IMG/VR virus record: IMGVR_UViG_2869924733_000001 | Span: 1 to 10,216 of that record | Origin: a virus | Taxonomy: Duplodnaviria; Heunggongvirae; Uroviricota; Caudoviricetes | Reading direction: 5' to 3' (one strand) | Length of the DNA: 10,216 nucleotides | In this document: piece after piece, positions 1-10,216 of the stretch | Numbering within the stretch: position 1 is the first letter of the stretch | How the letters are laid out: each line of letters begins with the position of its first letter | Made by a program: the position numbers and the translations under genes | The notes under the pieces: model-generated | The model's database searches: none | Told to the model about the DNA's origin: nothing | The model's input: the letters and a program-made list of their open reading frames with translations, nothing else

Positions 1-291
1 TTACGTACGCAGCCGCTCCGGTTTTTTCCACTGGTAAGTCTTTTTCTCGCTCTCCCGGTACATCTCCACGCGGCGACGGTAGGCCAGCAACTCGAGTACT
101 CTGGTGCGTATATTGCGCATATCCACGCCGTTAAGCTCAATACCGTCACGGCGCATCACCTCAGCCACCACACGCGCATAGTTCTCAGCGATAACGCTGT
201 CCGGCTGCGTGGCCTCACGTTTGCCTGCTGCCGGGCTGGCTCCGGTAATGCGGCGAATCATTTTGAGCATTTCGGCTTCTGTCATTGTCAT
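1..291 (-). CDS. Hypothetical protein, last gene of the packaging-region operon in this window
   Basis: ORF 1..315 in track begins with TTG; first ATG at 291 has GGAGG 2 nt upstream, second ATG at 285 has 8-nt spacing. Stop codon occupies window positions 1-3. No Cys, basic C-terminus, no family recognised. Confidence 0.45.
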   Translation of the reverse strand: MTMTEAEMLKMIRRITGASPAAGKREATQPDSVIAENYARVVAEVMRRDGIELNGVDMRNIRTRVLELLAYRRRVEMYRESEKKTYQWKKPERLRT

Positions 292-336
292 GGCCTCCGT
301 GGTGATGGAAAACAATGCCGTAATTGTGGCGGGTCC

Positions 337-394
337 TTCCTGGAAAATGAAACACCGGGGGTAGCCATACGCGCAAAAACGCGCTGTTTATGAG
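337..394 (+). repeat. cos-like inverted repeat copy A (palindrome TTCCTGGAA plus 45-bp core GAAACACCG-N13-GCGCAAAAACGCGCT-GTTTATGA)
   Basis: Core at 349-393 matches copy B (1076-1120, opposite orientation) at 9/9 + 15/15 + 7/8 positions with identical spacing; palindrome at 337-345. Confidence 0.4.
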
Positions 395-463
395 ATTTTT
401 TGAGGGGGTGGTTGTTGTTTAATTGTTTGTTATATCCATTTGATAACTAAGAGAAAACTGAAA

Positions 464-560
464 GCAATACAACAACCTGAGGACGTTTTTTTGATGTTAT
501 GGTTCCCAAAATACCAATTAAATCAAATGGTTTAACAAAAATACGCGGTTGTTGTATTGC
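464..560. repeat. Perfect 14-bp inverted repeat GGTTGTTGTATTGC (464-477 inverted, 547-560 direct) flanking a 69-bp AT-rich spacer; related GGTTGTTGT at 410-418
   Basis: Read directly from sequence; lies immediately downstream of the Nu1-like gene stop (568); on the minus-strand RNA the stem would be followed by a U-rich run. Confidence 0.4.
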
Positions 561-567
561 ATACTTA

Positions 568-1008
568 TTAGCTTTCCTGCTCTGTAACTACAGATTGTTG
601 CAGATGCTCACGGCGAACGGCTACGGCATGACGCCACCCAGCCAGAAAGCCAGCCATTTTATTTCGTGCCTTGCTCACATCTTCCGGCGAGTAGCCGTAA
701 ATCTGCAGACCATTATCAAATCGCTGTTCTGTTTCTTCACTGAAATACTCGTCGCGCTCTGATGAAATCAACCTGGCAACCATAATCTTTTCCAGTGCGC
801 TGGTTTCTCCGTGGTACTCAATAGCATCAAGATGACTTTTACCCATGCACCAGAATAATGTGTGTCCGATGTGATAACCGCCGGACTTTCCGCGATCCGC
901 ATCAAGATACGGCATGCCCTGTTTGGTCCATGCGCGAATAGTGGTTCTGTTGACCTTGAAATGTTCTGCTATTTCCTGCTGACTAACAAAACAATCTTTA
1001 TTATTCAT
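568..1008 (-). CDS. Nu1-type small terminase-like winged-HTH DNA-packaging protein (candidate packaging-redirecting protein)
   Basis: N-terminus FVSQQEIAEHFKVNRTTIRAWTKQGMPYL aligns with lambda Nu1 VNKKQLADIFGASIRTIQNWQEQGMPVL (recalled reference); C-terminal half unlike Nu1; ATG at 1008 with AAGG 9 nt upstream; 146 aa. Confidence 0.65.
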   Translation of the reverse strand: MNNKDCFVSQQEIAEHFKVNRTTIRAWTKQGMPYLDADRGKSGGYHIGHTLFWCMGKSHLDAIEYHGETSALEKIMVARLISSERDEYFSEETEQRFDNGLQIYGYSPEDVSKARNKMAGFLAGWRHAVAVRREHLQQSVVTEQES

Positions 1009-1060
1009 AACGTTACCTTAATAATGCGATTAAATATTAATCAAGTGGTGGTGGTGTACC

Positions 1061-1120
1061 CTTTCCCGGAAAGCGTCATAAATAGCGCGTTTTTGCGCCG
1101 CTCCCGCCCCGCGGTGTTTC
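1061..1120 (-). other. cos-like site copy B: cosN-like GC-rich core, shared 45-bp core, and palindrome CTTTCCcGGAAAG (1061-1073), about 55-110 bp upstream of the Nu1-like start
   Basis: Minus-strand reading CGGGGCGGGAGCGGCGCAAAAACGCGCTATTTATGA matches my recollection of lambda cosN and adjacent bases (CGGGGCGGCGACCTCGCGGGTTTTCGCTATTTATGA) at about 24/36 positions with the same spacing, followed by TTTCCGG as in lambda. Confidence 0.45.
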
Positions 1121-1173
1121 TGATTCTGGAAAGGACCCGTGAAAATTGGGGCGATCACCACCGTTCCGGATAC

Positions 1174-1205
1174 AAAAAAATCGCGAGACCTTGCCAGCCT
1201 CGCGA
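1174..1205 (-). terminator. Rho-independent terminator after the capsid operon
   Basis: Minus-strand RNA: stem UCGCGAG(G) / (U)CUCGCGA with about 9-nt loop followed by U7 (plus-strand A7 at 1174-1180); 14 nt downstream of the 1219..1644 ORF stop. Confidence 0.6.
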
Positions 1206-1218
1206 ACGTTCATTTCAG

Positions 1219-1644
1219 TTACTTAACAGACAGCAACAGCTTTTCATCTTCGGTCAGTCCGGCGTTGCCATCACCGGCTGCTGATCCAACACATTTCGGG
1301 CTGTGCTTTTCCATGTACGCTTCAAACAGAAAAGCCGTTTTCTTTTCCTGCATCATTGCCTGGGCATCCACGGCAGCCAGTAACGTTTGTGCATAGGTTA
1401 CTGTCATTACTTCAGAACCACACTCAATCAGCTTACTGGTGAACTCAGGGTATTTTGATGCCAGCGGTAACGCCTTGATACCCTCTATGCGCTGTTTATC
1501 ACTCTCAGCCTTTGCAGTAAGCACCGTTCGGGCTTCTGTCAGTGATGCGCCATTATTTGCGAGATTTTCCGCAAGCGTCGGGTATTTCTGCGCCTCAGGC
1601 AGTGCCATGATCAATGCTCTGGTTGAATTTGCTTTCTCAGTCAT
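1219..1644 (-). CDS. Hypothetical protein with internal tandem repeat (about 32 aa: ALPxAxKYPxL...), in capsid operon
   Basis: ATG at 1644 with GGTGA 4-5 nt upstream; 14-nt gap after gpD-like stop; two similar segments ALPEAQKYPTLAENLANNGASL / ALPLASKYPEFTSKLIECGSEV. Confidence 0.55.
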   Translation of the reverse strand: MTEKANSTRALIMALPEAQKYPTLAENLANNGASLTEARTVLTAKAESDKQRIEGIKALPLASKYPEFTSKLIECGSEVMTVTYAQTLLAAVDAQAMMQEKKTAFLFEAYMEKHSPKCVGSAAGDGNAGLTEDEKLLLSVK

Positions 1645-1658
1645 AAATCACCACAAAA

Positions 1659-1988
1659 TTATTGCCCTAAAGGCTGCACGGAAATACCGGAACCAACAAA
1701 AGCCGACACTTTTTTCTCGAACGTGTCCGCTGTATCAGGCCAGTTAATTTCATCGATATTAAAAACCCCGCACTTATAAACCTGTGCGCGGTTTTTTGTG
1801 GCCGTGTTAATGTCCGATATGGTCAGATACACCGCCTTACCGGGTGTACCGTCCCACTCAACCATCAGGCCCGCGCCGTTCTGCATCAGCGGAGTTCTCG
1901 CTTTAATTTCTCTGGCACTGGCAAAACAGGCCAGCGTGCTGACCAGTTCCTGCGTGCCGGAAAGTAATTGCGTGTAAGGTGTTGGCAT
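1659..1988 (-). CDS. Head decoration protein, lambda gpD family
   Basis: 109 aa against lambda gpD 110 aa; conserved blocks TPLM, W-G-T, Y-K-x-G-x-F, WP, AF-x-G-x-IS at matching spacing (recalled lambda D sequence); AGGGGA RBS 6 nt upstream of ATG. Confidence 0.8.
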   Translation of the reverse strand: MPTPYTQLLSGTQELVSTLACFASAREIKARTPLMQNGAGLMVEWDGTPGKAVYLTISDINTATKNRAQVYKCGVFNIDEINWPDTADTFEKKVSAFVGSGISVQPLGQ

Positions 1989-1998
1989 ACGATCCCCT

Positions 1999-3054
1999 TT
2001 ATTTCACTTCGACGGTAACAAAGCGACCAATATCCACGGGTACTGGCTGCGGGGCGCTGTGCGTCTGCACGTATTCAATCGCCGGATCGCCCGGTACGAT
2101 ATAATTTTTCGGGTAGTACATCCCCTCAGAAAACCCCTCGCGTGCCGCGTCCTGATCCATGATGGCACCATAAGCAACAAGGCCTTTATTTTCGGTATTG
2201 CCGAAAACCATCATGTTTTGTTTCAGGAAATATTGCTGCTGCCCGTCTTCGTCGTCATAACGACCGGAATAAACCACGAGCGCCACATCACCGAGATACC
2301 CCTTGAAGCTGACAACACCGCCCAAATCTTTTAGCGCAAGTTCAAGTGACGAGTTTGAACCGCGGCGCGTGTCCAGGAGTTCGCGGAATCGACGGAACGA
2401 GCGCAAAATACGCCAGGCTTCGCCACCCATGACGATAATATTTACCGTACCTTTGGAAAAATCAGCGTAAGCCTCAATGTCGCTTATCGGATCAAACGTC
2501 TCGGCATCCTGTTTTGACCATTCTTTCCCGCCAGCCTGTGTAATGTGATTGGTTGCGGGTAATCCCCAGTCAATTTCATAACGCTCGATGCCTTCGCCTT
2601 CGATAACGTTCCTGCCTTTTGTGATGGCATTGACCGCCAGCCATTCAATACGTGCTTTGATGGCAGTGATCTGTTTTTTCTGGCTGTCGTGAACCATTTT
2701 TACGCGGCGTAGTGCCGGGGAAGACTGACCATTGCCGATCTGTTCTCCAGCCATGCGCATGATTGTTTTAGTGGGATCAATAACGTGTTTGGGCTTCATA
2801 TAACCCGGCGTGAAAGTGTTCGTTGTAAAACCTTTGTCACGCATAACCTGACTGCCTGACATTGGTGAACAAAACGGACTCATGACCACGTTTTCAATGT
2901 CCAGCGTATCAAGCGCAATATCTCGCGTACTGAACGTGGCGATATTCGGAAAAAACAGCGTCGTAAAGAGCGGATTAAATTTAAATTCCGGCACATCTTC
3001 GCGCCCGATATTTTTCAGTAGCGTTGGTGTGCTTACCAGTTGCAGCGCTGTCAT
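1999..3054 (-). CDS. Major capsid protein, lambda gpE family
   Basis: 351 aa; long collinear similarity to lambda gpE along the whole length (e.g. FKFNPLF, TFTPGYMKPKH, NHITQAGGKEWSKQDAETFDPISDIEAYA, LDTRRGSNSSLE, DVALVVYSG, YPKNYIVPGDPA, QTHSAP), roughly 45-50 percent identity by eye. Confidence 0.9.
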   Translation of the reverse strand: MTALQLVSTPTLLKNIGREDVPEFKFNPLFTTLFFPNIATFSTRDIALDTLDIENVVMSPFCSPMSGSQVMRDKGFTTNTFTPGYMKPKHVIDPTKTIMRMAGEQIGNGQSSPALRRVKMVHDSQKKQITAIKARIEWLAVNAITKGRNVIEGEGIERYEIDWGLPATNHITQAGGKEWSKQDAETFDPISDIEAYADFSKGTVNIIVMGGEAWRILRSFRRFRELLDTRRGSNSSLELALKDLGGVVSFKGYLGDVALVVYSGRYDDEDGQQQYFLKQNMMVFGNTENKGLVAYGAIMDQDAAREGFSEGMYYPKNYIVPGDPAIEYVQTHSAPQPVPVDIGRFVTVEVK

Positions 3055-3260
3055 TACTCACCCCCATGAGGCTGATTCATGCCAAGCGCAGCGCGTAAAT
3101 GACTGCGTACCATCCAGCCGACTGACGGCTTCACCATGCACAACGGATCAAGGCCGACTTTTTTCCCTGCCTCTGCGTTCTCCTCAAAGCGCGCATTAAG
3201 TGCGGCGATAATATCGGGGCTGATGTACACGGATACACCGCCCGGCTTCTGTGTTCCCAT
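3054..3260 (-). CDS. Small hypothetical protein (68 aa) upstream of and translationally coupled to the capsid gene
   Basis: ATG at 3260 preceded by GAGGAA at 9 nt; its TAA stop overlaps the gpE-like ATG (TAATG). Track ORF extends to ATG 3326, which lacks an RBS. Confidence 0.45.
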   Translation of the reverse strand: MGTQKPGGVSVYISPDIIAALNARFEENAEAGKKVGLDPLCMVKPSVGWMVRSHLRAALGMNQPHGGE

Positions 3261-3312
3261 AAATGAGATTCCTCTTTGACTAAAAAACAAACATAACGAA
3301 AAGTCAGCCATG

Positions 3313-3342
3313 ATTTTAATCATCATTGCATTTTTTGCAATG
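3313..3342 (-). promoter_or_regulatory. Candidate sigma70 promoter of the capsid operon with overlapping palindromes
   Basis: Minus strand: -35 TTGCAA (3335-3340), 16-bp spacer, -10 TAAAAT (3313-3318); -35 embedded in inverted repeats CATTGCA-N5-TGCAATG (3324-3342) and TTGCA-A-TGCAA (3335-3345). Confidence 0.35.
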
Positions 3343-3439
3343 CAATTGACTGTTATTGCAAATCATGAAATCATCATGCCGTGGTTTTAATCCTTGTACC
3401 ACAGAGTCATTCAGCATTAATCACGTTAGCGGTATGAAA

Positions 3440-3471
3440 TCCCCCGGAACCTCATCCCGGGGGATTTTTTT
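3440..3471 (+). terminator. Plus-strand intrinsic terminator hairpin (half of a bidirectional pair)
   Basis: 8-bp stem UCCCCCGG / CCGGGGGA, 9-nt loop, followed by T7 (3465-3471). Confidence 0.45.
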
Positions 3472-3475
3472 GCGC

Positions 3476-3503
3476 ACAAAAAAGCCGGGAAAAATCCCGG
3501 CTT
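3476..3503 (-). terminator. Minus-strand intrinsic terminator ending the replication/SSB operon
   Basis: 9-bp stem AAGCCGGGA / UCCCGGCUU with 4-nt loop, followed on the minus strand by UUUUGU; 15 nt downstream of the SSB stop. Confidence 0.55.
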
Positions 3504-3517
3504 CTGTCACTCGTTGC

Positions 3518-3940
3518 TTAAAACGATATGTTATCCCCGTACGGGGCATCATTTCCCGCCTGTTGTTTTGCCCTGTTCAGTGCGTCAGTAGCCTGGCCCT
3601 GCTGGCCTTTTTTGCCGCCCGGTCGCGCCGTTCGCGCACTGATTACGCTGTCTGCGATAACCTGCCAGCCCTGCCGCGTTTCGCCGTTCTGGCCTGTCCA
3701 CTGGCTTACCTGTATGTTACCCGCCACGCTCACCAGTTCGCCTTTGTGGTGTCTGGCCAGTGCGTCGGCCTGTCTGCCAAACGCCAGGACGGATAACCAC
3801 ATCGTCGCCGTTCCGTCATCGGCCTGGCTGCACGGCAGGGGAACCGCCATACTCGCCATCGCCATTTGTGTCCCTTTGCTGGTGGTCTTTAACTGCGGGT
3901 CAGCCACCAGCCGCCCGTAAGCCGCTATCTGTGCTGTCAT
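3518..3940 (-). CDS. ssb: Single-stranded DNA-binding protein (SSB-like, OB fold)
   Basis: N-terminal GRLVADPQLKTTSKGTQMA resembles the SSB motif; conserved W and G-x-V positions; Gly/Gln-rich linker; acidic C-terminal tip DAPYGDNISF comparable to DDDIPF of E. coli SSB; ATGA overlap with upstream ORF. Confidence 0.7.
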   Translation of the reverse strand: MTAQIAAYGRLVADPQLKTTSKGTQMAMASMAVPLPCSQADDGTATMWLSVLAFGRQADALARHHKGELVSVAGNIQVSQWTGQNGETRQGWQVIADSVISARTARPGGKKGQQGQATDALNRAKQQAGNDAPYGDNISF

Positions 3941-4188
3941 GCTGTCACCTCTCCGGTTTTAACGTTGATGGTTGTCACCTGTTCCGCTTCCGCAATTTCC
4001 CGCTCAGTCAGCGTGGCAAAGTTTGCCGCCGCCGTGGTCATGAATGCGCTTATCAGTTCGGGATGTGCTTTCGCGTATCCTTCCCCGGCATGGCGGTCTA
4101 TCGTTCTGATTGCCACCTTTAAGGCGCGCTCTGTCATGTCTAATGCGCGATATTTTGGCGCTGTCTTATCTCTGGTTTTTCTGGTCAT
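3937..4188 (-). CDS. Hypothetical protein (83 aa), first gene after the putative origin, coupled to ssb
   Basis: ATG at 4188 with GGGGAG 9 nt upstream; stop overlaps SSB start (ATGA). Confidence 0.5.
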   Translation of the reverse strand: MTRKTRDKTAPKYRALDMTERALKVAIRTIDRHAGEGYAKAHPELISAFMTTAAANFATLTEREIAEAEQVTTINVKTGEVTA

Positions 4189-4197
4189 TCCTCACTG

Positions 4198-4391
4198 CTC
4201 CCCACTTTTACTACCCACTTTTTGAAATTACCCAACGTCTCCCCACTTCTTTTTTTTGTGATTCTAACGTGATGTTTTTCAATGTATTTTTTATTCCCCA
4301 CTTTTTGGGGTATATACAGGTGAGAAAGTGGGGAATCGCGTTTCAATTTTGTTAAATTCCCCGCACTCCCCACTTTTACTACCCACTTTTT
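4198..4391. repeat. Iteron array, putative replication origin: 26-bp perfect direct repeat CTCCCCACTTTTACTACCCACTTTTT (4198-4223 and 4366-4391) plus further CCCACTT copies
   Basis: Seven copies of CCCACTT(T) (six direct, one inverted at 4327-4333) in about 195 bp; inverted pair CCCCACTTT / AAAGTGGGG flanks AT-rich GGTATATACAGG; immediately 3' of the replication protein gene. Confidence 0.5.
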
Positions 4392-5805
4392 ACAGTGGGC
4401 GCACGTCATCACCGTCAATAGCAATAACGCCATCACCTTCCAGCTTGTACAGCCAGCGCCGGAAGTGTTTCATCTCATACCCCAGCTTTTTCATATCATC
4501 GCGCAACAACGGAATTGTGCATTTATCGCCGCGCTGTGTGCGTGAACGGATACAGCCCCATAGCGCGGCATGATTCTCCGTCTTGTTCCCGGCTTCCTCG
4601 ATGCGCTCCAGTTCAACGGGTGGGCGCGGTTTATCCACAACCACCAGCGACGTGATTAACTCCCCGTCAGTGTCGGTAAAAAGCTCCACCACACGTAAAT
4701 CGTATGCAGCCTCTTTCAGTTCCTCCGCGTCCTTCATTTTGGTGCAGGAGATAACCAGGGCTTCACTGTCTGCACCTTCACGGCGAATACGGTATTCAGC
4801 GTCCAGAGATGCACGAAATGCACTGGAACCACGCGCTCCCTTTGTTTCATCCTTGCCGGAATGGTGAACCACCAGCACCGTGGACCCTGTGCGTCGTTTC
4901 AGTTCGTCACATCCACGGATAAACGCCCCCATATCCCGCGCGTCATTTTCATCATTACCGCCAAAACACCGCGCCAGCGTATCCAGAATAATCATGCGTA
5001 CCGGTTTACCCGTTTCCCTTTCAACCTGGCGGGAAGCGATGACCATTTCATCGACATCAAGCGGGACTGCCGGAAAAATCGGGCGGTTTACCAGGTACAG
5101 ATTTTCCACCCGTTTATCATTAACGATTTCCCATGCCTTGATACGGCGGGGGACACCAATGCCACCTTCACCGACAACATACATCACCGAACCATGCGCC
5201 ACCCTGCGGCCTCCCCAGTGGCGACCCGTGGCAACATGACACGCCCAGGAACACGCGAGGAACGATTTATAGGAACCGCTCGCGCCGTATGTGCTACACA
5301 ATGAATTAGCCGGAATCACGCCTTTAACGACATAATCAAGCTGTGTGTCGTACCCTGCAGATCCAATGCTCATTGGTAGCGTGGTTTTTCGCTGGCTGTA
5401 TTGCTCGTCAGTAAGAATTTCCCCGCGCTCTGCCTGTTCGCGGATCCGTTGCAGGTAGTCGTGCCAGTTCTCCAGCTTCTGGCTGTGCATTCCATCAGGG
5501 TAATAATTCGCATCCCGTACACCTGCCGCCGCCAGCTTTTGCCCGATAGCATTAATATTTGACGGCTTGATGTGGCCTGCCTTGTACAGCCGGACACAAT
5601 AGCGACCATCGTCGATAATTTTCAGGTCTGCCAGTTCGTCAAGCTGGCTGTCTCCAAGCCATACAGGCGGAACATTGTCGCCAGCAAGTCGCCCGTCCTG
5701 CTCCTGCCATTGTTTCGCGTGCGCCCAGGCATCACTACCCGCAAAAATAATGACTTCGGTCATTTTGTCGTGTGGCTGTTTTTTTAAGTTCGGTGCCAGT
5801 TTCAT
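4390..5805 (-). CDS. Replication protein: primase/helicase-type, RecA-fold (AAA_25 / RepA-like) ATPase with N-terminal toprim-like region and C-terminal putative DNA-binding region
   Basis: Walker A YGASGSYKSF, Walker B VRMIILDTLA, and LVVHHSGKDETKGARGSSAFRASLDAEY typical of RepA/DnaB-like helicases; ATG at 5805 with AGGGG 9 nt upstream; ATGA overlap with upstream ORF. Confidence 0.85.
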   Translation of the reverse strand: MKLAPNLKKQPHDKMTEVIIFAGSDAWAHAKQWQEQDGRLAGDNVPPVWLGDSQLDELADLKIIDDGRYCVRLYKAGHIKPSNINAIGQKLAAAGVRDANYYPDGMHSQKLENWHDYLQRIREQAERGEILTDEQYSQRKTTLPMSIGSAGYDTQLDYVVKGVIPANSLCSTYGASGSYKSFLACSWACHVATGRHWGGRRVAHGSVMYVVGEGGIGVPRRIKAWEIVNDKRVENLYLVNRPIFPAVPLDVDEMVIASRQVERETGKPVRMIILDTLARCFGGNDENDARDMGAFIRGCDELKRRTGSTVLVVHHSGKDETKGARGSSAFRASLDAEYRIRREGADSEALVISCTKMKDAEELKEAAYDLRVVELFTDTDGELITSLVVVDKPRPPVELERIEEAGNKTENHAALWGCIRSRTQRGDKCTIPLLRDDMKKLGYEMKHFRRWLYKLEGDGVIAIDGDDVRPL

Positions 5806-6101
5806 TTTGTGCCCCTGAATGCGTTAATCATGTTTTTCATTTTCTGAATATTTGCCCGTGCCTTTGCGTTGCTGGTGGGCTGTCTGCGTGGTGTGGCCTG
5901 TACCAGCGAAAAATCACGCCGGAACTGATAAACAGGCATCACGCAGTCATAGCCGTACCCATCACGGCGGTAAGTAACGCACCGTCCCGCCACGCTTTTA
6001 ATCGTTACCGTGCCGCCGTAGTTATCCCGGAAAATATCGCCGGGGCGGATTTCAGGCCGAGCGGGGCCGCTGGCAGTAAAGCCAGAATTTTTCTGTTTCA
6101 T
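5802..6101 (-). CDS. Hypothetical protein (99 aa), replication operon
   Basis: GAGGAA RBS 9 nt upstream of ATG 6101; stop overlaps primase start. Confidence 0.5.
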   Translation of the reverse strand: MKQKNSGFTASGPARPEIRPGDIFRDNYGGTVTIKSVAGRCVTYRRDGYGYDCVMPVYQFRRDFSLVQATPRRQPTSNAKARANIQKMKNMINAFRGTK

Positions 6102-6106
6102 GGTTT

Positions 6107-6316
6107 TTATTCCTCTGCGCGGGTCTTGTCGTGTATTTCCATAACCGCGTTTAATTCATCAATAACCGGGGTTAACAGAGTGCTGAAAGCAGAAAATAAA
6201 TCCCCCCCCTGTTCGGCATGAACTTCGGTTAATTTAATTAATACCGCTTTCATTTCCAGTGCCCGGTTTAATGCATTCTCAGAATGAATAAGAACATCGA
6301 AAGGGATTTCATTCAT
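6107..6316 (-). CDS. Hypothetical protein (69 aa), replication operon; contains a G8 tract
   Basis: GGAGG 9-10 nt upstream of ATG 6316; coding-strand G8 at 6202-6209 encodes QGGD. Confidence 0.5.
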   Translation of the reverse strand: MNEIPFDVLIHSENALNRALEMKAVLIKLTEVHAEQGGDLFSAFSTLLTPVIDELNAVMEIHDKTRAEE

Positions 6317-6569
6317 GGCTCACCACCTCCGGGAATTTTCTTCTGTAACGCGCCTCTGCAACATATTCCGCATAGTCCGACGCAATATTGAGAATCTCCG
6401 CACCCTCTGACCTGTAGCCACTGGTATTGATAAGAAAAAATGCGGCTTTTATCATGTCAGCAACGCCCAACAATGCGTCTGCTTCGTGTTCCGGTGCGCC
6501 ATCAAATTCCTGTTTCAGGGCATTAAAACGATCATCACGCATAACCCCCCCCATTTTCACAATCAGCAA
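6309..6569 (-). CDS. Hypothetical protein (up to 86 aa; start uncertain: 6569, 6554 or 6542)
   Basis: ORF from track; candidate starts overlap the end of the upstream Icd-like ORF and a G8 tract (6545-6552); 8-nt overlap with downstream ORF start. Confidence 0.4.
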   Translation of the reverse strand: MLIVKMGGVMRDDRFNALKQEFDGAPEHEADALLGVADMIKAAFFLINTSGYRSEGAEILNIASDYAEYVAEARYRRKFPEVVSHE

Positions 6570-6969
6570 TCAGAATGGCTTTGGCCTCATTCAGTGCCAT
6601 ATCAGCGGTAAGCTGTGCGTAGGCCAGCGAATGCGGGATTATTGCCCCTGTATATTCCGGCTCTCTGGTAATGTGTTTTTCTGCGGTTGCTGCCGTGTGT
6701 GAAATATCAATCAGCGCGCGCATCAGTGTTTTGATGGCTTCGGCGGCTGCGTCCGGACGGGTGTTATTGCACATGGTGCACCCCTGACGAATACGGGCGG
6801 CGAATACCATCACACAGCCATCAGGAGATTGCTGGCGTGCTTCCTGTTCGCTGGTGGCCTCAATGGTAATCACGCGCGGTTGTGCTGTGCTCAGGGCGAT
6901 AAAACGCCAGATGTATTTATTCAGGTTGTGCGAGTCCCGCCCTTGCGGGTGTGTGGTATGATTTCTCAT
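6535..6969 (-). CDS. Icd-like protein (P4-type host cell division inhibitor family, tentative), first gene of the leftward operon
   Basis: ATG at 6969 with GAGG 5 nt upstream; N-terminus MRNHTTHPQGRDSHNLNKYIWRF...FAARIRQG resembles Icd-like proteins of P4-type prophages (from memory); it is the 3' part of the spurious 476-aa track ORF. Confidence 0.45.
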   Translation of the reverse strand: MRNHTTHPQGRDSHNLNKYIWRFIALSTAQPRVITIEATSEQEARQQSPDGCVMVFAARIRQGCTMCNNTRPDAAAEAIKTLMRALIDISHTAATAEKHITREPEYTGAIIPHSLAYAQLTADMALNEAKAILIADCENGGGYA

Positions 6970-7064
6970 AGCTACCTCGATACTCTCGTTATCGTTGGTG
7001 GTTAGAAGCCCGTTGGTGTTGGTAGCACCTGCGGGCTTTGTCTTTTCATCGATTACCTCAATAA

Positions 7065-7148
7065 AGGTGTCAGCCACTATACTAGTAACAGGTGTCAGCC
7101 ACGTCAATAGTGTTTTTCCATTTTCTTGTGTGTATACTGTCAGCCACC
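7065..7148. promoter_or_regulatory. Divergent promoter/operator region with three copies of (A)GGTGTCAGCCAC
   Basis: Repeats at 7065-7077, 7090-7102 and 7137-7148; leftward promoter -35 TTGACG (7102-7107) / -10 TAGTAT (7079-7084), 17-bp spacer, with repeats in the spacer and at +1; rightward -10 TATACT (7133-7138) abutting repeat 3. Confidence 0.55.
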
Positions 7149-7168
7149 TAATAACAAGGAAATCAGAT

Positions 7169-7348
7169 ATGGCAACGAAAGCAGTTAATGGAAAATCCAA
7201 AAAACTTGAGGCACGAGTCCCCCATGCAATAGCTGACGCTGTAGAAAATTTAAAGGAAGAAGGTGAAAGCACTGGGCAATTTATCGTTTCGGCACTTGAA
7301 GGCGAGATCAAACGCCGCCAGCGTCGCAAGGCCAAAGAGCAGGAGTAA
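7169..7348 (+). CDS. Ribbon-helix-helix (CopG/Arc-like) DNA-binding protein, candidate repressor of the switch
   Basis: 59 aa; AAGGAA RBS 7 nt upstream of ATG; beta-strand KKLEARVP then two helices (HAIADAVENLKEEG, STGQFIVSALEGEI), basic tail; only convincing plus-strand gene. Confidence 0.6.
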   Translation: MATKAVNGKSKKLEARVPHAIADAVENLKEEGESTGQFIVSALEGEIKRRQRRKAKEQE

Positions 7349-7405
7349 CCATCACCAGCGCCGTGGTGTGAGTAACTACGGCGCATTGCTATGCAGGACA
7401 ACACA

Positions 7406-7558
7406 ATGACCGATAAAGAATTGACCAAAACATTATCACCGGCACGGAAAAGACGGCGCAGAAAGATAGAACATGAATCAGAAAGATTCGCGCCATGTGC
7501 TTTTGCCCTCGAGCAATTCCTTAAAGAGTACAGGGAAAAGCGCTCATTGCAGGTATGA
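7406..7558 (+). CDS. Small basic ORF (50 aa), possibly co-transcribed with the RHH gene
   Basis: ATG 7406 with AGGA 7 nt upstream; protein MTDKELTKTLSPARKRRRRK...; below the track length cut-off; followed by a plus-strand terminator about 100 nt downstream. Confidence 0.3.
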   Translation: MTDKELTKTLSPARKRRRRKIEHESERFAPCAFALEQFLKEYREKRSLQV

Positions 7559-7658
7559 CAACGAACTGAACCAGACTGATTGCATTGCCCACCAGCCGCA
7601 AATGTGGCATTGTTGGCGATGCTCATGCGTTGGGGATAACGCGAAATTTGTGTCGCAG

Positions 7659-7686
7659 GGCCACCGTGACTGGTGGCCTTTTCTTT
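7659..7686 (+). terminator. Plus-strand intrinsic terminator (end of RHH / small ORF transcript)
   Basis: 7-bp GC-rich stem GGCCACC / GGTGGCC, 6-nt loop, followed by TTTTCTTT. Confidence 0.55.
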
Positions 7687-7739
7687 ACCTGTTATCCGGC
7701 AATAGTGGCGCTTCTTCACACAGTTGATATAATTCCCCT

Positions 7740-7810
7740 GCACTGATCCAATTTTTTCGCAGCAGGTTAATTGTTCGCAAGGGCGCTCCGGTAACGGGGC
7801 GCTTTTTGTT
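7740..7810 (+). ncRNA. Candidate small RNA (about 70 nt) between a consensus extended -10 promoter and an intrinsic terminator, convergent with alpA
   Basis: TGaTATAAT at 7725-7733 (-10 hexamer matches consensus 6/6); terminator stem GCGCTCCG / CGGGGCGC with GTAA loop (7783-7802) plus TTTTTGTT (7803-7810); no ORF in between. Confidence 0.35.
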
Positions 7811-7828
7811 ATGTGCATCGCTCCCCCC

Positions 7829-8041
7829 TTACGCCGTTTGCGTCCTGCGAGTGGATGCAAGATAAGCATCGAGATCAGAGCGCATATACAGCACTTTGCG
7901 CCCCAGCTTATGGAAAGGGATTTTTTCTTTACCAGTACACGCCCAGTTAGCAAGAGTCTGGACACTTACCCCCAAATGCTCGGCGGCTTCTTTGCGGGTC
8001 ATTTTTTCTTGAGAATTGATTACGTTCACAAGTAACTCCAC
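7829..8041 (-). CDS. alpA: AlpA / excisionase-family HTH DNA-binding protein
   Basis: MTRKEAAEHLGVSVQTLANW...KIPFHKLGRKVLYMRSDLDAYL matches the excisionase/AlpA HTH pattern; track start is GTG 8041 (AGGT RBS), alternative ATG at 8002. Confidence 0.75.
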   Translation of the reverse strand: MELLVNVINSQEKMTRKEAAEHLGVSVQTLANWACTGKEKIPFHKLGRKVLYMRSDLDAYLASTRRTQTA

Positions 8042-8112
8042 GTATTACCTATTGTTACCGTGAGCTACTTTAGTTTTTTGCTGTGGGGGCGGTAAGGTGA
8101 AAAGCTGATTTT

Positions 8113-8161
8113 CCCAGGGGAAAGCAGGTAAGCCAGGGGAATAGCTGCTTTTACCCTGGCT
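8113..8161. promoter_or_regulatory. Direct repeats CCAGGGGAA(A/T)AGC(A/T)G (8114-8128, 8133-8147) with two mutually exclusive hairpins, between the AT-rich gene and alpA
   Basis: Stem A AAAGCAG / CTGCTTT (about 8120-8149) and stem B AGCCAGGG / CCCTGGCT (8131-8161) overlap, so only one can form. Confidence 0.3.
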
Positions 8162-8174
8162 GATAAAAAATTTT

Positions 8175-8795
8175 TTATGCGTACTCTGGCGGGATCACCA
8201 GTTCTGAGTTTTTGTACTTTTTGTCAGGTGGTGGCGGCGGGGCTAGTTTTTCACTTTTTATCCAGCACTTGATTGTTTCCTCGCTTATCCGGCCCTCATA
8301 TCGACGCGACAGCTTCGCAATCATTTTTGTTTTGGATAGTGCTGGTTCTTTCTTCCATGTGGCTTTCATGATGGCGACTATCTCATCATGTAAATAGTGG
8401 CGGGGACCGGAGGCGGCTTCACTTCTTCTTCTTTTGATAACACCATCAGATATTAATCTAATAACTTTGCCACCACCTTTTGAGGCTATACAGGCTCTTT
8501 TGTATACCCATGAAAGATCCTCAGCAGTATTTTTATATCCAAGTAGCTCTAGTATTAAGATGGATTTCAGAAATACATTAGCACTATGACCTATGTTTAT
8601 CTCCCCTGTTTTGTCTAACGCTAAATATCCTTCCTTATCAATCCTTGCTGCTATTCTTTTCCTTTCTGCTTTTCTATAATATTTAAATTTATCTTTCAAT
8701 TCATACACATGCTCGCTCATTTCCTTTTCGACTTGCTCAAGATAATCATATAATTCAATTCTTGTATCATCATCCACTACATCCCAAACTTTCAT
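8175..8795 (-). CDS. Hypothetical protein (206 aa), AT-rich 5' half, translationally coupled to the integrase; candidate accessory/cargo gene
   Basis: ATG at 8795 overlaps the integrase TGA (ATGA); codons for about the first 110 aa lie in visibly AT-rich DNA (8460-8795) while the 3' half is of ordinary composition; proline run PPPPP near C-terminus; no family recognised. Confidence 0.6.
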   Translation of the reverse strand: MKVWDVVDDDTRIELYDYLEQVEKEMSEHVYELKDKFKYYRKAERKRIAARIDKEGYLALDKTGEINIGHSANVFLKSILILELLGYKNTAEDLSWVYKRACIASKGGGKVIRLISDGVIKRRRSEAASGPRHYLHDEIVAIMKATWKKEPALSKTKMIAKLSRRYEGRISEETIKCWIKSEKLAPPPPPDKKYKNSELVIPPEYA

Positions 8796-10216
8796 TTAGA
8801 CGATACCTCTAAATTTTTGTTTATGATTTTGAAAATTAATTGGCGTTTTTCATCATCACTCATGCTCTCCAGTGCAGAAAGCAATTGCGCATCAATAGAT
8901 TTTTTACTCTCCACCAGCCCGGCATGTTCCAGAATTGCCCGTTCTATCCGTGACGCTGGCTCCAGCAGTTCATCAGCACCAAAATGTAAATACCCCTGCG
9001 TTACGTCAGCACTTCTCATAGTGCGGTGATTCATCAGGCGCTTGAGGGTGTAATTACCCACGCCCACCAGTTCGGCAACCGTTCCGAACGTCCGGCGCGC
9101 ATCGTGCCATTTGAATGGTACAGGGGAGAGCATTTCATCGTTCGACTCTGGGACGGTAGCCGCGCTTATCCGGTCTATGATGTGCCGTGTTTCCTGAATC
9201 ACTCCCTTTGCTCCAGGAAACACCAGTACATCATCAGCGTTTTTTATTTTCAGCCTGCGGCGGAACATTTCCCGCAACGTATCGGTGATCGGTAGCTCGA
9301 GCGGATCCCCGTTTTTCGTGGTATCTATCCAGAAAAAACGACCGCCCATATTCACGCGATCCCACGTAAGGCCAAAAATTTCTGATTTTCTCAGTCCGGT
9401 AAAAAGTGCCATTTCCACGGCATCACATACCGTCACCGCTATATCATCCCTTTCCTGTTCGCCCTGGTCACGTACAGCAGCTACAGCAGCAAACCAGCGG
9501 GGAAAATCATGCAGGCGGATACGTTCCGTTTTTCTTACCGTTCCGTGCCACTGTCGTTTGGTACTCAGTACCAGCGTCGGCGGATCCGGTAAAAGAGTAT
9601 TACCCGCATCATCACGGTAATGATCATGCGCAAACCGACACACGGCACGCAGCGCACGCGCCCATAAATCGGCCTGTGCCTTGCTTCCTGTGCCAACCCC
9701 AGCCCGTAACGTGGTTTTATCAGCACCGAACCATACAGCCCCGTTTGTGACAGCCTTATGCCGCTGTTCCACCCGTTCGCGGGTAATACTGGCGAGGGTA
9801 TGGGCCATCCAGTCACCGGAATAATTCTGTAATATGCTGCGGTACTGTTTTTCTGTGGCGGGTTTCAGGCGGTGGCCACGATTTTTTATGTAGGCTTCAA
9901 GCGCCTCATTCAGCGTTATCATGGCCTTGTTGTTCGTGCGCTTCGCTATGTTCGGGTTTTTCCCCGTTGTGGCGACCTCTCCAAGGAGTTCCATAGCTTT
10001 AGCCCTGGCATTGTCCACACTCAGATCGGGAAAACGCCCCAGCGTTGCACGAATAAATTTTCCGTTACGCTTACGGGAAATGCAGAAACTTTTCACACCA
10101 GACGAACCCACACGGACACGCAGCCCGTTAACCTCCGTATCACCATATTCGACCTGTCCATGTTCCGGCGTTGGCAGTTCTGCAATTTTTACTTTAGAGA
10201 ATCTGAATAATTTCAC
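8792..10216 (-). CDS. int: Tyrosine recombinase / integrase (P4-type, N-terminal arm-binding domain); 5' end at window edge
   Basis: N-terminal arm-type domain (KIAELPTPEHG...GLRVRVGSSGVKSF...RATLGRFPDLSVDNARAKA); catalytic-domain motifs LRKSE, HDARRT, NHRT...GYLH; ORF starts with GTG at the last window base, so the true start may lie beyond. Confidence 0.9.
   Translation of the reverse strand: MKLFRFSKVKIAELPTPEHGQVEYGDTEVNGLRVRVGSSGVKSFCISRKRNGKFIRATLGRFPDLSVDNARAKAMELLGEVATTGKNPNIAKRTNNKAMITLNEALEAYIKNRGHRLKPATEKQYRSILQNYSGDWMAHTLASITRERVEQRHKAVTNGAVWFGADKTTLRAGVGTGSKAQADLWARALRAVCRFAHDHYRDDAGNTLLPDPPTLVLSTKRQWHGTVRKTERIRLHDFPRWFAAVAAVRDQGEQERDDIAVTVCDAVEMALFTGLRKSEIFGLTWDRVNMGGRFFWIDTTKNGDPLELPITDTLREMFRRRLKIKNADDVLVFPGAKGVIQETRHIIDRISAATVPESNDEMLSPVPFKWHDARRTFGTVAELVGVGNYTLKRLMNHRTMRSADVTQGYLHFGADELLEPASRIERAILEHAGLVESKKSIDAQLLSALESMSDDEKRQLIFKIINKNLEVSSK

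Follow-up and report, generated by a model that had tools for sequence, protein, structure and literature searches.

The 10,216-nucleotide stretch of DNA analysed here (the window) very probably covers nearly all of a 10.76-kb phage-inducible chromosomal island (PICI), a classical Gram-negative element of the EcCICFT073 type, located in tRNA-Ile2(CAU) of an Escherichia/Shigella-like chromosome. Its late gene set is genuine and not new: the EcCICFT073 family is well studied, and the window is a typical representative of it. In the source record (CP027027.1), the 10.76-kb island is delimited by 19-bp att repeats (CGACCAAGCGATTATGAGT) in the tRNA gene, tRNA(CAU) is rebuilt at attR, the integrase gene adjoins the displaced 3' half of tRNA-Ile2(CAU), and both flanks consist of housekeeping genes, with no head or tail genes in either. 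The PICI core is recognizable by sequence: an integrase, an AlpA-like regulator, a RepA-type helicase with an adjacent iteron origin, and a single-strand DNA-binding protein (SSB; Table 1). In family and profile searches, no window ORF matched portal, protease, TerL, tail or lysis families, and portal, protease and TerL are absent from window and chromosomal flanks alike. A sequence-only reading had proposed the satellite nature of the element, this core gene set, and the lack of portal, protease and large terminase; all of this holds for the complete island and the DNA beside it, where tail genes are absent too.

Table 1 Features of the window, with the evidence for each assignment
Feature	Position	Strand	Basis
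Last ORF, 94 aa, conserved PICI protein	1..285	-	phrog_1561 1e-48
cos2, second inverted cos-like site without Rpp-type cosB	331..394 (about)	+	position and orientation as EcCICFT073 cos2
Rpp (redirecting phage packaging), RppA type, 146 aa	568..1008	-	phmmer vs PDB 6HLK/6HN7 RppC 1.5e-33
cos1	1030..1138	-	cos alignment (EcCICFT073 cos1, lambdoid phages)
Rpp-type cosB motif ACACCACCACCACTTGATTAATATTTAA in cos1	1057..1030	-	cos alignment
Predicted 12-nt cohesive end GGGCGGGAGCGG in cos1	1109..1098	-	cos alignment
cosQ-like GGGTCCTTTCCAG in cos1	1138..1126	-	cos alignment
Intrinsic-terminator-like hairpin	1181..1205	-	10-bp stem, 6 GC pairs, then TTTTTTT
Free-standing Nu3-like scaffold homolog, 141 aa, c1501 position	1219..1644	-	phrog_53, BLASTP
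Lambda gpD-type head decoration protein, 109 aa, c1500 homolog	1659..1988	-	Pfam HDPD 3.6e-8; phrog_49 1e-18
Lambda gpE-type major capsid protein, 351 aa, c1499 homolog	1999..3054	-	Pfam Phage_cap_E 5.1e-48; phrog_29 5e-97
68-aa ORF (c1498 position)	3054..3260	-	phrog_3255 6e-25
SSB, 140 aa	3518..3940	-	Pfam SSB 6e-16
Origin of replication	4198..4392	n/a	iterons TCCCCACTTTT / ACTACCCACTTTT
RepA-type replicative helicase, 471 aa	4390..5805	-	Pfam AAA_25 2.5e-43; phrog_2850 4e-250
DUF4222 gene	6101..5802	-	precedes RepA-type helicase gene
AlpA-like HTH regulator or excisionase	7829..8041	-	Pfam HTH_17 6e-13; phrog_66 7e-11
206-aa ORF	8175..8795	-	low-GC patch, 0.37-0.38
Tyrosine integrase, 474 aa	8792..10216	-	Pfam Phage_integrase 4.7e-14, Arm-DNA-bind_3 6e-13

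On the minus strand, the late region runs from orf68 through the gpE-type capsid, gpD-type decoration and Nu3-like genes to the terminator, cos1, rpp, the inverted cos2 and the last ORF, with the previously listed genes, terminator and cos-like site all where they had been placed. The block is colinear with and homologous to EcCICFT073 c1498-c1503, with identities of 65% for orf68, 64.5% for the major capsid protein (MCP), 49% for the decoration protein, 31% for the 141-aa ORF (p141) and its CFT073 counterpart p137, 84% for Rpp (c1503/RppA) and 71% for the last ORF; the SSB is 68% identical. The late genes had been thought to mark an unusual satellite, a view contradicted by this gene-by-gene homology in matching order. 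The co-occurrence of gpE, gpD and Nu3-like homologs with a cos site would also suit the head region of a lambdoid prophage, whether ordinary or decayed. That origin, to which we assign next to no probability, is refuted by the housekeeping flanks and the att repeats delimiting 10.76 kb; all genes are, moreover, intact and conserved, and the order E-D-Nu3-like-cos-rpp, correctly described beforehand as non-lambdoid, is unlike Nu1-A-W-B-C/Nu3-D-E in lambda (vB_EcoM-705R4 was also compared).

The capsid block is a compact operon that shows Shine-Dalgarno sequences as well as translational coupling and is closed by the terminator-like hairpin, of which EcCICFT073 has an equivalent. Its first ORF, coupled to the capsid gene via an ATGA overlap, has its most likely start at 3260, which gives 68 aa and is served by a good Shine-Dalgarno sequence, and not at 3326 as first proposed; an AF2 model of it was uninformative (pLDDT 60). 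The earlier gpE and gpD assignments both hold. The MCP matches PDB 3BQW, a crystal structure of an EcCICFT073-type capsid protein, at 2e-152 and lambda gpE (7VI9) at 2e-87, with 45% identity to the latter protein over residues 23-350. The decoration protein scores 34 bits against an HDPD cutoff of 29.1 and matches lambda gpD PDB entries at ~5e-9. The element had been said to lack a scaffold, which appears inaccurate: the 141-aa ORF matches phrog_53 (head maturation protease) at profile positions 502-578 of 583 (1e-8) and, in BLASTP, residues 416-537 of a 538-aa gpC-like S49 protease (36% identity, E=7e-9), the same region that p137 matches at 1e-5. With lambda Nu3 itself giving E=0.1, these moderate scores point to a Nu3-like scaffold homolog.

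Downstream, the cos-like site lies ~100 bp upstream of the 146-aa HTH ORF, whose ATG is at bp 102 counted from the first cohesive-end base, the same spacing as published for PICI-C (PMC9026076). This ORF had been read as a Nu1-like packaging protein; it does share an N-terminal wHTH with lambda Nu1, but the likeness is limited to those ~40 aa, and the protein is better named Rpp. Within cos1, the cosQ-cosN segment is identical to the cos of the prophage in E. coli TUM9812 at 48/57 positions versus 35/58 for EcCICFT073 cos1, whereas the cosB segment agrees with EcCICFT073 at 56/71 positions versus 31/71 for phages. Thus, on these alignments, cos1 is mosaic: its cosQ/cosN is of a non-lambda, helper type and its cosB of the RppA type. 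Together with the Nu3-like 141-aa ORF and the second, inverted cos site, this arrangement is among the details added by this analysis. The TerS of the TUM9812 prophage and lambda Nu1 share 52% identity.

The iterons of the origin occur as direct and inverted copies immediately downstream of the helicase gene. Counting against the preferred assignment, the AlpA-like protein matches HTH_17 and not Pfam Phage_AlpA, and the replicase is a RepA/AAA_25 helicase where EcCICFT073 has a D5-type primase. The 206-aa ORF, which gave no match in family searches, is possibly accessory cargo.

The sequence-only reading had also suggested that the capsid genes remodel helper capsids. The window is unlikely to represent a novel satellite type that builds or remodels these, for instance as small satellite-sized heads on the helper portal, although several observations favour this reading: the complete shell kit of E, D and Nu3-like homologs in one tight operon, the selection acting on it, and the distinctness of its MCP. 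The block is under purifying selection, which is strong for the MCP (dN/dS 0.05-0.13; 0.15-0.2 for the decoration protein, ~0.3 for p141 and ~0.18 for Rpp). The highest identity of any phage protein to the satellite MCP is <=49% (50,697 records), compared with 64% between PICI alleles, which suggests an old MCP lineage separate from those of phages. In addition, all reported marked EcCICFT073 derivatives carried c1501::tetA or c1499::cat (PMC6092414 Table 1), and head size was therefore never measured with an intact block. However, the same block is found in the model Gram-negative PICI, EcCICFT073 of E. coli CFT073 (Fillol-Salom 2018, PMC6092414; 2019, PMC6739421), and in most reference elements: 21/29 reference GN-PICIs have a capsid gene (PMC10111431), and SatelliteFinder includes a 'capsid morphogenesis' gene among the core components of PICIs (PMC10085698). 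EcCICFT073 encodes both capsid c1499 and decoration protein c1500, yet its packaged DNA is phage-sized, and deletion of either gene leaves transfer and lambda interference unaffected (PMC6092414); a c1498-c1501::cas9 replacement still transduces (PMC10530653).

Conservation of a block that transfer does not need could instead reflect an anti-phage or interference module, poisoning lambdoid capsids by co-assembly or acting as a decoy for capsid-sensing systems. PICIs have been described as carrying anti-phage immunity systems (PMC10085698), and the MCP has diverged from phage MCPs (45-49% identity). We nevertheless regard this as quite improbable: the c1499 and c1500 deletions did not relieve lambda interference (although Rpp could hide any such relief), c1503 alone among individually expressed EcCICFT073 genes blocks lambda (PMC6739421), and a PADLOC scan limited to the neighbouring small ORFs gave no match. 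Slightly less probable again is the idea, put forward in PMC10111431, that the capsid genes are a backup from helper-embedded ancestors, replacing an interrupted helper late gene and of little use in tRNA-integrated copies. In keeping with it, the nearest relative at the DNA level among complete E. coli genomes (95.7% identity, window positions 3-7810) is embedded in terL of the lambdoid-head TUM9812 prophage; but this relative breaks terL, and not E or D, so that the capsid genes would be the wrong backup. Copies integrated in tRNA genes or in the chromosome also keep the block intact and under purifying selection, and the apparent age and distinctness of the MCP lineage argue against it as well.

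For the window as an EcCICFT073-type PICI, a life cycle can be proposed in which induction, helper identity, Rpp-TerS binding and packaging are carried over from EcCICFT073 experiments. A lambdoid helper would act through AlpA to induce the island, which would excise and then replicate from its own origin. Rpp would form a heterodimer with the helper's Nu1-family TerS, as in the described Rpp-TerS mechanism (PMC6739421). This complex would ignore the phage cosB and bind the PICI cosB beside cos1, and helper TerL would therefore cut PICI concatemers and package them into helper-made, phage-sized heads; four island units would amount to ~43 kb. The natural helper is probably of the TUM9812 lambdoid-head prophage type, because the cosQ/cosN of cos1 is non-lambda and resembles that of such prophages. 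The capsid, decoration and scaffold genes are dispensable for transfer in EcCICFT073. As a best guess, their shell subunits would assemble on the helper portal and protease, and the block would therefore duplicate what the helper's E, D and Nu3 already provide. In EcCICFT073 the whole block is deletable with transfer kept, an observation that speaks against a shell-subunit role.

Among known systems, EcCICFT073 shares with the window element orf68, c1499, c1500, a ~140-aa Nu3-like ORF, terminator, cos1 with its conserved RppA-type cosB motif, rppA (c1503), inverted cos2 and last ORF, as well as DUF4222, SSB, 83-aa ORF and Icd/YlcI-like genes. It differs in integrase and att (adjoining phoQ, versus tRNA-Ile2 here), in a D5-type primase in place of the RepA/AAA_25 helicase, a kind of replication-module swap that occurs among relatives, and in its PerC gene, which the window element lacks. 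The capsid-block alleles have diverged (MCP 64%, decoration protein 49%, Nu3-like 31%), and the window cosQ/cosN is non-lambda, with predicted cohesive end GGGCGGGAGCGG versus GGGCGGCGACCT in EcCICFT073. Among helper-embedded PICIs (HE-PICIs; Barcia-Cruz et al. 2023, PMC10111431), the TUM9812 terL element shares the replication and late modules, whereas the window element occupies a chromosomal tRNA gene and has an unrelated integrase. The capsid-forming PICIs (cf-PICIs, for example, EcCIEDL933; Alqurainy et al., 10.1101/2022.09.08.507074) have the same int-alpA-rep organisation and satellite-encoded capsid protein(s), but encode their own TerS, TerL, HNH, portal, protease and head-tail connectors and produce their own small capsids; the window element has none of these genes. 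The lambda head module is represented by homologs of E (45% identity), D and the Nu3 region of C, a Nu1-like wHTH and a cosQ/cosN-like sequence, in an order different from Nu1-A-W-B-C/Nu3-D-E, with no A, W, B or protease domain and with a Nu1 homolog that lacks the TerL-binding C-terminus. Finally, Ccm of SaPIbov5, a Gram-positive PICI with small capsids, is likewise encoded by the satellite and homologous to the major capsid protein of the helper, but belongs to another protein family and another host, and redirects capsid size, whereas the EcCICFT073 capsid homolog showed no such effect.

Read on the opposite strand, positions 10001–20216 of CP027027.1 (assembly GCA_002943855.1) are identical to the window, in which almost every real gene lies on the minus strand. 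In that record, a 19-bp direct repeat, CGACCAAGCGATTATGAGT, occurs in tRNA(CAU) sequence at 9802 and 20565, 10,763 bp apart; the copy at 20565 lies within an intact tRNA, and a displaced 3′ half of the tRNA ends with the one at 9802. The 10.76-kb element is therefore inserted in a tRNA-Ile2-type (CAU) gene. No tRNA gene was found in the window itself by ARAGORN, the tRNA lying ~320 bp outside window position 1. On the side upstream of int are siderophore-interacting-protein, PadR, chemoreceptor and aminotransferase genes, and past the last ORF come tRNA(CAU), a UDG-family glycosylase gene and IS4, followed by rpoD, dnaG and rpsU. The sequence-only reading was right in taking the element for a satellite: it is an att-bounded island with housekeeping flanks. 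Portal, TerL and tail genes beside the window, which would mark an ordinary prophage head region, were sought and housekeeping genes found instead, so that this objection does not apply; portal, protease, TerL and tail genes are absent both within the island and beside it, and no window ORF matched portal, TerL, tail or lysis families in Pfam, PHROGs or NCBIfam. The housekeeping flanks and att sites likewise led us to reject a prophage remnant.

The organization is that of a classical Gram-negative PICI: a tyrosine integrase stands at one end of an att-bounded island of the ~10–20 kb class, an AlpA-type regulator lies downstream of int in the same orientation as the rest of the island, the element has its own replicase with an ori directly downstream, and it carries a capsid homolog gene and a TerS homolog/Rpp (redirecting phage packaging protein) adjoining a cos site. 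Membership of the capsid-forming PICIs (cf-PICIs) was rejected, TerL, portal, protease and head–tail connector genes being undetected in the window. P4-like satellites carry Psu, Sid, Delta, Ash and alpha primase, whereas the capsid-related genes of the window are of the gpE and gpD types; P4-like membership was also rejected, as none of these P4 families was matched by window ORFs in Pfam or PHROGs. The window element is an ordinary member of the known EcCICFT073-type PICI family, to which some modest new annotation details can be added.

Features of the window, with coordinates, strand and the basis of each assignment
Feature	Position	Strand	Basis or remark
Tyrosine integrase	10216..8792	-	Phage_integrase 4.7e-14, Arm-DNA-bind_3 6e-13 (Pfam)
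206-aa ORF	8795..8175	-	Between int and AlpA-like gene; low GC
AlpA-like HTH, 70 aa	8041..7829	-	HTH_17 6e-13; phrog_66 7e-11
Small Icd-, YlcI- and DUF4222-type genes	Between HTH and helicase
RepA-type helicase	5805..4390	-	AAA_25 2.5e-43
Iteron array (ori)	4198-4392
SSB	3940..3518	-
Late region as flagged by the sequence-only reading	3326..1	-
orf68, 68 aa	3260..3054	-	Good Shine-Dalgarno; stop overlaps next start as ATGA
gpE-type major capsid protein (MCP)	3054..1999	-	Phage_cap_E 5.1e-48; phrog_29 5e-97
gpD-type decoration protein (Dec)	1988..1659	-	HDPD 3.6e-8, above curated cutoff; lambda gpD structures ~5e-9
p141, 141-aa ORF	1644..1219	-
Terminator hairpin	1205..1181	-
cos1	1138-1030	-	Alignment
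cosQ-like GGGTCCTTTCCAG of cos1	1138..1126	-
Predicted cohesive end GGGCGGGAGCGG of cos1	1109..1098	-	7/12 positions match lambda GGGCGGCGACCT
ACACCACCACCACTTGATTAATATTTAA of cos1 (RppA-type cosB motif)	1057..1030	-	Kept in EcCICFT073 cos1, absent from phage cos
Rpp, 146-aa HTH protein	1008..568	-	RppC structures
cos2	~331-394	+	Without Rpp-type cosB, like EcCICFT073 cos2
Last ORF, 94 aa	285..1	-

Outside the late region, the 206-aa ORF occupies a patch with a GC content of 0.37–0.38, against ~0.5 elsewhere in the window; it has no match in Pfam, PHROGs, NCBIfam or PADLOC and, at the site where PICIs usually carry cargo, may be an accessory gene. The 94-aa, 68-aa and 83-aa ORFs similarly returned nothing from PADLOC, NCBIfam or Pfam. 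The 70-aa AlpA-like protein is not matched by Pfam Phage_AlpA, which does match in relatives. A 476-aa ORF at 6535–7965 (minus strand) was dismissed as an artefact: it spans several small real genes (Icd-like, phrog_2512-type) and overlaps a plus-strand YlcI/YnfO gene at 7169–7348.

The late region is colinear with that of EcCICFT073, the model Gram-negative PICI of the CFT073 chromosome, in which a 68-aa ORF, a 351-aa MCP, a 111-aa Dec, a 137-aa hypothetical protein and cos1 are followed by a 144-aa protein, an inverted cos2, a 93-aa ORF and then phoQ. Identities between the two elements are 65% for orf68, 64.5% for MCP, 49% for Dec, 31% for p141 and the 137-aa protein, 84% for Rpp and the 144-aa protein, and 71% for the last ORF, and both cos sites lie in the same places and orientations. 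The gpE-type capsid protein, gpD-type decoration protein, terminator, cos-like site and HTH protein noticed in the sequence were all confirmed, the first two by Phage_cap_E and HDPD. However, their combination had been taken for an unusual, new type of satellite, and it is instead what PICIs of the E. coli type have as their textbook late region: 21 of the 29 Gram-negative reference PICIs carry a capsid gene (PMC10111431), and the SatelliteFinder PICI model counts ‘capsid morphogenesis’ among its five core components (PMC10085698). As a discovery the flagged gene set carries little weight, being already known.

The protein read as Nu1-like belongs to a different family. Its residues 1–135 align to residues 1–137 of RppC (PDB 6HLK; 6HN7 is the complex with TerS) at 1.5e-33 in phmmer, whereas terminase small subunits in the PDB gave only 0.2–0.5, on the wHTH. 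The BLASTP alignment with lambda Nu1 is limited to residues 8–47 (40 aa), the phrog_57 match is confined to residues 2–46, and Pfam Phage_Nu1 gave no match at E ≤ 0.01; identity as a full-length lambda Nu1 small terminase was rejected, since that family is unmatched and only the wHTH aligns. The protein shares the features of the Rpp family, namely a length within 139–154 aa, an N-terminal TerS-like wHTH, a C-terminal dimerisation region without a TerL-binding tail, and a gene ~100 bp downstream of a PICI cos with a non-phage cosB. On this sequence evidence it is an Rpp, close to RppA of EcCICFT073 (c1503; PMC6739421). As published, Rpp heterodimerises with helper TerS to form a complex that recognises the PICI cosB and not the phage cosB, by which the phage is blocked and TerL is recruited to the PICI; this use of Rpp and cos in packaging has already been solved structurally and genetically.

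Since the exact lambda cosN pattern occurs in the window at chance level (8 versus 7.96 expected), the parts of cos were assigned by alignment with the cos sites of lambda, EcCICFT073 and lambdoid prophages, the motif CGCTATTTATGA being common to cos1 and the aligned sites. Counted from the first base of the predicted cohesive end, the rpp ATG is at bp 102, a spacing also reported for PICI-C. In its cosQ–cosN segment, cos1 is identical at 48/57 positions to the cos of the lambdoid-head, contractile-tail prophage of E. coli TUM9812, compared with 35/58 for EcCICFT073 cos1 and 30/57 for the lambda-type cos of a CFT073 prophage, whereas its cosB segment matches EcCICFT073 at 56/71 positions and either phage at 31/71. 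As aligned, cos1 is a mosaic of a non-lambda lambdoid-type cosQ/cosN and an RppA-type cosB, and its halves thus seem to follow separate partners, the helper's TerL in one case and the satellite's Rpp in the other. Similar cos sequences lie directly upstream of terS in vB_EcoM-705R4 and SerU-LTIIb. With 52% identity to lambda Nu1, the TerS of the TUM9812 prophage falls in the family targeted by Rpp. From these comparisons we infer that the natural helper is probably a lambdoid phage of the TUM9812 cos type. The pairing of an RppA-type cosB with a non-lambda cosQ/cosN points to a different class of lambdoid helper and to separate evolution of the cos halves. In the SerU-LTIIb record (KU052038.1), a CDS annotated ‘NU1-like protein’ at 6461–6679, between the LT-IIb toxin genes and terS, aligns to cos1 and is probably a cos site, not a gene.

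Within the capsid block (orf68, MCP, Dec and p141), MCP and lambda gpE share 45% identity across residues 23–350, and PDB 3BQW (351 aa), a crystal structure of a capsid protein of the EcCICFT073 type, matches MCP at E=2e-152. A single-sequence AF2 prediction of orf68 gave two helices at pLDDT 60 and was not usable. The absence of portal, protease domain and TerL noted from the sequence holds, but p141 is a candidate for the scaffold gene said to be missing with them. This protein matches the extreme C terminus of phrog_53 (head maturation protease; profile positions 502–578 of 583, 1e-8), and its residues 12–140 align by BLASTP to 416–537 of the 538-aa gpC-like S49 protease of the TUM9812 prophage (36% identity, E=7e-9), across repeated ‘IMALPEAxxxxxLA...MTVxxAKTLLAA’ units and the C-terminal tail. 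The EcCICFT073 137-aa ORF matches the same protease region at 1e-5. In lambda gene C, the corresponding part is the nested scaffold gene nu3; alignment of p141 with lambda Nu3 itself is weak (E=0.1), and a search of the PDB gave no meaningful match. Some relatives have an 80-aa protein in the p141 slot, with a similar C-terminal tail (...LLQSIK versus ...LLLSVK). We read p141 as a free-standing, putative Nu3-like scaffold homolog. The gene at the c1501 position can accordingly be annotated as such, which would make the conserved block a coherent E–D–scaffold trio.

All six late genes are intact in each relative examined. Against close relatives, dN/dS is 0.05–0.13 for MCP, ~0.15–0.2 for Dec, ~0.3 for the Nu3-like ORF and ~0.18 for Rpp; the capsid gene is therefore constrained at least as much as rpp, the gene of proven function. 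No phage MCP among 50,697 records is more than 49% identical to the window MCP, whereas the two PICI alleles share 64%, which argues for an old satellite lineage and against recent capture. The closest phage MCPs (48.6% identical), accompanied by a similar cos, are in ON470624.1 and related vB_EcoM-...R records; these ‘complete genome’ records are only 19–27 kb, with head genes in lambda order, which is oddly short for such a head module. The PICI allele carried by the window is rare: 23 of the 5426 complete genomes of E. coli have it, whereas 2010 genomes match elsewhere in the element. Among complete E. coli genomes, the nearest relative is in TUM9812 (NZ_CP128926.1, 7652–20189; 95.7% identity over window 3–7810), where it splits the large-terminase gene of the prophage in two and carries an integrase unrelated to that of the window (E=0.015); this helper-embedded PICI configuration has been described (PMC10111431). 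In three other relatives, L005, L006 and L012 (9151–9735), a 194-aa Pfam Phage_Nu1 protein replaces the 146-aa Rpp beside an identical last ORF, and L012 (7040–7860) has ProQ- and PerC-family genes instead of the capsid block. The late region is therefore modular.

The best-supported account of the window element is the EcCICFT073 paradigm. The helper would induce the island through AlpA, the island would replicate from its own ori, Rpp with helper TerS would retarget terminase to cos1, and phage-sized heads would take up PICI concatemers. Four island units, each 10.76 kb long, amount to 43 kb. Lambda heads accept roughly 38–51 kb, a range within which 43 kb falls. Exact fractions of the helper genome are required of cos islands (PMC10530653).

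For the capsid block, the published results on EcCICFT073 are negative, the block being dispensable for lambda and phi80 transfer. By locus-tag numbering, c1498–c1501 is the four-gene block and c1501 the 137-aa ORF. Deletion of c1499 (capsid) or c1500 (decoration) left lambda interference and transfer unchanged (PMC6092414), and a c1498–c1501::cas9 replacement still transduces (PMC10530653). The packaged EcCICFT073 DNA was all phage-sized (PMC6092414); a rival idea is that the capsid trio makes small heads conditionally. The marked derivatives in the transfer and packaging assays were all c1501::tetA, c1499::cat or c1498–c1501::cas9 (PMC6092414 Table 1; PMC10530653 Fig. 5). As each disrupted c1499 or c1501, it appears, on the same numbering, that head composition and size have never been examined with the block intact.

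Full-text searches of open-access papers found none that assigns a function to PICI capsid and decoration genes. Our preferred guess is that the trio (E, D and Nu3-like) is a source of redundant shell subunits, which would be assembled onto the portal and protease of the helper; other proposals are that it acts by capsid poisoning or as a decoy, or that it has a backup role for helper-embedded relatives. That the four genes form a working, satellite-owned shell kit, yielding chimeric heads of possibly different size on the helper portal and protease under particular conditions, we consider unlikely; on that reading, the function would have gone unnoticed because the marked derivatives all disrupted c1499 or c1501. 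The block is strongly constrained and present in most enterobacterial PICIs; were it such a kit, classical PICIs would be intermediate between elements that purely steal capsids and cf-PICIs.

Follow-up and report, generated by a model that had tools for sequence, protein, structure and literature searches.

Two facing cos sites across rpp in an EcCICFT073-family phage satellite, one of them matching the cos of phages from another TerS class

Why would a phage satellite carry two cos sites that face each other across a single small gene? The question is raised by the window, the whole stretch of 10,216 nucleotides analysed here, in which two lambda-like cosQ-cosN blocks lie on either side of rpp, at 331-393 on the plus strand (copy A) and at 1138-1076 on the minus strand (copy B). 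The core finding of such a pair, cos1 and cos2, is already published for EcCICFT073 (Fillol-Salom 2018 ISME J, PMC6092414; 2019 Mol Cell, PMC6739421). Since a published system has been rediscovered, the window extends the family by one member whose cosN is of another type, and does not represent a new mechanism. What appears to be new is that cos2 is, by sequence, a whole phage cos belonging to another TerS class, and that the putative cosN sequences of this family member are of a different type. In the literature searched beyond the 2018 and 2019 EcCICFT073 papers, including PMC9026076, cos2 of EcCICFT073 is not mentioned.

The window is a PICI (an E. coli phage satellite) of the Rpp type and of the EcCICFT073 family, and the region of interest is its DNA-packaging module. 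The PICI backbone is present, with an integrase at one end, an AlpA-like regulator, a replication initiator, genes in one direction and a size of ~10-12 kb; all window genes lie on the minus strand. Domain matches identify a tyrosine integrase (Phage_integrase plus Arm-DNA-bind_3; 8792-10216), an HTH_17 (AlpA-like) protein (7829-8041) and a RepA-type AAA_25 helicase (4390-5805). The remaining genes code for an SSB (3518-3940), a DUF4222 protein, a lambda gpE-like major capsid protein (1999-3054), a gpD-like decoration protein (1659-1988) and, between the gpD-like gene and the cos region, a 141-aa protein of the capsid module. A terminator-like hairpin with a T-run, found by consensus scan only, lies between the latter gene and copy B (1181..1205, minus strand). 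The last island gene is small (1..292; phrog_1561, E=1e-48) and is kept downstream of cos2; the same slot is filled in CFT073, in VG35A2 and in islands that lack rpp. E. coli VG35A2 holds a 97%-identical copy of the island between thiM and rcnR, where this small gene is likewise the last of the island. Similar to the window, EcCICFT073 (L004:2931-13655) has the gene order capsid-like gene, gpD-like gene, small gene, cos1, rpp, inverted cos2 and last gene, with one cos upstream of rppA and the second, reverse-complemented, downstream. Helper-dependent induction, packaging and transfer, together with interference through TerS binding, have been published only for EcCICFT073 and for cloned rppA, rppB and rppC.

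The gene between the two copies (568..1008, minus strand) is an Rpp homolog, with a TerS-like winged-HTH N-terminal domain and a dimerisation C-terminal part. Its 146-aa product matches the crystallised RppC (PDB 6HLK/6HN7; E=1.5e-33, residues 1-135 of the 6HLK match), shares 84% identity with the RppA protein of CFT073, and has a weak match to phrog_57, terminase small subunit. Both its length and its N-terminus, MNNKDCF, are the values given for RppB. The original prediction, made from the letters of this DNA, had likened the element to E. coli PICIs with Rpp, and the identity to RppA and the EcCICFT073 gene order bear this out.

A repeat search returns the two cos copies as inverted arms of 77 nt (317-393 and 1076-1152) with 74% complementarity. 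Without gaps, identity is 57/77 over the arms, 48/63 for 331-393 against the reverse complement of 1076-1138, and 36/45 for 349-393 against the reverse complement of 1076-1120; the last is the 45-bp core that the original prediction had described, and it is confirmed within the longer arms. A match of 48/63 would arise by chance with a probability of ~1e-9 (binomial estimate, corrected for the number of position pairs that the window offers). The identity is unevenly distributed, reaching 43 of 51 positions in the flanks and just 5 of the central 12. Both copies have the cosQ block GGGTCCT (331-337 in copy A, plus strand; 1138-1132 in copy B, minus strand) ~30 bp upstream of the predicted cohesive-end sequence. 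The predicted 12-nt cohesive-end core of copy A, GGTAGCCATACG (360-371), is followed by the right flank CGCAAAAACG plus CGCTGTTTATGA (372-393), and that of copy B, GGGCGGGAGCGG (1109-1098), by CGCAAAAACG plus CGCTATTTATGA (1097-1076); both cores were placed by alignment to lambda.

Pairwise alignment to lambdoid cos regions supports the original reading of the copies as cos-like, with copy B matching lambda and copy A matching phage contigs end to end. The resemblance of copy B to lambda cosN and the bases that follow it, estimated beforehand at about 24 of 36 positions, is 22/36 against bp 1-36 of NC_001416. The lambda cosQ block ACGGGTCCTTTCC is identical in copy B at 13/13 positions (window 1140-1128), and the 22 bp after the lambda core agree at 15, including an exact CGCTATTTATGA; the spacing between lambda and the window cos is off by 1 bp. 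The window cosN is nevertheless probably not that of lambda: the lambda core GGGCGGCGACCT, its position set by alignment, is matched at 7/12 positions in copy B and 5/12 in copy A, and the flanks are those of a second cos type, here called type 2. EcCICFT073 has the cosN context GTTACG, GGGCGGCGACCT, CGCGGGTTTT, whereas both window sites have the non-lambda context AAACACCGNG, 12 nt, CGCAAAAAC; unlike the shared GGGCGGCGACCT context of EcCICFT073, the two 12-nt cores of the window differ from each other. The 12-nt core varies widely within type-2 cos, and that of copy B is unique among the cos sites collected and lacks the ...ACG ending that many cores of this type have.

BLAST of window 1-1500 against 50,697 GenBank phages returns a single record, SerU-LTIIb, and a short-query BLAST of the same set adds vB_EcoM-705R4 and two weak, short Pseudomonas-phage matches, which were set aside. 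SerU-LTIIb and vB_EcoM-705R4 have type-2 cosN, with the cosQ-spacer-cosN flanks and the variable-core class seen in the window. A pattern scan of IMG/VR finds ~55 phage contigs of 20-47 kb that share the window cosN context.

By position, orientation and sequence, copy B is the homolog of the published cos1. Its cosQ-cosN part (1076..1138, minus strand) is followed by a putative Rpp-type cosB (1009..1075, minus strand) that hardly varies among the 27 islands examined, and the rpp ATG (window 1008) falls at bp 102 of copy B, the same value quoted for PICI-C. The sequence GACACCACCACCACTTGATTAA(T/C)ATTTAA is near-invariant in the 27 aligned islands, including one with a 70%-identical Rpp. The conserved TTGATTAATATTTAAT block of this cosB contains a 15-bp inverted repeat, GATTAAATATTAATC (1028-1042, bp 68-82 of copy B), which is also conserved across islands. 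This repeat had been thought to overlap a likely promoter; the repeat is present, but a simple consensus scan for sigma-70 promoters flags no promoter-like site at 1028-1042. The cosB of EcCICFT073 cos1 is near-identical to that of copy B. A single R3-PICI site, spanning bp 48-65 of cos1 and invariant in bp 55-63, has been proposed (Murialdo & Feiss 2022, PMC9026076), and a candidate for it in the window, ACCACCACC (1055-1047, minus strand), lies at bp 55-63 from the core start (1109), a position that fits the proposal; ACCACCACC is found likewise at bp 55-63 in EcCICFT073. Phage N15 has a single R site (PMC9026076), like the single site proposed for copy B.

The function of cos1 has been studied experimentally in EcCICFT073. 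Each of its cos sites has cosQ and cosN, and neither has a lambda or phi80 cosB; cos1 is required for transfer, the double deletion of cos1 and cos2 abolishes the residual transfer of a cos1 deletion, and in cosB-swap experiments RppA stimulated only constructs with the cosB of cos1 (PMC6092414, PMC6739421). The cosB of cos1 is recognised by the RppA-TerS complex, and the swapped segment, judging from the primers, reached into the 5' part of rppA (PMC6739421). Applied to the window, the helper large terminase would read cosQ and cosN of cos1 while an Rpp-TerS heterodimer would read the island-specific cosB, probably through the single R3-like ACCACCACC. From cos1, packaging would then enter rpp and continue along the concatemer.

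Copy A corresponds by position and sequence to the published cos2, and its cosQ-cosN part (331..393, plus strand) is identified as the cos2 homolog from supplementary Fig. S1A of PMC6739421, in which the sequences of both sites are given, and from the CFT073 layout. Its cosB (394..560, plus strand) is of a phage type, with three GGTTGTTGT repeats. Counted from the core start (360), these are R3-like at bp 51-59 (410-418, plus strand), R2-like at bp 110-118 (469-477, minus strand) and R1-like at bp 188-196 (547-555, plus strand). With 0.10 occurrences expected by chance, the whole window has exactly 3, a count not attained in any of 200 shuffles. The arrangement is similar to that of lambda, in which CGTTTCC occurs at bp 53-59 (+), 114-120 (-) and 155-161 (+); the copy A repeats start at bp 51, 110 and 188, likewise +, - and +, but their sequence is unrelated to CGTTTCC. 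Lambda cosB carries R3, I1, R2 and R1, whereas a search of the AT-rich copy A cosB (394-560) for the IHF consensus WATCAANNNNTTR gave no match, so that no I1-type match lies between the R3-like and R2-like repeats, although a degenerate site may be hidden in so AT-rich a sequence. A 14-nt perfect inverted repeat (464-477/547-560) was tried as the stem of an rpp terminator, and this reading was dropped because both arms are the R2-like and R1-like repeats, which phage cos sites have at equal offsets.

The phage relatives of copy A cover it completely. Window 331-560 aligns end to end with six phage contigs (L055, L057, L061, L078, L083 and L090); against L055, identity is 131/167 (78%) over the cosB and 49/52 in 394-445, and the three GGTTGTTGT repeats stand at identical offsets in island and phage. 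The homology stops at the start of the phage terS (bp 211), and in the window bp 209-211 are the complement of the rpp stop codon. In the phage contigs, cos is followed by a terS of 174 aa (TerS_d) and then by terL and portal genes. TerS_d belongs to the Phage_Nu1 family and is 35% identical to lambda Nu1. In type-2 phage contigs cos precedes terS and terL, whereas cos2 of the island borders the 3' end of rpp and points the other way. The GGTTGTTGT cosB is absent from the 50,697 GenBank phages and present in IMG/VR contigs only.

Judged on these alignments, copy A is best described as a full-length phage cos from another TerS class, consisting of predicted cosQ, cosN and a three-repeat cosB, and not as an Rpp site. 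The original prediction had proposed lambda-type cos packaging with element-specific, Rpp-style cosB recognition; this stands for copy B, the cos1 homolog next to an Rpp homolog, but not for copy A, which has a phage cosB. Copy A is a doubtful Rpp target because its cosB is of phage type, because the cosB of cos2 varies among islands with near-identical Rpp N-terminal regions, and because of the published cosB-swap results. Experiments with EcCICFT073 show that cloned cos2 confers phage-mediated plasmid transfer, that it functions weakly with lambda and phi80, and that deletion of cos2 raised island transfer with these two helpers (PMC6092414, PMC6739421). Thus, cos2 is costly with lambda and phi80.

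Comparison across the family separates the two sites further. A survey of IMG/VR found 24 Rpp islands (de-duplicated by contig), and a convergent cos pair is present in 23/23 with enough flank; in the islands surveyed, cos2 is complete up to the last repeat and always convergent. In L293, the island of the crystallised RppC, the pair is convergent too; its cos2 combines a phage cosB of a third class with a cosN that is degenerate in part, and therefore cos2 can decay. The cosB of cos1 is invariant across Rpp islands, always precedes rpp (23 contigs), and has rpp in one orientation relative to it at all loci. The cosB of cos2, by comparison, falls into classes, each matching a class of phage TerS DNA-binding domain. 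Type d has TerS_d next to it in 43 phage contigs and faces rpp in 12 islands, while type c has TerS_c next to it in at least 62 phage contigs and faces rpp in at least 11 islands. EcCICFT073 belongs to the latter: its cos2 cosB is of the ATGTCCGG class, with repeats at bp 51 (+), 110 (-) and 140 (-), whereas the window is of the GGTTGTTGT class. The cosB of CFT073 cos2 aligns with phage contigs L031, L049, L080, L092 and L093 as far as their terS, which is of class c, and the repeats have the same offsets in both. TerS_c is also of the Phage_Nu1 family; it has the C-terminal two-thirds in common with TerS_d, and the N-terminal DNA-binding domains of the two are unrelated. The lambdoid prophage next to icd in CFT073 was considered as a source of the cos2 cosB and rejected because it has 21-type repeats (CGTGTCGG...) and a 21-type TerS. 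At least three phage cosB classes thus occur in the cos2 slot, GGTTGTTGT, ATGTCCGG and CACTYCCGG, and none matches the repeat motifs of lambda or 21, the two with which they were compared.

The cosQ-cosN part follows a different rule from cosB. Within each island, the cosQ/cosN type is equal in both copies, being lambda-type in 21 islands and type 2 in 10, including the window; the type-2 islands are close relatives, and therefore the pattern may reflect few evolutionary events. TerL tracks the cosN type whatever the TerS class, with 89-100% identity within type 2 and ~80% identity to phages with lambda-type cosN.

These comparisons suggest an answer to the opening question. In the proposed explanation, cos2 would have been copied from lambdoid phages with a TerS_d that recognises GGTTGTTGT repeats, the copy being cut off just before the terS start. 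It would allow phages with TerS_d and a type-2 TerL to package the island directly, without Rpp and in the opposite direction. Both copies carry a predicted cosQ and cosN of one TerL lineage (type 2), and therefore one large terminase may be able to cut either. The convergent orientation would keep a motor started at cos1 from ending at cos2, 0.75 kb on, as in lambda a cos in inverted orientation is not known to serve for termination. Termination between cos1 and cos2 would delete or duplicate rpp. In lambda-like packaging, termination needs cosQ, cosN and I2 and is indifferent to cosB specificity (PMC4669245); therefore a directly repeated cos2 could end a run begun at cos1. That cos2 is costly when lambda or phi80 is the helper fits wasteful cutting when the matching TerS is absent. 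Taken as a whole, this explanation is considered probable: the window would carry an RppB-type rpp in a packaging module with cos1 and cos2 facing across it, cos1 would work as published, and cos2 would be an Rpp-independent, helper-specific packaging signal.

Three other explanations were weighed against it. The first is that cos2 is a passive, near-neutral relic of a recombination junction between island and helper, with no role in transfer. It is consistent with the increase, and not reduction, of lambda- or phi80-mediated transfer on cos2 deletion, with the partly degenerate look of cos2 in the RppC island, and with the evident recombination between phages and islands at this locus, where L131 carries a chimeric terS_c::rpp gene and cohesive-end cores occur in islands and phages alike. 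However, all 24 Rpp islands with enough flank have a convergent cos2 that extends in full to its last repeat, whereas a costly relic would be expected to be lost. The presence of at least three phage cosB classes in one slot argues for repeated replacement and not a single frozen accident. The constant agreement of the cos2 cosQ/cosN type with that of cos1 also speaks against a relic, as do nine rpp-less PICI-like contigs in which a type-c and a type-d phage cos face each other with the rpp 3' end alone between them, so that a pair of phage-type cos is all that these islands retain of a packaging module. A passive relic is accordingly regarded as unlikely.

A second explanation makes cos2 mainly an interference decoy on a high-copy island, which would divert the terminase of a matching class and lower phage yield, transfer being secondary. 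PICIs are selected for interference with their helpers, cos2 is a faithful copy of a phage recognition site, and such a role is compatible with one in packaging. However, any terminase starting from cos2 on concatemeric DNA would package the island as well, and therefore decoy and packaging signal are inseparable by sequence; a primarily interfering role is judged quite improbable.

The last explanation, that both copies are targets of the island winged-HTH protein through TTCC-N-GGAA palindromes acting as R sites, is very improbable, although Rpp has a TerS-like DNA-binding domain and both palindromes exist as the original prediction had described (TTCCTGGAA at 337-345, CTTTCCCGGAAAG at 1061-1073): they lie on opposite sides of cosN and at non-equivalent positions, because TTCCTGGAA sits between cosQ and cosN of copy A, whereas CTTTCCCGGAAAG follows cosN of copy B at bp 37-49; CFT073 has not kept the latter palindrome and reads the non-palindromic TTTTTCCGTGAAGG there; cos2 cosB differs even where the Rpp N-terminal regions of islands are almost the same; and RppA stimulated only cos1-cosB constructs. 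Better candidates for R sites are ACCACCACC (1047-1055) in copy B and the three GGTTGTTGT repeats in copy A.

With cos2 read as a helper-specific packaging signal, a broader view of the family can be proposed. The two sites may be modular, interchangeable packaging adapters, with cos1 serving a TerS captured by Rpp and cos2 an intact, stolen cos that directly serves phages of other TerS classes. The adapters would be renewed by recombination with helpers, and some islands would be rpp-less and rely on two stolen cos. The modularity would lie in the pairing of the cosQ/cosN type with the TerL lineage and of the cosB type with the TerS DNA-binding domain. Together, the adapter view and this modularity are evenly poised between being right and wrong. 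The staphylococcal PICIs SaPIbov5 and SaPIbov4 provide a parallel, as the satellite carries the helper cos and is packaged by the helper terminase in the manner proposed for cos2; compared by description only, SaPIbov4 has two putative cos sites reported, and both differ from the window in involving another phage family and another cos and in lacking an Rpp-type specificity switch.

If true, the adapter view would answer the two-cos question that was left open in 2019 for some PICIs. As the native cos of another helper class, cos2 may widen the range of helpers, a testable reason for keeping a costly site. The packaging specificities documented in a 2015 paper are those of lambda, 21 and N15 only (PMC4669245). 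The cosB classes described here are offered as evidence that lambdoid packaging specificity may be more diverse and more modular than these three. The cos sequence alone could then predict which prophages mobilise a given virulence-carrying island. Co-occurrence of islands and phages is weak and is not used as support: an island and a phage contig of the matching class are co-resident in 3/26 IMG/VR isolate genomes, among the matches listed.

The predicted 12-nt cohesive-end cores of the two facing cos sites in the window, at 360–371 in cos2 and at 1098–1109 in cos1 (the site upstream of rpp), were compared with those of the island and phage loci L031–L094 and L287–L292. In type-2 cos sites, the flavour shared by the window and some lambdoid phages, the core is hypervariable, with 19 variants at 41 sites in IMG/VR; in contrast, 158 of the 165 lambda-type sites have the core GGGCGGCGACCT. 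Ten near-identical E. coli islands contain five cos1 cores and three cos2 cores, and within an island the cos1 core never equals the cos2 core. The type-2 variation extends into the left half of the core, a part on which selection is reported to act in lambda-like phages (PMC4669245). Several islands have cores identical to those of phages, which suggests that cores are exchanged between islands and phages at cos.

A chimeric gene is present at L131:1155–1851, in which the start of the coding sequence of a phage terS (VATQTEVA...) is fused to the C-terminal part of rpp, the gene for the island protein that pairs with the helper small terminase (TerS); a phage-type cos lies upstream. This arrangement is direct evidence of phage–island recombination at the cos/rpp locus. 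Other PICI-like contigs, mostly 6–12 kb in size, lack rpp (L096, L104, L111, L116, L128, L132, L144, L156 and L159) and contain homologs of the major capsid, gpD-like, SSB and RepA-like proteins, together with the last gene. They carry two unlike phage-type cos sites, one of the ATGTCCGG class versus one of the GGTTGTTGT class, in convergent orientation (e.g. L104:9296–9897); the facing sites are separated by ~470 bp, in which rpp is represented by its 3’ end alone.

In phage contigs such as L055 and L031, terS directly follows cos. Two Nu1-family small terminases are represented. Their C-terminal two-thirds is common to both, the DNA-binding domains at the N-terminus are unrelated, and each goes with a cosB repeat of its own, either GGTTGTTGT or ATGTCCGG. 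Judged by comparison of these repeats with the lambda and 21 motifs, the TerS/cosB pairs look like additional lambdoid packaging specificities besides the documented lambda, 21 and N15. The TerL lineage follows the cosN type, whatever the TerS class.

The island encoding the crystallised Rpp homolog, RppC, has a convergent cos2 (L293:2070–2131) with a cosN right flank of CGCAATTCTTAACTG in place of CGCAAAAACGCGCTG and a spacing one base shorter, changes that may mark a site in decay. In the cos1 of this island, a lambda-type left flank is combined with a type-2 right flank. A 59.8-kb IMG/VR contig includes an Rpp-type cos1 together with an Rpp homolog of 70% identity (L029:1368–1431), and no cos2 was detected in the 1.5 kb downstream. 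The 10.3-kb contig L036 contains two directly oriented type-2 cos sites 2.4 kb apart (6024–6053 and 8472–8501), which have the core GGTCCGAATACC in common and different cosB sequences; it may represent another kind of multi-cos satellite.

The window also contains a capsid module on the minus strand (1219–3054). It encodes major capsid and decoration proteins that resemble gpE and gpD, respectively, and a third protein, of 141 aa, that matches the C-terminus of head maturation protease/scaffold (phrog_53). In EcCICFT073, an island packaged in full-size heads according to the literature, no phenotype has been reported for the capsid and decoration homologs. A terminator-like element, consisting of a hairpin and a T-run (1181–1205, minus strand), immediately follows the 141-aa gene and closely precedes the cos1 cosQ, a position that suggests separate transcription of rpp and the capsid-like genes.

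Follow-up and report, generated by a model that had tools for sequence, protein, structure and literature searches.

An iteron array at the rep stop codon of a Gram-negative PICI: a probable replication origin whose repeats covary with one residue of Rep

The locus described here raises a simple question: what does a dense array of short repeats, placed directly past the stop codon of a replication gene, do for the element that carries it? The array lies within a 10,216-bp stretch of viral DNA (hereafter, the window), and an earlier note, made from the letters of the window, had read it as a putative origin of replication composed of iterons and a DNA-unwinding element. That reading is supported by the PICI context of the window, by the conservation of the array 3' of Rep, and by covariation between a residue of Rep and a base of the repeats. 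We put at roughly 85% the probability that positions 4189-4391 constitute the Rep-dependent vegetative replication origin of a Gram-negative PICI. This kind of feature is known, and nothing fundamentally new is claimed about how satellite origins work; a literature search found no experiment on the window sequence or on its Rep allele.

All long open reading frames of the window are on the minus strand. Pfam and PHROG matches identify a tyrosine integrase (8792-10216), an AlpA-like HTH_17 protein (7829-8041), a DUF4222 protein (5802-6101), the replication protein Rep (4390-5805), a lambda E-like major capsid protein (1999-3054), a gpD-like decoration protein (1659-1988) and a small HTH protein with weak similarity to terminase small subunits (568-1008), all encoded on that strand. 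The first gene past the array, also on the minus strand, encodes an 83-aa protein (phrog_1231, 3937-4188) and is marked out by homology breakpoints at window 4180-4199, and beyond it lies a minus-strand gene for a single-strand binding protein (SSB, 3518-3940; Pfam SSB, E=6.3e-16). An integrase, an AlpA-type regulator and co-oriented genes within about 10 kb agree with the usual setting of a PICI/SaPI rep-ori module, an island of some 10-15 kb, and the annotated relatives show the same gene order as described Gram-negative PICIs. Because gene content and order are shared with these relatives, and because a helper-embedded copy exists, the window is, to judge from its sequence, a complete or nearly complete Gram-negative PICI.

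The helper-embedded copy is found in TUM9812, where a rep-ori region 98% identical to that of the window splits the terminase large-subunit gene of a lambdoid prophage, an arrangement that has been described as a "helper-embedded PICI" (PMC10111431). DNA related to the rep-ori region is present in 1,657 of 5,426 complete E. coli genomes. When a phage collection was searched with Rep, only distant helicase or primase-helicase matches were returned, and since all of these were at 54% identity or less, no phage in the collection carries this rep-ori module. PADLOC found no system among the unannotated reading frames.

The most conspicuous feature of the array is a pair of exact 26-bp direct repeats, CTCCCCACTTTTACTACCCACTTTTT, 168 bp apart at 4198-4223 and 4366-4391 (plus strand; 100% identical in a repeat search). 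The earlier note had also counted seven CCCACTT units, one of them inverted, and this count is confirmed: six occur on the plus strand, starting at 4201, 4214, 4242, 4297, 4369 and 4382, and one on the minus strand, at 4326-4332. All 7 occurrences in the 10,216-bp window fall within 4201-4388. Chance alone would give 1.36 of them, and among 200 shuffled sequences the maximum was 5, with 7 reached in none. Two more units, both degenerate and on the minus strand, are AGTGCGGGG (4359-4367) and AGTGAGGA (4189-4196), for a tally of seven exact and two degenerate units. The exact identity of the 26-bp copies is a trait of the lineage to which the window belongs; relatives keep the 8-10-bp cores but not the spacer inside each pair.

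How the repeats are arranged around AT-rich DNA proved to differ in part from the initial description, which had them surrounding an AT-rich TATATA segment. TATATA is indeed present amid the repeats, in a 22-bp spacer at 4304-4325, but the array is not built around a single AT block. The TATATA belongs to the spacer of an inverted pair of units, and a longer AT-rich tract (4249-4295) adjoins that pair, so that the layout is one of three iteron groups. The proximal group, that nearest rep, consists of AAGTGGGT (4381-4388), which starts 2 nt past the rep stop codon at a position kept in relatives, and AAGTGGGG (4368-4375), both on the minus strand and within the second 26-bp copy. The degenerate unit at 4359-4367 was read from the sequence as a third member of this group, and a third unit also occurs in relatives, near +25. 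The central group is an inverted pair, with one arm on the plus strand (AAGTGGGG, 4326-4333) and the other on the minus strand (again AAGTGGGG, 4296-4303). Over 12 bp (4293-4304 with 4325-4336) these two units are perfect inverted repeats of each other, and they enclose TTGGGGTATATACAGGTGAG. Their spacer, a candidate for the place where melting starts or the helicase enters, carries a conserved motif, TGTATATA, with GTATATAC at 4310-4317.

The distal group begins across the AT-rich tract with AAGTGGGG at 4241-4248, which corresponds to a unit at about +143 in relatives. It continues with AAGTGGGT at 4213-4220 and AAGTGGGG at 4200-4207, the pair contained in the first 26-bp copy, and ends with the degenerate unit at 4189-4196, which abuts the start codon of the next gene and has a counterpart in one relative (L003), where a fourth distal unit lies at about +194; all of these are on the minus strand. 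With the exception of the degenerate units, the assignments rest on a unit search and on relatives. The tract at 4249-4295, with about 30% GC, is presumed to be the DNA-unwinding element. GC content is 30-35% over approximately 4220-4320, as against 50-60% in the flanks, and 30-bp duplexes at 4250-4299 have a stability of about -34 kcal/mol where the window averages -41.2 (sd 3.7). The duplex is locally weak, by some 2 sd, other stretches of the window being weaker still. Relatives have a gap of 55-60 bp at the same place.

The array runs from one gene to the next. At the rep end, the second 26-mer overlaps the stop codon, as the earlier note had stated; the overlap amounts to 2 nt, since the rep reading frame (4390-5805, minus strand) ends in a TAA at 4390-4392. 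At the other end, the 3937-4188 reading frame starts at 4188 and is preceded on the minus strand by GGGGAGCAGTGAGGAATG. Within the end of the first 26-mer, flanking the last exact iteron, the sequence GGGGAG (4198-4203) stands 9 nt ahead of the ATG, a position that makes a role as Shine-Dalgarno sequence for this gene plausible.

Such an intergenic position also suggests a different function, in which the array would be a transcriptional control region only, with Rep or another island protein binding it as an operator that governs a promoter of, or read-through into, the 83-aa protein, SSB and capsid genes. Plasmid iterons often double as operators, the array fills the gap between rep and the next gene with its last unit overlapping the ribosome-binding region, and a weak -10 element might be seen in the conserved TATATA that separates the inverted units. 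That said, no sigma-70-like promoter or terminator was found on either strand between 3900 and 4700, islands with other downstream genes still have the array beside rep (see below), and three groups with an AT-rich gap match the layout of mapped PICI and SaPI origins. A purely regulatory role is accordingly considered improbable, while the iterons of a replication origin could additionally act as operators, as a second function.

Much of the evidence for an origin comes from relatives of Rep. The earlier note had made its reading depend on the repeats recurring in elements with the same replication protein, and an array of fixed geometry is found across the Enterobacterales. A scan of one genome per species yielded 80 Enterobacterales loci with Rep relatives at 49-72% identity, of which 76 could be typed, in Xenorhabdus, Pantoea, Serratia, Pectobacterium, Morganella, Kosakonia, Citrobacter and other genera. 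Within 370 bp of sequence spanning the rep stop, the commonest 7-mers are iteron-like in nearly all 80 loci. The layout past the stop is near-constant in 66 of the 76 typed loci, and most of the others keep the inverted pair but differ slightly in its spacer. Next to the stop come two to three direct units (+1 to +25), then an inverted unit (+41 to +68 in the 66 loci, mostly near +52) and, at about +84, a direct one; the gap between these two is mostly 24-26 bp (22-36 overall) and carries TATATA or TATAC (TATA or TATC in all 66). The 55-60-bp gap comes next, and then direct units at about +143, +170 and +183.

A finer footprint was obtained from 82 unique origins of the E. coli clade, in which AAAAGTG.G and TGTATATA are near-invariant while the spacers vary; 7 of the 8 positions of TGTATATA are conserved at 95% or more. 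This bears on a further alternative, that the inverted repeat at 4293-4336 works at the RNA level, as a hairpin serving for termination or processing between the replication and late genes. RNA of the minus strand does fold into the 12-bp stem, at -16.1 kcal/mol (z = -2.5). The stem would, however, close a 20-nt loop, and it is followed by an A-rich rather than U-rich run; no terminator was called, and an Rfam scan of the whole window gave no match. A loop would not be expected to show as much conservation as the motif TGTATATA does, and the arms of the stem are two iterons that change together with all the others (see below). A terminator was rejected on the long loop and the lack of a U-tract, and we regard the hairpin explanation as a whole as very unlikely.

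Comparison of whole islands indicates which genes the array travels with. UMNF18 (H36/L003), whose downstream genes are ProQ/FinO and PerC, is homologous to the window from 4199 onward. The converse case is found in many other E. coli islands: their homology to the 83-aa and SSB genes ends at 4180-4189, and beyond it lies a different Rep, a 584-aa "primase family" protein, followed by iterons of the sequence TCTACC/GGTAGA. From these breakpoints, the array recombines as a unit with rep and not with the downstream genes; the 83-aa gene is part of a module that recombines separately from rep-ori. Elements with unlike late modules, whether these encode a lambda-like capsid, an HK97-type cfPICI module or ProQ/PerC, have the array at the rep stop.

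The protein that would read the array has 471 residues in three parts, an N-terminal alpha/beta domain (approximately 1-131), a helicase core (152-320) and a C-terminal winged helix. The core matches Pfam AAA_25 (E=2.5e-43), which is RepA-type with a RecA fold. The full length of Rep matches phrog_2850, with further matches to primase/helicase PHROGs, and a sequence search of the PDB gave RSF1010 RepA (1g8y) as the sole match, a weak one, over residues 153-326 (E=0.0086). The N-terminal 131 residues or so are 63% identical to those of the other E. coli PICI Rep type and are the sole region common to both. No primase domain was identified in Rep: a match to RepB_primase_C is at chance level (E=0.13), and Pfam searches at E up to 10 returned nothing credible for the N-terminal 145 residues, the C-terminal domain or the 83-aa protein, so the "primase" label that some databases attach is unsupported for the Rep of the window.

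An AlphaFold2 model of full-length Rep has a mean pLDDT of 66.6, with the N-terminal 130 and C-terminal 70 residues confident and the helicase core poorly predicted (below 50 over 316-399). Foldseek with this model returned RecA-fold matches only (RadA, Rad51 and T7 gp4), because the helicase dominates the search; the winged helix was seen when the C-terminal domain was modeled by itself. This domain (residues 400-471, encoded at 4393-4608 on the minus strand) is predicted to contain helices at 410-425 and 431-440, a recognition helix at 448-457 and a beta-hairpin wing at 461-470, with pLDDT of 87-94 in the full model and 86 in the domain-only model (pTM 0.74). Among the PDB matches listed for the domain, most are winged-helix structures, including PcaR, DtxR, the DNA-binding domain of LexA and the winged helices of MCM4 and MCM8, with TM scores of about 0.6 and weak E-values (0.07-0.4). 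The C-terminus of Rep is thus predicted to be a winged helix, and His447, encoded by a CAC codon at 4465-4467 on the minus strand, is directly before the third helix, usually the recognition helix of such domains.

The closest parallels to this arrangement come from satellites whose origins have been mapped. In Gram-negative PICIs the origin is directly 3' of pri-rep and consists of two sets of iterons around an AT-rich region; a cloned pri-rep-ori segment of EcCICFT073 maintains a plasmid, and deletion of either ori or rep impairs maintenance (Fillol-Salom et al. 2018, PMC6092414). The Rep alleles of these islands carry their own iterons, and four Pri-Rep alleles (AAN79964, AHG11293, CBG34588 and CAR08829) are given in the supplement of that paper (PMC6092414). 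The Reps of staphylococcal SaPIs are self-loading hexameric helicase-initiators, AAA+ proteins of a group related to SF3 and MCM that translocate 3'-5', and their C-terminal winged helix binds iterons of 5-6 bp just past rep (Qiao et al. 2022, PMC9371898). The SaPI origin abuts the rep stop and has 6-12 short iterons, placed to either side of an AT-rich centre and running in opposite directions on the two sides; it is recognized allele by allele (PMC9371898). The reading of the window array as an origin matches the class described in these two papers.

The agreement extends to details. As in the Gram-negative PICI module, the element type, the gene order, the position 3' of rep and the iteron sets around AT-rich DNA are all found in the window. 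The first iteron is 2 nt past the stop, in relatives as well, and iterons of the 5-10-bp class flank the tract at 4249-4295, which separates the distal from the central and proximal groups. Like a SaPI origin, the array of the window abuts the rep stop with short iterons flanking AT-rich DNA, and the helicase that precedes it has a predicted C-terminal winged helix, for which recognition of the iterons is suggested by the covariation and minimal pair described below. Unlike SaPI Rep, the protein has a RecA-fold AAA_25 core and not an AAA+ one. The window also departs from the opposed orientation of SaPI iterons, with units in the same orientation on both sides of 4249-4295 and a single inverted one (4326-4333) that pairs with 4296-4303 around the TATATA, a difference that is conserved across its Rep family.

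Differences also exist within Gram-negative PICIs. The cfPICI L004 has 83-aa and SSB genes like those of the window, beside the other type of Rep. The Rep of the window has 471 residues, an AAA_25 RepA core and AAGTGGGG iterons, whereas that of L004 is the 584-aa "DNA primase family" protein with TCTACC/GGTAGA. EcCICFT073 probably carries this other Rep type as well, to judge from a related match in Nissle 1917.

Other replicons make less apt comparisons. Phage P4, to whose ori and crr the array had first been likened, is also a satellite of E. coli phages with autonomous replication, but it requires two separated cis regions, ori and crr, and its alpha protein is a multifunctional primase-helicase whose C-terminal DNA-binding domain reads short octamer repeats. 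The units of the window are in one 200-bp block, with no CCCACTT outside 4201-4388 in the 10.2-kb island, where one-mismatch matches elsewhere are at chance level, so that no second, crr-like cluster is present. Iteron sequence, gene order and element family differ too, and Rep is not alpha-type: by Pfam it has AAA_25 only, with no alpha-type primase or SF3 helicase domain, and its structural matches are RecA-fold. The rep-ori modules of PICIs and SaPIs are the closer comparison.

The IncQ plasmid RSF1010 has direct iterons of about 20 bp next to AT-rich DNA, and divides the work among an iteron binder (RepC), a helicase (RepA) and a primase (RepB') that are separate proteins. The core of Rep belongs to the same AAA_25/RepA family of hexameric helicases. 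Unlike the plasmid, the window has its winged helix fused to the helicase and iterons of 8-10 bp, and Pfam and PHROG detected no RepC-like or RepB-like gene in it. Classical iteron plasmids such as pSC101, R6K, F and RK2 share the arrangement of repeated initiator sites next to an AT-rich unwinding element with the initiator gene adjacent. Their initiators are Rep_3-type WH1-WH2 proteins, not helicases, their iterons are 17-22 bp long, and they depend on DnaA boxes and on host DnaB/DnaC. Pfam found no Rep_3 domain in Rep, and the origin is not of the Rep_3 type. A perfect DnaA box at 4631-4639 was considered as part of the origin and set aside, as it lies inside rep and is not conserved in relatives; the plasmid pIGMS31, the subject of a preprint, proved to be an unrelated system.

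An indication that Rep reads the array comes from variation in both. Four iteron cores are found. The window shares AAGTGGGG with Pantoea, Kluyvera and others, while AAGTGAGG belongs to Xenorhabdus and to E. coli islands of the O157 type, AAGTGCGGC to Kosakonia, Enterobacter soli and Citrobacter amalonaticus, and AAGTGGGGG to Serratia, Pectobacterium and Morganella. Each origin uses one variant, all of its units being alike, the inverted unit included. When the C-termini of the Reps were aligned by iteron type, a single position tracked the repeats, that before a conserved F-x-R-W (as KHF, KNF, KKF or RKSF), which is residue 447 of the window protein. With 160 loci added from metagenome and viral contig collections, the sample grew to 194 unique combinations of origin and C-terminal 80 residues, and residue 447 tracks base 6 of the iteron in 184 of them. 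His occurs with G (65 combinations), as does Lys (33), Asn with A (63), and Ser (15) and Gly (8) with C. No combination is discordant; the other 10 comprise seven loci with too few iterons to call and three in which the motif was unreadable.

When the C-terminal domains (125 unique sequences) were placed on a neighbour-joining tree built with that column masked, the joint state of residue and base changed at least 16 times, a number to be read with the physical adjacency of the C-terminal domain and the origin in mind, since such linkage inflates the number of independent events. Two proteins each form a minimal pair with the Rep of the window, P0030 being the cleanest case. It differs over residues 391-471 by H447N alone, and every unit of its origin (L085) reads AAGTGAGG; P0059 (origin L086) is likewise the same over 396-471 except for H447N, and again AAGTGAGG is found in every unit, the inverted one included. 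A stronger argument than the count of events is this concerted change: eight dispersed units that change together with one residue are hard to explain except by one common reader. The pattern suggests that one amino acid of Rep sets which repeat sequence is recognized.

The same pattern bears on one more alternative, that the array is a packaging site (cos or pac) or a recombination site, read by a terminase small subunit or a recombinase and not by Rep. PICIs need a packaging signal, and the island does encode the small HTH protein (568-1008) with its weak similarity to terminase small subunits. But the iteron sequence tracks a residue of Rep and no other gene, the array keeps its place at the rep stop despite completely different late modules, and the integrase and the element ends are kilobases away. 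A packaging or recombination site therefore has very little to recommend it next to a Rep-dependent origin.

A broader generalization may be drawn, to which we give even odds: that in RepA-type PICI initiators origin specificity is set largely through one residue (His or Lys for G, Asn for A, Ser or Gly for C), and that its substitution, with concerted change of all of the roughly eight iterons, yields a new and mutually orthogonal replicon. In a separate observation, the Xenorhabdus beddingii locus (L006) has a cognate and a non-cognate origin in tandem, which could represent an intermediate in such a switch, or exploitation of the Rep of another island.

A tentative sequence of events at the origin can be drawn up by analogy with EcCICFT073 pri-rep-ori and SaPI Rep-ori. 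Upon induction of the island by a helper phage, the winged helix of Rep would bind the 8-10-bp iterons (coding strand, AAAAGTGGGG), with His447, at the N-terminal end of the recognition helix, reading base 6. Binding would take place at three groups, namely two to three direct units right beside the stop of rep, the inverted pair around the 22-bp spacer with its conserved TGTATATA, and three to four direct units past the AT-rich tract of about 47 bp. Rep multimers assembled on these groups would melt the TATATA spacer, the AT tract or both, and would load themselves as helicases with no separate loader. The unwound strands would be coated by the SSB, whose gene lies just downstream and which is likely an accessory to origin firing. 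Primers could come from the N-terminal domain of Rep or from host DnaG.

As far as the literature was searched, three aspects of this origin are new: the layout fixed across a whole family, the role at an origin of a RepA-type helicase fused to a winged helix, and the specificity rule of one residue and one base. PICIs are very common in E. coli and move genes for virulence and defence, and efficient transfer requires that they replicate after induction by a helper phage. The present finding marks the origin of one common Rep allele, with a rigid three-part layout conserved across the Enterobacterales. The rule linking residue 447 to base 6 is testable, and is the part of the finding most worth an experiment. 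It would explain how PICI replicons of the same family coexist without cross-talk and, if true, would reveal a simple way, used repeatedly, for co-resident satellites to keep from competing over one another's initiator, as well as providing a ready-made set of orthogonal, reprogrammable rep-ori pairs for the design of orthogonal replicons.

The N-terminal part of Rep (residues 1-131, window 5413-5805) forms an alpha/beta domain with a confidently predicted fold, for which Pfam gives no match. Islands of the cfPICI type encode a 584-aa Rep of the "DNA primase family" (L004, 6601-8355) in which this domain recurs at 63% identity; the helicase part and the iterons of that Rep differ from those associated with the window Rep. 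From these sequence comparisons, the N-terminal domain looks like an exchangeable module. No domain match supports the "primase" label that databases attach to Rep.

Where Rep alleles share about 93% identity, differences cluster in just two regions, one being the C-terminal winged helix and the other the linker that immediately precedes the helicase core (residues ~104-136, window 5395-5490). This linker may constitute a second determinant of specificity or interaction.

Positions 3-7821 of the window share about 95% identity with many complete E. coli genomes; for the integrase end, positions 7821-10216, complete E. coli genomes offer no close match, and from sequence this end looks like a swapped integration/accessory module. 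It includes a low-GC ORF of 206 aa (8175-8795) that matches Pfam HTH_32 only below threshold and has no match in either PADLOC or PHROG, and the module possibly carries a cargo gene. At the other end lie a small HTH protein with weak similarity to terminase small subunits (568-1008), a gpD-like decoration gene (1659-1988) and a lambda E-like capsid gene (1999-3054), with no portal, protease or large terminase gene within the window. The island differs from the HK97-type cfPICI L004 in its lambda E-like capsid and gpD-like genes and in lacking those three genes in the window; the two have the 83-aa and SSB genes in common. An island with a 98% identical rep-ori region is present in E. coli TUM9812 (L001, from NZ_CP128926.1; L001 positions 6757-19294). 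It lies within a lambdoid prophage and splits the gene for the terminase large subunit into two halves, each annotated as partial. This agrees with the arrangement published for helper-embedded PICIs.

The rep gene contains a perfect DnaA box (TTATCCACA) at window 4631-4639, 240 bp from the origin. The box is not conserved: in a scan of 83 loci that covered 450 bp upstream and 300 bp downstream relative to the rep stop codon, only four loci, one of them the window, had a perfect box. Its presence is probably incidental to the coding sequence.

Additional iterons were seen beyond the main array in some relatives. In those E. coli islands that have ProQ/FinO and PerC genes 3' of rep, a further inverted iteron pair (CTCACTTTTGCGTATATATAAGGATTAAAAAGTGAG) is present within a long AT-rich intergenic region, ~100 bp past the main array and ~290-330 bp 3' of the rep stop (L003, 5870-5915; L085, ~3190-3230; L086, ~3175-3215).

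In Xenorhabdus beddingii (L006, NZ_MUBK01000002.1), the region ~215-400 bp 3' of the rep stop contains another complete origin with the same layout. Here the cognate AAGTGAGG origin is directly followed by one with AAGTGGGG/AATGGGG iterons, a specificity that mismatches the neighbouring KNF-type Rep. Such a tandem of cognate and non-cognate origins occurs in this locus alone among 185 distinct loci. The second origin could be a recombination intermediate, or it could be a means of exploiting the Rep of another island.

Follow-up and report, generated by a model that had tools for sequence, protein, structure and literature searches.

The window analysed here, a stretch of 10,216 nucleotides, carries all of its large genes on the minus strand; these also include homologues of SSB, Phage_cap_E and the lambda-type head decoration protein D. 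Among them lies a small gene unit that is read in the opposite direction. The genes and gene ends that frame the locus are the following:

4390-5805, minus strand: AAA_25/RepA-type helicase gene, the end of the contiguous operon that starts with the Icd-like gene
6535..6969, minus strand: Icd-like (kil-like) gene, which opens the leftward operon; the operon runs via DUF4222 to the helicase
7169..7348, plus strand: ylcI-like gene, coding for a 59-aa protein of the YlcI/YnfO family with a predicted ribbon-helix-helix (RHH) fold (from an AlphaFold2 model)
7391..7558, plus strand: orf55 (phrog_21027), downstream of ylcI, a small, basic ORF of unknown function
7657-7680 and 7779-7806, plus strand: terminators, which end the rightward unit before alpA; there is no leftward T-run
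7829..8041, minus strand: alpA-like gene (HTH_17/excisionase family), transcribed towards ylcI and the operators
8792-10216, minus strand: tyrosine integrase gene (Phage_integrase and Arm-DNA-bind_3)

With an integrase, alpA, a replication module and late genes in the same orientation, the window has the make-up required of a PICI (phage-inducible chromosomal island) or cf-PICI (capsid-gene-carrying PICI), an element of ~10-15 kb, although the window is cut and the ends and att sites of the element remain undetermined. The order of integrase, alpA, replication and late genes is the published layout of Gram-negative PICIs (PMC6092414, PMC10111431). Among 5426 complete E. coli genomes, related DNA was detected in 1706, with the same gene order and a location beside tRNA-Pro or allE, and a YlcI-type cassette is detectable in 616 of the 5426, with a best match to the window of 99%. 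Two further features of the element were seen in passing. Between the integrase gene and alpA, a 206-aa ORF (8175-8795, minus strand) shows a weak match to HTH_32 and a C-terminal PPPPP stretch, and relatives with 30-52% identity are found in five of the fetched loci. Past the SSB gene, two tandem terminator-like hairpins (3434-3554, minus strand) give sub-threshold Rfam matches to ncr1175 and SorY, the only ones in the window at E <= 1, which probably reflect no more than a generic resemblance to terminators.

The 59-aa product of ylcI is a member of the YlcI/YnfO family, as it matches the NCBIfam model NF041551 (YlcI_YnfO_N) over residues 9-50 with 61.9 bits against a cut-off of 30, and RefSeq labels its homologues as YlcI/YnfO family proteins. 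An AlphaFold2 model based on 22 homologues (mean pLDDT 87) contains an extended segment at residues 11-18 followed by helices at residues 19-28 and 35-58, so that the strand-helix-helix fold of about 45 residues, the criterion for the RHH MetJ/Arc/CopG superfamily, is met. On the other hand, the protein has no Pfam match at E <= 0.1 and hence no match to a Pfam RHH model, no PDB chain was matched by sequence at E <= 10, and a tblastn search against 50,697 phage records gave no match. The sequence-only reading, which had called the product of 7169..7348 an RHH protein, is thus upheld by the predicted fold, but not by any match to sequence models, and membership in the superfamily rests on the fold only because no curated sequence model or PDB sequence matches. 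With this restriction, we predict that the protein is an RHH DNA-binding protein whose dimerisation and DNA binding are inferred, and that residues 11-18 (KKLEARVP) form the DNA-reading strand. No functional study of YlcI, YnfO or DUF3950 proteins was found in the literature. A C-terminal motif, EIKRRQR (residues 46-52, window positions 7304-7324), is invariant across all of the specificity classes described below and could serve for oligomerisation, for contact with the backbone or for the binding of a partner such as a helper-phage protein. Directly past the ylcI stop codon, at 7358-7384, lies a hairpin, GCGCCGTGGT / ACTACGGCGC, without a T-run on either strand.

Upstream of ylcI, the intergenic DNA holds three repeats and two divergent promoters, which are arranged as follows:

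7067..7077, plus strand: O1, box GTGTCAGCCAC, at -102 from the ylcI ATG, just downstream of the leftward -10 and over the expected leftward start
7079..7107, minus strand: leftward promoter P-left, with -35 TTGACG (7107-7102), a 17-bp spacer and -10 TAGTAT (7084-7079); the TTGA is invariant in the family
7092..7102, plus strand: O2, box GTGTCAGCCAC, at -77, a position that hardly varies in the family; the box falls within the spacer of P-left, and its last base is also part of the -35
7133..7138, plus strand: rightward -10 TATACT, nearly invariant in the family, with a T-rich tract upstream
7137..7147, plus strand: O3, at -32, an imperfect box that reads cTGTCAGCCAC, is joined to the rightward -10 as TATA[CTG-N5-CAC] and covers the expected rightward start

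A repeat scan of the window detected three exact copies of TGTCAGCCAC on the plus strand (7068-7077, 7093-7102 and 7138-7147), which are spaced by 25 and 45 bp. Copies 1 and 2 widen to the 13-mer AGGTGTCAGCCAC, starting at 7065 and 7090, and copy 3 reads aCTGTCAGCCAC, with 10 of 13 bases matching, or 10 of 11 in the GTG-N5-CAC register; in this 11-bp form, the boxes take the positions -102, -77 and -32 from the ATG of the gene at 7169-7348. When one mismatch to the 10-mer is allowed, five matches occur in the 10.2-kb window where 0.58 are expected, a number that none of 200 dinucleotide-preserving shuffles reached. Together with the positional conservation of the boxes, these shuffles rule out chance as the origin of the repeats. 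A P2 Ogr/P4 Delta-type site (TGT-N12-ACA) was rejected as well, since 17 bp separate the two halves of the sole TGT...ACA pair in the region.

In a promoter scan, P-left was the only sigma-70-like site in 6800-7500. Copy 2 occupies its spacer, copy 1 starts one base past its -10 and spans the expected start site, and copy 3 overlaps the last base or two of the rightward TATACT. For the rightward promoter, neither the promoter scan nor the family alignment revealed a recognisable or consensus -35, and its activity is uncertain for this reason. Most of what had been read from the letters alone is confirmed by these data, namely the two identical 13-mers 25 bp apart, the leftward -35 and -10 with copies in the spacer and over the start site, and a repeat abutting the rightward TATACT. 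The third copy is indeed present as an exact 10-mer, but its distance in register is 45 bp and not 46, and the leftward gene that had been given an edge at 6970 is there but starts with the ATG at 6969.

The arrangement is not peculiar to the window. A scan with the family alignment, using one genome per species, yielded 66 loci and, with the E. coli loci added, ~70 loci in all, which span more than 20 enterobacterial genera (including Xenorhabdus, Pectobacterium, Yersinia, Serratia, Proteus, Morganella, Dickeya, Kosakonia, Edwardsiella and Hafnia) and have the same three-box layout. With the start codon as the reference point of the alignment, the upstream regions of nearly all loci show one layout, and the boxes of the window lie exactly on it. 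In the family, O2 is a GTG-N5-CAC box at -77 that is followed by an invariant TCAA, which is the TTGA of the leftward -35. O1 is found between -98 and -113, over or downstream of the leftward start, and is direct or inverted depending on the class. O3 is found at -32, where the first G is replaced through the fusion to the nearly invariant TATACT, giving TATA[CTG-N5-CAC]. The O3 core has one to three additional mismatches in many classes, which makes it probably the weakest of the sites. The spacing between O1 and O2 varies (22, 23, 25 or 35 bp), and this, together with the flips in O1 orientation, speaks against a single, fixed geometry of cooperative binding. The GTG and CAC arms are invariant in the boxes, as is R16 in the protein.

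As the repeats are direct, irregularly spaced and adjoin a replication operon, they might be taken for iterons of a replication origin, or for a packaging or recombination site, rather than for operators. In every class, the boxes keep a fixed register with the -35 and -10 hexamers as well as with the ATG, which speaks against this idea, as do the inverted O1 copies and the fact that there are only three copies, one of which is fused to a -10. In addition, the PICI origin has been placed downstream of the primase/rep gene (PMC6092414). We consider that this explanation can hardly be correct.

The operator reading makes the protein and the boxes partners, and between the groups of loci the central five bases of the boxes change together with protein residues 11-18. 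The pairs of strand and core are:

KKLEARVP: core TCAGC (the class of the window)
KRFDVRVP: core TCGGA or TCCGA
QMTT(V/I)RIP: core AAATA
QQLNARFP: core AATCG
LQVSVRLP: core AACAC
QQIVSRVP: core AATGC or CATGC
(K/Q)KMQARVP: core TGCTC
QKLQARAP: core GACTC
QSLKSRVP: core TGGCC
QT(I/V)AARVP: core TTGAA or TTAAA
QSLTARIP: variant boxes GTGTAAG / CTTACAC

Mutual information with the core, calculated over 48 distinct protein/box combinations and not corrected for phylogeny, is highest for alignment columns 14, 12 and 13 (z 14.2, 11.8 and 11.5, respectively, against shuffles), and for columns 12 and 14 the residue is fully predicted by the core. Judged from these alignments, strand residues 12-14 and the core bases would define about 20 specificity classes, and the covariation is what one would expect from an RHH strand of which every other residue reads the box. 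For a reading of major-groove bases by the paired N-terminal strands of a dimer, the covariation and the invariant R16 are only indirect evidence. Part of it will be due to linkage, because the protein and its boxes are encoded next to each other.

Mosaic elements allow linkage and function to be told apart. When the window is compared with the Xenorhabdus loci of its class, identity amounts to 97-100% over the 33 positions of the boxes, but to 57-67% over the remaining 79 upstream positions and to 64-69% over the gene itself. These Xenorhabdus loci mostly have no detectable homologues of the Icd-like protein, AlpA, orf55 or other neighbours of the window, with one locus containing an AlpA-like match. 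The reverse situation is found in E. coli Nissle 1917, in which the Icd-like gene and orf55 are 94% and 100% identical to those of the window, respectively, but YlcI is only 51% identical and the boxes differ (GTGTAAG/CTTACAC). A third case is a mosaic gene in the O157:H7 strain 2571: its last 90 nt match the window in 80 of 90 positions, whereas the first 90 nt and the boxes are those of the QQLNARFP/AATCG class, which is known from Pectobacterium and Dickeya. On the basis of these three comparisons, the DNA-reading half of the protein and the boxes travel as a unit, independent of the neighbouring genes. These comparisons of sequences argue that the association between protein and boxes is functional, and the boxes appear to follow the YlcI-like protein and not the genes around it.

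This bears directly on the question of which protein binds the boxes. It is conceivable that they are bound by AlpA, by the Icd-like or eta-like product, by orf55 or by a host or helper-phage factor, and that the YlcI-like protein is a mere neighbour. AlpA has been shown experimentally to activate genes of E. coli PICIs (PMC6092414), the boxes lie on the path of transcription coming from alpA, and binding data exist for none of the candidate proteins. However, the same boxes accompany the same YlcI strand in the Xenorhabdus loci, most of which lack detectable homologues of AlpA, the Icd-like protein and orf55, and in Nissle 1917 the boxes are different and match its different YlcI even though Icd and orf55 are near-identical to those of the window. 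Moreover, the box cores differ among ~20 classes within single genera, and a common host or phage factor could therefore not read all of them. We attach very little weight to a different binder and continue with the YlcI-like protein as the one that recognises the boxes.

The O157:H7 elements, including the prototype cf-PICI EcCIEDL933, show what else can occupy this place. At the position of ylcI they carry different, unannotated small ORFs (in locus L069 at 3190-3440 and in locus L071 at 8740-8990) with sub-threshold matches of the Arc/HicB type, and the flanking DNA closely resembles that of the window. The ORFs are preceded by repeats of their own, two copies of GGTAATTACCAT in one strain and two copies of GGTGACCAC in EDL933; they also have the same terminator on their upstream side, and once more an antisense frame is open across them. 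With different cassettes at the same place, the cassette looks like an exchangeable module. The hairpin that follows the ylcI stop codon in the window is also kept after the unrelated RHH-like ORFs of L069 and L071. As for orf55, it is 96-100% conserved in E. coli elements with differing RHH cassettes; which strand is coding at this position, that of orf55 or that of the antisense frame, is ambiguous.

A small RHH gene followed by another small gene might also be a type II toxin-antitoxin-like pair, with the RHH protein as antitoxin and orf55 as toxin, in which case the repeats would only serve autoregulation and their overlap with P-left would be incidental. This seems improbable to us. The 66 loci from outside E. 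coli are all without a detectable homologue of orf55, no toxin family is matched by it, and in O157:H7 the same orf55 follows an unrelated RHH-like gene. The feature that is kept in all classes is O2 in the spacer of P-left, beside the invariant TTGA.

In accordance with the layout, the covariation and the mosaics, we propose that the YlcI-like protein recognises the boxes and acts as a repressor of P-left. We consider this likely, even though no binding or repression experiment exists. Against it stands the published finding that in E. coli PICIs AlpA alone induces the island (PMC6092414), so that a repressor is not known to be required. Dimers of the protein would recognise the 11-bp GTG-TCAGC-CAC boxes, each box probably being bound by one dimer. 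Occupation of O2 in the spacer and of O1 over the start site would switch P-left off, as a protein bound between the -35 and the -10 and over the start is expected to block the promoter, and the operon for the Icd-like protein and the replication helicase would remain silent. Since the weaker O3 overlaps the -10 and start of the ylcI promoter, negative autoregulation of ylcI is predicted. The sequence-only reading, in which a repressor shuts off the replication operon and regulates its own gene, gains support from the conserved layout, the covariation and the mosaics. The geometry, the predicted fold and the covariation are results of this analysis; binding, repression and autoregulation are inferences drawn from them.

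One might argue instead that the YlcI-like protein is mainly an activator or an architectural protein, which stimulates its own weak promoter from O2 or positions RNA polymerase for an antisense RNA, and that leftward repression is unimportant. The rightward promoter combines a strong -10 with the lack of a -35, and the centre of O2 lies ~48 bp upstream of the expected rightward start, from which it follows that positive autoregulation of ylcI from O2 is possible, if speculative. Nevertheless, binding between the -35 and the -10 and over the start, which is the most conserved feature of the family, should block P-left, and activation of its own promoter would add to repression and not replace it. 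A role of the protein without leftward repression therefore appears very unlikely, and repression of P-left remains the reading that we prefer.

The stretch around ylcI and the operators may carry more information than this, and three more features are needed to describe it:

6535..7818, minus strand: long open (eta-like) frame, in frame with the Icd-like gene; its ATG at 7818 lies 10 nt past the alpA stop and is preceded by the Shine-Dalgarno sequence GGGGGAG
7005..7050, plus strand: conserved intrinsic terminator, consisting of a hairpin (7005-7039) and a T-run to 7050
6954..6962, plus strand: candidate extended -10, TGgTATGAT, over codons 2-5 of the Icd-like gene; it was read by eye, without a statistical test

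The frame of the Icd-like gene is open on the minus strand from 6535 to 7965, and GGGGGAG is found between the alpA stop codon (7829-7831) and the ATG at 7818. The long frame is antisense to orf55, to the whole of ylcI and to the operator region, and P-left lies within it. Among 68 distinct loci, this antisense frame is without a stop across ylcI in 66 and in the 150 bp upstream of ylcI in 58, whereas the two remaining frames have a mean of 2.7-3.7 stops across ylcI and of 4.1-4.4 in the 150 bp upstream, and no more than three loci have them open. Codon choice in ylcI reflects this: a T at the third position, directly in front of a CA codon, is seen in 4 of 296 cases, compared to 847 of 3586 elsewhere (p = 3e-27). 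Such a T is avoided because it would create an antisense stop, so that the frame is kept open by the choice of codons. The phage family phrog_6196, annotated as 'transcriptional repressor', aligns to the long frame from 25 residues upstream of the Icd-like ATG (6970-7044, minus strand), which means that its members in the phage database are called with an N-terminal extension encoded in the leader.

Satellite P4 has a long eta frame that is coupled to its alpA homologue, contains an internal promoter and ends with a nested kil gene, and translation of eta from the upstream promoter prevents termination (PMC10111431). The window meets the criterion for this P4-type arrangement with a long ORF after the alpA homologue, a nested kil-like gene and an internal promoter. 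However, no C4, isrK or other immunity RNA was detected in the window with Rfam at E <= 1, nor was C4 or isrK found at the gathering score in L001, L002 or L069, and a tblastn search with the Icd-like protein against the 50,697 phage records gave only one record, which is not P4, and no homology to P4 kil or eta. The locus of the window is not a P4-type RNA immunity system.

The plus-strand terminator between the Icd-like gene and O1 may belong to an RNA of a different kind. Its hairpin and T-run recur in almost all loci, and the hairpin is more stable on the plus strand in 62 of 66 loci, by a mean of 6.3 kcal/mol. An alignment of 34 sequences shows compensatory changes in 10 of 14 pairs, with many pairs being G-U on the plus strand only. 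The candidate extended -10 is present in the loci with the same Icd type and reads TGgTATAAT in L001 and L002. An RNA of 83 nt that runs from about 6968 to 7050 is predicted to fold into two hairpins (-36.2 kcal/mol, z -5.8) and would be complementary to the icd Shine-Dalgarno sequence and ATG. This suggests that the terminator is the 3' end of a ~83-nt antisense RNA on the icd leader, which could act as a second brake on the Icd-like gene. For the other Icd type, no common promoter for such an RNA was found, and the antisense RNA thus remains a lead.

How the repressed state would be left is more speculative. A leftward transcript activated by AlpA and translated through the long frame would cross ylcI and the operators; such a read-through transcript could override the repressor, while convergent transcription would silence ylcI. 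As AlpA is a demonstrated auto-activator and inducer of E. coli PICIs (PMC6092414), this is the most economical model, and induction is probably driven by AlpA-activated leftward transcription, an inference as well. A more far-reaching version would be a toggle based on convergent transcription, with the RHH cassette lying antisense within a translated, eta-like frame that is coupled to alpA. In the quiescent state, YlcI would block the internal promoter and the cis-antisense RNA (6968-7050) would block the icd leader. Upon infection with a helper phage, AlpA-driven transcription, which translation of the long frame would shield from Rho, would cross ylcI and the operators, with the outcome that synthesis of the repressor is extinguished and the island is committed to replication. 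We put this reading forward tentatively, and as a whole it is rather unlikely to hold. If it were true, the ~20 classes of box and strand would represent true immunity groups, by which several satellites could share one cell. Co-resident loci in one genome always differ in class (16 pairs, none of the same class), a result that is not significant (p = 0.09).

Taken together, the cassette is very probably a swappable repressor/operator module of enterobacterial phage satellites (PICIs), with binding being inferred. Whether Gram-negative PICIs have a global repressor is unclear (PMC6092414), and we found no RHH repressor of a PICI in the literature. Induction of these elements is now explained by the activator AlpA alone, and the locus provides a concrete and widespread candidate for a repressor. 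The ~20 pairs of strand motif and box on a fixed GTG-N5-CAC frame would amount to a natural recognition code for a minimal DNA-binding fold, which could be useful for the design of orthogonal repressors. In addition, the antisense nesting, with its measurable selection at synonymous sites, is a clear case of genes on opposite strands that constrain each other.

The family namesakes are YlcI of the DLP12 prophage and YnfO of the Qin prophage in E. coli K-12, which share the NF041551 match, and K-12 YlcI also has the strand-helix-helix arrangement. In contrast to the gene of the window, K-12 ylcI is divergent from nohD and lies near packaging genes, its function is uncharacterised, and inspection of its upstream region revealed no GTG-N5-CAC boxes. 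Among satellites, the Stl/Rpr repressors of Gram-positive PICIs (PMC6092414) are similar in that the repressor gene is divergent from the satellite replication operon; however, Stl is a large HTH protein that is inactivated by helper-phage proteins, whereas the window encodes a 59-aa RHH protein, and activation by AlpA exists in addition. The omega repressor of inc18 plasmids (PDB 1irq, 2bnw) also uses direct or inverted asymmetric repeats, but these are contiguous 7-bp heptads on a plasmid, and the boxes of the window are 11 bp long and 22-45 bp apart. In its genomic architecture, the locus is closest to the P4 immunity region (eta/kil, PLE, CI RNA), with which it shares the ORF directly past alpA, the internal promoter and the in-frame nested kil/Icd-like gene, and in both the induced state probably consists of read-through that comes from the upstream promoter. 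It differs from P4 by the RHH gene and protein operators that lie antisense within the ORF and by the lack of a detectable CI, C4 or isrK RNA.

In its proposed mode of working, the locus is closest to the immI region of phage P22 and to lambda OR. In immI, the RHH repressors Arc and Mnt act at the overlapping divergent promoters Pant and Pmnt. P22 is a phage and not a satellite, its proteins have no detectable sequence similarity to the window protein, and it represses an antirepressor unit, whereas the window locus would repress the Icd-like/replication operon; a tetramer binds one dyad operator in immI, in place of the three separate 11-bp boxes found here. Lambda OR is a tripartite operator. 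Unlike its repressor, the window protein is of the RHH and not the HTH type and has no RecA-cleavable domain, and its cooperativity and capacity for activation are unknown. The likeness to lambda OR lies in the arrangement, with two perfect sites on the outward promoter and one weaker site on the promoter of the putative repressor itself, and in the many 'immunity' specificities that are built within one common framework.

Follow-up and report, generated by a model that had tools for sequence, protein, structure and literature searches.

Organization of the locus

We examined a window of 10,216 nucleotides (IMG/VR record IMGVR_UViG_2869924733_000001, the whole stretch analysed) carrying a gene for a small ribbon-helix-helix (RHH) protein, followed after 57 nt (7349-7405) by a short Arg-rich open reading frame, referred to here as ORF2. 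The window has the gene order int-alpA-icd-helicase-capsid of a phage satellite of the capsid-forming PICI type. Integrase (8792-10216), alpA (7829-8041), a RepA-type helicase (4390-5805), SSB (3518-3940) and the major capsid ORF (1999-3054) are all encoded on the minus strand, in the order int - alpA - (Bro/immunity zone) - replication - capsid/packaging described for Gram-negative PICIs (PMC10111431), and the annotation of two loci, L001 and L002, has the same order. The features around the RHH gene are as follows.

7066..7077 (+), putative operator O1 (GGTGTCAGCCAC)
7079..7107 (-), leftward promoter-like site, TTGACG-17-TAGTAT, upstream of icd/kil
7091..7102 (+), putative operator O2 (GGTGTCAGCCAC), abutting the -35 of the leftward promoter
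7136..7147 (+), putative operator O3 (ACTGTCAGCCAC), overlapping the -10 TATACT (7133-7138) of the inferred RHH promoter
7169..7348 (+), RHH gene, 59 aa, YlcI/YnfO family, one allele of a swap cassette
7358..7384 (+), conserved hairpin in the invariant 57-nt spacer
7406..7558 (+), ORF2, 50 aa in this window
7559..7656 (+), structured 3' UTR
7657..7686 (+), intrinsic terminator of the RHH-ORF2 unit
7725..7812 (+), candidate small antisense RNA unit
6535..7818 (-), eta/kil-like leader ORF, 427 aa, with an internal ATG at 6969
7829..8041 (-), alpA (HTH_17/excisionase-type activator), upstream of the leader ORF

The preliminary description reported an RHH gene, a small highly basic ORF with an RKRRRRK run and a canonical terminator as a separate plus-strand transcription unit, and this observation was confirmed against the sequence. 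The RHH gene runs from ATG 7169 to TAA 7346-7348, with Shine-Dalgarno (SD) AAGGA at 7156-7160, and ORF2 from ATG 7406 to TGA 7556-7558, with SD AGGA at 7394-7397; an alternative ATG at 7391 would give 55 aa. The terminator consists of a stem at 7657-7680 and a T run to 7686. Two corrections are required. The family form of ORF2 is 57-59 aa, and the 50-aa form results from a TGG>TGA change (A7558) unique to this window, the ancestral stop being at 7577-7579. The claim that this is the only plus-strand coding in the window holds for proteins, as 8 other long plus-strand ORFs have no Pfam hit, but a second small plus-strand unit, a candidate sRNA, lies at 7725-7812. The latter consists of an extended -10 TGATATAAT (7725-7733), invariant in about 45 loci at 86-100% identity, and an intrinsic terminator (7779-7812), opposite the first ~25 codons of the leader ORF. 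Its fold has a z-score of -2.93 and it has no Rfam match; it is inferred only.

The RHH gene is a swap cassette with co-varying putative operators

The 59-aa protein matches NCBIfam YlcI_YnfO_N (NF041551) at E 4.2e-17, with 61.9 bits against a cut-off of 30, over residues 9-50. It shows an N-terminal strand followed by two helices, with a G-x-S/T turn before helix B, as in the Arc/MetJ/CopG superfamily. Neither a Pfam search nor a sequence search of the PDB returned a hit for it. More than 35 alleles, including Arc-like ones (phrog_228), occupy the same slot, always 57 nt before ORF2.

Three exact TGTCAGCCAC copies lie within 82 bp upstream of the gene, whereas 0.58 are expected by chance in the whole window at up to 1 mismatch, and they are found only in the back-to-back promoter region of the element. 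Each allele has its own three putative operators over the two back-to-back promoters, at fixed positions of about -103, -78 and -31 from the ATG, and across alleles and genera their sequence co-varies with the RHH beta-strand residues. The same beta-strand goes with the same operator in different genera: KKLEARVPH is found with GTGTCAGCCAC in E. coli and Xenorhabdus, and QQLNARFPHDVV with GTGAATCGCAC in E. coli and Pectobacterium; GTGTCAGCCAC and GTGTTGAACAC exemplify operator cores of different alleles. These three co-varying repeats fit the reading of repeated half-sites by the two-stranded sheet of an RHH dimer, although dimerization and binding are inferred from sequence alone. The TATACT-type hexamer followed by an operator is conserved at about -36 to -25 from the ATG in most alleles, but the consensus scan did not call an RHH promoter here because the -35 is weak. 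The leftward promoter-like site has 9 of 12 consensus matches, and CACGTCAA/CACTTCAA next to O2 is conserved in most cassettes.

ORF2 behaves as a coding gene

ORF2 is intact in 162 of 163 related loci, with its stop at a fixed position, and the ORF2 module is present in 1293 of 5426 complete E. coli genomes; it occurs only in E. coli/Shigella. Indels are in frame only, and the SD AGG and the ATG are conserved while the spacer between them varies. The pN/pS of 0.35 is the lowest of the six frames, although only modestly below that of the antisense frame (0.49), and variable sites at codon positions 1/2/3 number 23/25/36, indicating weak constraint. Replacements are more conservative than in the antisense frame (mean BLOSUM -0.31 against -1.08), the same pattern as in the bona fide RHH gene. 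An A>T skew typical of the coding strand spans 7150-7600. A terminator follows ORF2 at the same place in related loci, in four different sequence types.

ORF2 has no hit in Pfam, NCBIfam or PADLOC and no clue at the sequence level in the PDB; its only match is phrog_21027 (E 1e-15), of unknown function. AF2 predicts two helices (pLDDT 72). A tblastn search of 50,697 GenBank phage records with ORF2 and the RHH protein gave no match, which for the RHH protein may reflect the short query, and a profile search of ORF2 against 1.8 billion representatives returned only 9 clusters and no distant relatives. PADLOC gave no defence-system hit for the RHH protein, ORF2, the 206-aa protein or the leader ORF.

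The hairpin in the spacer folds at -20.2 kcal/mol, with z -2.28 on the plus RNA against -0.22 on the minus RNA. In the alignment 91.5% of cells are paired, but changes are one-sided G.U only, there are no compensatory pairs, and the shuffle control is not exceeded. In the 3' UTR (fold z -2.79) only about the first 44 nt after the ancestral stop are conserved, the rest being mosaic.

The unit is nested antisense within a frame kept open by selection

The whole unit, as the preliminary description did not recognize, lies antisense inside a long minus-strand ORF. This ORF starts at ATG 7816-7818, 10 nt after the alpA stop, with SD GGGGGGAG, and runs through the cassette into an Icd/Kil-like domain, which has its own internal ATG at 6969 with SD GAGG; in this window it is fused to the next gene. 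The upstream alpA was identified by Pfam HTH_17 (E 6e-13) and TIGR01764. In relatives, an in-frame start lies 5-60 nt after the alpA stop, or overlaps it by 4-14 nt, across many junction types and genera.

The frame is stop-free in all 128 distinct E. coli-type loci, being open for 209-506 codons, and is continuous into Icd in 90 of them; in the other 38 it stops before icd, in many of the cases checked about 23 nt upstream. It is the longest antisense frame in 64 of 67 loci from about 25 genera. The wobble-aligned antisense frame has 0 stops in every allele, against 0-9 in the other antisense frames. In order to determine whether this reflects selection, we examined synonymous sites of the RHH genes. 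Wobble T before His/Gln codons occurs at 4 of 356 sites, against 887 of 3550 elsewhere in the same genes and 21 of 136 in control genes, and only purines precede Tyr codons (7 of 7). Codon resampling expects 51.7 +/- 6.6 antisense stops, whereas 4 are observed; this test is not corrected for shared ancestry of the 91 sequences. Control genes in the window carry 0.023 stops per codon in that phase, so that about 10 would be expected in 427 codons. We therefore reject an open frame by chance or composition. The antisense translation is not conserved between cassettes, and its BLOSUM score matches the non-coding frames. We also reject the view that the minus ORF is the only real gene and the plus ORFs are its shadows, given the family HMM, the fold, pN/pS 0.21 and the operator co-variation. 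A GC-skew search for a C-rich Rho-loading region on the minus RNA revealed nothing clear.

Comparison with known systems

The closest parallel is the immunity region of satellite phage P4, where nested eta/kil genes lie downstream of vis, an alpA homologue, with an internal promoter PLE and the CI RNA with its seqA/seqB targets. P4 eta (214 aa) overlaps the end of vis and carries the same Icd-like domain, NF033153, at its C-terminus (E 1.4e-20 over residues 161-208, and 1.6e-18 in the window ORF), and both have an internal leftward promoter, here a promoter-like site, upstream of the short Kil/Icd form. P4 eta is described as translationally coupled to the alpA homologue, its translation preventing termination and letting the upstream promoter read through (PMC10111431; Forti et al. 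1999, PMC94026, as cited there). In contrast, an Rfam scan of the window at E<=1 gave no hit between 6900 and 7900, the only hits being terminator-like matches at 3434-3554, so a C4/CI or isrK-type RNA was rejected. The putative immunity determinant is instead a protein repressor gene plus a small ORF on the opposite strand, with its own promoter, operators and terminator, and P4 eta has no annotated antisense gene.

In immI of phages P1/P7 (c4 antisense RNA - icd - ant), translation of an Icd-family leader ORF governs transcription of downstream genes, and RNA-level inhibition of that translation is reported to be the immunity principle (Biere, Citron & Schuster 1992). C4 is processed from the same transcript and acts in trans on short target sites, whereas any antisense RNA here is cis-encoded, about 540 nt long and also an mRNA for a repressor. 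In P22 immI, the small RHH repressors Arc and Mnt act at closely spaced, opposed promoters, with the sar antisense RNA in the same region, but they control an antirepressor gene (ant) and are not nested antisense within a long translated ORF. Coliphages 186 and P2 also have face-to-face units for the maintenance repressor and the lytic operon, allowing transcriptional interference; the overlap here is about 650 nt and covers whole genes, and the lytic-side RNA would be translated across the repressor gene. Literature searches found no described function for the YlcI/YnfO family, whose homologues also occur in the lambdoid prophages DLP12 and Qin of E. coli K-12, and the operator co-variation and antisense nesting are not part of its description. 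Type II toxin-antitoxin modules with an RHH antitoxin (CopG/ParD/RelB class) share the fold, the small size and the two-gene operon, but here there is no recognizable toxin, the spacer is structured, the partner is not conserved with the RHH gene, and operators lie on a divergent promoter.

A putative immunity switch

Taken together, these observations suggest, with a probability of roughly 0.6, that the unit is the rightward maintenance/immunity operon of a P4-related, capsid-forming PICI-type satellite, that is, an allele-specific immunity repressor operon placed convergently inside a translated leader ORF. Three 11-bp operators of the form GTG-N5-CAC match this allele; one overlaps the repressor's own promoter and two bracket the leftward promoter in front of icd/kil and the replication and packaging genes. 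The protein therefore most likely shuts off the lytic-type operon of the satellite and autoregulates. ORF2 would most likely be a nucleic acid-binding accessory of the switch, although it is missing in other genera with the same RHH and leader-ORF arrangement and hence is not essential to the design. This copy, with a truncated ORF2 and an icd fusion, may be decaying. By analogy with P4 eta, translation of the leader ORF would be needed for transcripts from the alpA promoter to escape termination and reach the downstream genes, while the convergent RHH-ORF2 transcript, the bound repressor and possibly a second small antisense RNA would oppose read-through in the quiescent state; strong AlpA-driven, ribosome-coupled transcription would override them on induction. 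Of this model, we consider selection for an open leader frame to be demonstrated by our analysis, whereas repressor binding, expression, translation of the leader, prevention of termination and every other functional step are inferred from position, co-variation and analogy.

The interpretation given in the preliminary description is thus partly supported. A separate plus-strand unit and an ORF2 that behaves as coding are upheld; its suggestions of a co-repressor or antirepressor-like partner both remain possible, while a non-coding leader is disfavoured but not excluded. It overlooked the antisense nesting and the operators that mark the RHH protein as the putative allele-specific repressor. 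Its doubt about a toxin-antitoxin pair is justified, and we consider such a pair very unlikely. In addition to lacking any hit to a toxin family, ORF2 stays nearly constant while the RHH gene is swapped, even for non-homologous Arc-like types, and is absent next to the same RHH family in about 25 other genera. The genes are separated by an invariant spacer with a hairpin rather than being overlapped or coupled, two of the three operators sit over a divergent promoter for icd/kil, and ORF2 is truncated here while the RHH gene remains intact.

It is also possible, though unlikely, that ORF2 is not a gene and that the conserved 275-nt block (7349-7623) acts as RNA, either pairing with the leader-ORF mRNA or as a 3'UTR-derived sRNA. 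In-frame indels and the wobble excess are equally expected from constraint on the minus frame, RefSeq seldom annotates ORF2, the spacer and 3' UTR are structured, ORF2 has no homologues outside these satellites in the phage-record and profile searches, and this window tolerates a nonsense codon that is synonymous in the minus frame. However, the conserved start signals, the fixed stop, the substitution pattern and the A>T skew argue against this, and a cis-antisense RNA needs no sequence conservation in order to pair. Similarly unlikely is that the RHH protein is an autoregulated accessory, for example acting on helper-phage or host promoters, with the leader ORF open simply because it encodes a long Icd-like protein. 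The family's occurrence in lambdoid prophages, the 9 of 12 match of the leftward promoter and the treatment of long Icd-like forms as protein evidence by PGAP are consistent with this, but the operators are found only in the back-to-back promoter region, two of the three on the leftward promoter side, and the antisense translation is not conserved between cassettes and scores like non-coding frames, so that a sequence-specific long protein is unlikely.

A bolder and more tentative reading is that the YlcI/Arc-type cassette is the long-missing allele-specific master repressor of Gram-negative PICI/cf-PICI satellites and forms a genuine antisense dual-coding pair with a translated eta-like leader ORF. 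The switch would then be a contest between ribosome-coupled AlpA-driven read-through on one strand and, on the other, repressor binding plus convergent/antisense transcription, including a second ~73-nt antisense RNA over the leader's start, with ORF2 as an Arg-rich RNA- or DNA-binding accessory. AlpA autoactivates and downstream expression depends on it, whereas a repressor in Gram-negative PICIs has been called 'unclear' (PMC6092414). The RHH gene and ORF2 look like the on/off switch of the satellite, a control that had not been identified for this group of elements, and the locus offers a concrete candidate with matched operators and many specificity alleles, making immunity groups, helper-triggered derepression and engineered PICI control directly testable. 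Annotation pipelines currently mark the leader ORF as a pseudogene and skip ORF2. The locus is also a clean case of a maintained antisense overlap, in which a 60-100-codon gene sits inside a frame that is stop-free across about 25 genera and its synonymous sites are visibly shaped by the opposite strand. The opposite frame appears to be selected for being translated and not for what it encodes, which generalizes the principle of P4 eta.

The plus-strand unit and its surroundings

We first examined whether the features in the preliminary description, namely a plus-strand gene for an RHH protein followed by a small basic ORF and a terminator, are present in the sequence, and this observation was confirmed. 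The unit consists of the following features.

7169-7348 (+): ORF1, from ATG 7169 to TAA 7346-7348, 59 aa, preceded by AAGGA
Between ORF1 and ORF2 (+): a spacer of 57 nt
7406-7558 (+): ORF2, from ATG 7406 to TGA 7556-7558, 50 aa (MTDKELTKTLSPARKRRRRKIEHESERFAPCAFALEQFLKEYREKRSLQV), preceded by AGGA
7657-7686 (+): a G+C-rich hairpin with a T run, called as an intrinsic terminator

Eight other long plus-strand ORFs have no Pfam hit, and all recognisable genes (integrase, alpA/HTH_17, Icd-like, DUF4222, RepA-type helicase, SSB and major capsid) are located on the minus strand. The gene order is int - alpA - icd - helicase - SSB - capsid, and the same order is found in the closest annotated E. coli loci, designated L001 and L002, the latter of which is from an O157:H7 strain and is of the EcCIEDL933 type. 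This identifies the element as a Gram-negative phage-inducible chromosomal island of the capsid-forming kind. The 6900-7900 region matches 1680 of 5426 complete E. coli genomes.

Between int and alpA, a 206-aa ORF (8175-8795, minus strand) has no family hit except for a weak HTH_32 match (E 1e-3), and returned nothing in PHROGs or PADLOC; it is an accessory gene without assigned function, with a PPPPP stretch near its C-terminus. Downstream of the SSB gene (3434-3554, minus strand), sub-threshold Rfam hits (ncr1175 at 37.5 bits against a gathering score of 60, and SorY) correspond to two tandem terminator-like hairpins, which are most likely plain terminators rather than those sRNAs.

ORF1 belongs to a family of exchangeable alleles with matching upstream repeats

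No Pfam family matches ORF1, but the NCBIfam model YlcI_YnfO_N scores 61.9 bits against a cut-off of 30, and phrog_949 also matches, which places the product among RHH proteins. An AlphaFold model built on 28 homologues (pLDDT 88) predicts an extended N-terminus and two helices, while a Foldseek search found nothing significant. The pN/pS ratio over 513 sequence pairs is 0.21.

In order to determine how this gene varies, we examined 163 loci from IMG/VR and E. coli genomes that share ORF2. The gene in front of ORF2 is replaced by more than 35 alleles, comprising 59-aa YlcI types, YlcI types of about 101 aa with an inserted segment, a 65-aa type and two Arc-like RHH types, all of which end exactly 57 nt before the ORF2 ATG. 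In the long YlcI-type alleles of about 101-106 aa (for instance in the IMG/VR loci L004, L008 and L010) an insertion of ~42 aa (AEGSGENPL.SSLDALA.VE..GIKAAEE.GQL...AREEL) lies between the RHH core and the basic tail, and may be an added oligomerisation or sensor domain (phrog_6522).

Upstream of each allele there are three repeats at about -103, -78 and -31 from the ATG, the sequence of which changes with the residues of the predicted beta-strand. Examples are GTGTCAGCCAC in the window, GTGTTGAACAC, GTGTAAGACAC, GTGAATCGCAC, GTGTGGCCCAC and GTGTATTTCAC in others, and ATGGTAATTACCAT for the Arc-like type. The same strand sequence goes with the same putative operator in different genera. In the window the relevant features are as follows.

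7068-7077: first exact copy of the repeat
7093-7102: second exact copy; the first two copies bracket a minus-strand TTGACG-17-TAGTAT promoter-like site that faces icd
7138-7147: third exact copy, overlapping a conserved TATACT hexamer just upstream of ORF1
7003-7045 (both strands): a conserved G+C hairpin (AAGCCCG...CGGGCTT) with a T run on the plus strand, just left of the first putative operator and present in all cassette types

This is the anatomy of a repressor that controls two back-to-back promoters, although binding and repression themselves are inferred. On the minus RNA the hairpin at 7003-7045 sits in the icd leader (fold z -4.06), while on the plus strand it looks like a terminator that would shield the RHH promoter from antisense read-in.

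ORF2 is probably a genuine gene that is damaged in this copy

ORF2 is intact in 162 of 163 loci, but as a product of 57-59 aa ending in ...WQRTEPD; only this window carries the TGG>TGA change (A7558) at 7556-7558 that truncates it. Indels are 3 or 6 nt, and the ATG and the AGG of the Shine-Dalgarno (SD) sequence are invariant while the bases between them vary. The ORF2 frame has the lowest pN/pS of the six frames (0.35, against 0.49 for the antisense frame and 0.83-1.27 for the others), although the constraint is weak, as the variable sites at codon positions 1/2/3 number 23/25/36. Replacements are conservative, with a mean BLOSUM62 score of -0.31 against -1.08 on the antisense frame, and the bona fide RHH gene shows the same contrast (-0.53 against -1.13). 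An A>T skew typical of a coding strand covers 7150-7600.

The ORF2 family is an orphan. It has 33 called proteins, all from E. coli or Shigella, and 9 representative clusters among 1.8 billion; no match was found in GenBank phages, and no toxin or defence family was matched in Pfam, NCBIfam or PADLOC. An AlphaFold model predicts two helices at pLDDT 72. Downstream of the same RHH family in about 25 other genera there is no ORF2, and in other genera the slot after the RHH gene holds different ORFs: a 94-aa ORF that looks BrnT-like (DUF497-looking) in a Superficieibacter locus (L195), and ORFs of 79-87 aa that overlap the RHH stop in loci from Kosakonia (L179) and Raoultella (L208).

The unit is nested antisense in a long open reading frame

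A feature absent from the preliminary description is that the whole unit lies antisense within a long minus-strand ORF. The minus strand is stop-free from 7965 to 6535. The same frame, in which wobble positions of both strands coincide, is open for 209-506 codons in all 128 distinct E. coli-type loci; in 90 of them it runs on into the Icd-like domain, and in many of the rest that we checked it stops about 23 nt before the icd start. Every RHH allele, including the non-homologous Arc types, has 0 stops in this antisense frame and 0-9 in the other two. In 67 loci from about 25 Enterobacterales genera, including Pectobacterium, Yersinia, Xenorhabdus, Serratia, Proteus, Hafnia and Dickeya, it is the longest antisense frame in 64, with a length of 65-568 codons (mostly over 100) against 10-115 in the other two frames.

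This openness is attributed to selection and not to composition. Twelve control genes of the window carry 0.023 stops per codon in that phase, so that about 10 stops are expected in 427 codons. In 91 distinct RHH coding sequences, a wobble T before His/Gln codons, which would give an antisense TGA, occurs 4 times in 356, whereas it occurs 887 times in 3550 elsewhere in the same genes and 21 times in 136 in control genes. Only purines precede Tyr codons (7 of 7), and at the Pro-His site CCA, CCC and CCG are all common but CCT is nearly absent. Resampling of synonymous codons, without correction for phylogeny, predicts 51.7 +/- 6.6 antisense stops, while 4 are observed; stop-free sequences number 89 of 91, against about 50 expected and no more than 66 in any of 500 resamplings. 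The amino-acid sequence of that frame is not conserved, and what appears to be selected is uninterrupted translation.

The long ORF resembles eta/kil of satellite P4

The first good start of the long ORF is ATG 7816-7818, which lies behind GGGGGGAG, 10 nt after the alpA stop. In relatives with at least eight different alpA junctions an in-frame start lies 5-60 nt after the alpA stop, and in several other genera it overlaps the stop by 4-14 nt. The C-terminal part of the ORF is the Icd-like domain (NF033153), which has its own SD and ATG at 6969. In this copy the Icd-like ORF (6535-6969, minus strand) is 144 aa against 68 aa in relatives; a 1-nt deletion relative to L001, around 6770-6780, removes the icd stop and fuses it in frame to the next gene (phrog_5146/2512 type), which normally starts at an ATG overlapping the icd stop. 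The change that truncates ORF2 is synonymous in the minus-strand leader frame (TGC>TGT, Cys), and together with the icd fusion it suggests that this copy may be decaying.

Satellite P4 has the same design. Its ORF 8168-8812 (eta, 214 aa) overlaps the end of vis, the alpA homologue, and carries the Icd-like domain at residues 161-208 (E 1.4e-20). P4 eta is described as translationally coupled to the alpA homologue, with its translation preventing termination; a constitutive promoter and the CI immunity RNA lie inside eta, and Kil is the short internal form (PMC10111431, citing Forti et al. 1999). No C4/CI-type RNA was found in the window in an Rfam scan, and in its place is the antisense RHH-ORF2 operon.

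RefSeq marks the leader ORF as an Icd-like pseudogene and omits ORF2. In L001 (7451-7988), L002 (5843-6436) and a further locus, L231 (1379-1858), all on the minus strand, PGAP annotates the N-terminal part of the leader ORF as an 'Icd-like protein' or 'hypothetical protein' pseudogene (incomplete, missing C-terminus) and does not annotate ORF2; the overlap with YlcI seems to break the gene call.

A second plus-strand unit, opposite the start of the leader ORF, would make an RNA of ~73 nt and consists of the following elements.

7725-7733 (+): a perfect extended -10 (TGATATAAT), invariant in about 45 related loci at 86-100% identity
7779-7812 (+): an intrinsic terminator

This candidate sRNA would be antisense to the first ~25 codons of the leader ORF. 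The predicted RNA has a U-rich single-stranded 5' part and two hairpins (z -2.93), and has no Rfam match. It is a possible translational brake in the spirit of P1 C4 and P4 CI.

Proposed mechanism and alternative explanations

The sequence comparisons establish an RHH gene with allele-matched putative operators on two opposed promoter sites, a coding-like ORF2, terminators, and the nesting of the unit inside an eta/kil-like ORF whose openness is under selection; everything functional is inference from comparative sequence analysis, and this particular copy may be defective. We infer that the RHH protein represses both its own promoter and the leftward promoter of icd/kil and the replication and packaging genes, giving allele-specific immunity, and that AlpA-driven transcripts from upstream need translation of the leader ORF to avoid polarity, as in P4. 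The convergent RHH-ORF2 mRNA of ~540 nt and the bound repressor would hinder that read-through when the element is quiescent, whereas strong, ribosome-coupled read-through after helper-induced alpA autoactivation would interfere with the RHH promoter and flip the switch. ORF2 would be an accessory with an Arg-rich helix that may bind nucleic acid.

The interpretation in the preliminary description was partly supported. It regarded the RHH gene and the small ORF as a separate transcription unit, proposed a co-repressor, an antirepressor-like partner or a non-coding leader for the second ORF, and doubted a toxin-antitoxin pair. Such a pair is indeed unlikely, as ORF2 matches no toxin family in Pfam, NCBIfam or PADLOC, the partner is not co-inherited, the spacer is predicted to be structured and putative operators lie on a divergent promoter site. 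That ORF2 acts only as RNA is unlikely but remains possible: the minus-frame constraint explains the in-frame indels, and the nonsense codon in this copy is silent on the minus strand. It is also possible that the RHH protein is an accessory regulator and not the master repressor, which the sequence evidence does not exclude.

The searchable literature describes AlpA as the activator, leaves the repressor of Gram-negative PICIs open, and describes the 'Bro/immunity zone' and P4 eta (PMC10111431), but does not mention YlcI, RHH or antisense genes there. We therefore regard the arrangement as leader control of the P4 eta/kil type, which is already known, differing from P4 in that a cassette for a protein, inferred to be the repressor, is nested on the opposite strand.

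Follow-up and report, generated by a model that had tools for sequence, protein, structure and literature searches.

Phage lambda OOP is a 77 nt antisense RNA with its own promoter and intrinsic terminator that converges on cII and lowers cII expression via pairing and RNase III cleavage. The Sar RNA from the immI region of phage P22, reportedly described by Liao, Wu and Susskind in 1987, is said to be a constitutive cis-antisense RNA of ~69 nt with a promoter of its own within the operon that it targets; its pairing partner is reportedly the region where translation of the antirepressor gene ant begins, and the ant product is said to be a Bro-network protein. In the c4-icd-ant system of P1 and P7, which was reportedly studied by Biere et al. 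in 1992, an antisense-type RNA is said to block translation of icd, with Rho polarity silencing the downstream gene. In satellite P4, the sense strand encodes the CI RNA, which is released from the leader transcript by processing and acts in trans by pairing with seqA and seqC (PMC10111431, on Forti et al. 1999 and Sabbattini et al. 1995). P4 also includes the nested genes eta and kil, with eta translationally coupled to the alpA homologue and with an internal promoter (PMC10111431). The PLE satellite of Vibrio cholerae encodes SviR, an sRNA acting in trans on both satellite and helper-phage transcripts (bioRxiv 10.1101/2022.04.08.487710), and in the PICI EcCICFT073 a reporter fused to ORF3, which lies downstream of alpA, was AlpA-dependent (PMC6092414).

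The 10,216 nt stretch of DNA analysed here, referred to as the window, corresponds to the regulatory region of an Escherichia coli PICI that forms capsids and is related to EcCICFT073. An initial annotation had drawn on P4-type satellites and their CI immunity RNA to make an RNA regulator plausible here, but the element is of the EcCICFT073 type, and the candidate RNA examined below lies on the opposite strand and has no Rfam match. Searches for C4 (RF01695), isrK (RF01394) and c4-a1b1 (RF03163) found no match in the whole window at E≤1 nor in positions 6900–8200 at E≤10, and permissive filters returned only generic terminator-like matches below threshold; P4, included as a positive control, scored 74.9, 60.8 and 44.1 bits, respectively. 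Identity with the C4/P4 CI RNA was rejected on these grounds, and also because the candidate is antisense to the operon and has no second complementary site. The initial annotation had further proposed a search of the element for complementarity to the RNA, and none above chance was found: the conserved box of the RNA, GCAGCAGGTTAATTGTTCG, has no second match in the window with up to three mismatches, sliding duplex energies of the RNA against the window fall within the shuffle range, and the longest perfect complement elsewhere in the window is 10 nt.

The alpA gene (7829–8041, minus strand) encodes an HTH_17/excisionase-type regulator (Pfam HTH_17, 6e-13; NCBIfam excise domain, 5.6e-10), and its relatives carry the AlpA family annotation. 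It is followed on the same strand by a long eta-like open frame (6535–7828), recognized from the ORF list, an Icd-like domain and conservation of the frame. A Shine–Dalgarno sequence, GGGGGGAG, at 7828–7821 abuts the alpA stop and the ATG (7818–7816) is 11 nt past that stop, a geometry which suggests that the long ORF is translationally coupled to alpA. The long ORF runs antisense through the terminator of the candidate sRNA (T2), the sRNA promoter, a second terminator (T1), orf55, ylcI and a divergent promoter region, and then continues in-frame into a nested Icd-like (cell-division inhibitor, Kil-like) ORF that has its own ATG at 6970 (6764–6970, minus strand; NCBIfam phage_ICD_like, 1.6e-18) and is annotated by PGAP in relatives. 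The Icd-like domain corresponds to residues 302–345 of the long ORF, and no match to the remainder was found in Pfam or NCBIfam. The plus-strand cassette nested in this frame begins with a ylcI/ynfO-family gene (7169–7348; NCBIfam YlcI_YnfO_N, 4.2e-17; annotated in relatives), the product of which is a possible repressor, followed by orf55 (7391–7558), which was taken from the ORF list and has an annotated homologue in CFT073 and O157. The divergent promoter region (7068–7147) contains a minus-strand promoter-like site, TTGACG-17-TAGTAT, at 7107–7079 and three identical operator-like repeats, TGTCAGCCAC, at 7068–7077, 7093–7102 and 7138–7147, and is, by analogy, the putative equivalent of the constitutive promoter inside eta in P4. 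A scan found no minus-strand terminator between alpA and the sRNA module.

The extended -10 promoter element, TGATATAAT (TGaTATAAT, 7725–7733, plus strand), was found exactly where the initial annotation had placed it; it is a perfect match to TGnTATAAT and, with both strands checked, the sole copy in the window. As a signal in a single sequence it is not significant, because 0.24 copies of TGNTATAAT are expected per window (at least one copy was present in 45 of 200 shuffles) and promoter-like and terminator-like sites in the window show no excess over shuffles; the weight therefore falls on conservation. The sequence TGATATAA (7725–7732) is unchanged in all 47 distinct alleles while the flanking bases vary, so that the promoter is conserved beyond its surroundings in the manner of an sRNA gene, and T7733 is kept in 46 of them. 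Three of the invariant bases, G7726, A7729 and A7732, occupy wobble positions of the open minus-strand frame and yet never vary, and coding therefore fails to explain their constancy. In distant relatives a -10-like hexamer, TATTAT, TATCAT or TAAAAT, is found at the homologous place. The spacer upstream of the -10 (7681–7724, plus strand) has no good -35; it is near-invariant in 42 of the 47 alleles and has been swapped wholesale in the other five, with the -10 retained.

A transcript starting at 7740, a position inferred as 7 nt past the -10, and with its 3′ end placed in the U-tract would be ~70 nt long (7740–7811, plus strand), a prediction based on folds and on a covariance model, R1. For the predicted transcript (7740–7812), the folding energy is -23.9 kcal/mol (z -2.9) as plus strand and -13.7 kcal/mol (z -0.2) as minus strand. 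Its best-conserved part is the 19 nt box GCAGCAGGTTAATTGTTCG (7759–7777, plus strand), which is unpaired in the CFT073 fold and is also present, with a 2 nt indel, in the distant locus L141. A small hairpin in the MFE fold (7759–7778) was not counted as structure, since many alleles disrupt its outer pairs and the CFT073 fold lacks it. The earlier view that there is no ORF between promoter and terminator holds for the plus strand, where none of at least 20 aa was found between 7746 and 7811, and fails for the minus strand, where the long open frame across the feature had been missed.

T2, the intrinsic terminator of the predicted sRNA (7779–7811, plus strand), was identified by scan, fold and covariation. 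Its hairpin (7779–7806) is AAGGGCGCTCCG-GTAA-CGGGGCGCTTTT, with 12 pairs of which seven are G-C, and its tail is TTTTTGTTAT, with the last base at 7812. The 8 bp stem that had been reported initially, together with its GTAA loop and T-run, is the core of this longer hairpin and includes one U·G pair. Folded alone, T2 reaches -20.4 kcal/mol (z -4.6), a value equalled by none of 200 shuffles, and across all 22 alleles the plus strand gives -14 to -21 kcal/mol vs -5 to -15 kcal/mol for the minus strand. A compensatory change from C-G to A-U is present in two loci (L100 and L103). Because the register is shifted in allele b, where the loop has 5 nt, a model-fitted alignment understates the covariation of T2, and pair counts from this alignment were set aside and allele b was counted separately. 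The ratio of G·U to A·C cells was 80:1 for allele a and 18:1 for allele b. The T-run of T2 marks a homology boundary, with at least five unrelated flanks starting directly after it.

T1 (hairpin 7657–7680, extending to 7688, plus strand), found by the same three approaches, is the intrinsic terminator of the plus-strand ylcI-orf55 operon and lies ~100 nt downstream of orf55. This second plus-strand terminator, just 5′ of the sRNA promoter, is absent from the initial annotation. It folds at -16.6 kcal/mol and includes compensatory changes from C-G to G-C in nine alleles and from G-C to U-A in one, and its covariation score was matched by none of 500 shuffles. There are 44 G·U cells vs no A·C cells in T1 and, together with the ratios for T2, this indicates that the structure belongs to the plus-strand RNA. 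Thus, both T2 and T1 have the hairpin, U-tract and covariation on the transcribed strand that are looked for in an sRNA gene. The earlier proposal of a discrete sRNA unit gains from the invariant -10, the covarying hairpin, the plus-specific G·U pairs and the end of homology at the terminator, all of which point the same way. We therefore predict that 7725–7811 is a plus-strand gene, complete with promoter and terminator, whose product is a non-coding RNA of ~70 nt, and that T1 shields the sRNA promoter from upstream ylcI-orf55 transcription; these two predictions, together with the mechanism set out below, form a best explanation that we hold tentatively, at somewhat short of even confidence.

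The block was found in 306 of 5426 complete E. coli genomes. The module is conserved in approximately 100 related elements, being recovered in 98 loci, and model R1 detects all 98 (56–107 bits, 36 distinct sequences); as the loci are related to each other, the allele counts do not represent independent events. Beyond E. coli, two pattern scans using one genome per species produced only a chance match in a Roseburia MAG. A search for the module in phage records gave no match and, in plasmid records, gave a single record, from E. coli. The predicted counterpart of the sRNA in CFT073 is at complement 1380009–1380084 in NC_004431.1, and the module is also carried by the pepT-roxA island of O157:H7 (L104). 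The sRNA is unannotated and, instead, PGAP repeatedly labels the region as an ‘Icd-like’ or ‘BRO-N’ pseudogene. Literature searches on PICI sRNAs, CP-933C sRNAs, AlpA antitermination or the sequence itself found nothing about the candidate RNA, and no published RNA-seq, TSS or Northern data for the locus were found. In the module-bearing AlpA loci, the 3′ end of the sRNA is ~18 nt from the alpA stop in the window and up to 300 nt from it in relatives. A further set of loci, type II, share the box GCAGCAGGTTAATTGTTCG and the orf55 motif EHESERFAPCAF, and have neither T1 nor the TG extension, with only TATCAT or TATTAT in place of the consensus -10. In these loci, the box and T2 may be no more than the 3′ UTR and terminator of a plus-strand gene.

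The arrangement in the type II loci, where box and T2 lie ~75 nt past the stop of a plus-strand gene, favours a rival reading in which the ylcI-orf55 operon is closed by two terminators in tandem, T1 and T2, that protect alpA and int from convergent transcription; on this reading TGATATAAT would be silent or of no importance, and there would be no discrete regulatory RNA. The same can be said of three loci (L106, L111 and L115) that have a lone T1-like hairpin at this place, beside the post-alpA start codon, and of AlpA relatives that do not include the module, which often have a convergent terminator after alpA: one was found 27–33 nt past alpA in 16 of 28, compared to a background of 0.024 per 155 nt. 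However, with a good terminator, T1, already in place 45 nt upstream of the -10, a second one 120 nt further on needs a reason. Moreover, TGATATAA is fixed at positions that are free in the minus frame and survives replacement of the upstream block. Loci with an intact gene X, the 5′ end of which is homologous to the module, are also hard to accommodate. In these loci (L136, L141 and L147–L160) there is no plus-strand gene feeding into the terminator; even so, hairpin, box and a -10-like hexamer are all kept and the synonymous sites are frozen, third-position variability being 0.02–0.04 in codons 11–40 vs 0.11–0.21 in the rest of the gene. Hence, we consider it unlikely that the module is a terminator only.

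If the predicted sRNA is made, its target could lie elsewhere. The usual layout of Hfq-binding sRNAs is a U-rich stretch together with a terminator with a U-tail, and the U-rich stretch at 7752–7757 and the U-tailed terminator fit it. The most conserved part of the RNA, the box, is also predicted to be unpaired, as would suit an RNA pairing with helper-phage or host mRNAs, possibly with the aid of Hfq or ProQ, and a related PICI (L002) encodes a ProQ/FinO-family protein. SviR, a satellite sRNA acting on the helper phage, provides a precedent (bioRxiv 10.1101/2022.04.08.487710). However, complementarity was no greater than chance in either the window or phage lambda, where the longest complement to the RNA is 11 nt and shuffles give 9–12 nt, and this window encodes no ProQ/FinO protein. 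An sRNA acting in trans is, in our opinion, improbable.

A further possibility is that the conserved feature belongs to the minus strand, as 5′ coding sequence or mRNA structure of the post-alpA gene, with the plus-strand signals as by-products. It could, for example, be a hairpin just after the AUG that tunes how translation is coupled to alpA, or what is left of a Bro-network or gene X protein. This idea can draw on a minus frame that stays open throughout the module in 43 of 47 alleles, on the alignment of MHITKSAPLPERPCEQL from the window to the N-terminus of intact gene X, MDEMKNARATERQHEQ, on a constant stem-to-ATG spacing of 12–18 nt and on the Icd-like or BRO-N pseudogenes annotated by PGAP across the region. 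It appears very improbable, however, given that substitutions in the module have no 3-base periodicity (0.101, 0.125 and 0.090 at codon positions 1–3), the hairpin is kept although the peptides encoded by T2 alleles a and b differ (KSAPLPERPC and KAAPIRNRLS, respectively), a 2 nt indel between L141 and the window shifts the frame while the box nucleotides stay, the plus-strand G·U pairs would be C·A mismatches in the mRNA, the minus-strand fold is not better than shuffles, and the long ORF has no Pfam or NCBIfam match outside the Icd-like part.

The long ORF may nonetheless be what a plus-strand sRNA acts upon. Its frame tends to be kept open: in 61 of 83 distinct loci one minus-strand frame is free of stops across 900 nt, where the other two minus frames average 16, and in the other 22 loci it is interrupted by stops. 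As 72 of 77 of the 900 nt regions fell in one cluster, and hence are not independent, a substitution test was used, and 19 stop-creating substitutions were observed vs 31 expected, a depletion of only ~2-fold. The initial annotation had the RNA directed towards the 3′ end of alpA with the stop at 7829, and the alpA TAA is indeed at 7831–7829 and convergent with it. The RNA does not overlap alpA, its 3′ end being ~18 nt from the alpA stop in the window, and the long ORF starting right after alpA appears a likelier target than alpA itself. The sRNA is antisense to codons 3–27 of this ORF, and the ATG is 6–8 nt beyond T2. Approximately 35 loci (class A) have the same ATG, Shine–Dalgarno and T2 geometry as the window, and a Shine–Dalgarno sequence abutting the alpA stop with an ATG soon after is found in 13 other loci. 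In classes B and C, which make up ~40 % of the module-bearing loci and include CFT073, where the counterpart of the long ORF has 428 codons, the leader ORF starts 89–245 nt upstream and the RNA pairs inside it. No leader-ORF start codon was evident in class D loci.

Among the described systems, P4 provides a parallel in position: in both, the small RNA gene lies in the ‘Bro zone’, which separates the alpA homologue from the replication genes. As in P4, there is a long ORF coupled, judging from the Shine–Dalgarno and ATG geometry, to the alpA homologue, with a nested in-frame Kil/Icd-like ORF at its 3′ end and an internal promoter, here represented by the promoter-like site at 7107–7079 and the three repeats. 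For each, a small RNA is proposed to control whether the replication genes are reached by transcription, with termination being held off as long as the long ORF is translated. Unlike the P4 CI RNA, the candidate RNA is encoded opposite the operon, with a promoter and a terminator of its own, and the window has no second site complementary to it. It shares with P22 Sar a similar size, a cis-antisense orientation and convergent promoters inside an immunity or switch region, with no sequence or structural homology; however, Sar covers the ant ribosome-binding site, whereas the candidate RNA stops 5–8 nt short of the AUG and covers codons 3–27 of a leader ORF with a product that is seemingly unimportant. 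Lambda OOP is likewise an antisense RNA that converges on a regulatory gene, with its own promoter and intrinsic terminator, but it overlaps the 3′ coding end of cII, whereas the candidate RNA overlaps the next ORF and never alpA, and the two are not homologous. An Icd-like ORF belongs to the present operon as it does in P1 and P7. However, the c4 RNA is sense-encoded, processed and a member of Rfam C4, to which the candidate has no match, and the Icd-like ORF here is at the far end of the leader ORF, away from the pairing site. SviR resembles the candidate in being a regulatory small RNA encoded by a phage satellite; the sequence and host are unrelated, and no target in trans was found for the candidate in the window or in lambda.

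As the final part of our tentative explanation, we propose that the RNA is a cis-antisense RNA limiting alpA read-through into the replication genes. The candidate RNA is on the strand opposite to alpA, icd and the replication genes, with its own -10 and terminator, and is perfectly complementary to the minus-strand transcript leaving alpA. In the quiescent island, a constitutive antisense RNA would pair with the scarce alpA read-through transcripts, and pairing would either block initiation at the leader ORF or lead to cleavage of the duplex. The untranslated RNA downstream would then be lost to Rho termination or decay, to which head-on transcription would add interference, and leaky alpA transcription would therefore stop short of icd and the replication genes, leaving them out of its reach. 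When a helper phage turns on the AlpA-autoactivated promoter, sense RNA would exceed antisense RNA and the switch would flip. The sequences directly show the elements and their conservation, the strand specificity of the RNA structure, the module boundaries and the position relative to the ORF; transcription of the sRNA, pairing in vivo and involvement of Rho or RNase III are what we infer from these. In favour of the explanation are also the AlpA dependence of the ORF3 reporter in EcCICFT073 (PMC6092414), which bears on minus-strand transcription through the site, the long frame being kept open, the convergent terminators after alpA in AlpA relatives that do not include the module, and the low third-position variability in codons 11–40 of gene X. 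The class B, C and D loci and the stops in the long frame of 22 of 83 loci count against it. Action solely in cis leaves the extra conservation of the 19 nt box unaccounted for.

A broader version, which is possible though doubtful, is that Gram-negative PICIs of the EcCICFT073 group are silenced by an RNA gate, rather than by a master repressor, with the antisense RNA setting the threshold of the switch. In such a gate, the sole job of the ‘conduit’ ORF would be to be translated, keeping Rho off AlpA-driven transcription, which would have to cross >800 nt of regulatory cassette in antisense orientation before reaching icd and the replication genes. In the AlpA relatives that do not include the module, the convergent terminator is 12–18 nt from the start codon of the long ORF. 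The occurrence in many AlpA satellites of a convergent terminator at this distance from the first post-alpA start codon, built from unrelated hairpins, suggests that this design may be a control point of satellite induction that is general and has not been described before.

The layout, with a repressor-like cassette and an sRNA gene nested antisense inside the open frame that joins alpA to the replication genes, is unusual, and it would carry the idea drawn from P4 eta and kil, of read-through being protected by translation, over to an ORF that is much longer and appears to be meaningless. The module is present in the model island EcCICFT073 itself, and strains and reporters for its study therefore already exist. 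A constitutive antisense RNA at the point where AlpA-driven transcription exits alpA is a concrete candidate for the missing negative control that keeps Gram-negative PICIs quiescent.

BLAST comparison with complete E. coli genomes, together with annotation of the matches, identifies the window as a phage-inducible chromosomal island (PICI) of the EcCICFT073 group, and CFT073 and O157:H7 both have this arrangement at their pepT-roxA locus. Encoded on the minus strand are int (8792-10216), a 206-aa ORF listed between int and alpA, alpA itself (7829-8041, HTH_17), an Icd-like gene with its ATG at 6970, and small ORFs, a RepA-type helicase, SSB, and capsid and decoration genes. Two plus-strand genes, one of the ylcI/ynfO family (7169-7348; 4e-17) and orf55 (7391-7558), point away from icd and towards alpA. 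The region separating icd from ylcI contains three identical TGTCAGCCAC repeats (at 7068, 7093 and 7138, spanning 7068-7147), which bracket a minus-strand promoter-like site (TTGACG-17-TAGTAT, 7107-7079) and probably serve as operators for a repressor of the PICI itself, which may be the YlcI-like protein. Just downstream of ssb, towards the capsid genes, two adjoining GC-rich hairpins with U-runs (3434-3503, minus strand) match the Rfam family ncr1175 below threshold (37.5 bits against a gathering score of 60) and are most likely tandem terminators.

The initial annotation proposed a plus-strand small RNA (sRNA) running from an extended -10 promoter to a terminator hairpin. The element TGATATAAT is indeed present at 7725-7733 and is the sole TGNTATAAT of the window, and the hairpin (T2, 7779-7806) has 12 pairs, a GTAA loop and a T-run reaching 7811, and folds at -20.4 kcal/mol (z -4.6). 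That no ORF lies between them holds for the plus strand but not for the minus strand, which is open for 476 codons (7965 to 6535). As a perfect extended -10 is expected by chance 0.24 times per window and the window has no more terminator-like sites than shuffled sequence, promoter and hairpin in one sequence alone are weak evidence. A second plus-strand terminator, T1 (7657-7680), is found just upstream of the promoter, so the order is operon, T1, promoter, approximately 50 nt, T2. An 84-aa plus-strand ORF (7473-7727) overlaps the end of orf55 and T1, and its weak match to the CHC2 zinc finger (DnaG-type; 19.6 bits, below the 24.9 cut-off) is probably due to chance or a remnant.

Of 5426 complete E. 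coli genomes, 306 contain the block 7648-7810, and pattern scans of IMG/VR yielded approximately 95 further loci. A covariance model built on 7737-7812 found one copy per locus in 98 loci (56-107 bits, 36 distinct sequences). The module was not found in phage records or in collections with one genome per species, and hence appears to be restricted to PICIs of E. coli. Among the 47 distinct alleles of the T1-T2 block, none differs at T7725 to A7732 and one differs at T7733, whereas the bases either side vary, and in five alleles the upstream 30 nt have been swapped wholesale with the -10 kept. In the open minus-strand frame, G7726, A7729 (-11A) and A7732 occupy third codon positions and, thus, coding on that strand does not explain their constancy. 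The segment from T1 to the -10 (7681-7724), which is almost invariant but is unrelated sequence in five alleles retaining the -10, may be a site for a regulator of the sRNA promoter.

Covariation in T1 (C-G to G-C in nine alleles, G-C to U-A in one) gave a score matched by none of 500 shuffles. In T2, C-G is replaced by A-U in one lineage, and a second variant, allele b (GCGGYTCC-TTATC-GGGGCCGC), retains the stem in a shifted register. Plus-strand folding energies of the 22 T2 alleles all lie between -14 and -21 kcal/mol, compared to -5 to -15 kcal/mol on the minus strand, and the fold of the predicted transcript has a z of -2.9 for the plus and -0.2 for the minus strand. Non-Watson-Crick cells are G·U in the plus-strand reading rather than A·C by 80:1 in T2 allele a, 18:1 in allele b and 44:0 in T1. 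By these comparisons, the structure of T1 and T2 belongs to the plus strand. Homology ends at the T2 T-run, beyond which at least five unrelated flanks follow, making the terminator the edge of the module. A type II variant (L008, L015, L025, L046, L050, L068, L078, L085, L086, L094 and L097) lacks T1 and the TG extension and has TATCAT or TATTAT in place of TATAAT, with a 12-nt insertion after it; in these loci a plus-strand gene ends approximately 75 nt before the conserved box (see below) and T2, which puts them in a 3' UTR position.

The likely start of the long minus-strand ORF is an ATG at 7818, 11 nt past the alpA stop codon (7831-7829), which is abutted by the GGGGGGAG preceding this ATG. 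From there the ORF runs antisense through T2, the sRNA promoter, T1, orf55, ylcI and the divergent promoter region, and the Icd-like ORF is in frame with it at its residues 302-345; CFT073 has an equivalent ORF of 428 codons ending at the Icd-like stop. One minus frame is stop-free over 900 nt in 61 of 83 distinct loci, while the other two minus frames have a mean of 16 stops and the best plus frame at least four. Stop-creating substitutions are depleted about 2-fold in the open frame (19 observed, 31 expected) and not in the other two (34 versus 28 and 47 versus 35). The module shows no codon periodicity and the peptides encoded by the two T2 alleles differ; the frame seems, from its sequence, to be kept open with a product that is not conserved. 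PGAP calls incomplete 'Icd-like', 'BRO-N' or hypothetical pseudogenes on the minus strand of this region (L001 5990-6160, L004 2711-3179, L005 2677-3204 and L002 6848-7385), which probably arise from the long open frame and do not represent a real gene, and in CFT073-type loci a truncated Bro-N fragment probably contributes as well.

By analogy, the long frame looks like a much extended form of the eta/kil arrangement of P4, where the long ORF eta of the Bro zone is coupled in translation to the alpA homologue and has kil nested at its end, with an internal constitutive promoter ahead of kil, and where translation of eta keeps transcription from terminating and so allows read-through from the upstream promoter (PMC10111431). 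The likeness lies in a long ORF after an alpA homologue with a Kil/Icd-like ORF nested at its end, and the analogue of the internal kil promoter is the TTGACG-17-TAGTAT site amid the repeats.

Codons 3-27 of the long ORF are complementary to the predicted sRNA of the window (7740 to approximately 7811), whose end is 5-8 nt away from the AUG, an arrangement shared by approximately 35 loci (class A). Owing to an N-terminal extension resembling Bro-N, the start codon is 245 nt further upstream in approximately 22 CFT073-type loci (class B) and 89 nt further upstream in approximately 17 L002-type loci (class C), and 24 loci (class D) have no evident start codon.

A similar design extends beyond the module. 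AlpA relatives were collected and, in 16 of the 28 distinct module-less loci assessed, a convergent intrinsic terminator starts 27-33 nt past the AlpA match, against a background density of 0.024 per 155 nt. In L106-L144, the convergent terminator hairpins, approximately 30-50 nt after alpA, are unrelated to one another. For 12 of the 13 loci inspected, a distance of 12-18 nt separates the stem from an SD-preceded ATG whose ORF has 145-386 codons, and the value of 6 nt for the exception, L141, reflects the script's choice of an internal ATG. L141 (AlpA 57 % identical) includes a weak but recognisable sRNA homologue, with a 2-nt indel in the box, a different hairpin, a T-run, and TATTAT for the TATAAT of the window, and this homologue overlaps, in antisense orientation, codons 1-25 of an intact 148-aa gene. 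This gene X, which belongs to no Pfam family, follows alpA in L141 (2713-3156) and L147-L160 (601-1044), and its first 25 codons are homologous to the module. Among 14 relatives, third-position variability is 0.02-0.04 in codons 11-40 and 0.11-0.21 elsewhere in the gene, in sequence terms the signature of an overlapping functional element, and the nearly frozen synonymous sites fit an embedded antisense RNA gene.

The suggested analogy to the CI RNA of P4-type satellites was not borne out, and identification of the sRNA as a P4 CI or P1 c4 RNA was rejected. Rfam searches of the window, permissive thresholds included, matched none of C4, isrK and c4-a1b1, all of which were recovered adjoining vis when P4 was searched as a positive control. 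The sRNA is on the strand opposite the regulated operon, and the complementarity search proposed in the initial annotation found no second site for it within the element. Since these three defining features were tested and none was found, the sRNA is not a member of the C4/CI family. It is unannotated and has no Rfam family, and no mention of it was found in the literature. In genomic logic, P4 CI with eta/kil and P1 c4-icd-ant are closest; in proposed function, the closest are P22 Sar and lambda OOP, short constitutive cis-antisense RNAs of phage switch regions.

Comparison of the loci thus establishes a conserved promoter element, two strand-specific terminators, a conserved 19-nt box (7759-7777) predicted to be unpaired, and the module boundaries, and places the predicted sRNA opposite the 5' part of a long ORF linking alpA to icd and the replication genes. 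An ORF3 reporter downstream of alpA in EcCICFT073 is AlpA-dependent (PMC6092414), hence sense transcription would cross the sRNA site upon induction. The antisense RNA would pair with read-through transcripts, blocking initiation of the leader ORF in class A and triggering cleavage inside it in classes B and C, and the RNA downstream would be untranslated and exposed to Rho; head-on transcription would contribute interference. Strong AlpA-driven transcription would titrate the antisense RNA and flip the switch. We consider it probable that the sRNA is real and made from its own promoter, and propose, tentatively, that it limits alpA read-through into the replication genes. The type II loci, which have neither T1 nor a consensus -10, would suit T1 and T2 being merely terminators or insulators of the plus-strand operon, but this is unlikely given the invariant -10 and a gene X lineage in which no plus-strand gene feeds the terminator. 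A trans-acting sRNA with the box as seed is rather more doubtful, a target search of lambda being negative. Conservation due to a minus-strand coding region or mRNA structure is the least probable, as the G·U asymmetry, the absence of codon periodicity and the shifted frame of L141 relative to the window all speak against it.

A ProQ/FinO-family RNA chaperone is encoded by the related PICI L002 (1930-2472), though none is encoded in the island of the window, and it could bear on an RNA-based switch. The antisense reading proposed here is directly testable in the model island EcCICFT073, in which the sRNA module is present.

Follow-up and report, generated by a model that had tools for sequence, protein, structure and literature searches.

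Gene X between int and alpA in enterobacterial PICI-type satellites: two exchangeable modules and a candidate regulator of alpA

The element and its integration zone

Here, we describe gene X, an unnamed gene between the integrase gene (int) and alpA of a satellite element in an IMG/VR virus record (IMGVR_UViG_2869924733_000001). The stretch of DNA analysed, referred to as the window, is 10,216 nt long, and its minus strand carries all of its genes (open reading frame list and Pfam). At its upper end lies a tyrosine integrase gene of 474 aa (8792..10216, minus strand; Pfam Arm-DNA-bind_3 and Phage_integrase), whose product has an arm-type DNA-binding domain, then a catalytic domain, and continues for ~70 aa past the catalytic Tyr, and whose homologues, at 74-97% identity, are found across Enterobacterales. 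It is followed by gene X (206 aa; 8175..8795, minus strand), an open reading frame under purifying selection with a family of 112 clusters at E<=1e-3, and by alpA (66 aa; 7829..8029, minus strand), recognised by Pfam HTH_17 (E 6e-13) and by annotated homologues. The longest alpA reading frame reaches 8041, and its start is probably the GTG at 8029, judging by homology with the ATG of related locus L002. Small minus-strand open reading frames separate alpA from a DUF4222 gene (5802-6101), after which come genes for an AAA_25 RepA-like helicase (4390-5805) and an SSB (3518-3940), then those for a major capsid protein of the lambda E type (1999-3054) and a decoration protein of the D type (1659-1988), and the gene of a 146-aa protein that has weak HTH matches only (568-1008), at the place of which relative L001 is annotated 'terminase small subunit'; all of these are likewise on the minus strand.

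Judged by its gene organisation, the window is a Gram-negative PICI-type satellite. The genes counted for this layout (Int, HTH_17, DUF4222, AAA_25 helicase, SSB, Phage_cap_E, HDPD and the 146-aa protein) all lie on one strand, and the features by which Gram-negative PICIs are recognised are present, namely unidirectional int, alpA and primase/helicase genes and a small number of captured capsid genes, tail and lysis genes being absent. The window matches the four-zone layout of Gram-negative PICIs (PMC10111431; PMC6092414), and its closest complete genomes are E. coli chromosomes.

The nearest relative, L001, is ~97% identical over int, X and alpA and has its replication module exchanged, with a D5_N-type primase (5585-7339) against the AAA_25 RepA-like helicase of the window (4390-5805); other relatives carry DUF927 in that slot. 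A 476-codon open frame on the minus strand (6535-7965) is improbably long by chance; its 3' part alone resembles Icd-like proteins annotated in relatives, and the rest, antisense to plus-strand open reading frames at 6995-7348 and 7391-7558, is probably non-coding. Between the SSB gene and the next open reading frame, the Rfam model of the Bacillus sRNA ncr1175 scores 37.5 bits (3434-3503, minus strand; E 7e-4), below its cut-off of 60, and this probably reflects chance or a structured terminator; the Rfam scan of the window returned no P4 CI-like, C4 or isrK RNA. A second low-GC stretch (0.34-0.41, window 300-600) lies just downstream of the 146-aa HTH gene (568-1008) and overlaps its 3' end. 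In the ~70-aa extension of the integrase past its catalytic Tyr (8792-9000), the motif SxSDDEKRxLIFxI is common to the window and loci L012-L014, and the last few residues of the extension alone fall in the variable AT-rich cassette described below.

Read directly from the sequence, the ATG of X (8795-8793) and the TGA of the integrase gene (8794-8792) form an ATGA overlap (8792..8795, minus strand) with GAGG 10 nt upstream, in agreement with the preliminary description of this DNA, which had X begin there as a 206-aa reading frame (8175-8795, minus strand). The two genes overlap or lie 1 nt apart in 9/10 loci first compared, and the same holds in further loci. The possibility that X is a spurious open reading frame was dropped on family conservation and a dN/dS of 0.05-0.15.

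Codons 1-117 of X (8445-8795) have a GC content of 0.33 (GC3 0.19-0.28), compared with 0.494 for the window and 0.506 for the integrase gene; 1.2% of the window's 351-nt stretches are as low in GC, and the lowest of them starts at 8498. Codons 118-206 have a GC content of 0.47 (GC3 0.42-0.54), which is the ordinary composition that had been ascribed to the 3' part of the gene. An AT-rich 5' part had likewise been seen correctly, but it makes up 57% of the gene and not two-thirds, and the AT-rich tract also covers the 3'-terminal ~100 nt of int (GC 0.34). The same description took this composition to mark a recently exchanged N-terminal domain on a conserved C-terminal region. The exchange itself is borne out by alignment to relatives (~40% against ~95% DNA identity), but AT-richness does not mark one recent import: the N-terminal coding part has a GC content of 0.30-0.35 in 9/10 variants examined, whatever their class, and is therefore AT-rich as a standing property of that segment. 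AT-richness as the trace of one recent foreign import was dropped, being common to nearly all variants.

The X family and its two reassorting modules

In curated libraries X has no recognisable family, as had been noted before, but a coherent uncharacterised family (112 clusters) does exist. Pfam gave only a sub-threshold match of X to HTH_32 (PF13565; aa 122-178, 19.9 bits against a cut-off of 33.7, E 1.1e-3), NCBIfam gave no match, PHROGs gave only a non-significant one (E 0.68) and PADLOC-DB v2 gave 0 families at E<=1; no Pfam domain was found in the N-terminal parts of ten distant members. Searches of PDB sequences with a profile of the whole family and with one of the isolated C-domain returned nothing significant (best match, Ku70 SAP domain, E 0.5). 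No match to X was found in phage records by tblastn, and a literature search found no mention of the family. A word-indexed search yielded 24 clusters, all 'hypothetical', from Escherichia, Salmonella and Citrobacter, and an exhaustive profile search yielded the 112 representative clusters at E<=1e-3, 74 of which have E<=1e-10; a second homologue search with a broad X profile added few new members. Members are ~186-280 aa long, barring a few fragments and a 484-aa outlier (P0127), and are conserved from about position 65 to the C-terminus.

Related loci were sought with a close X alignment, giving three loci, and by scanning viral contigs, giving one locus for family member P0044 and none for P0100 and P0047. 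The order int, X, alpA is found in 24/24 X-bearing loci, which come from Escherichia, Salmonella, Citrobacter, Klebsiella, Enterobacter, Kluyvera, Raoultella, Lelliottia, Buttiauxella, Atlantibacter and metagenomes and share one layout: an integrase of 468-499 aa, X overlapping or abutting it, ~100-185 nt of intergenic DNA and an HTH_17 alpA. The replication gene differs among them (D5_N primase, AAA_25, DUF927), as do the late genes. Loci found through X are a biased sample, so independently found ones matter. X is present in 6/6 E. coli loci retrieved with int or flanking sequence, with an insert of matching size in 30 records among the matches listed, and in 4/5 loci of other genera found through Int homologues (75-77% identity); the X proteins of the Klebsiella, Enterobacter, Buttiauxella and Atlantibacter loci match the family HMM at E 1e-41 to 3e-56. 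As 10/11 relatives found without using X carry it, X is a near-constant part of the integration zone in its Int clade. The int-adjacent slot had been described as a known hotspot for anti-phage systems in P4-like satellites and PICIs; it holds the same family in these ten relatives, and the sole exception, Xenorhabdus locus L024, is empty, with the same Int type, no X and int leading straight to alpA. X is dispensable in at least this one lineage.

A second case concerns EcCICFT073, which is phage-inducible (PMC6092414) and in which int seems to lead straight to alpA without X, going by the gene numbering in the same paper. The island was sought in the CFT073 genome at 1.39-1.44 Mb, where a lambdoid prophage was found instead, so that the absence of X from EcCICFT073 is read from that published numbering alone. 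With X missing from the Xenorhabdus locus and apparently from EcCICFT073, X is not a universal route of induction.

Sliding DNA identity between the window and L002 (E. coli 47-1826) is ~95% in alpA, the intergenic region and the C-terminal part of X, ~40% over 8421-8840, and again ~95% in int. The exchanged AT-rich cassette (8421..8840, minus strand; ~40% identity to L002, GC 0.33-0.34) thus takes in the last ~15 int codons and the X N-domain. In protein identity, the C-terminal 89 residues of the same pair stand at 85% and the N-terminal 117 residues at 22%. A second N-domain swap separates L016 from L017, with N-domains 29% and C-domains 89% identical, identical AlpA and an almost identical intergenic region. 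The 25 close X members fall into nine N-domain classes; among them, one C-domain class (>=80% identity) is joined to five N-domain classes, and some N-domain classes are paired with more than one C-domain class. X is therefore made of two modules that reassort. With dN/dS of 0.11 for the N-domain within a class (L012 vs L013) and 0.05-0.15 for the C-domain, both domains are under purifying selection and the N-domain is not decaying.

AlphaFold2, run with the family alignment, predicts X to be all-helical (pLDDT 77.9). The hypervariable N-domain (aa 1-117; 8445..8795, minus strand), delimited from AlphaFold2, N-domain classes, dN/dS and charge, falls in a region of predicted helices at 9-37, 42-54, 68-84 and 88-128; it is acidic in 89% of members, with a net charge of 0 in the window copy. 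The C-domain core (aa 132-181; 8253..8402, minus strand) is a predicted compact, HTH-like unit of three helices (132-149, 155-165 and 172-181), the three helices appearing in both structure models, and the C-domain is basic in 105/105 members (net charge +3 to +15, median +8). It is followed by a conserved, predicted-disordered tail (aa 182-206; 8178..8252, minus strand; LAPPPPPDKKYKNSELVIPPEYA) of no predicted secondary structure, with a pLDDT of ~67-72 against ~80 in the helical core. The tail pattern, PPxPxKYxxFxLV(I/F)P, ranks with the most highly conserved segments of the family and looks like a short docking motif for a partner. Across 105 sequences T146, W147, P151, W178, P186 and L199 are invariant or nearly so, the last two, in the tail, being conserved in >=90% of members.

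Sub-threshold HTH_32 matches occur in 16/25 close members (E<=0.1), and the 484-aa outlier P0127, which has four tandem copies of the C-domain HTH unit, passes the HTH_32 cut-off with 36.1 bits and so provides a transitive link from the X family to HTH_32. Each single test on X itself stays below its formal threshold; together they point to the C-domain being a small DNA-binding module. X has no match to an HTH_3/XRE-type HTH, its sole HTH-like region being C-terminal, nor to HTH_17 or Phage_AlpA, which the adjoining 66-aa gene matches at HTH_17 E 6e-13. P0127 is also the sole family member of different architecture, with weak restriction-endonuclease-like matches in its N-terminal region.

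Gene X had been put forward as a candidate cargo or defence gene, a reasonable starting point given that PICI immune systems are placed at the 5' end in the literature (PMC11364771). As an anti-phage defence or interference protein, X would be expressed from the quiescent island and would recognise phage proteins through its variable N-domain; an N-domain that is hypervariable, AT-rich and exchanged between elements would fit this, as would expression together with int in the quiescent state and the 5'-end immune systems that PICIs can carry (PMC11364771). We nevertheless regard a defence role as quite improbable. The slot always holds the same family and not alternating cargo, PADLOC has no match, neither Pfam nor the predicted structure reveals an enzymatic, effector or membrane domain, X is absent from the phage records searched, and the conserved half resembles a DNA-binding module with cognate repeats beside a regulatory gene.

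Repeats and a predicted hairpin in front of alpA

Just past the X stop codon, a motif search with shuffles located a repeat array (8093..8159). It consists of three direct GCT(A/T)TTCCCCTGG-like units at an exact spacing of 20 nt (8133-8145, 8113-8125 and 8093-8105) and an inverted copy of the unit (8147-8159), which together with the first direct copy makes up a palindrome (8131-8161). Within these 67 nt (8093-8159) fall 6/14 of the loose motif matches of the whole window, and the repeat content of the first 95 nt past the X stop is above that of all 300 shuffles; across loci, repeat enrichment is significant in only ~6/11 by what is a crude measure. At this position other loci also carry repeats, phased in roughly the same way but differing in motif. 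Class A (GCTATTCCCCTGG) is found in the window, L001, L002, L007 and L008, with related forms in L004, L006 and L012-L014; class B (AACCAGAT..ATCTGGTT) in L003, L011, L018, L020, L022, L023 and L026; class C (TATCCGGATAA) in L009 and L010; and class D (CTGGCTATT) in L016, L017 and L019, with related forms in L015 and L025. The repeats were also considered as integrase arm sites, and this was dropped since they lie ~2 kb from the element end.

The repeat motif class tracks the C-domain class of X and not AlpA or Int. L003 and the window are 95% identical in Int and AlpA, with X C-domains 27% identical and unrelated repeats; L003 and L011 have C-domains of the same class (54% identity) and related repeats, with Int 61% and AlpA 68% identical. 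The class B palindrome is kept in E. coli, Klebsiella, Enterobacter and Atlantibacter, on Int proteins ~75% identical to that of the window. By sequence comparison, protein class and adjoining motif class change together between conserved flanks, as in an immunity-type cassette; because the repeats adjoin the C-domain coding part, this co-variation could partly reflect linkage in the swapped block. The X recognition helix is rather conserved across classes with different motifs, which counts against a repeat-specific reading.

As to the sites at which these classes are found, the E. coli loci L003 and L016-L020 share one Int backbone (91-99% identity) and one chromosomal position beside nfeF, and carry between them two C-domain/repeat classes (B and D). 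Class A, rare at 3/5426 complete genomes, is borne on an Int backbone close to that one (95-97% identical); in L001 and L002, the loci whose flank was seen, it sits at another site, near ypjC.

An array of direct, phased repeats adjoining a gene whose product is small and basic and probably binds DNA is reminiscent of the partition sites of plasmids, and X could bind it as a site akin to a centromere or to iterons, serving to maintain or package the satellite DNA once excised. We consider this very improbable: there is no partner ATPase, the repeats always precede alpA, and the primase gene of PICIs has the origin downstream of it (PMC6092414, PMC10111431).

The repeats bear also on the view of X as an accessory factor of the integrase, made in a fixed ratio with Int, acting as an architectural or directionality protein and docking its tail on Int like the tail of lambda Xis. 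The conserved overlap with int, the co-occurrence of X with one Int clade, the conserved disordered C-terminal peptide and a swapped block that takes in the last int codons all speak for such a role. We nonetheless think it improbable, as the repeats, ~2.1 kb from the int-proximal element end, are too far away for att arm sites, the adjoining AlpA (HTH_17) is already of an excisionase-type family (PMC10111431), L024 has the same Int type and no X, and the last few Int residues alone vary with the cassette.

Closer to alpA, per-sequence folding predicts an inverted repeat or hairpin (8030..8070, minus strand) with the alpA Shine-Dalgarno sequence GGAG in its 3' arm. A -10-like TAAAGT (8067-8072) abuts its 5' arm, and the hairpin ends next to the likely GTG start at 8029. 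It is predicted in 11-12/13 loci with differing arm sequences, such as GUAGCUCC/GGAGCUAC, CCUCACCG/CGGUGAGG and AUCACCAU/AUGGUGAU, and compensatory changes are seen in 4/8 hairpin pairs in a first alignment. L024, which is without X, has no obvious equivalent in this region when read by eye. A promoter scan called no minus-strand sigma-70 site in the X-alpA intergenic region, so where the repeats lie with respect to the alpA promoter is presumed. We hypothesise that the hairpin may keep alpA from being translated on transcripts that read through from int and X: these would fold back and hide the alpA ribosome-binding site, and transcripts from an alpA promoter inside the 5' arm would escape the folding. 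Read-through silencing by a hairpin of this logic is known from IS10 and IS50.

Proposed role of X and related systems

X is a core gene with a syntenic place, and the repeats past its stop codon co-vary with its C-domain class, as expected where a regulator and its sites are exchanged as one. Our preferred reading, to which we give somewhat less than an even chance, is that X is the core sequence-specific regulator of alpA in the int-X-alpA module of enterobacterial PICI-type satellites, carried in an exchangeable cassette. X would be made together with Int in the quiescent state, and its basic, C-terminal HTH-like domain would bind the 20-nt-phased repeats past its own stop codon. The repeats would lie over and upstream of the alpA promoter region, and bound X would set the expression of AlpA, most likely by repression; we infer that X binds DNA, where it binds and in which sense it regulates. 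AlpA is the known master activator of the PICI cycle, and the helper phage turns on alpA (PMC6092414). X and its sites would form an exchangeable cassette like a phage immunity region, and the acidic, hypervariable N-domain would be a module that can be exchanged by itself and that confers specificity in oligomerisation or in sensing a signal, possibly a helper-phage protein. That the N-domain classes are discrete and selectively maintained suggests different partners, possibly helper-phage proteins, as with Stl.

A bolder version, which is speculative as to helper sensing and which we judge unlikely as a whole, has X sense the helper phage and act as master repressor in a large clade of Gram-negative PICIs, as a functional analogue of Stl built of unrelated parts, with N-domain classes corresponding to inducing phages and C-domain/operator classes to immunity groups. 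A helper-phage protein would bind the N-domain and free X from the phased operators before alpA.

The immunity side of this reading can also be taken by itself. X could be an immunity or incompatibility determinant between related satellites only, shutting down alpA of same-class elements that enter the cell or already reside in it, with no helper sensing, the N-domain classes serving to prevent mixed oligomers. This resembles lambdoid heteroimmunity, there being at least four C-domain/repeat classes on near-identical Int backbones, and related copies number up to 5 in some E. coli genomes. Nothing counts directly against it, and it overlaps with the regulator reading; still, N-domain classes change on a constant DNA-binding class, which would leave cross-regulation of co-resident elements intact, and as the sole function of X it seems rather improbable.

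How the helper phage activates alpA, and whether Gram-negative PICIs have a repressor, was stated to be open in 2018, the difference from Gram-positive islands being called 'a mystery' (PMC6092414). As a regulator of alpA, the unnamed but conserved X sits where the missing alpA-controlling factor would be expected, and it makes the question of alpA control directly testable. If the proposed explanation is right, X would account for helper specificity and immunity groups in widespread enterobacterial satellites and would represent a new protein family; if X is merely a local regulator, it is still a clean example of two-level modular exchange within one small gene.

Among known systems, X can be compared with the Stl/Rpr repressors of SaPIs and Gram-positive PICIs, which likewise are satellite genes in the int transcription unit, highly divergent among elements, that encode a DNA-binding protein (in X, a predicted one) beside the genes starting the satellite cycle. 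The proposed logic is also alike, in that quiescent repression is lifted by a helper-phage protein (PMC6092414). X differs from Stl/Rpr in having no sequence relationship to them, in an HTH that is C-terminal and HTH_32-like and not N-terminal and of XRE type, in its translational coupling to int, and in being co-directional with alpA and the rest of the island, whereas Stl/Rpr are divergent from the genes that they repress. Like lambdoid imm regions, X is replaced en bloc together with the repeats downstream of it, int and alpA on either side being conserved (window vs L003), and it falls into discrete classes, each with a repeat motif of its own; unlike them, X is not homologous to CI or Cro, has no divergent promoter pair and shows a second, nested exchange of the N-domain alone.

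HTH_32 (PF13565) is the homeodomain-like second HTH of IS630/Tc1-type transposases, to which aa 122-178 of X have a weak profile similarity with the pattern S-x3-(M/I)-x2-L ... (V/I)S-x2-T(L/I)-x2-W(I/L)K over three predicted helices; X stays below the curated cut-off, is without a transposase domain and has the extra conserved PPxP...F-x-LVIP tail. With the AlpA/Vis/excisionase-type HTH_17 proteins of P4-like elements and PICIs, X has in common that it is a small protein, predicted to bind DNA, whose gene adjoins int in the integration zone, but it is of another family, three times larger and of two domains, and the true HTH_17 gene is the next one downstream.
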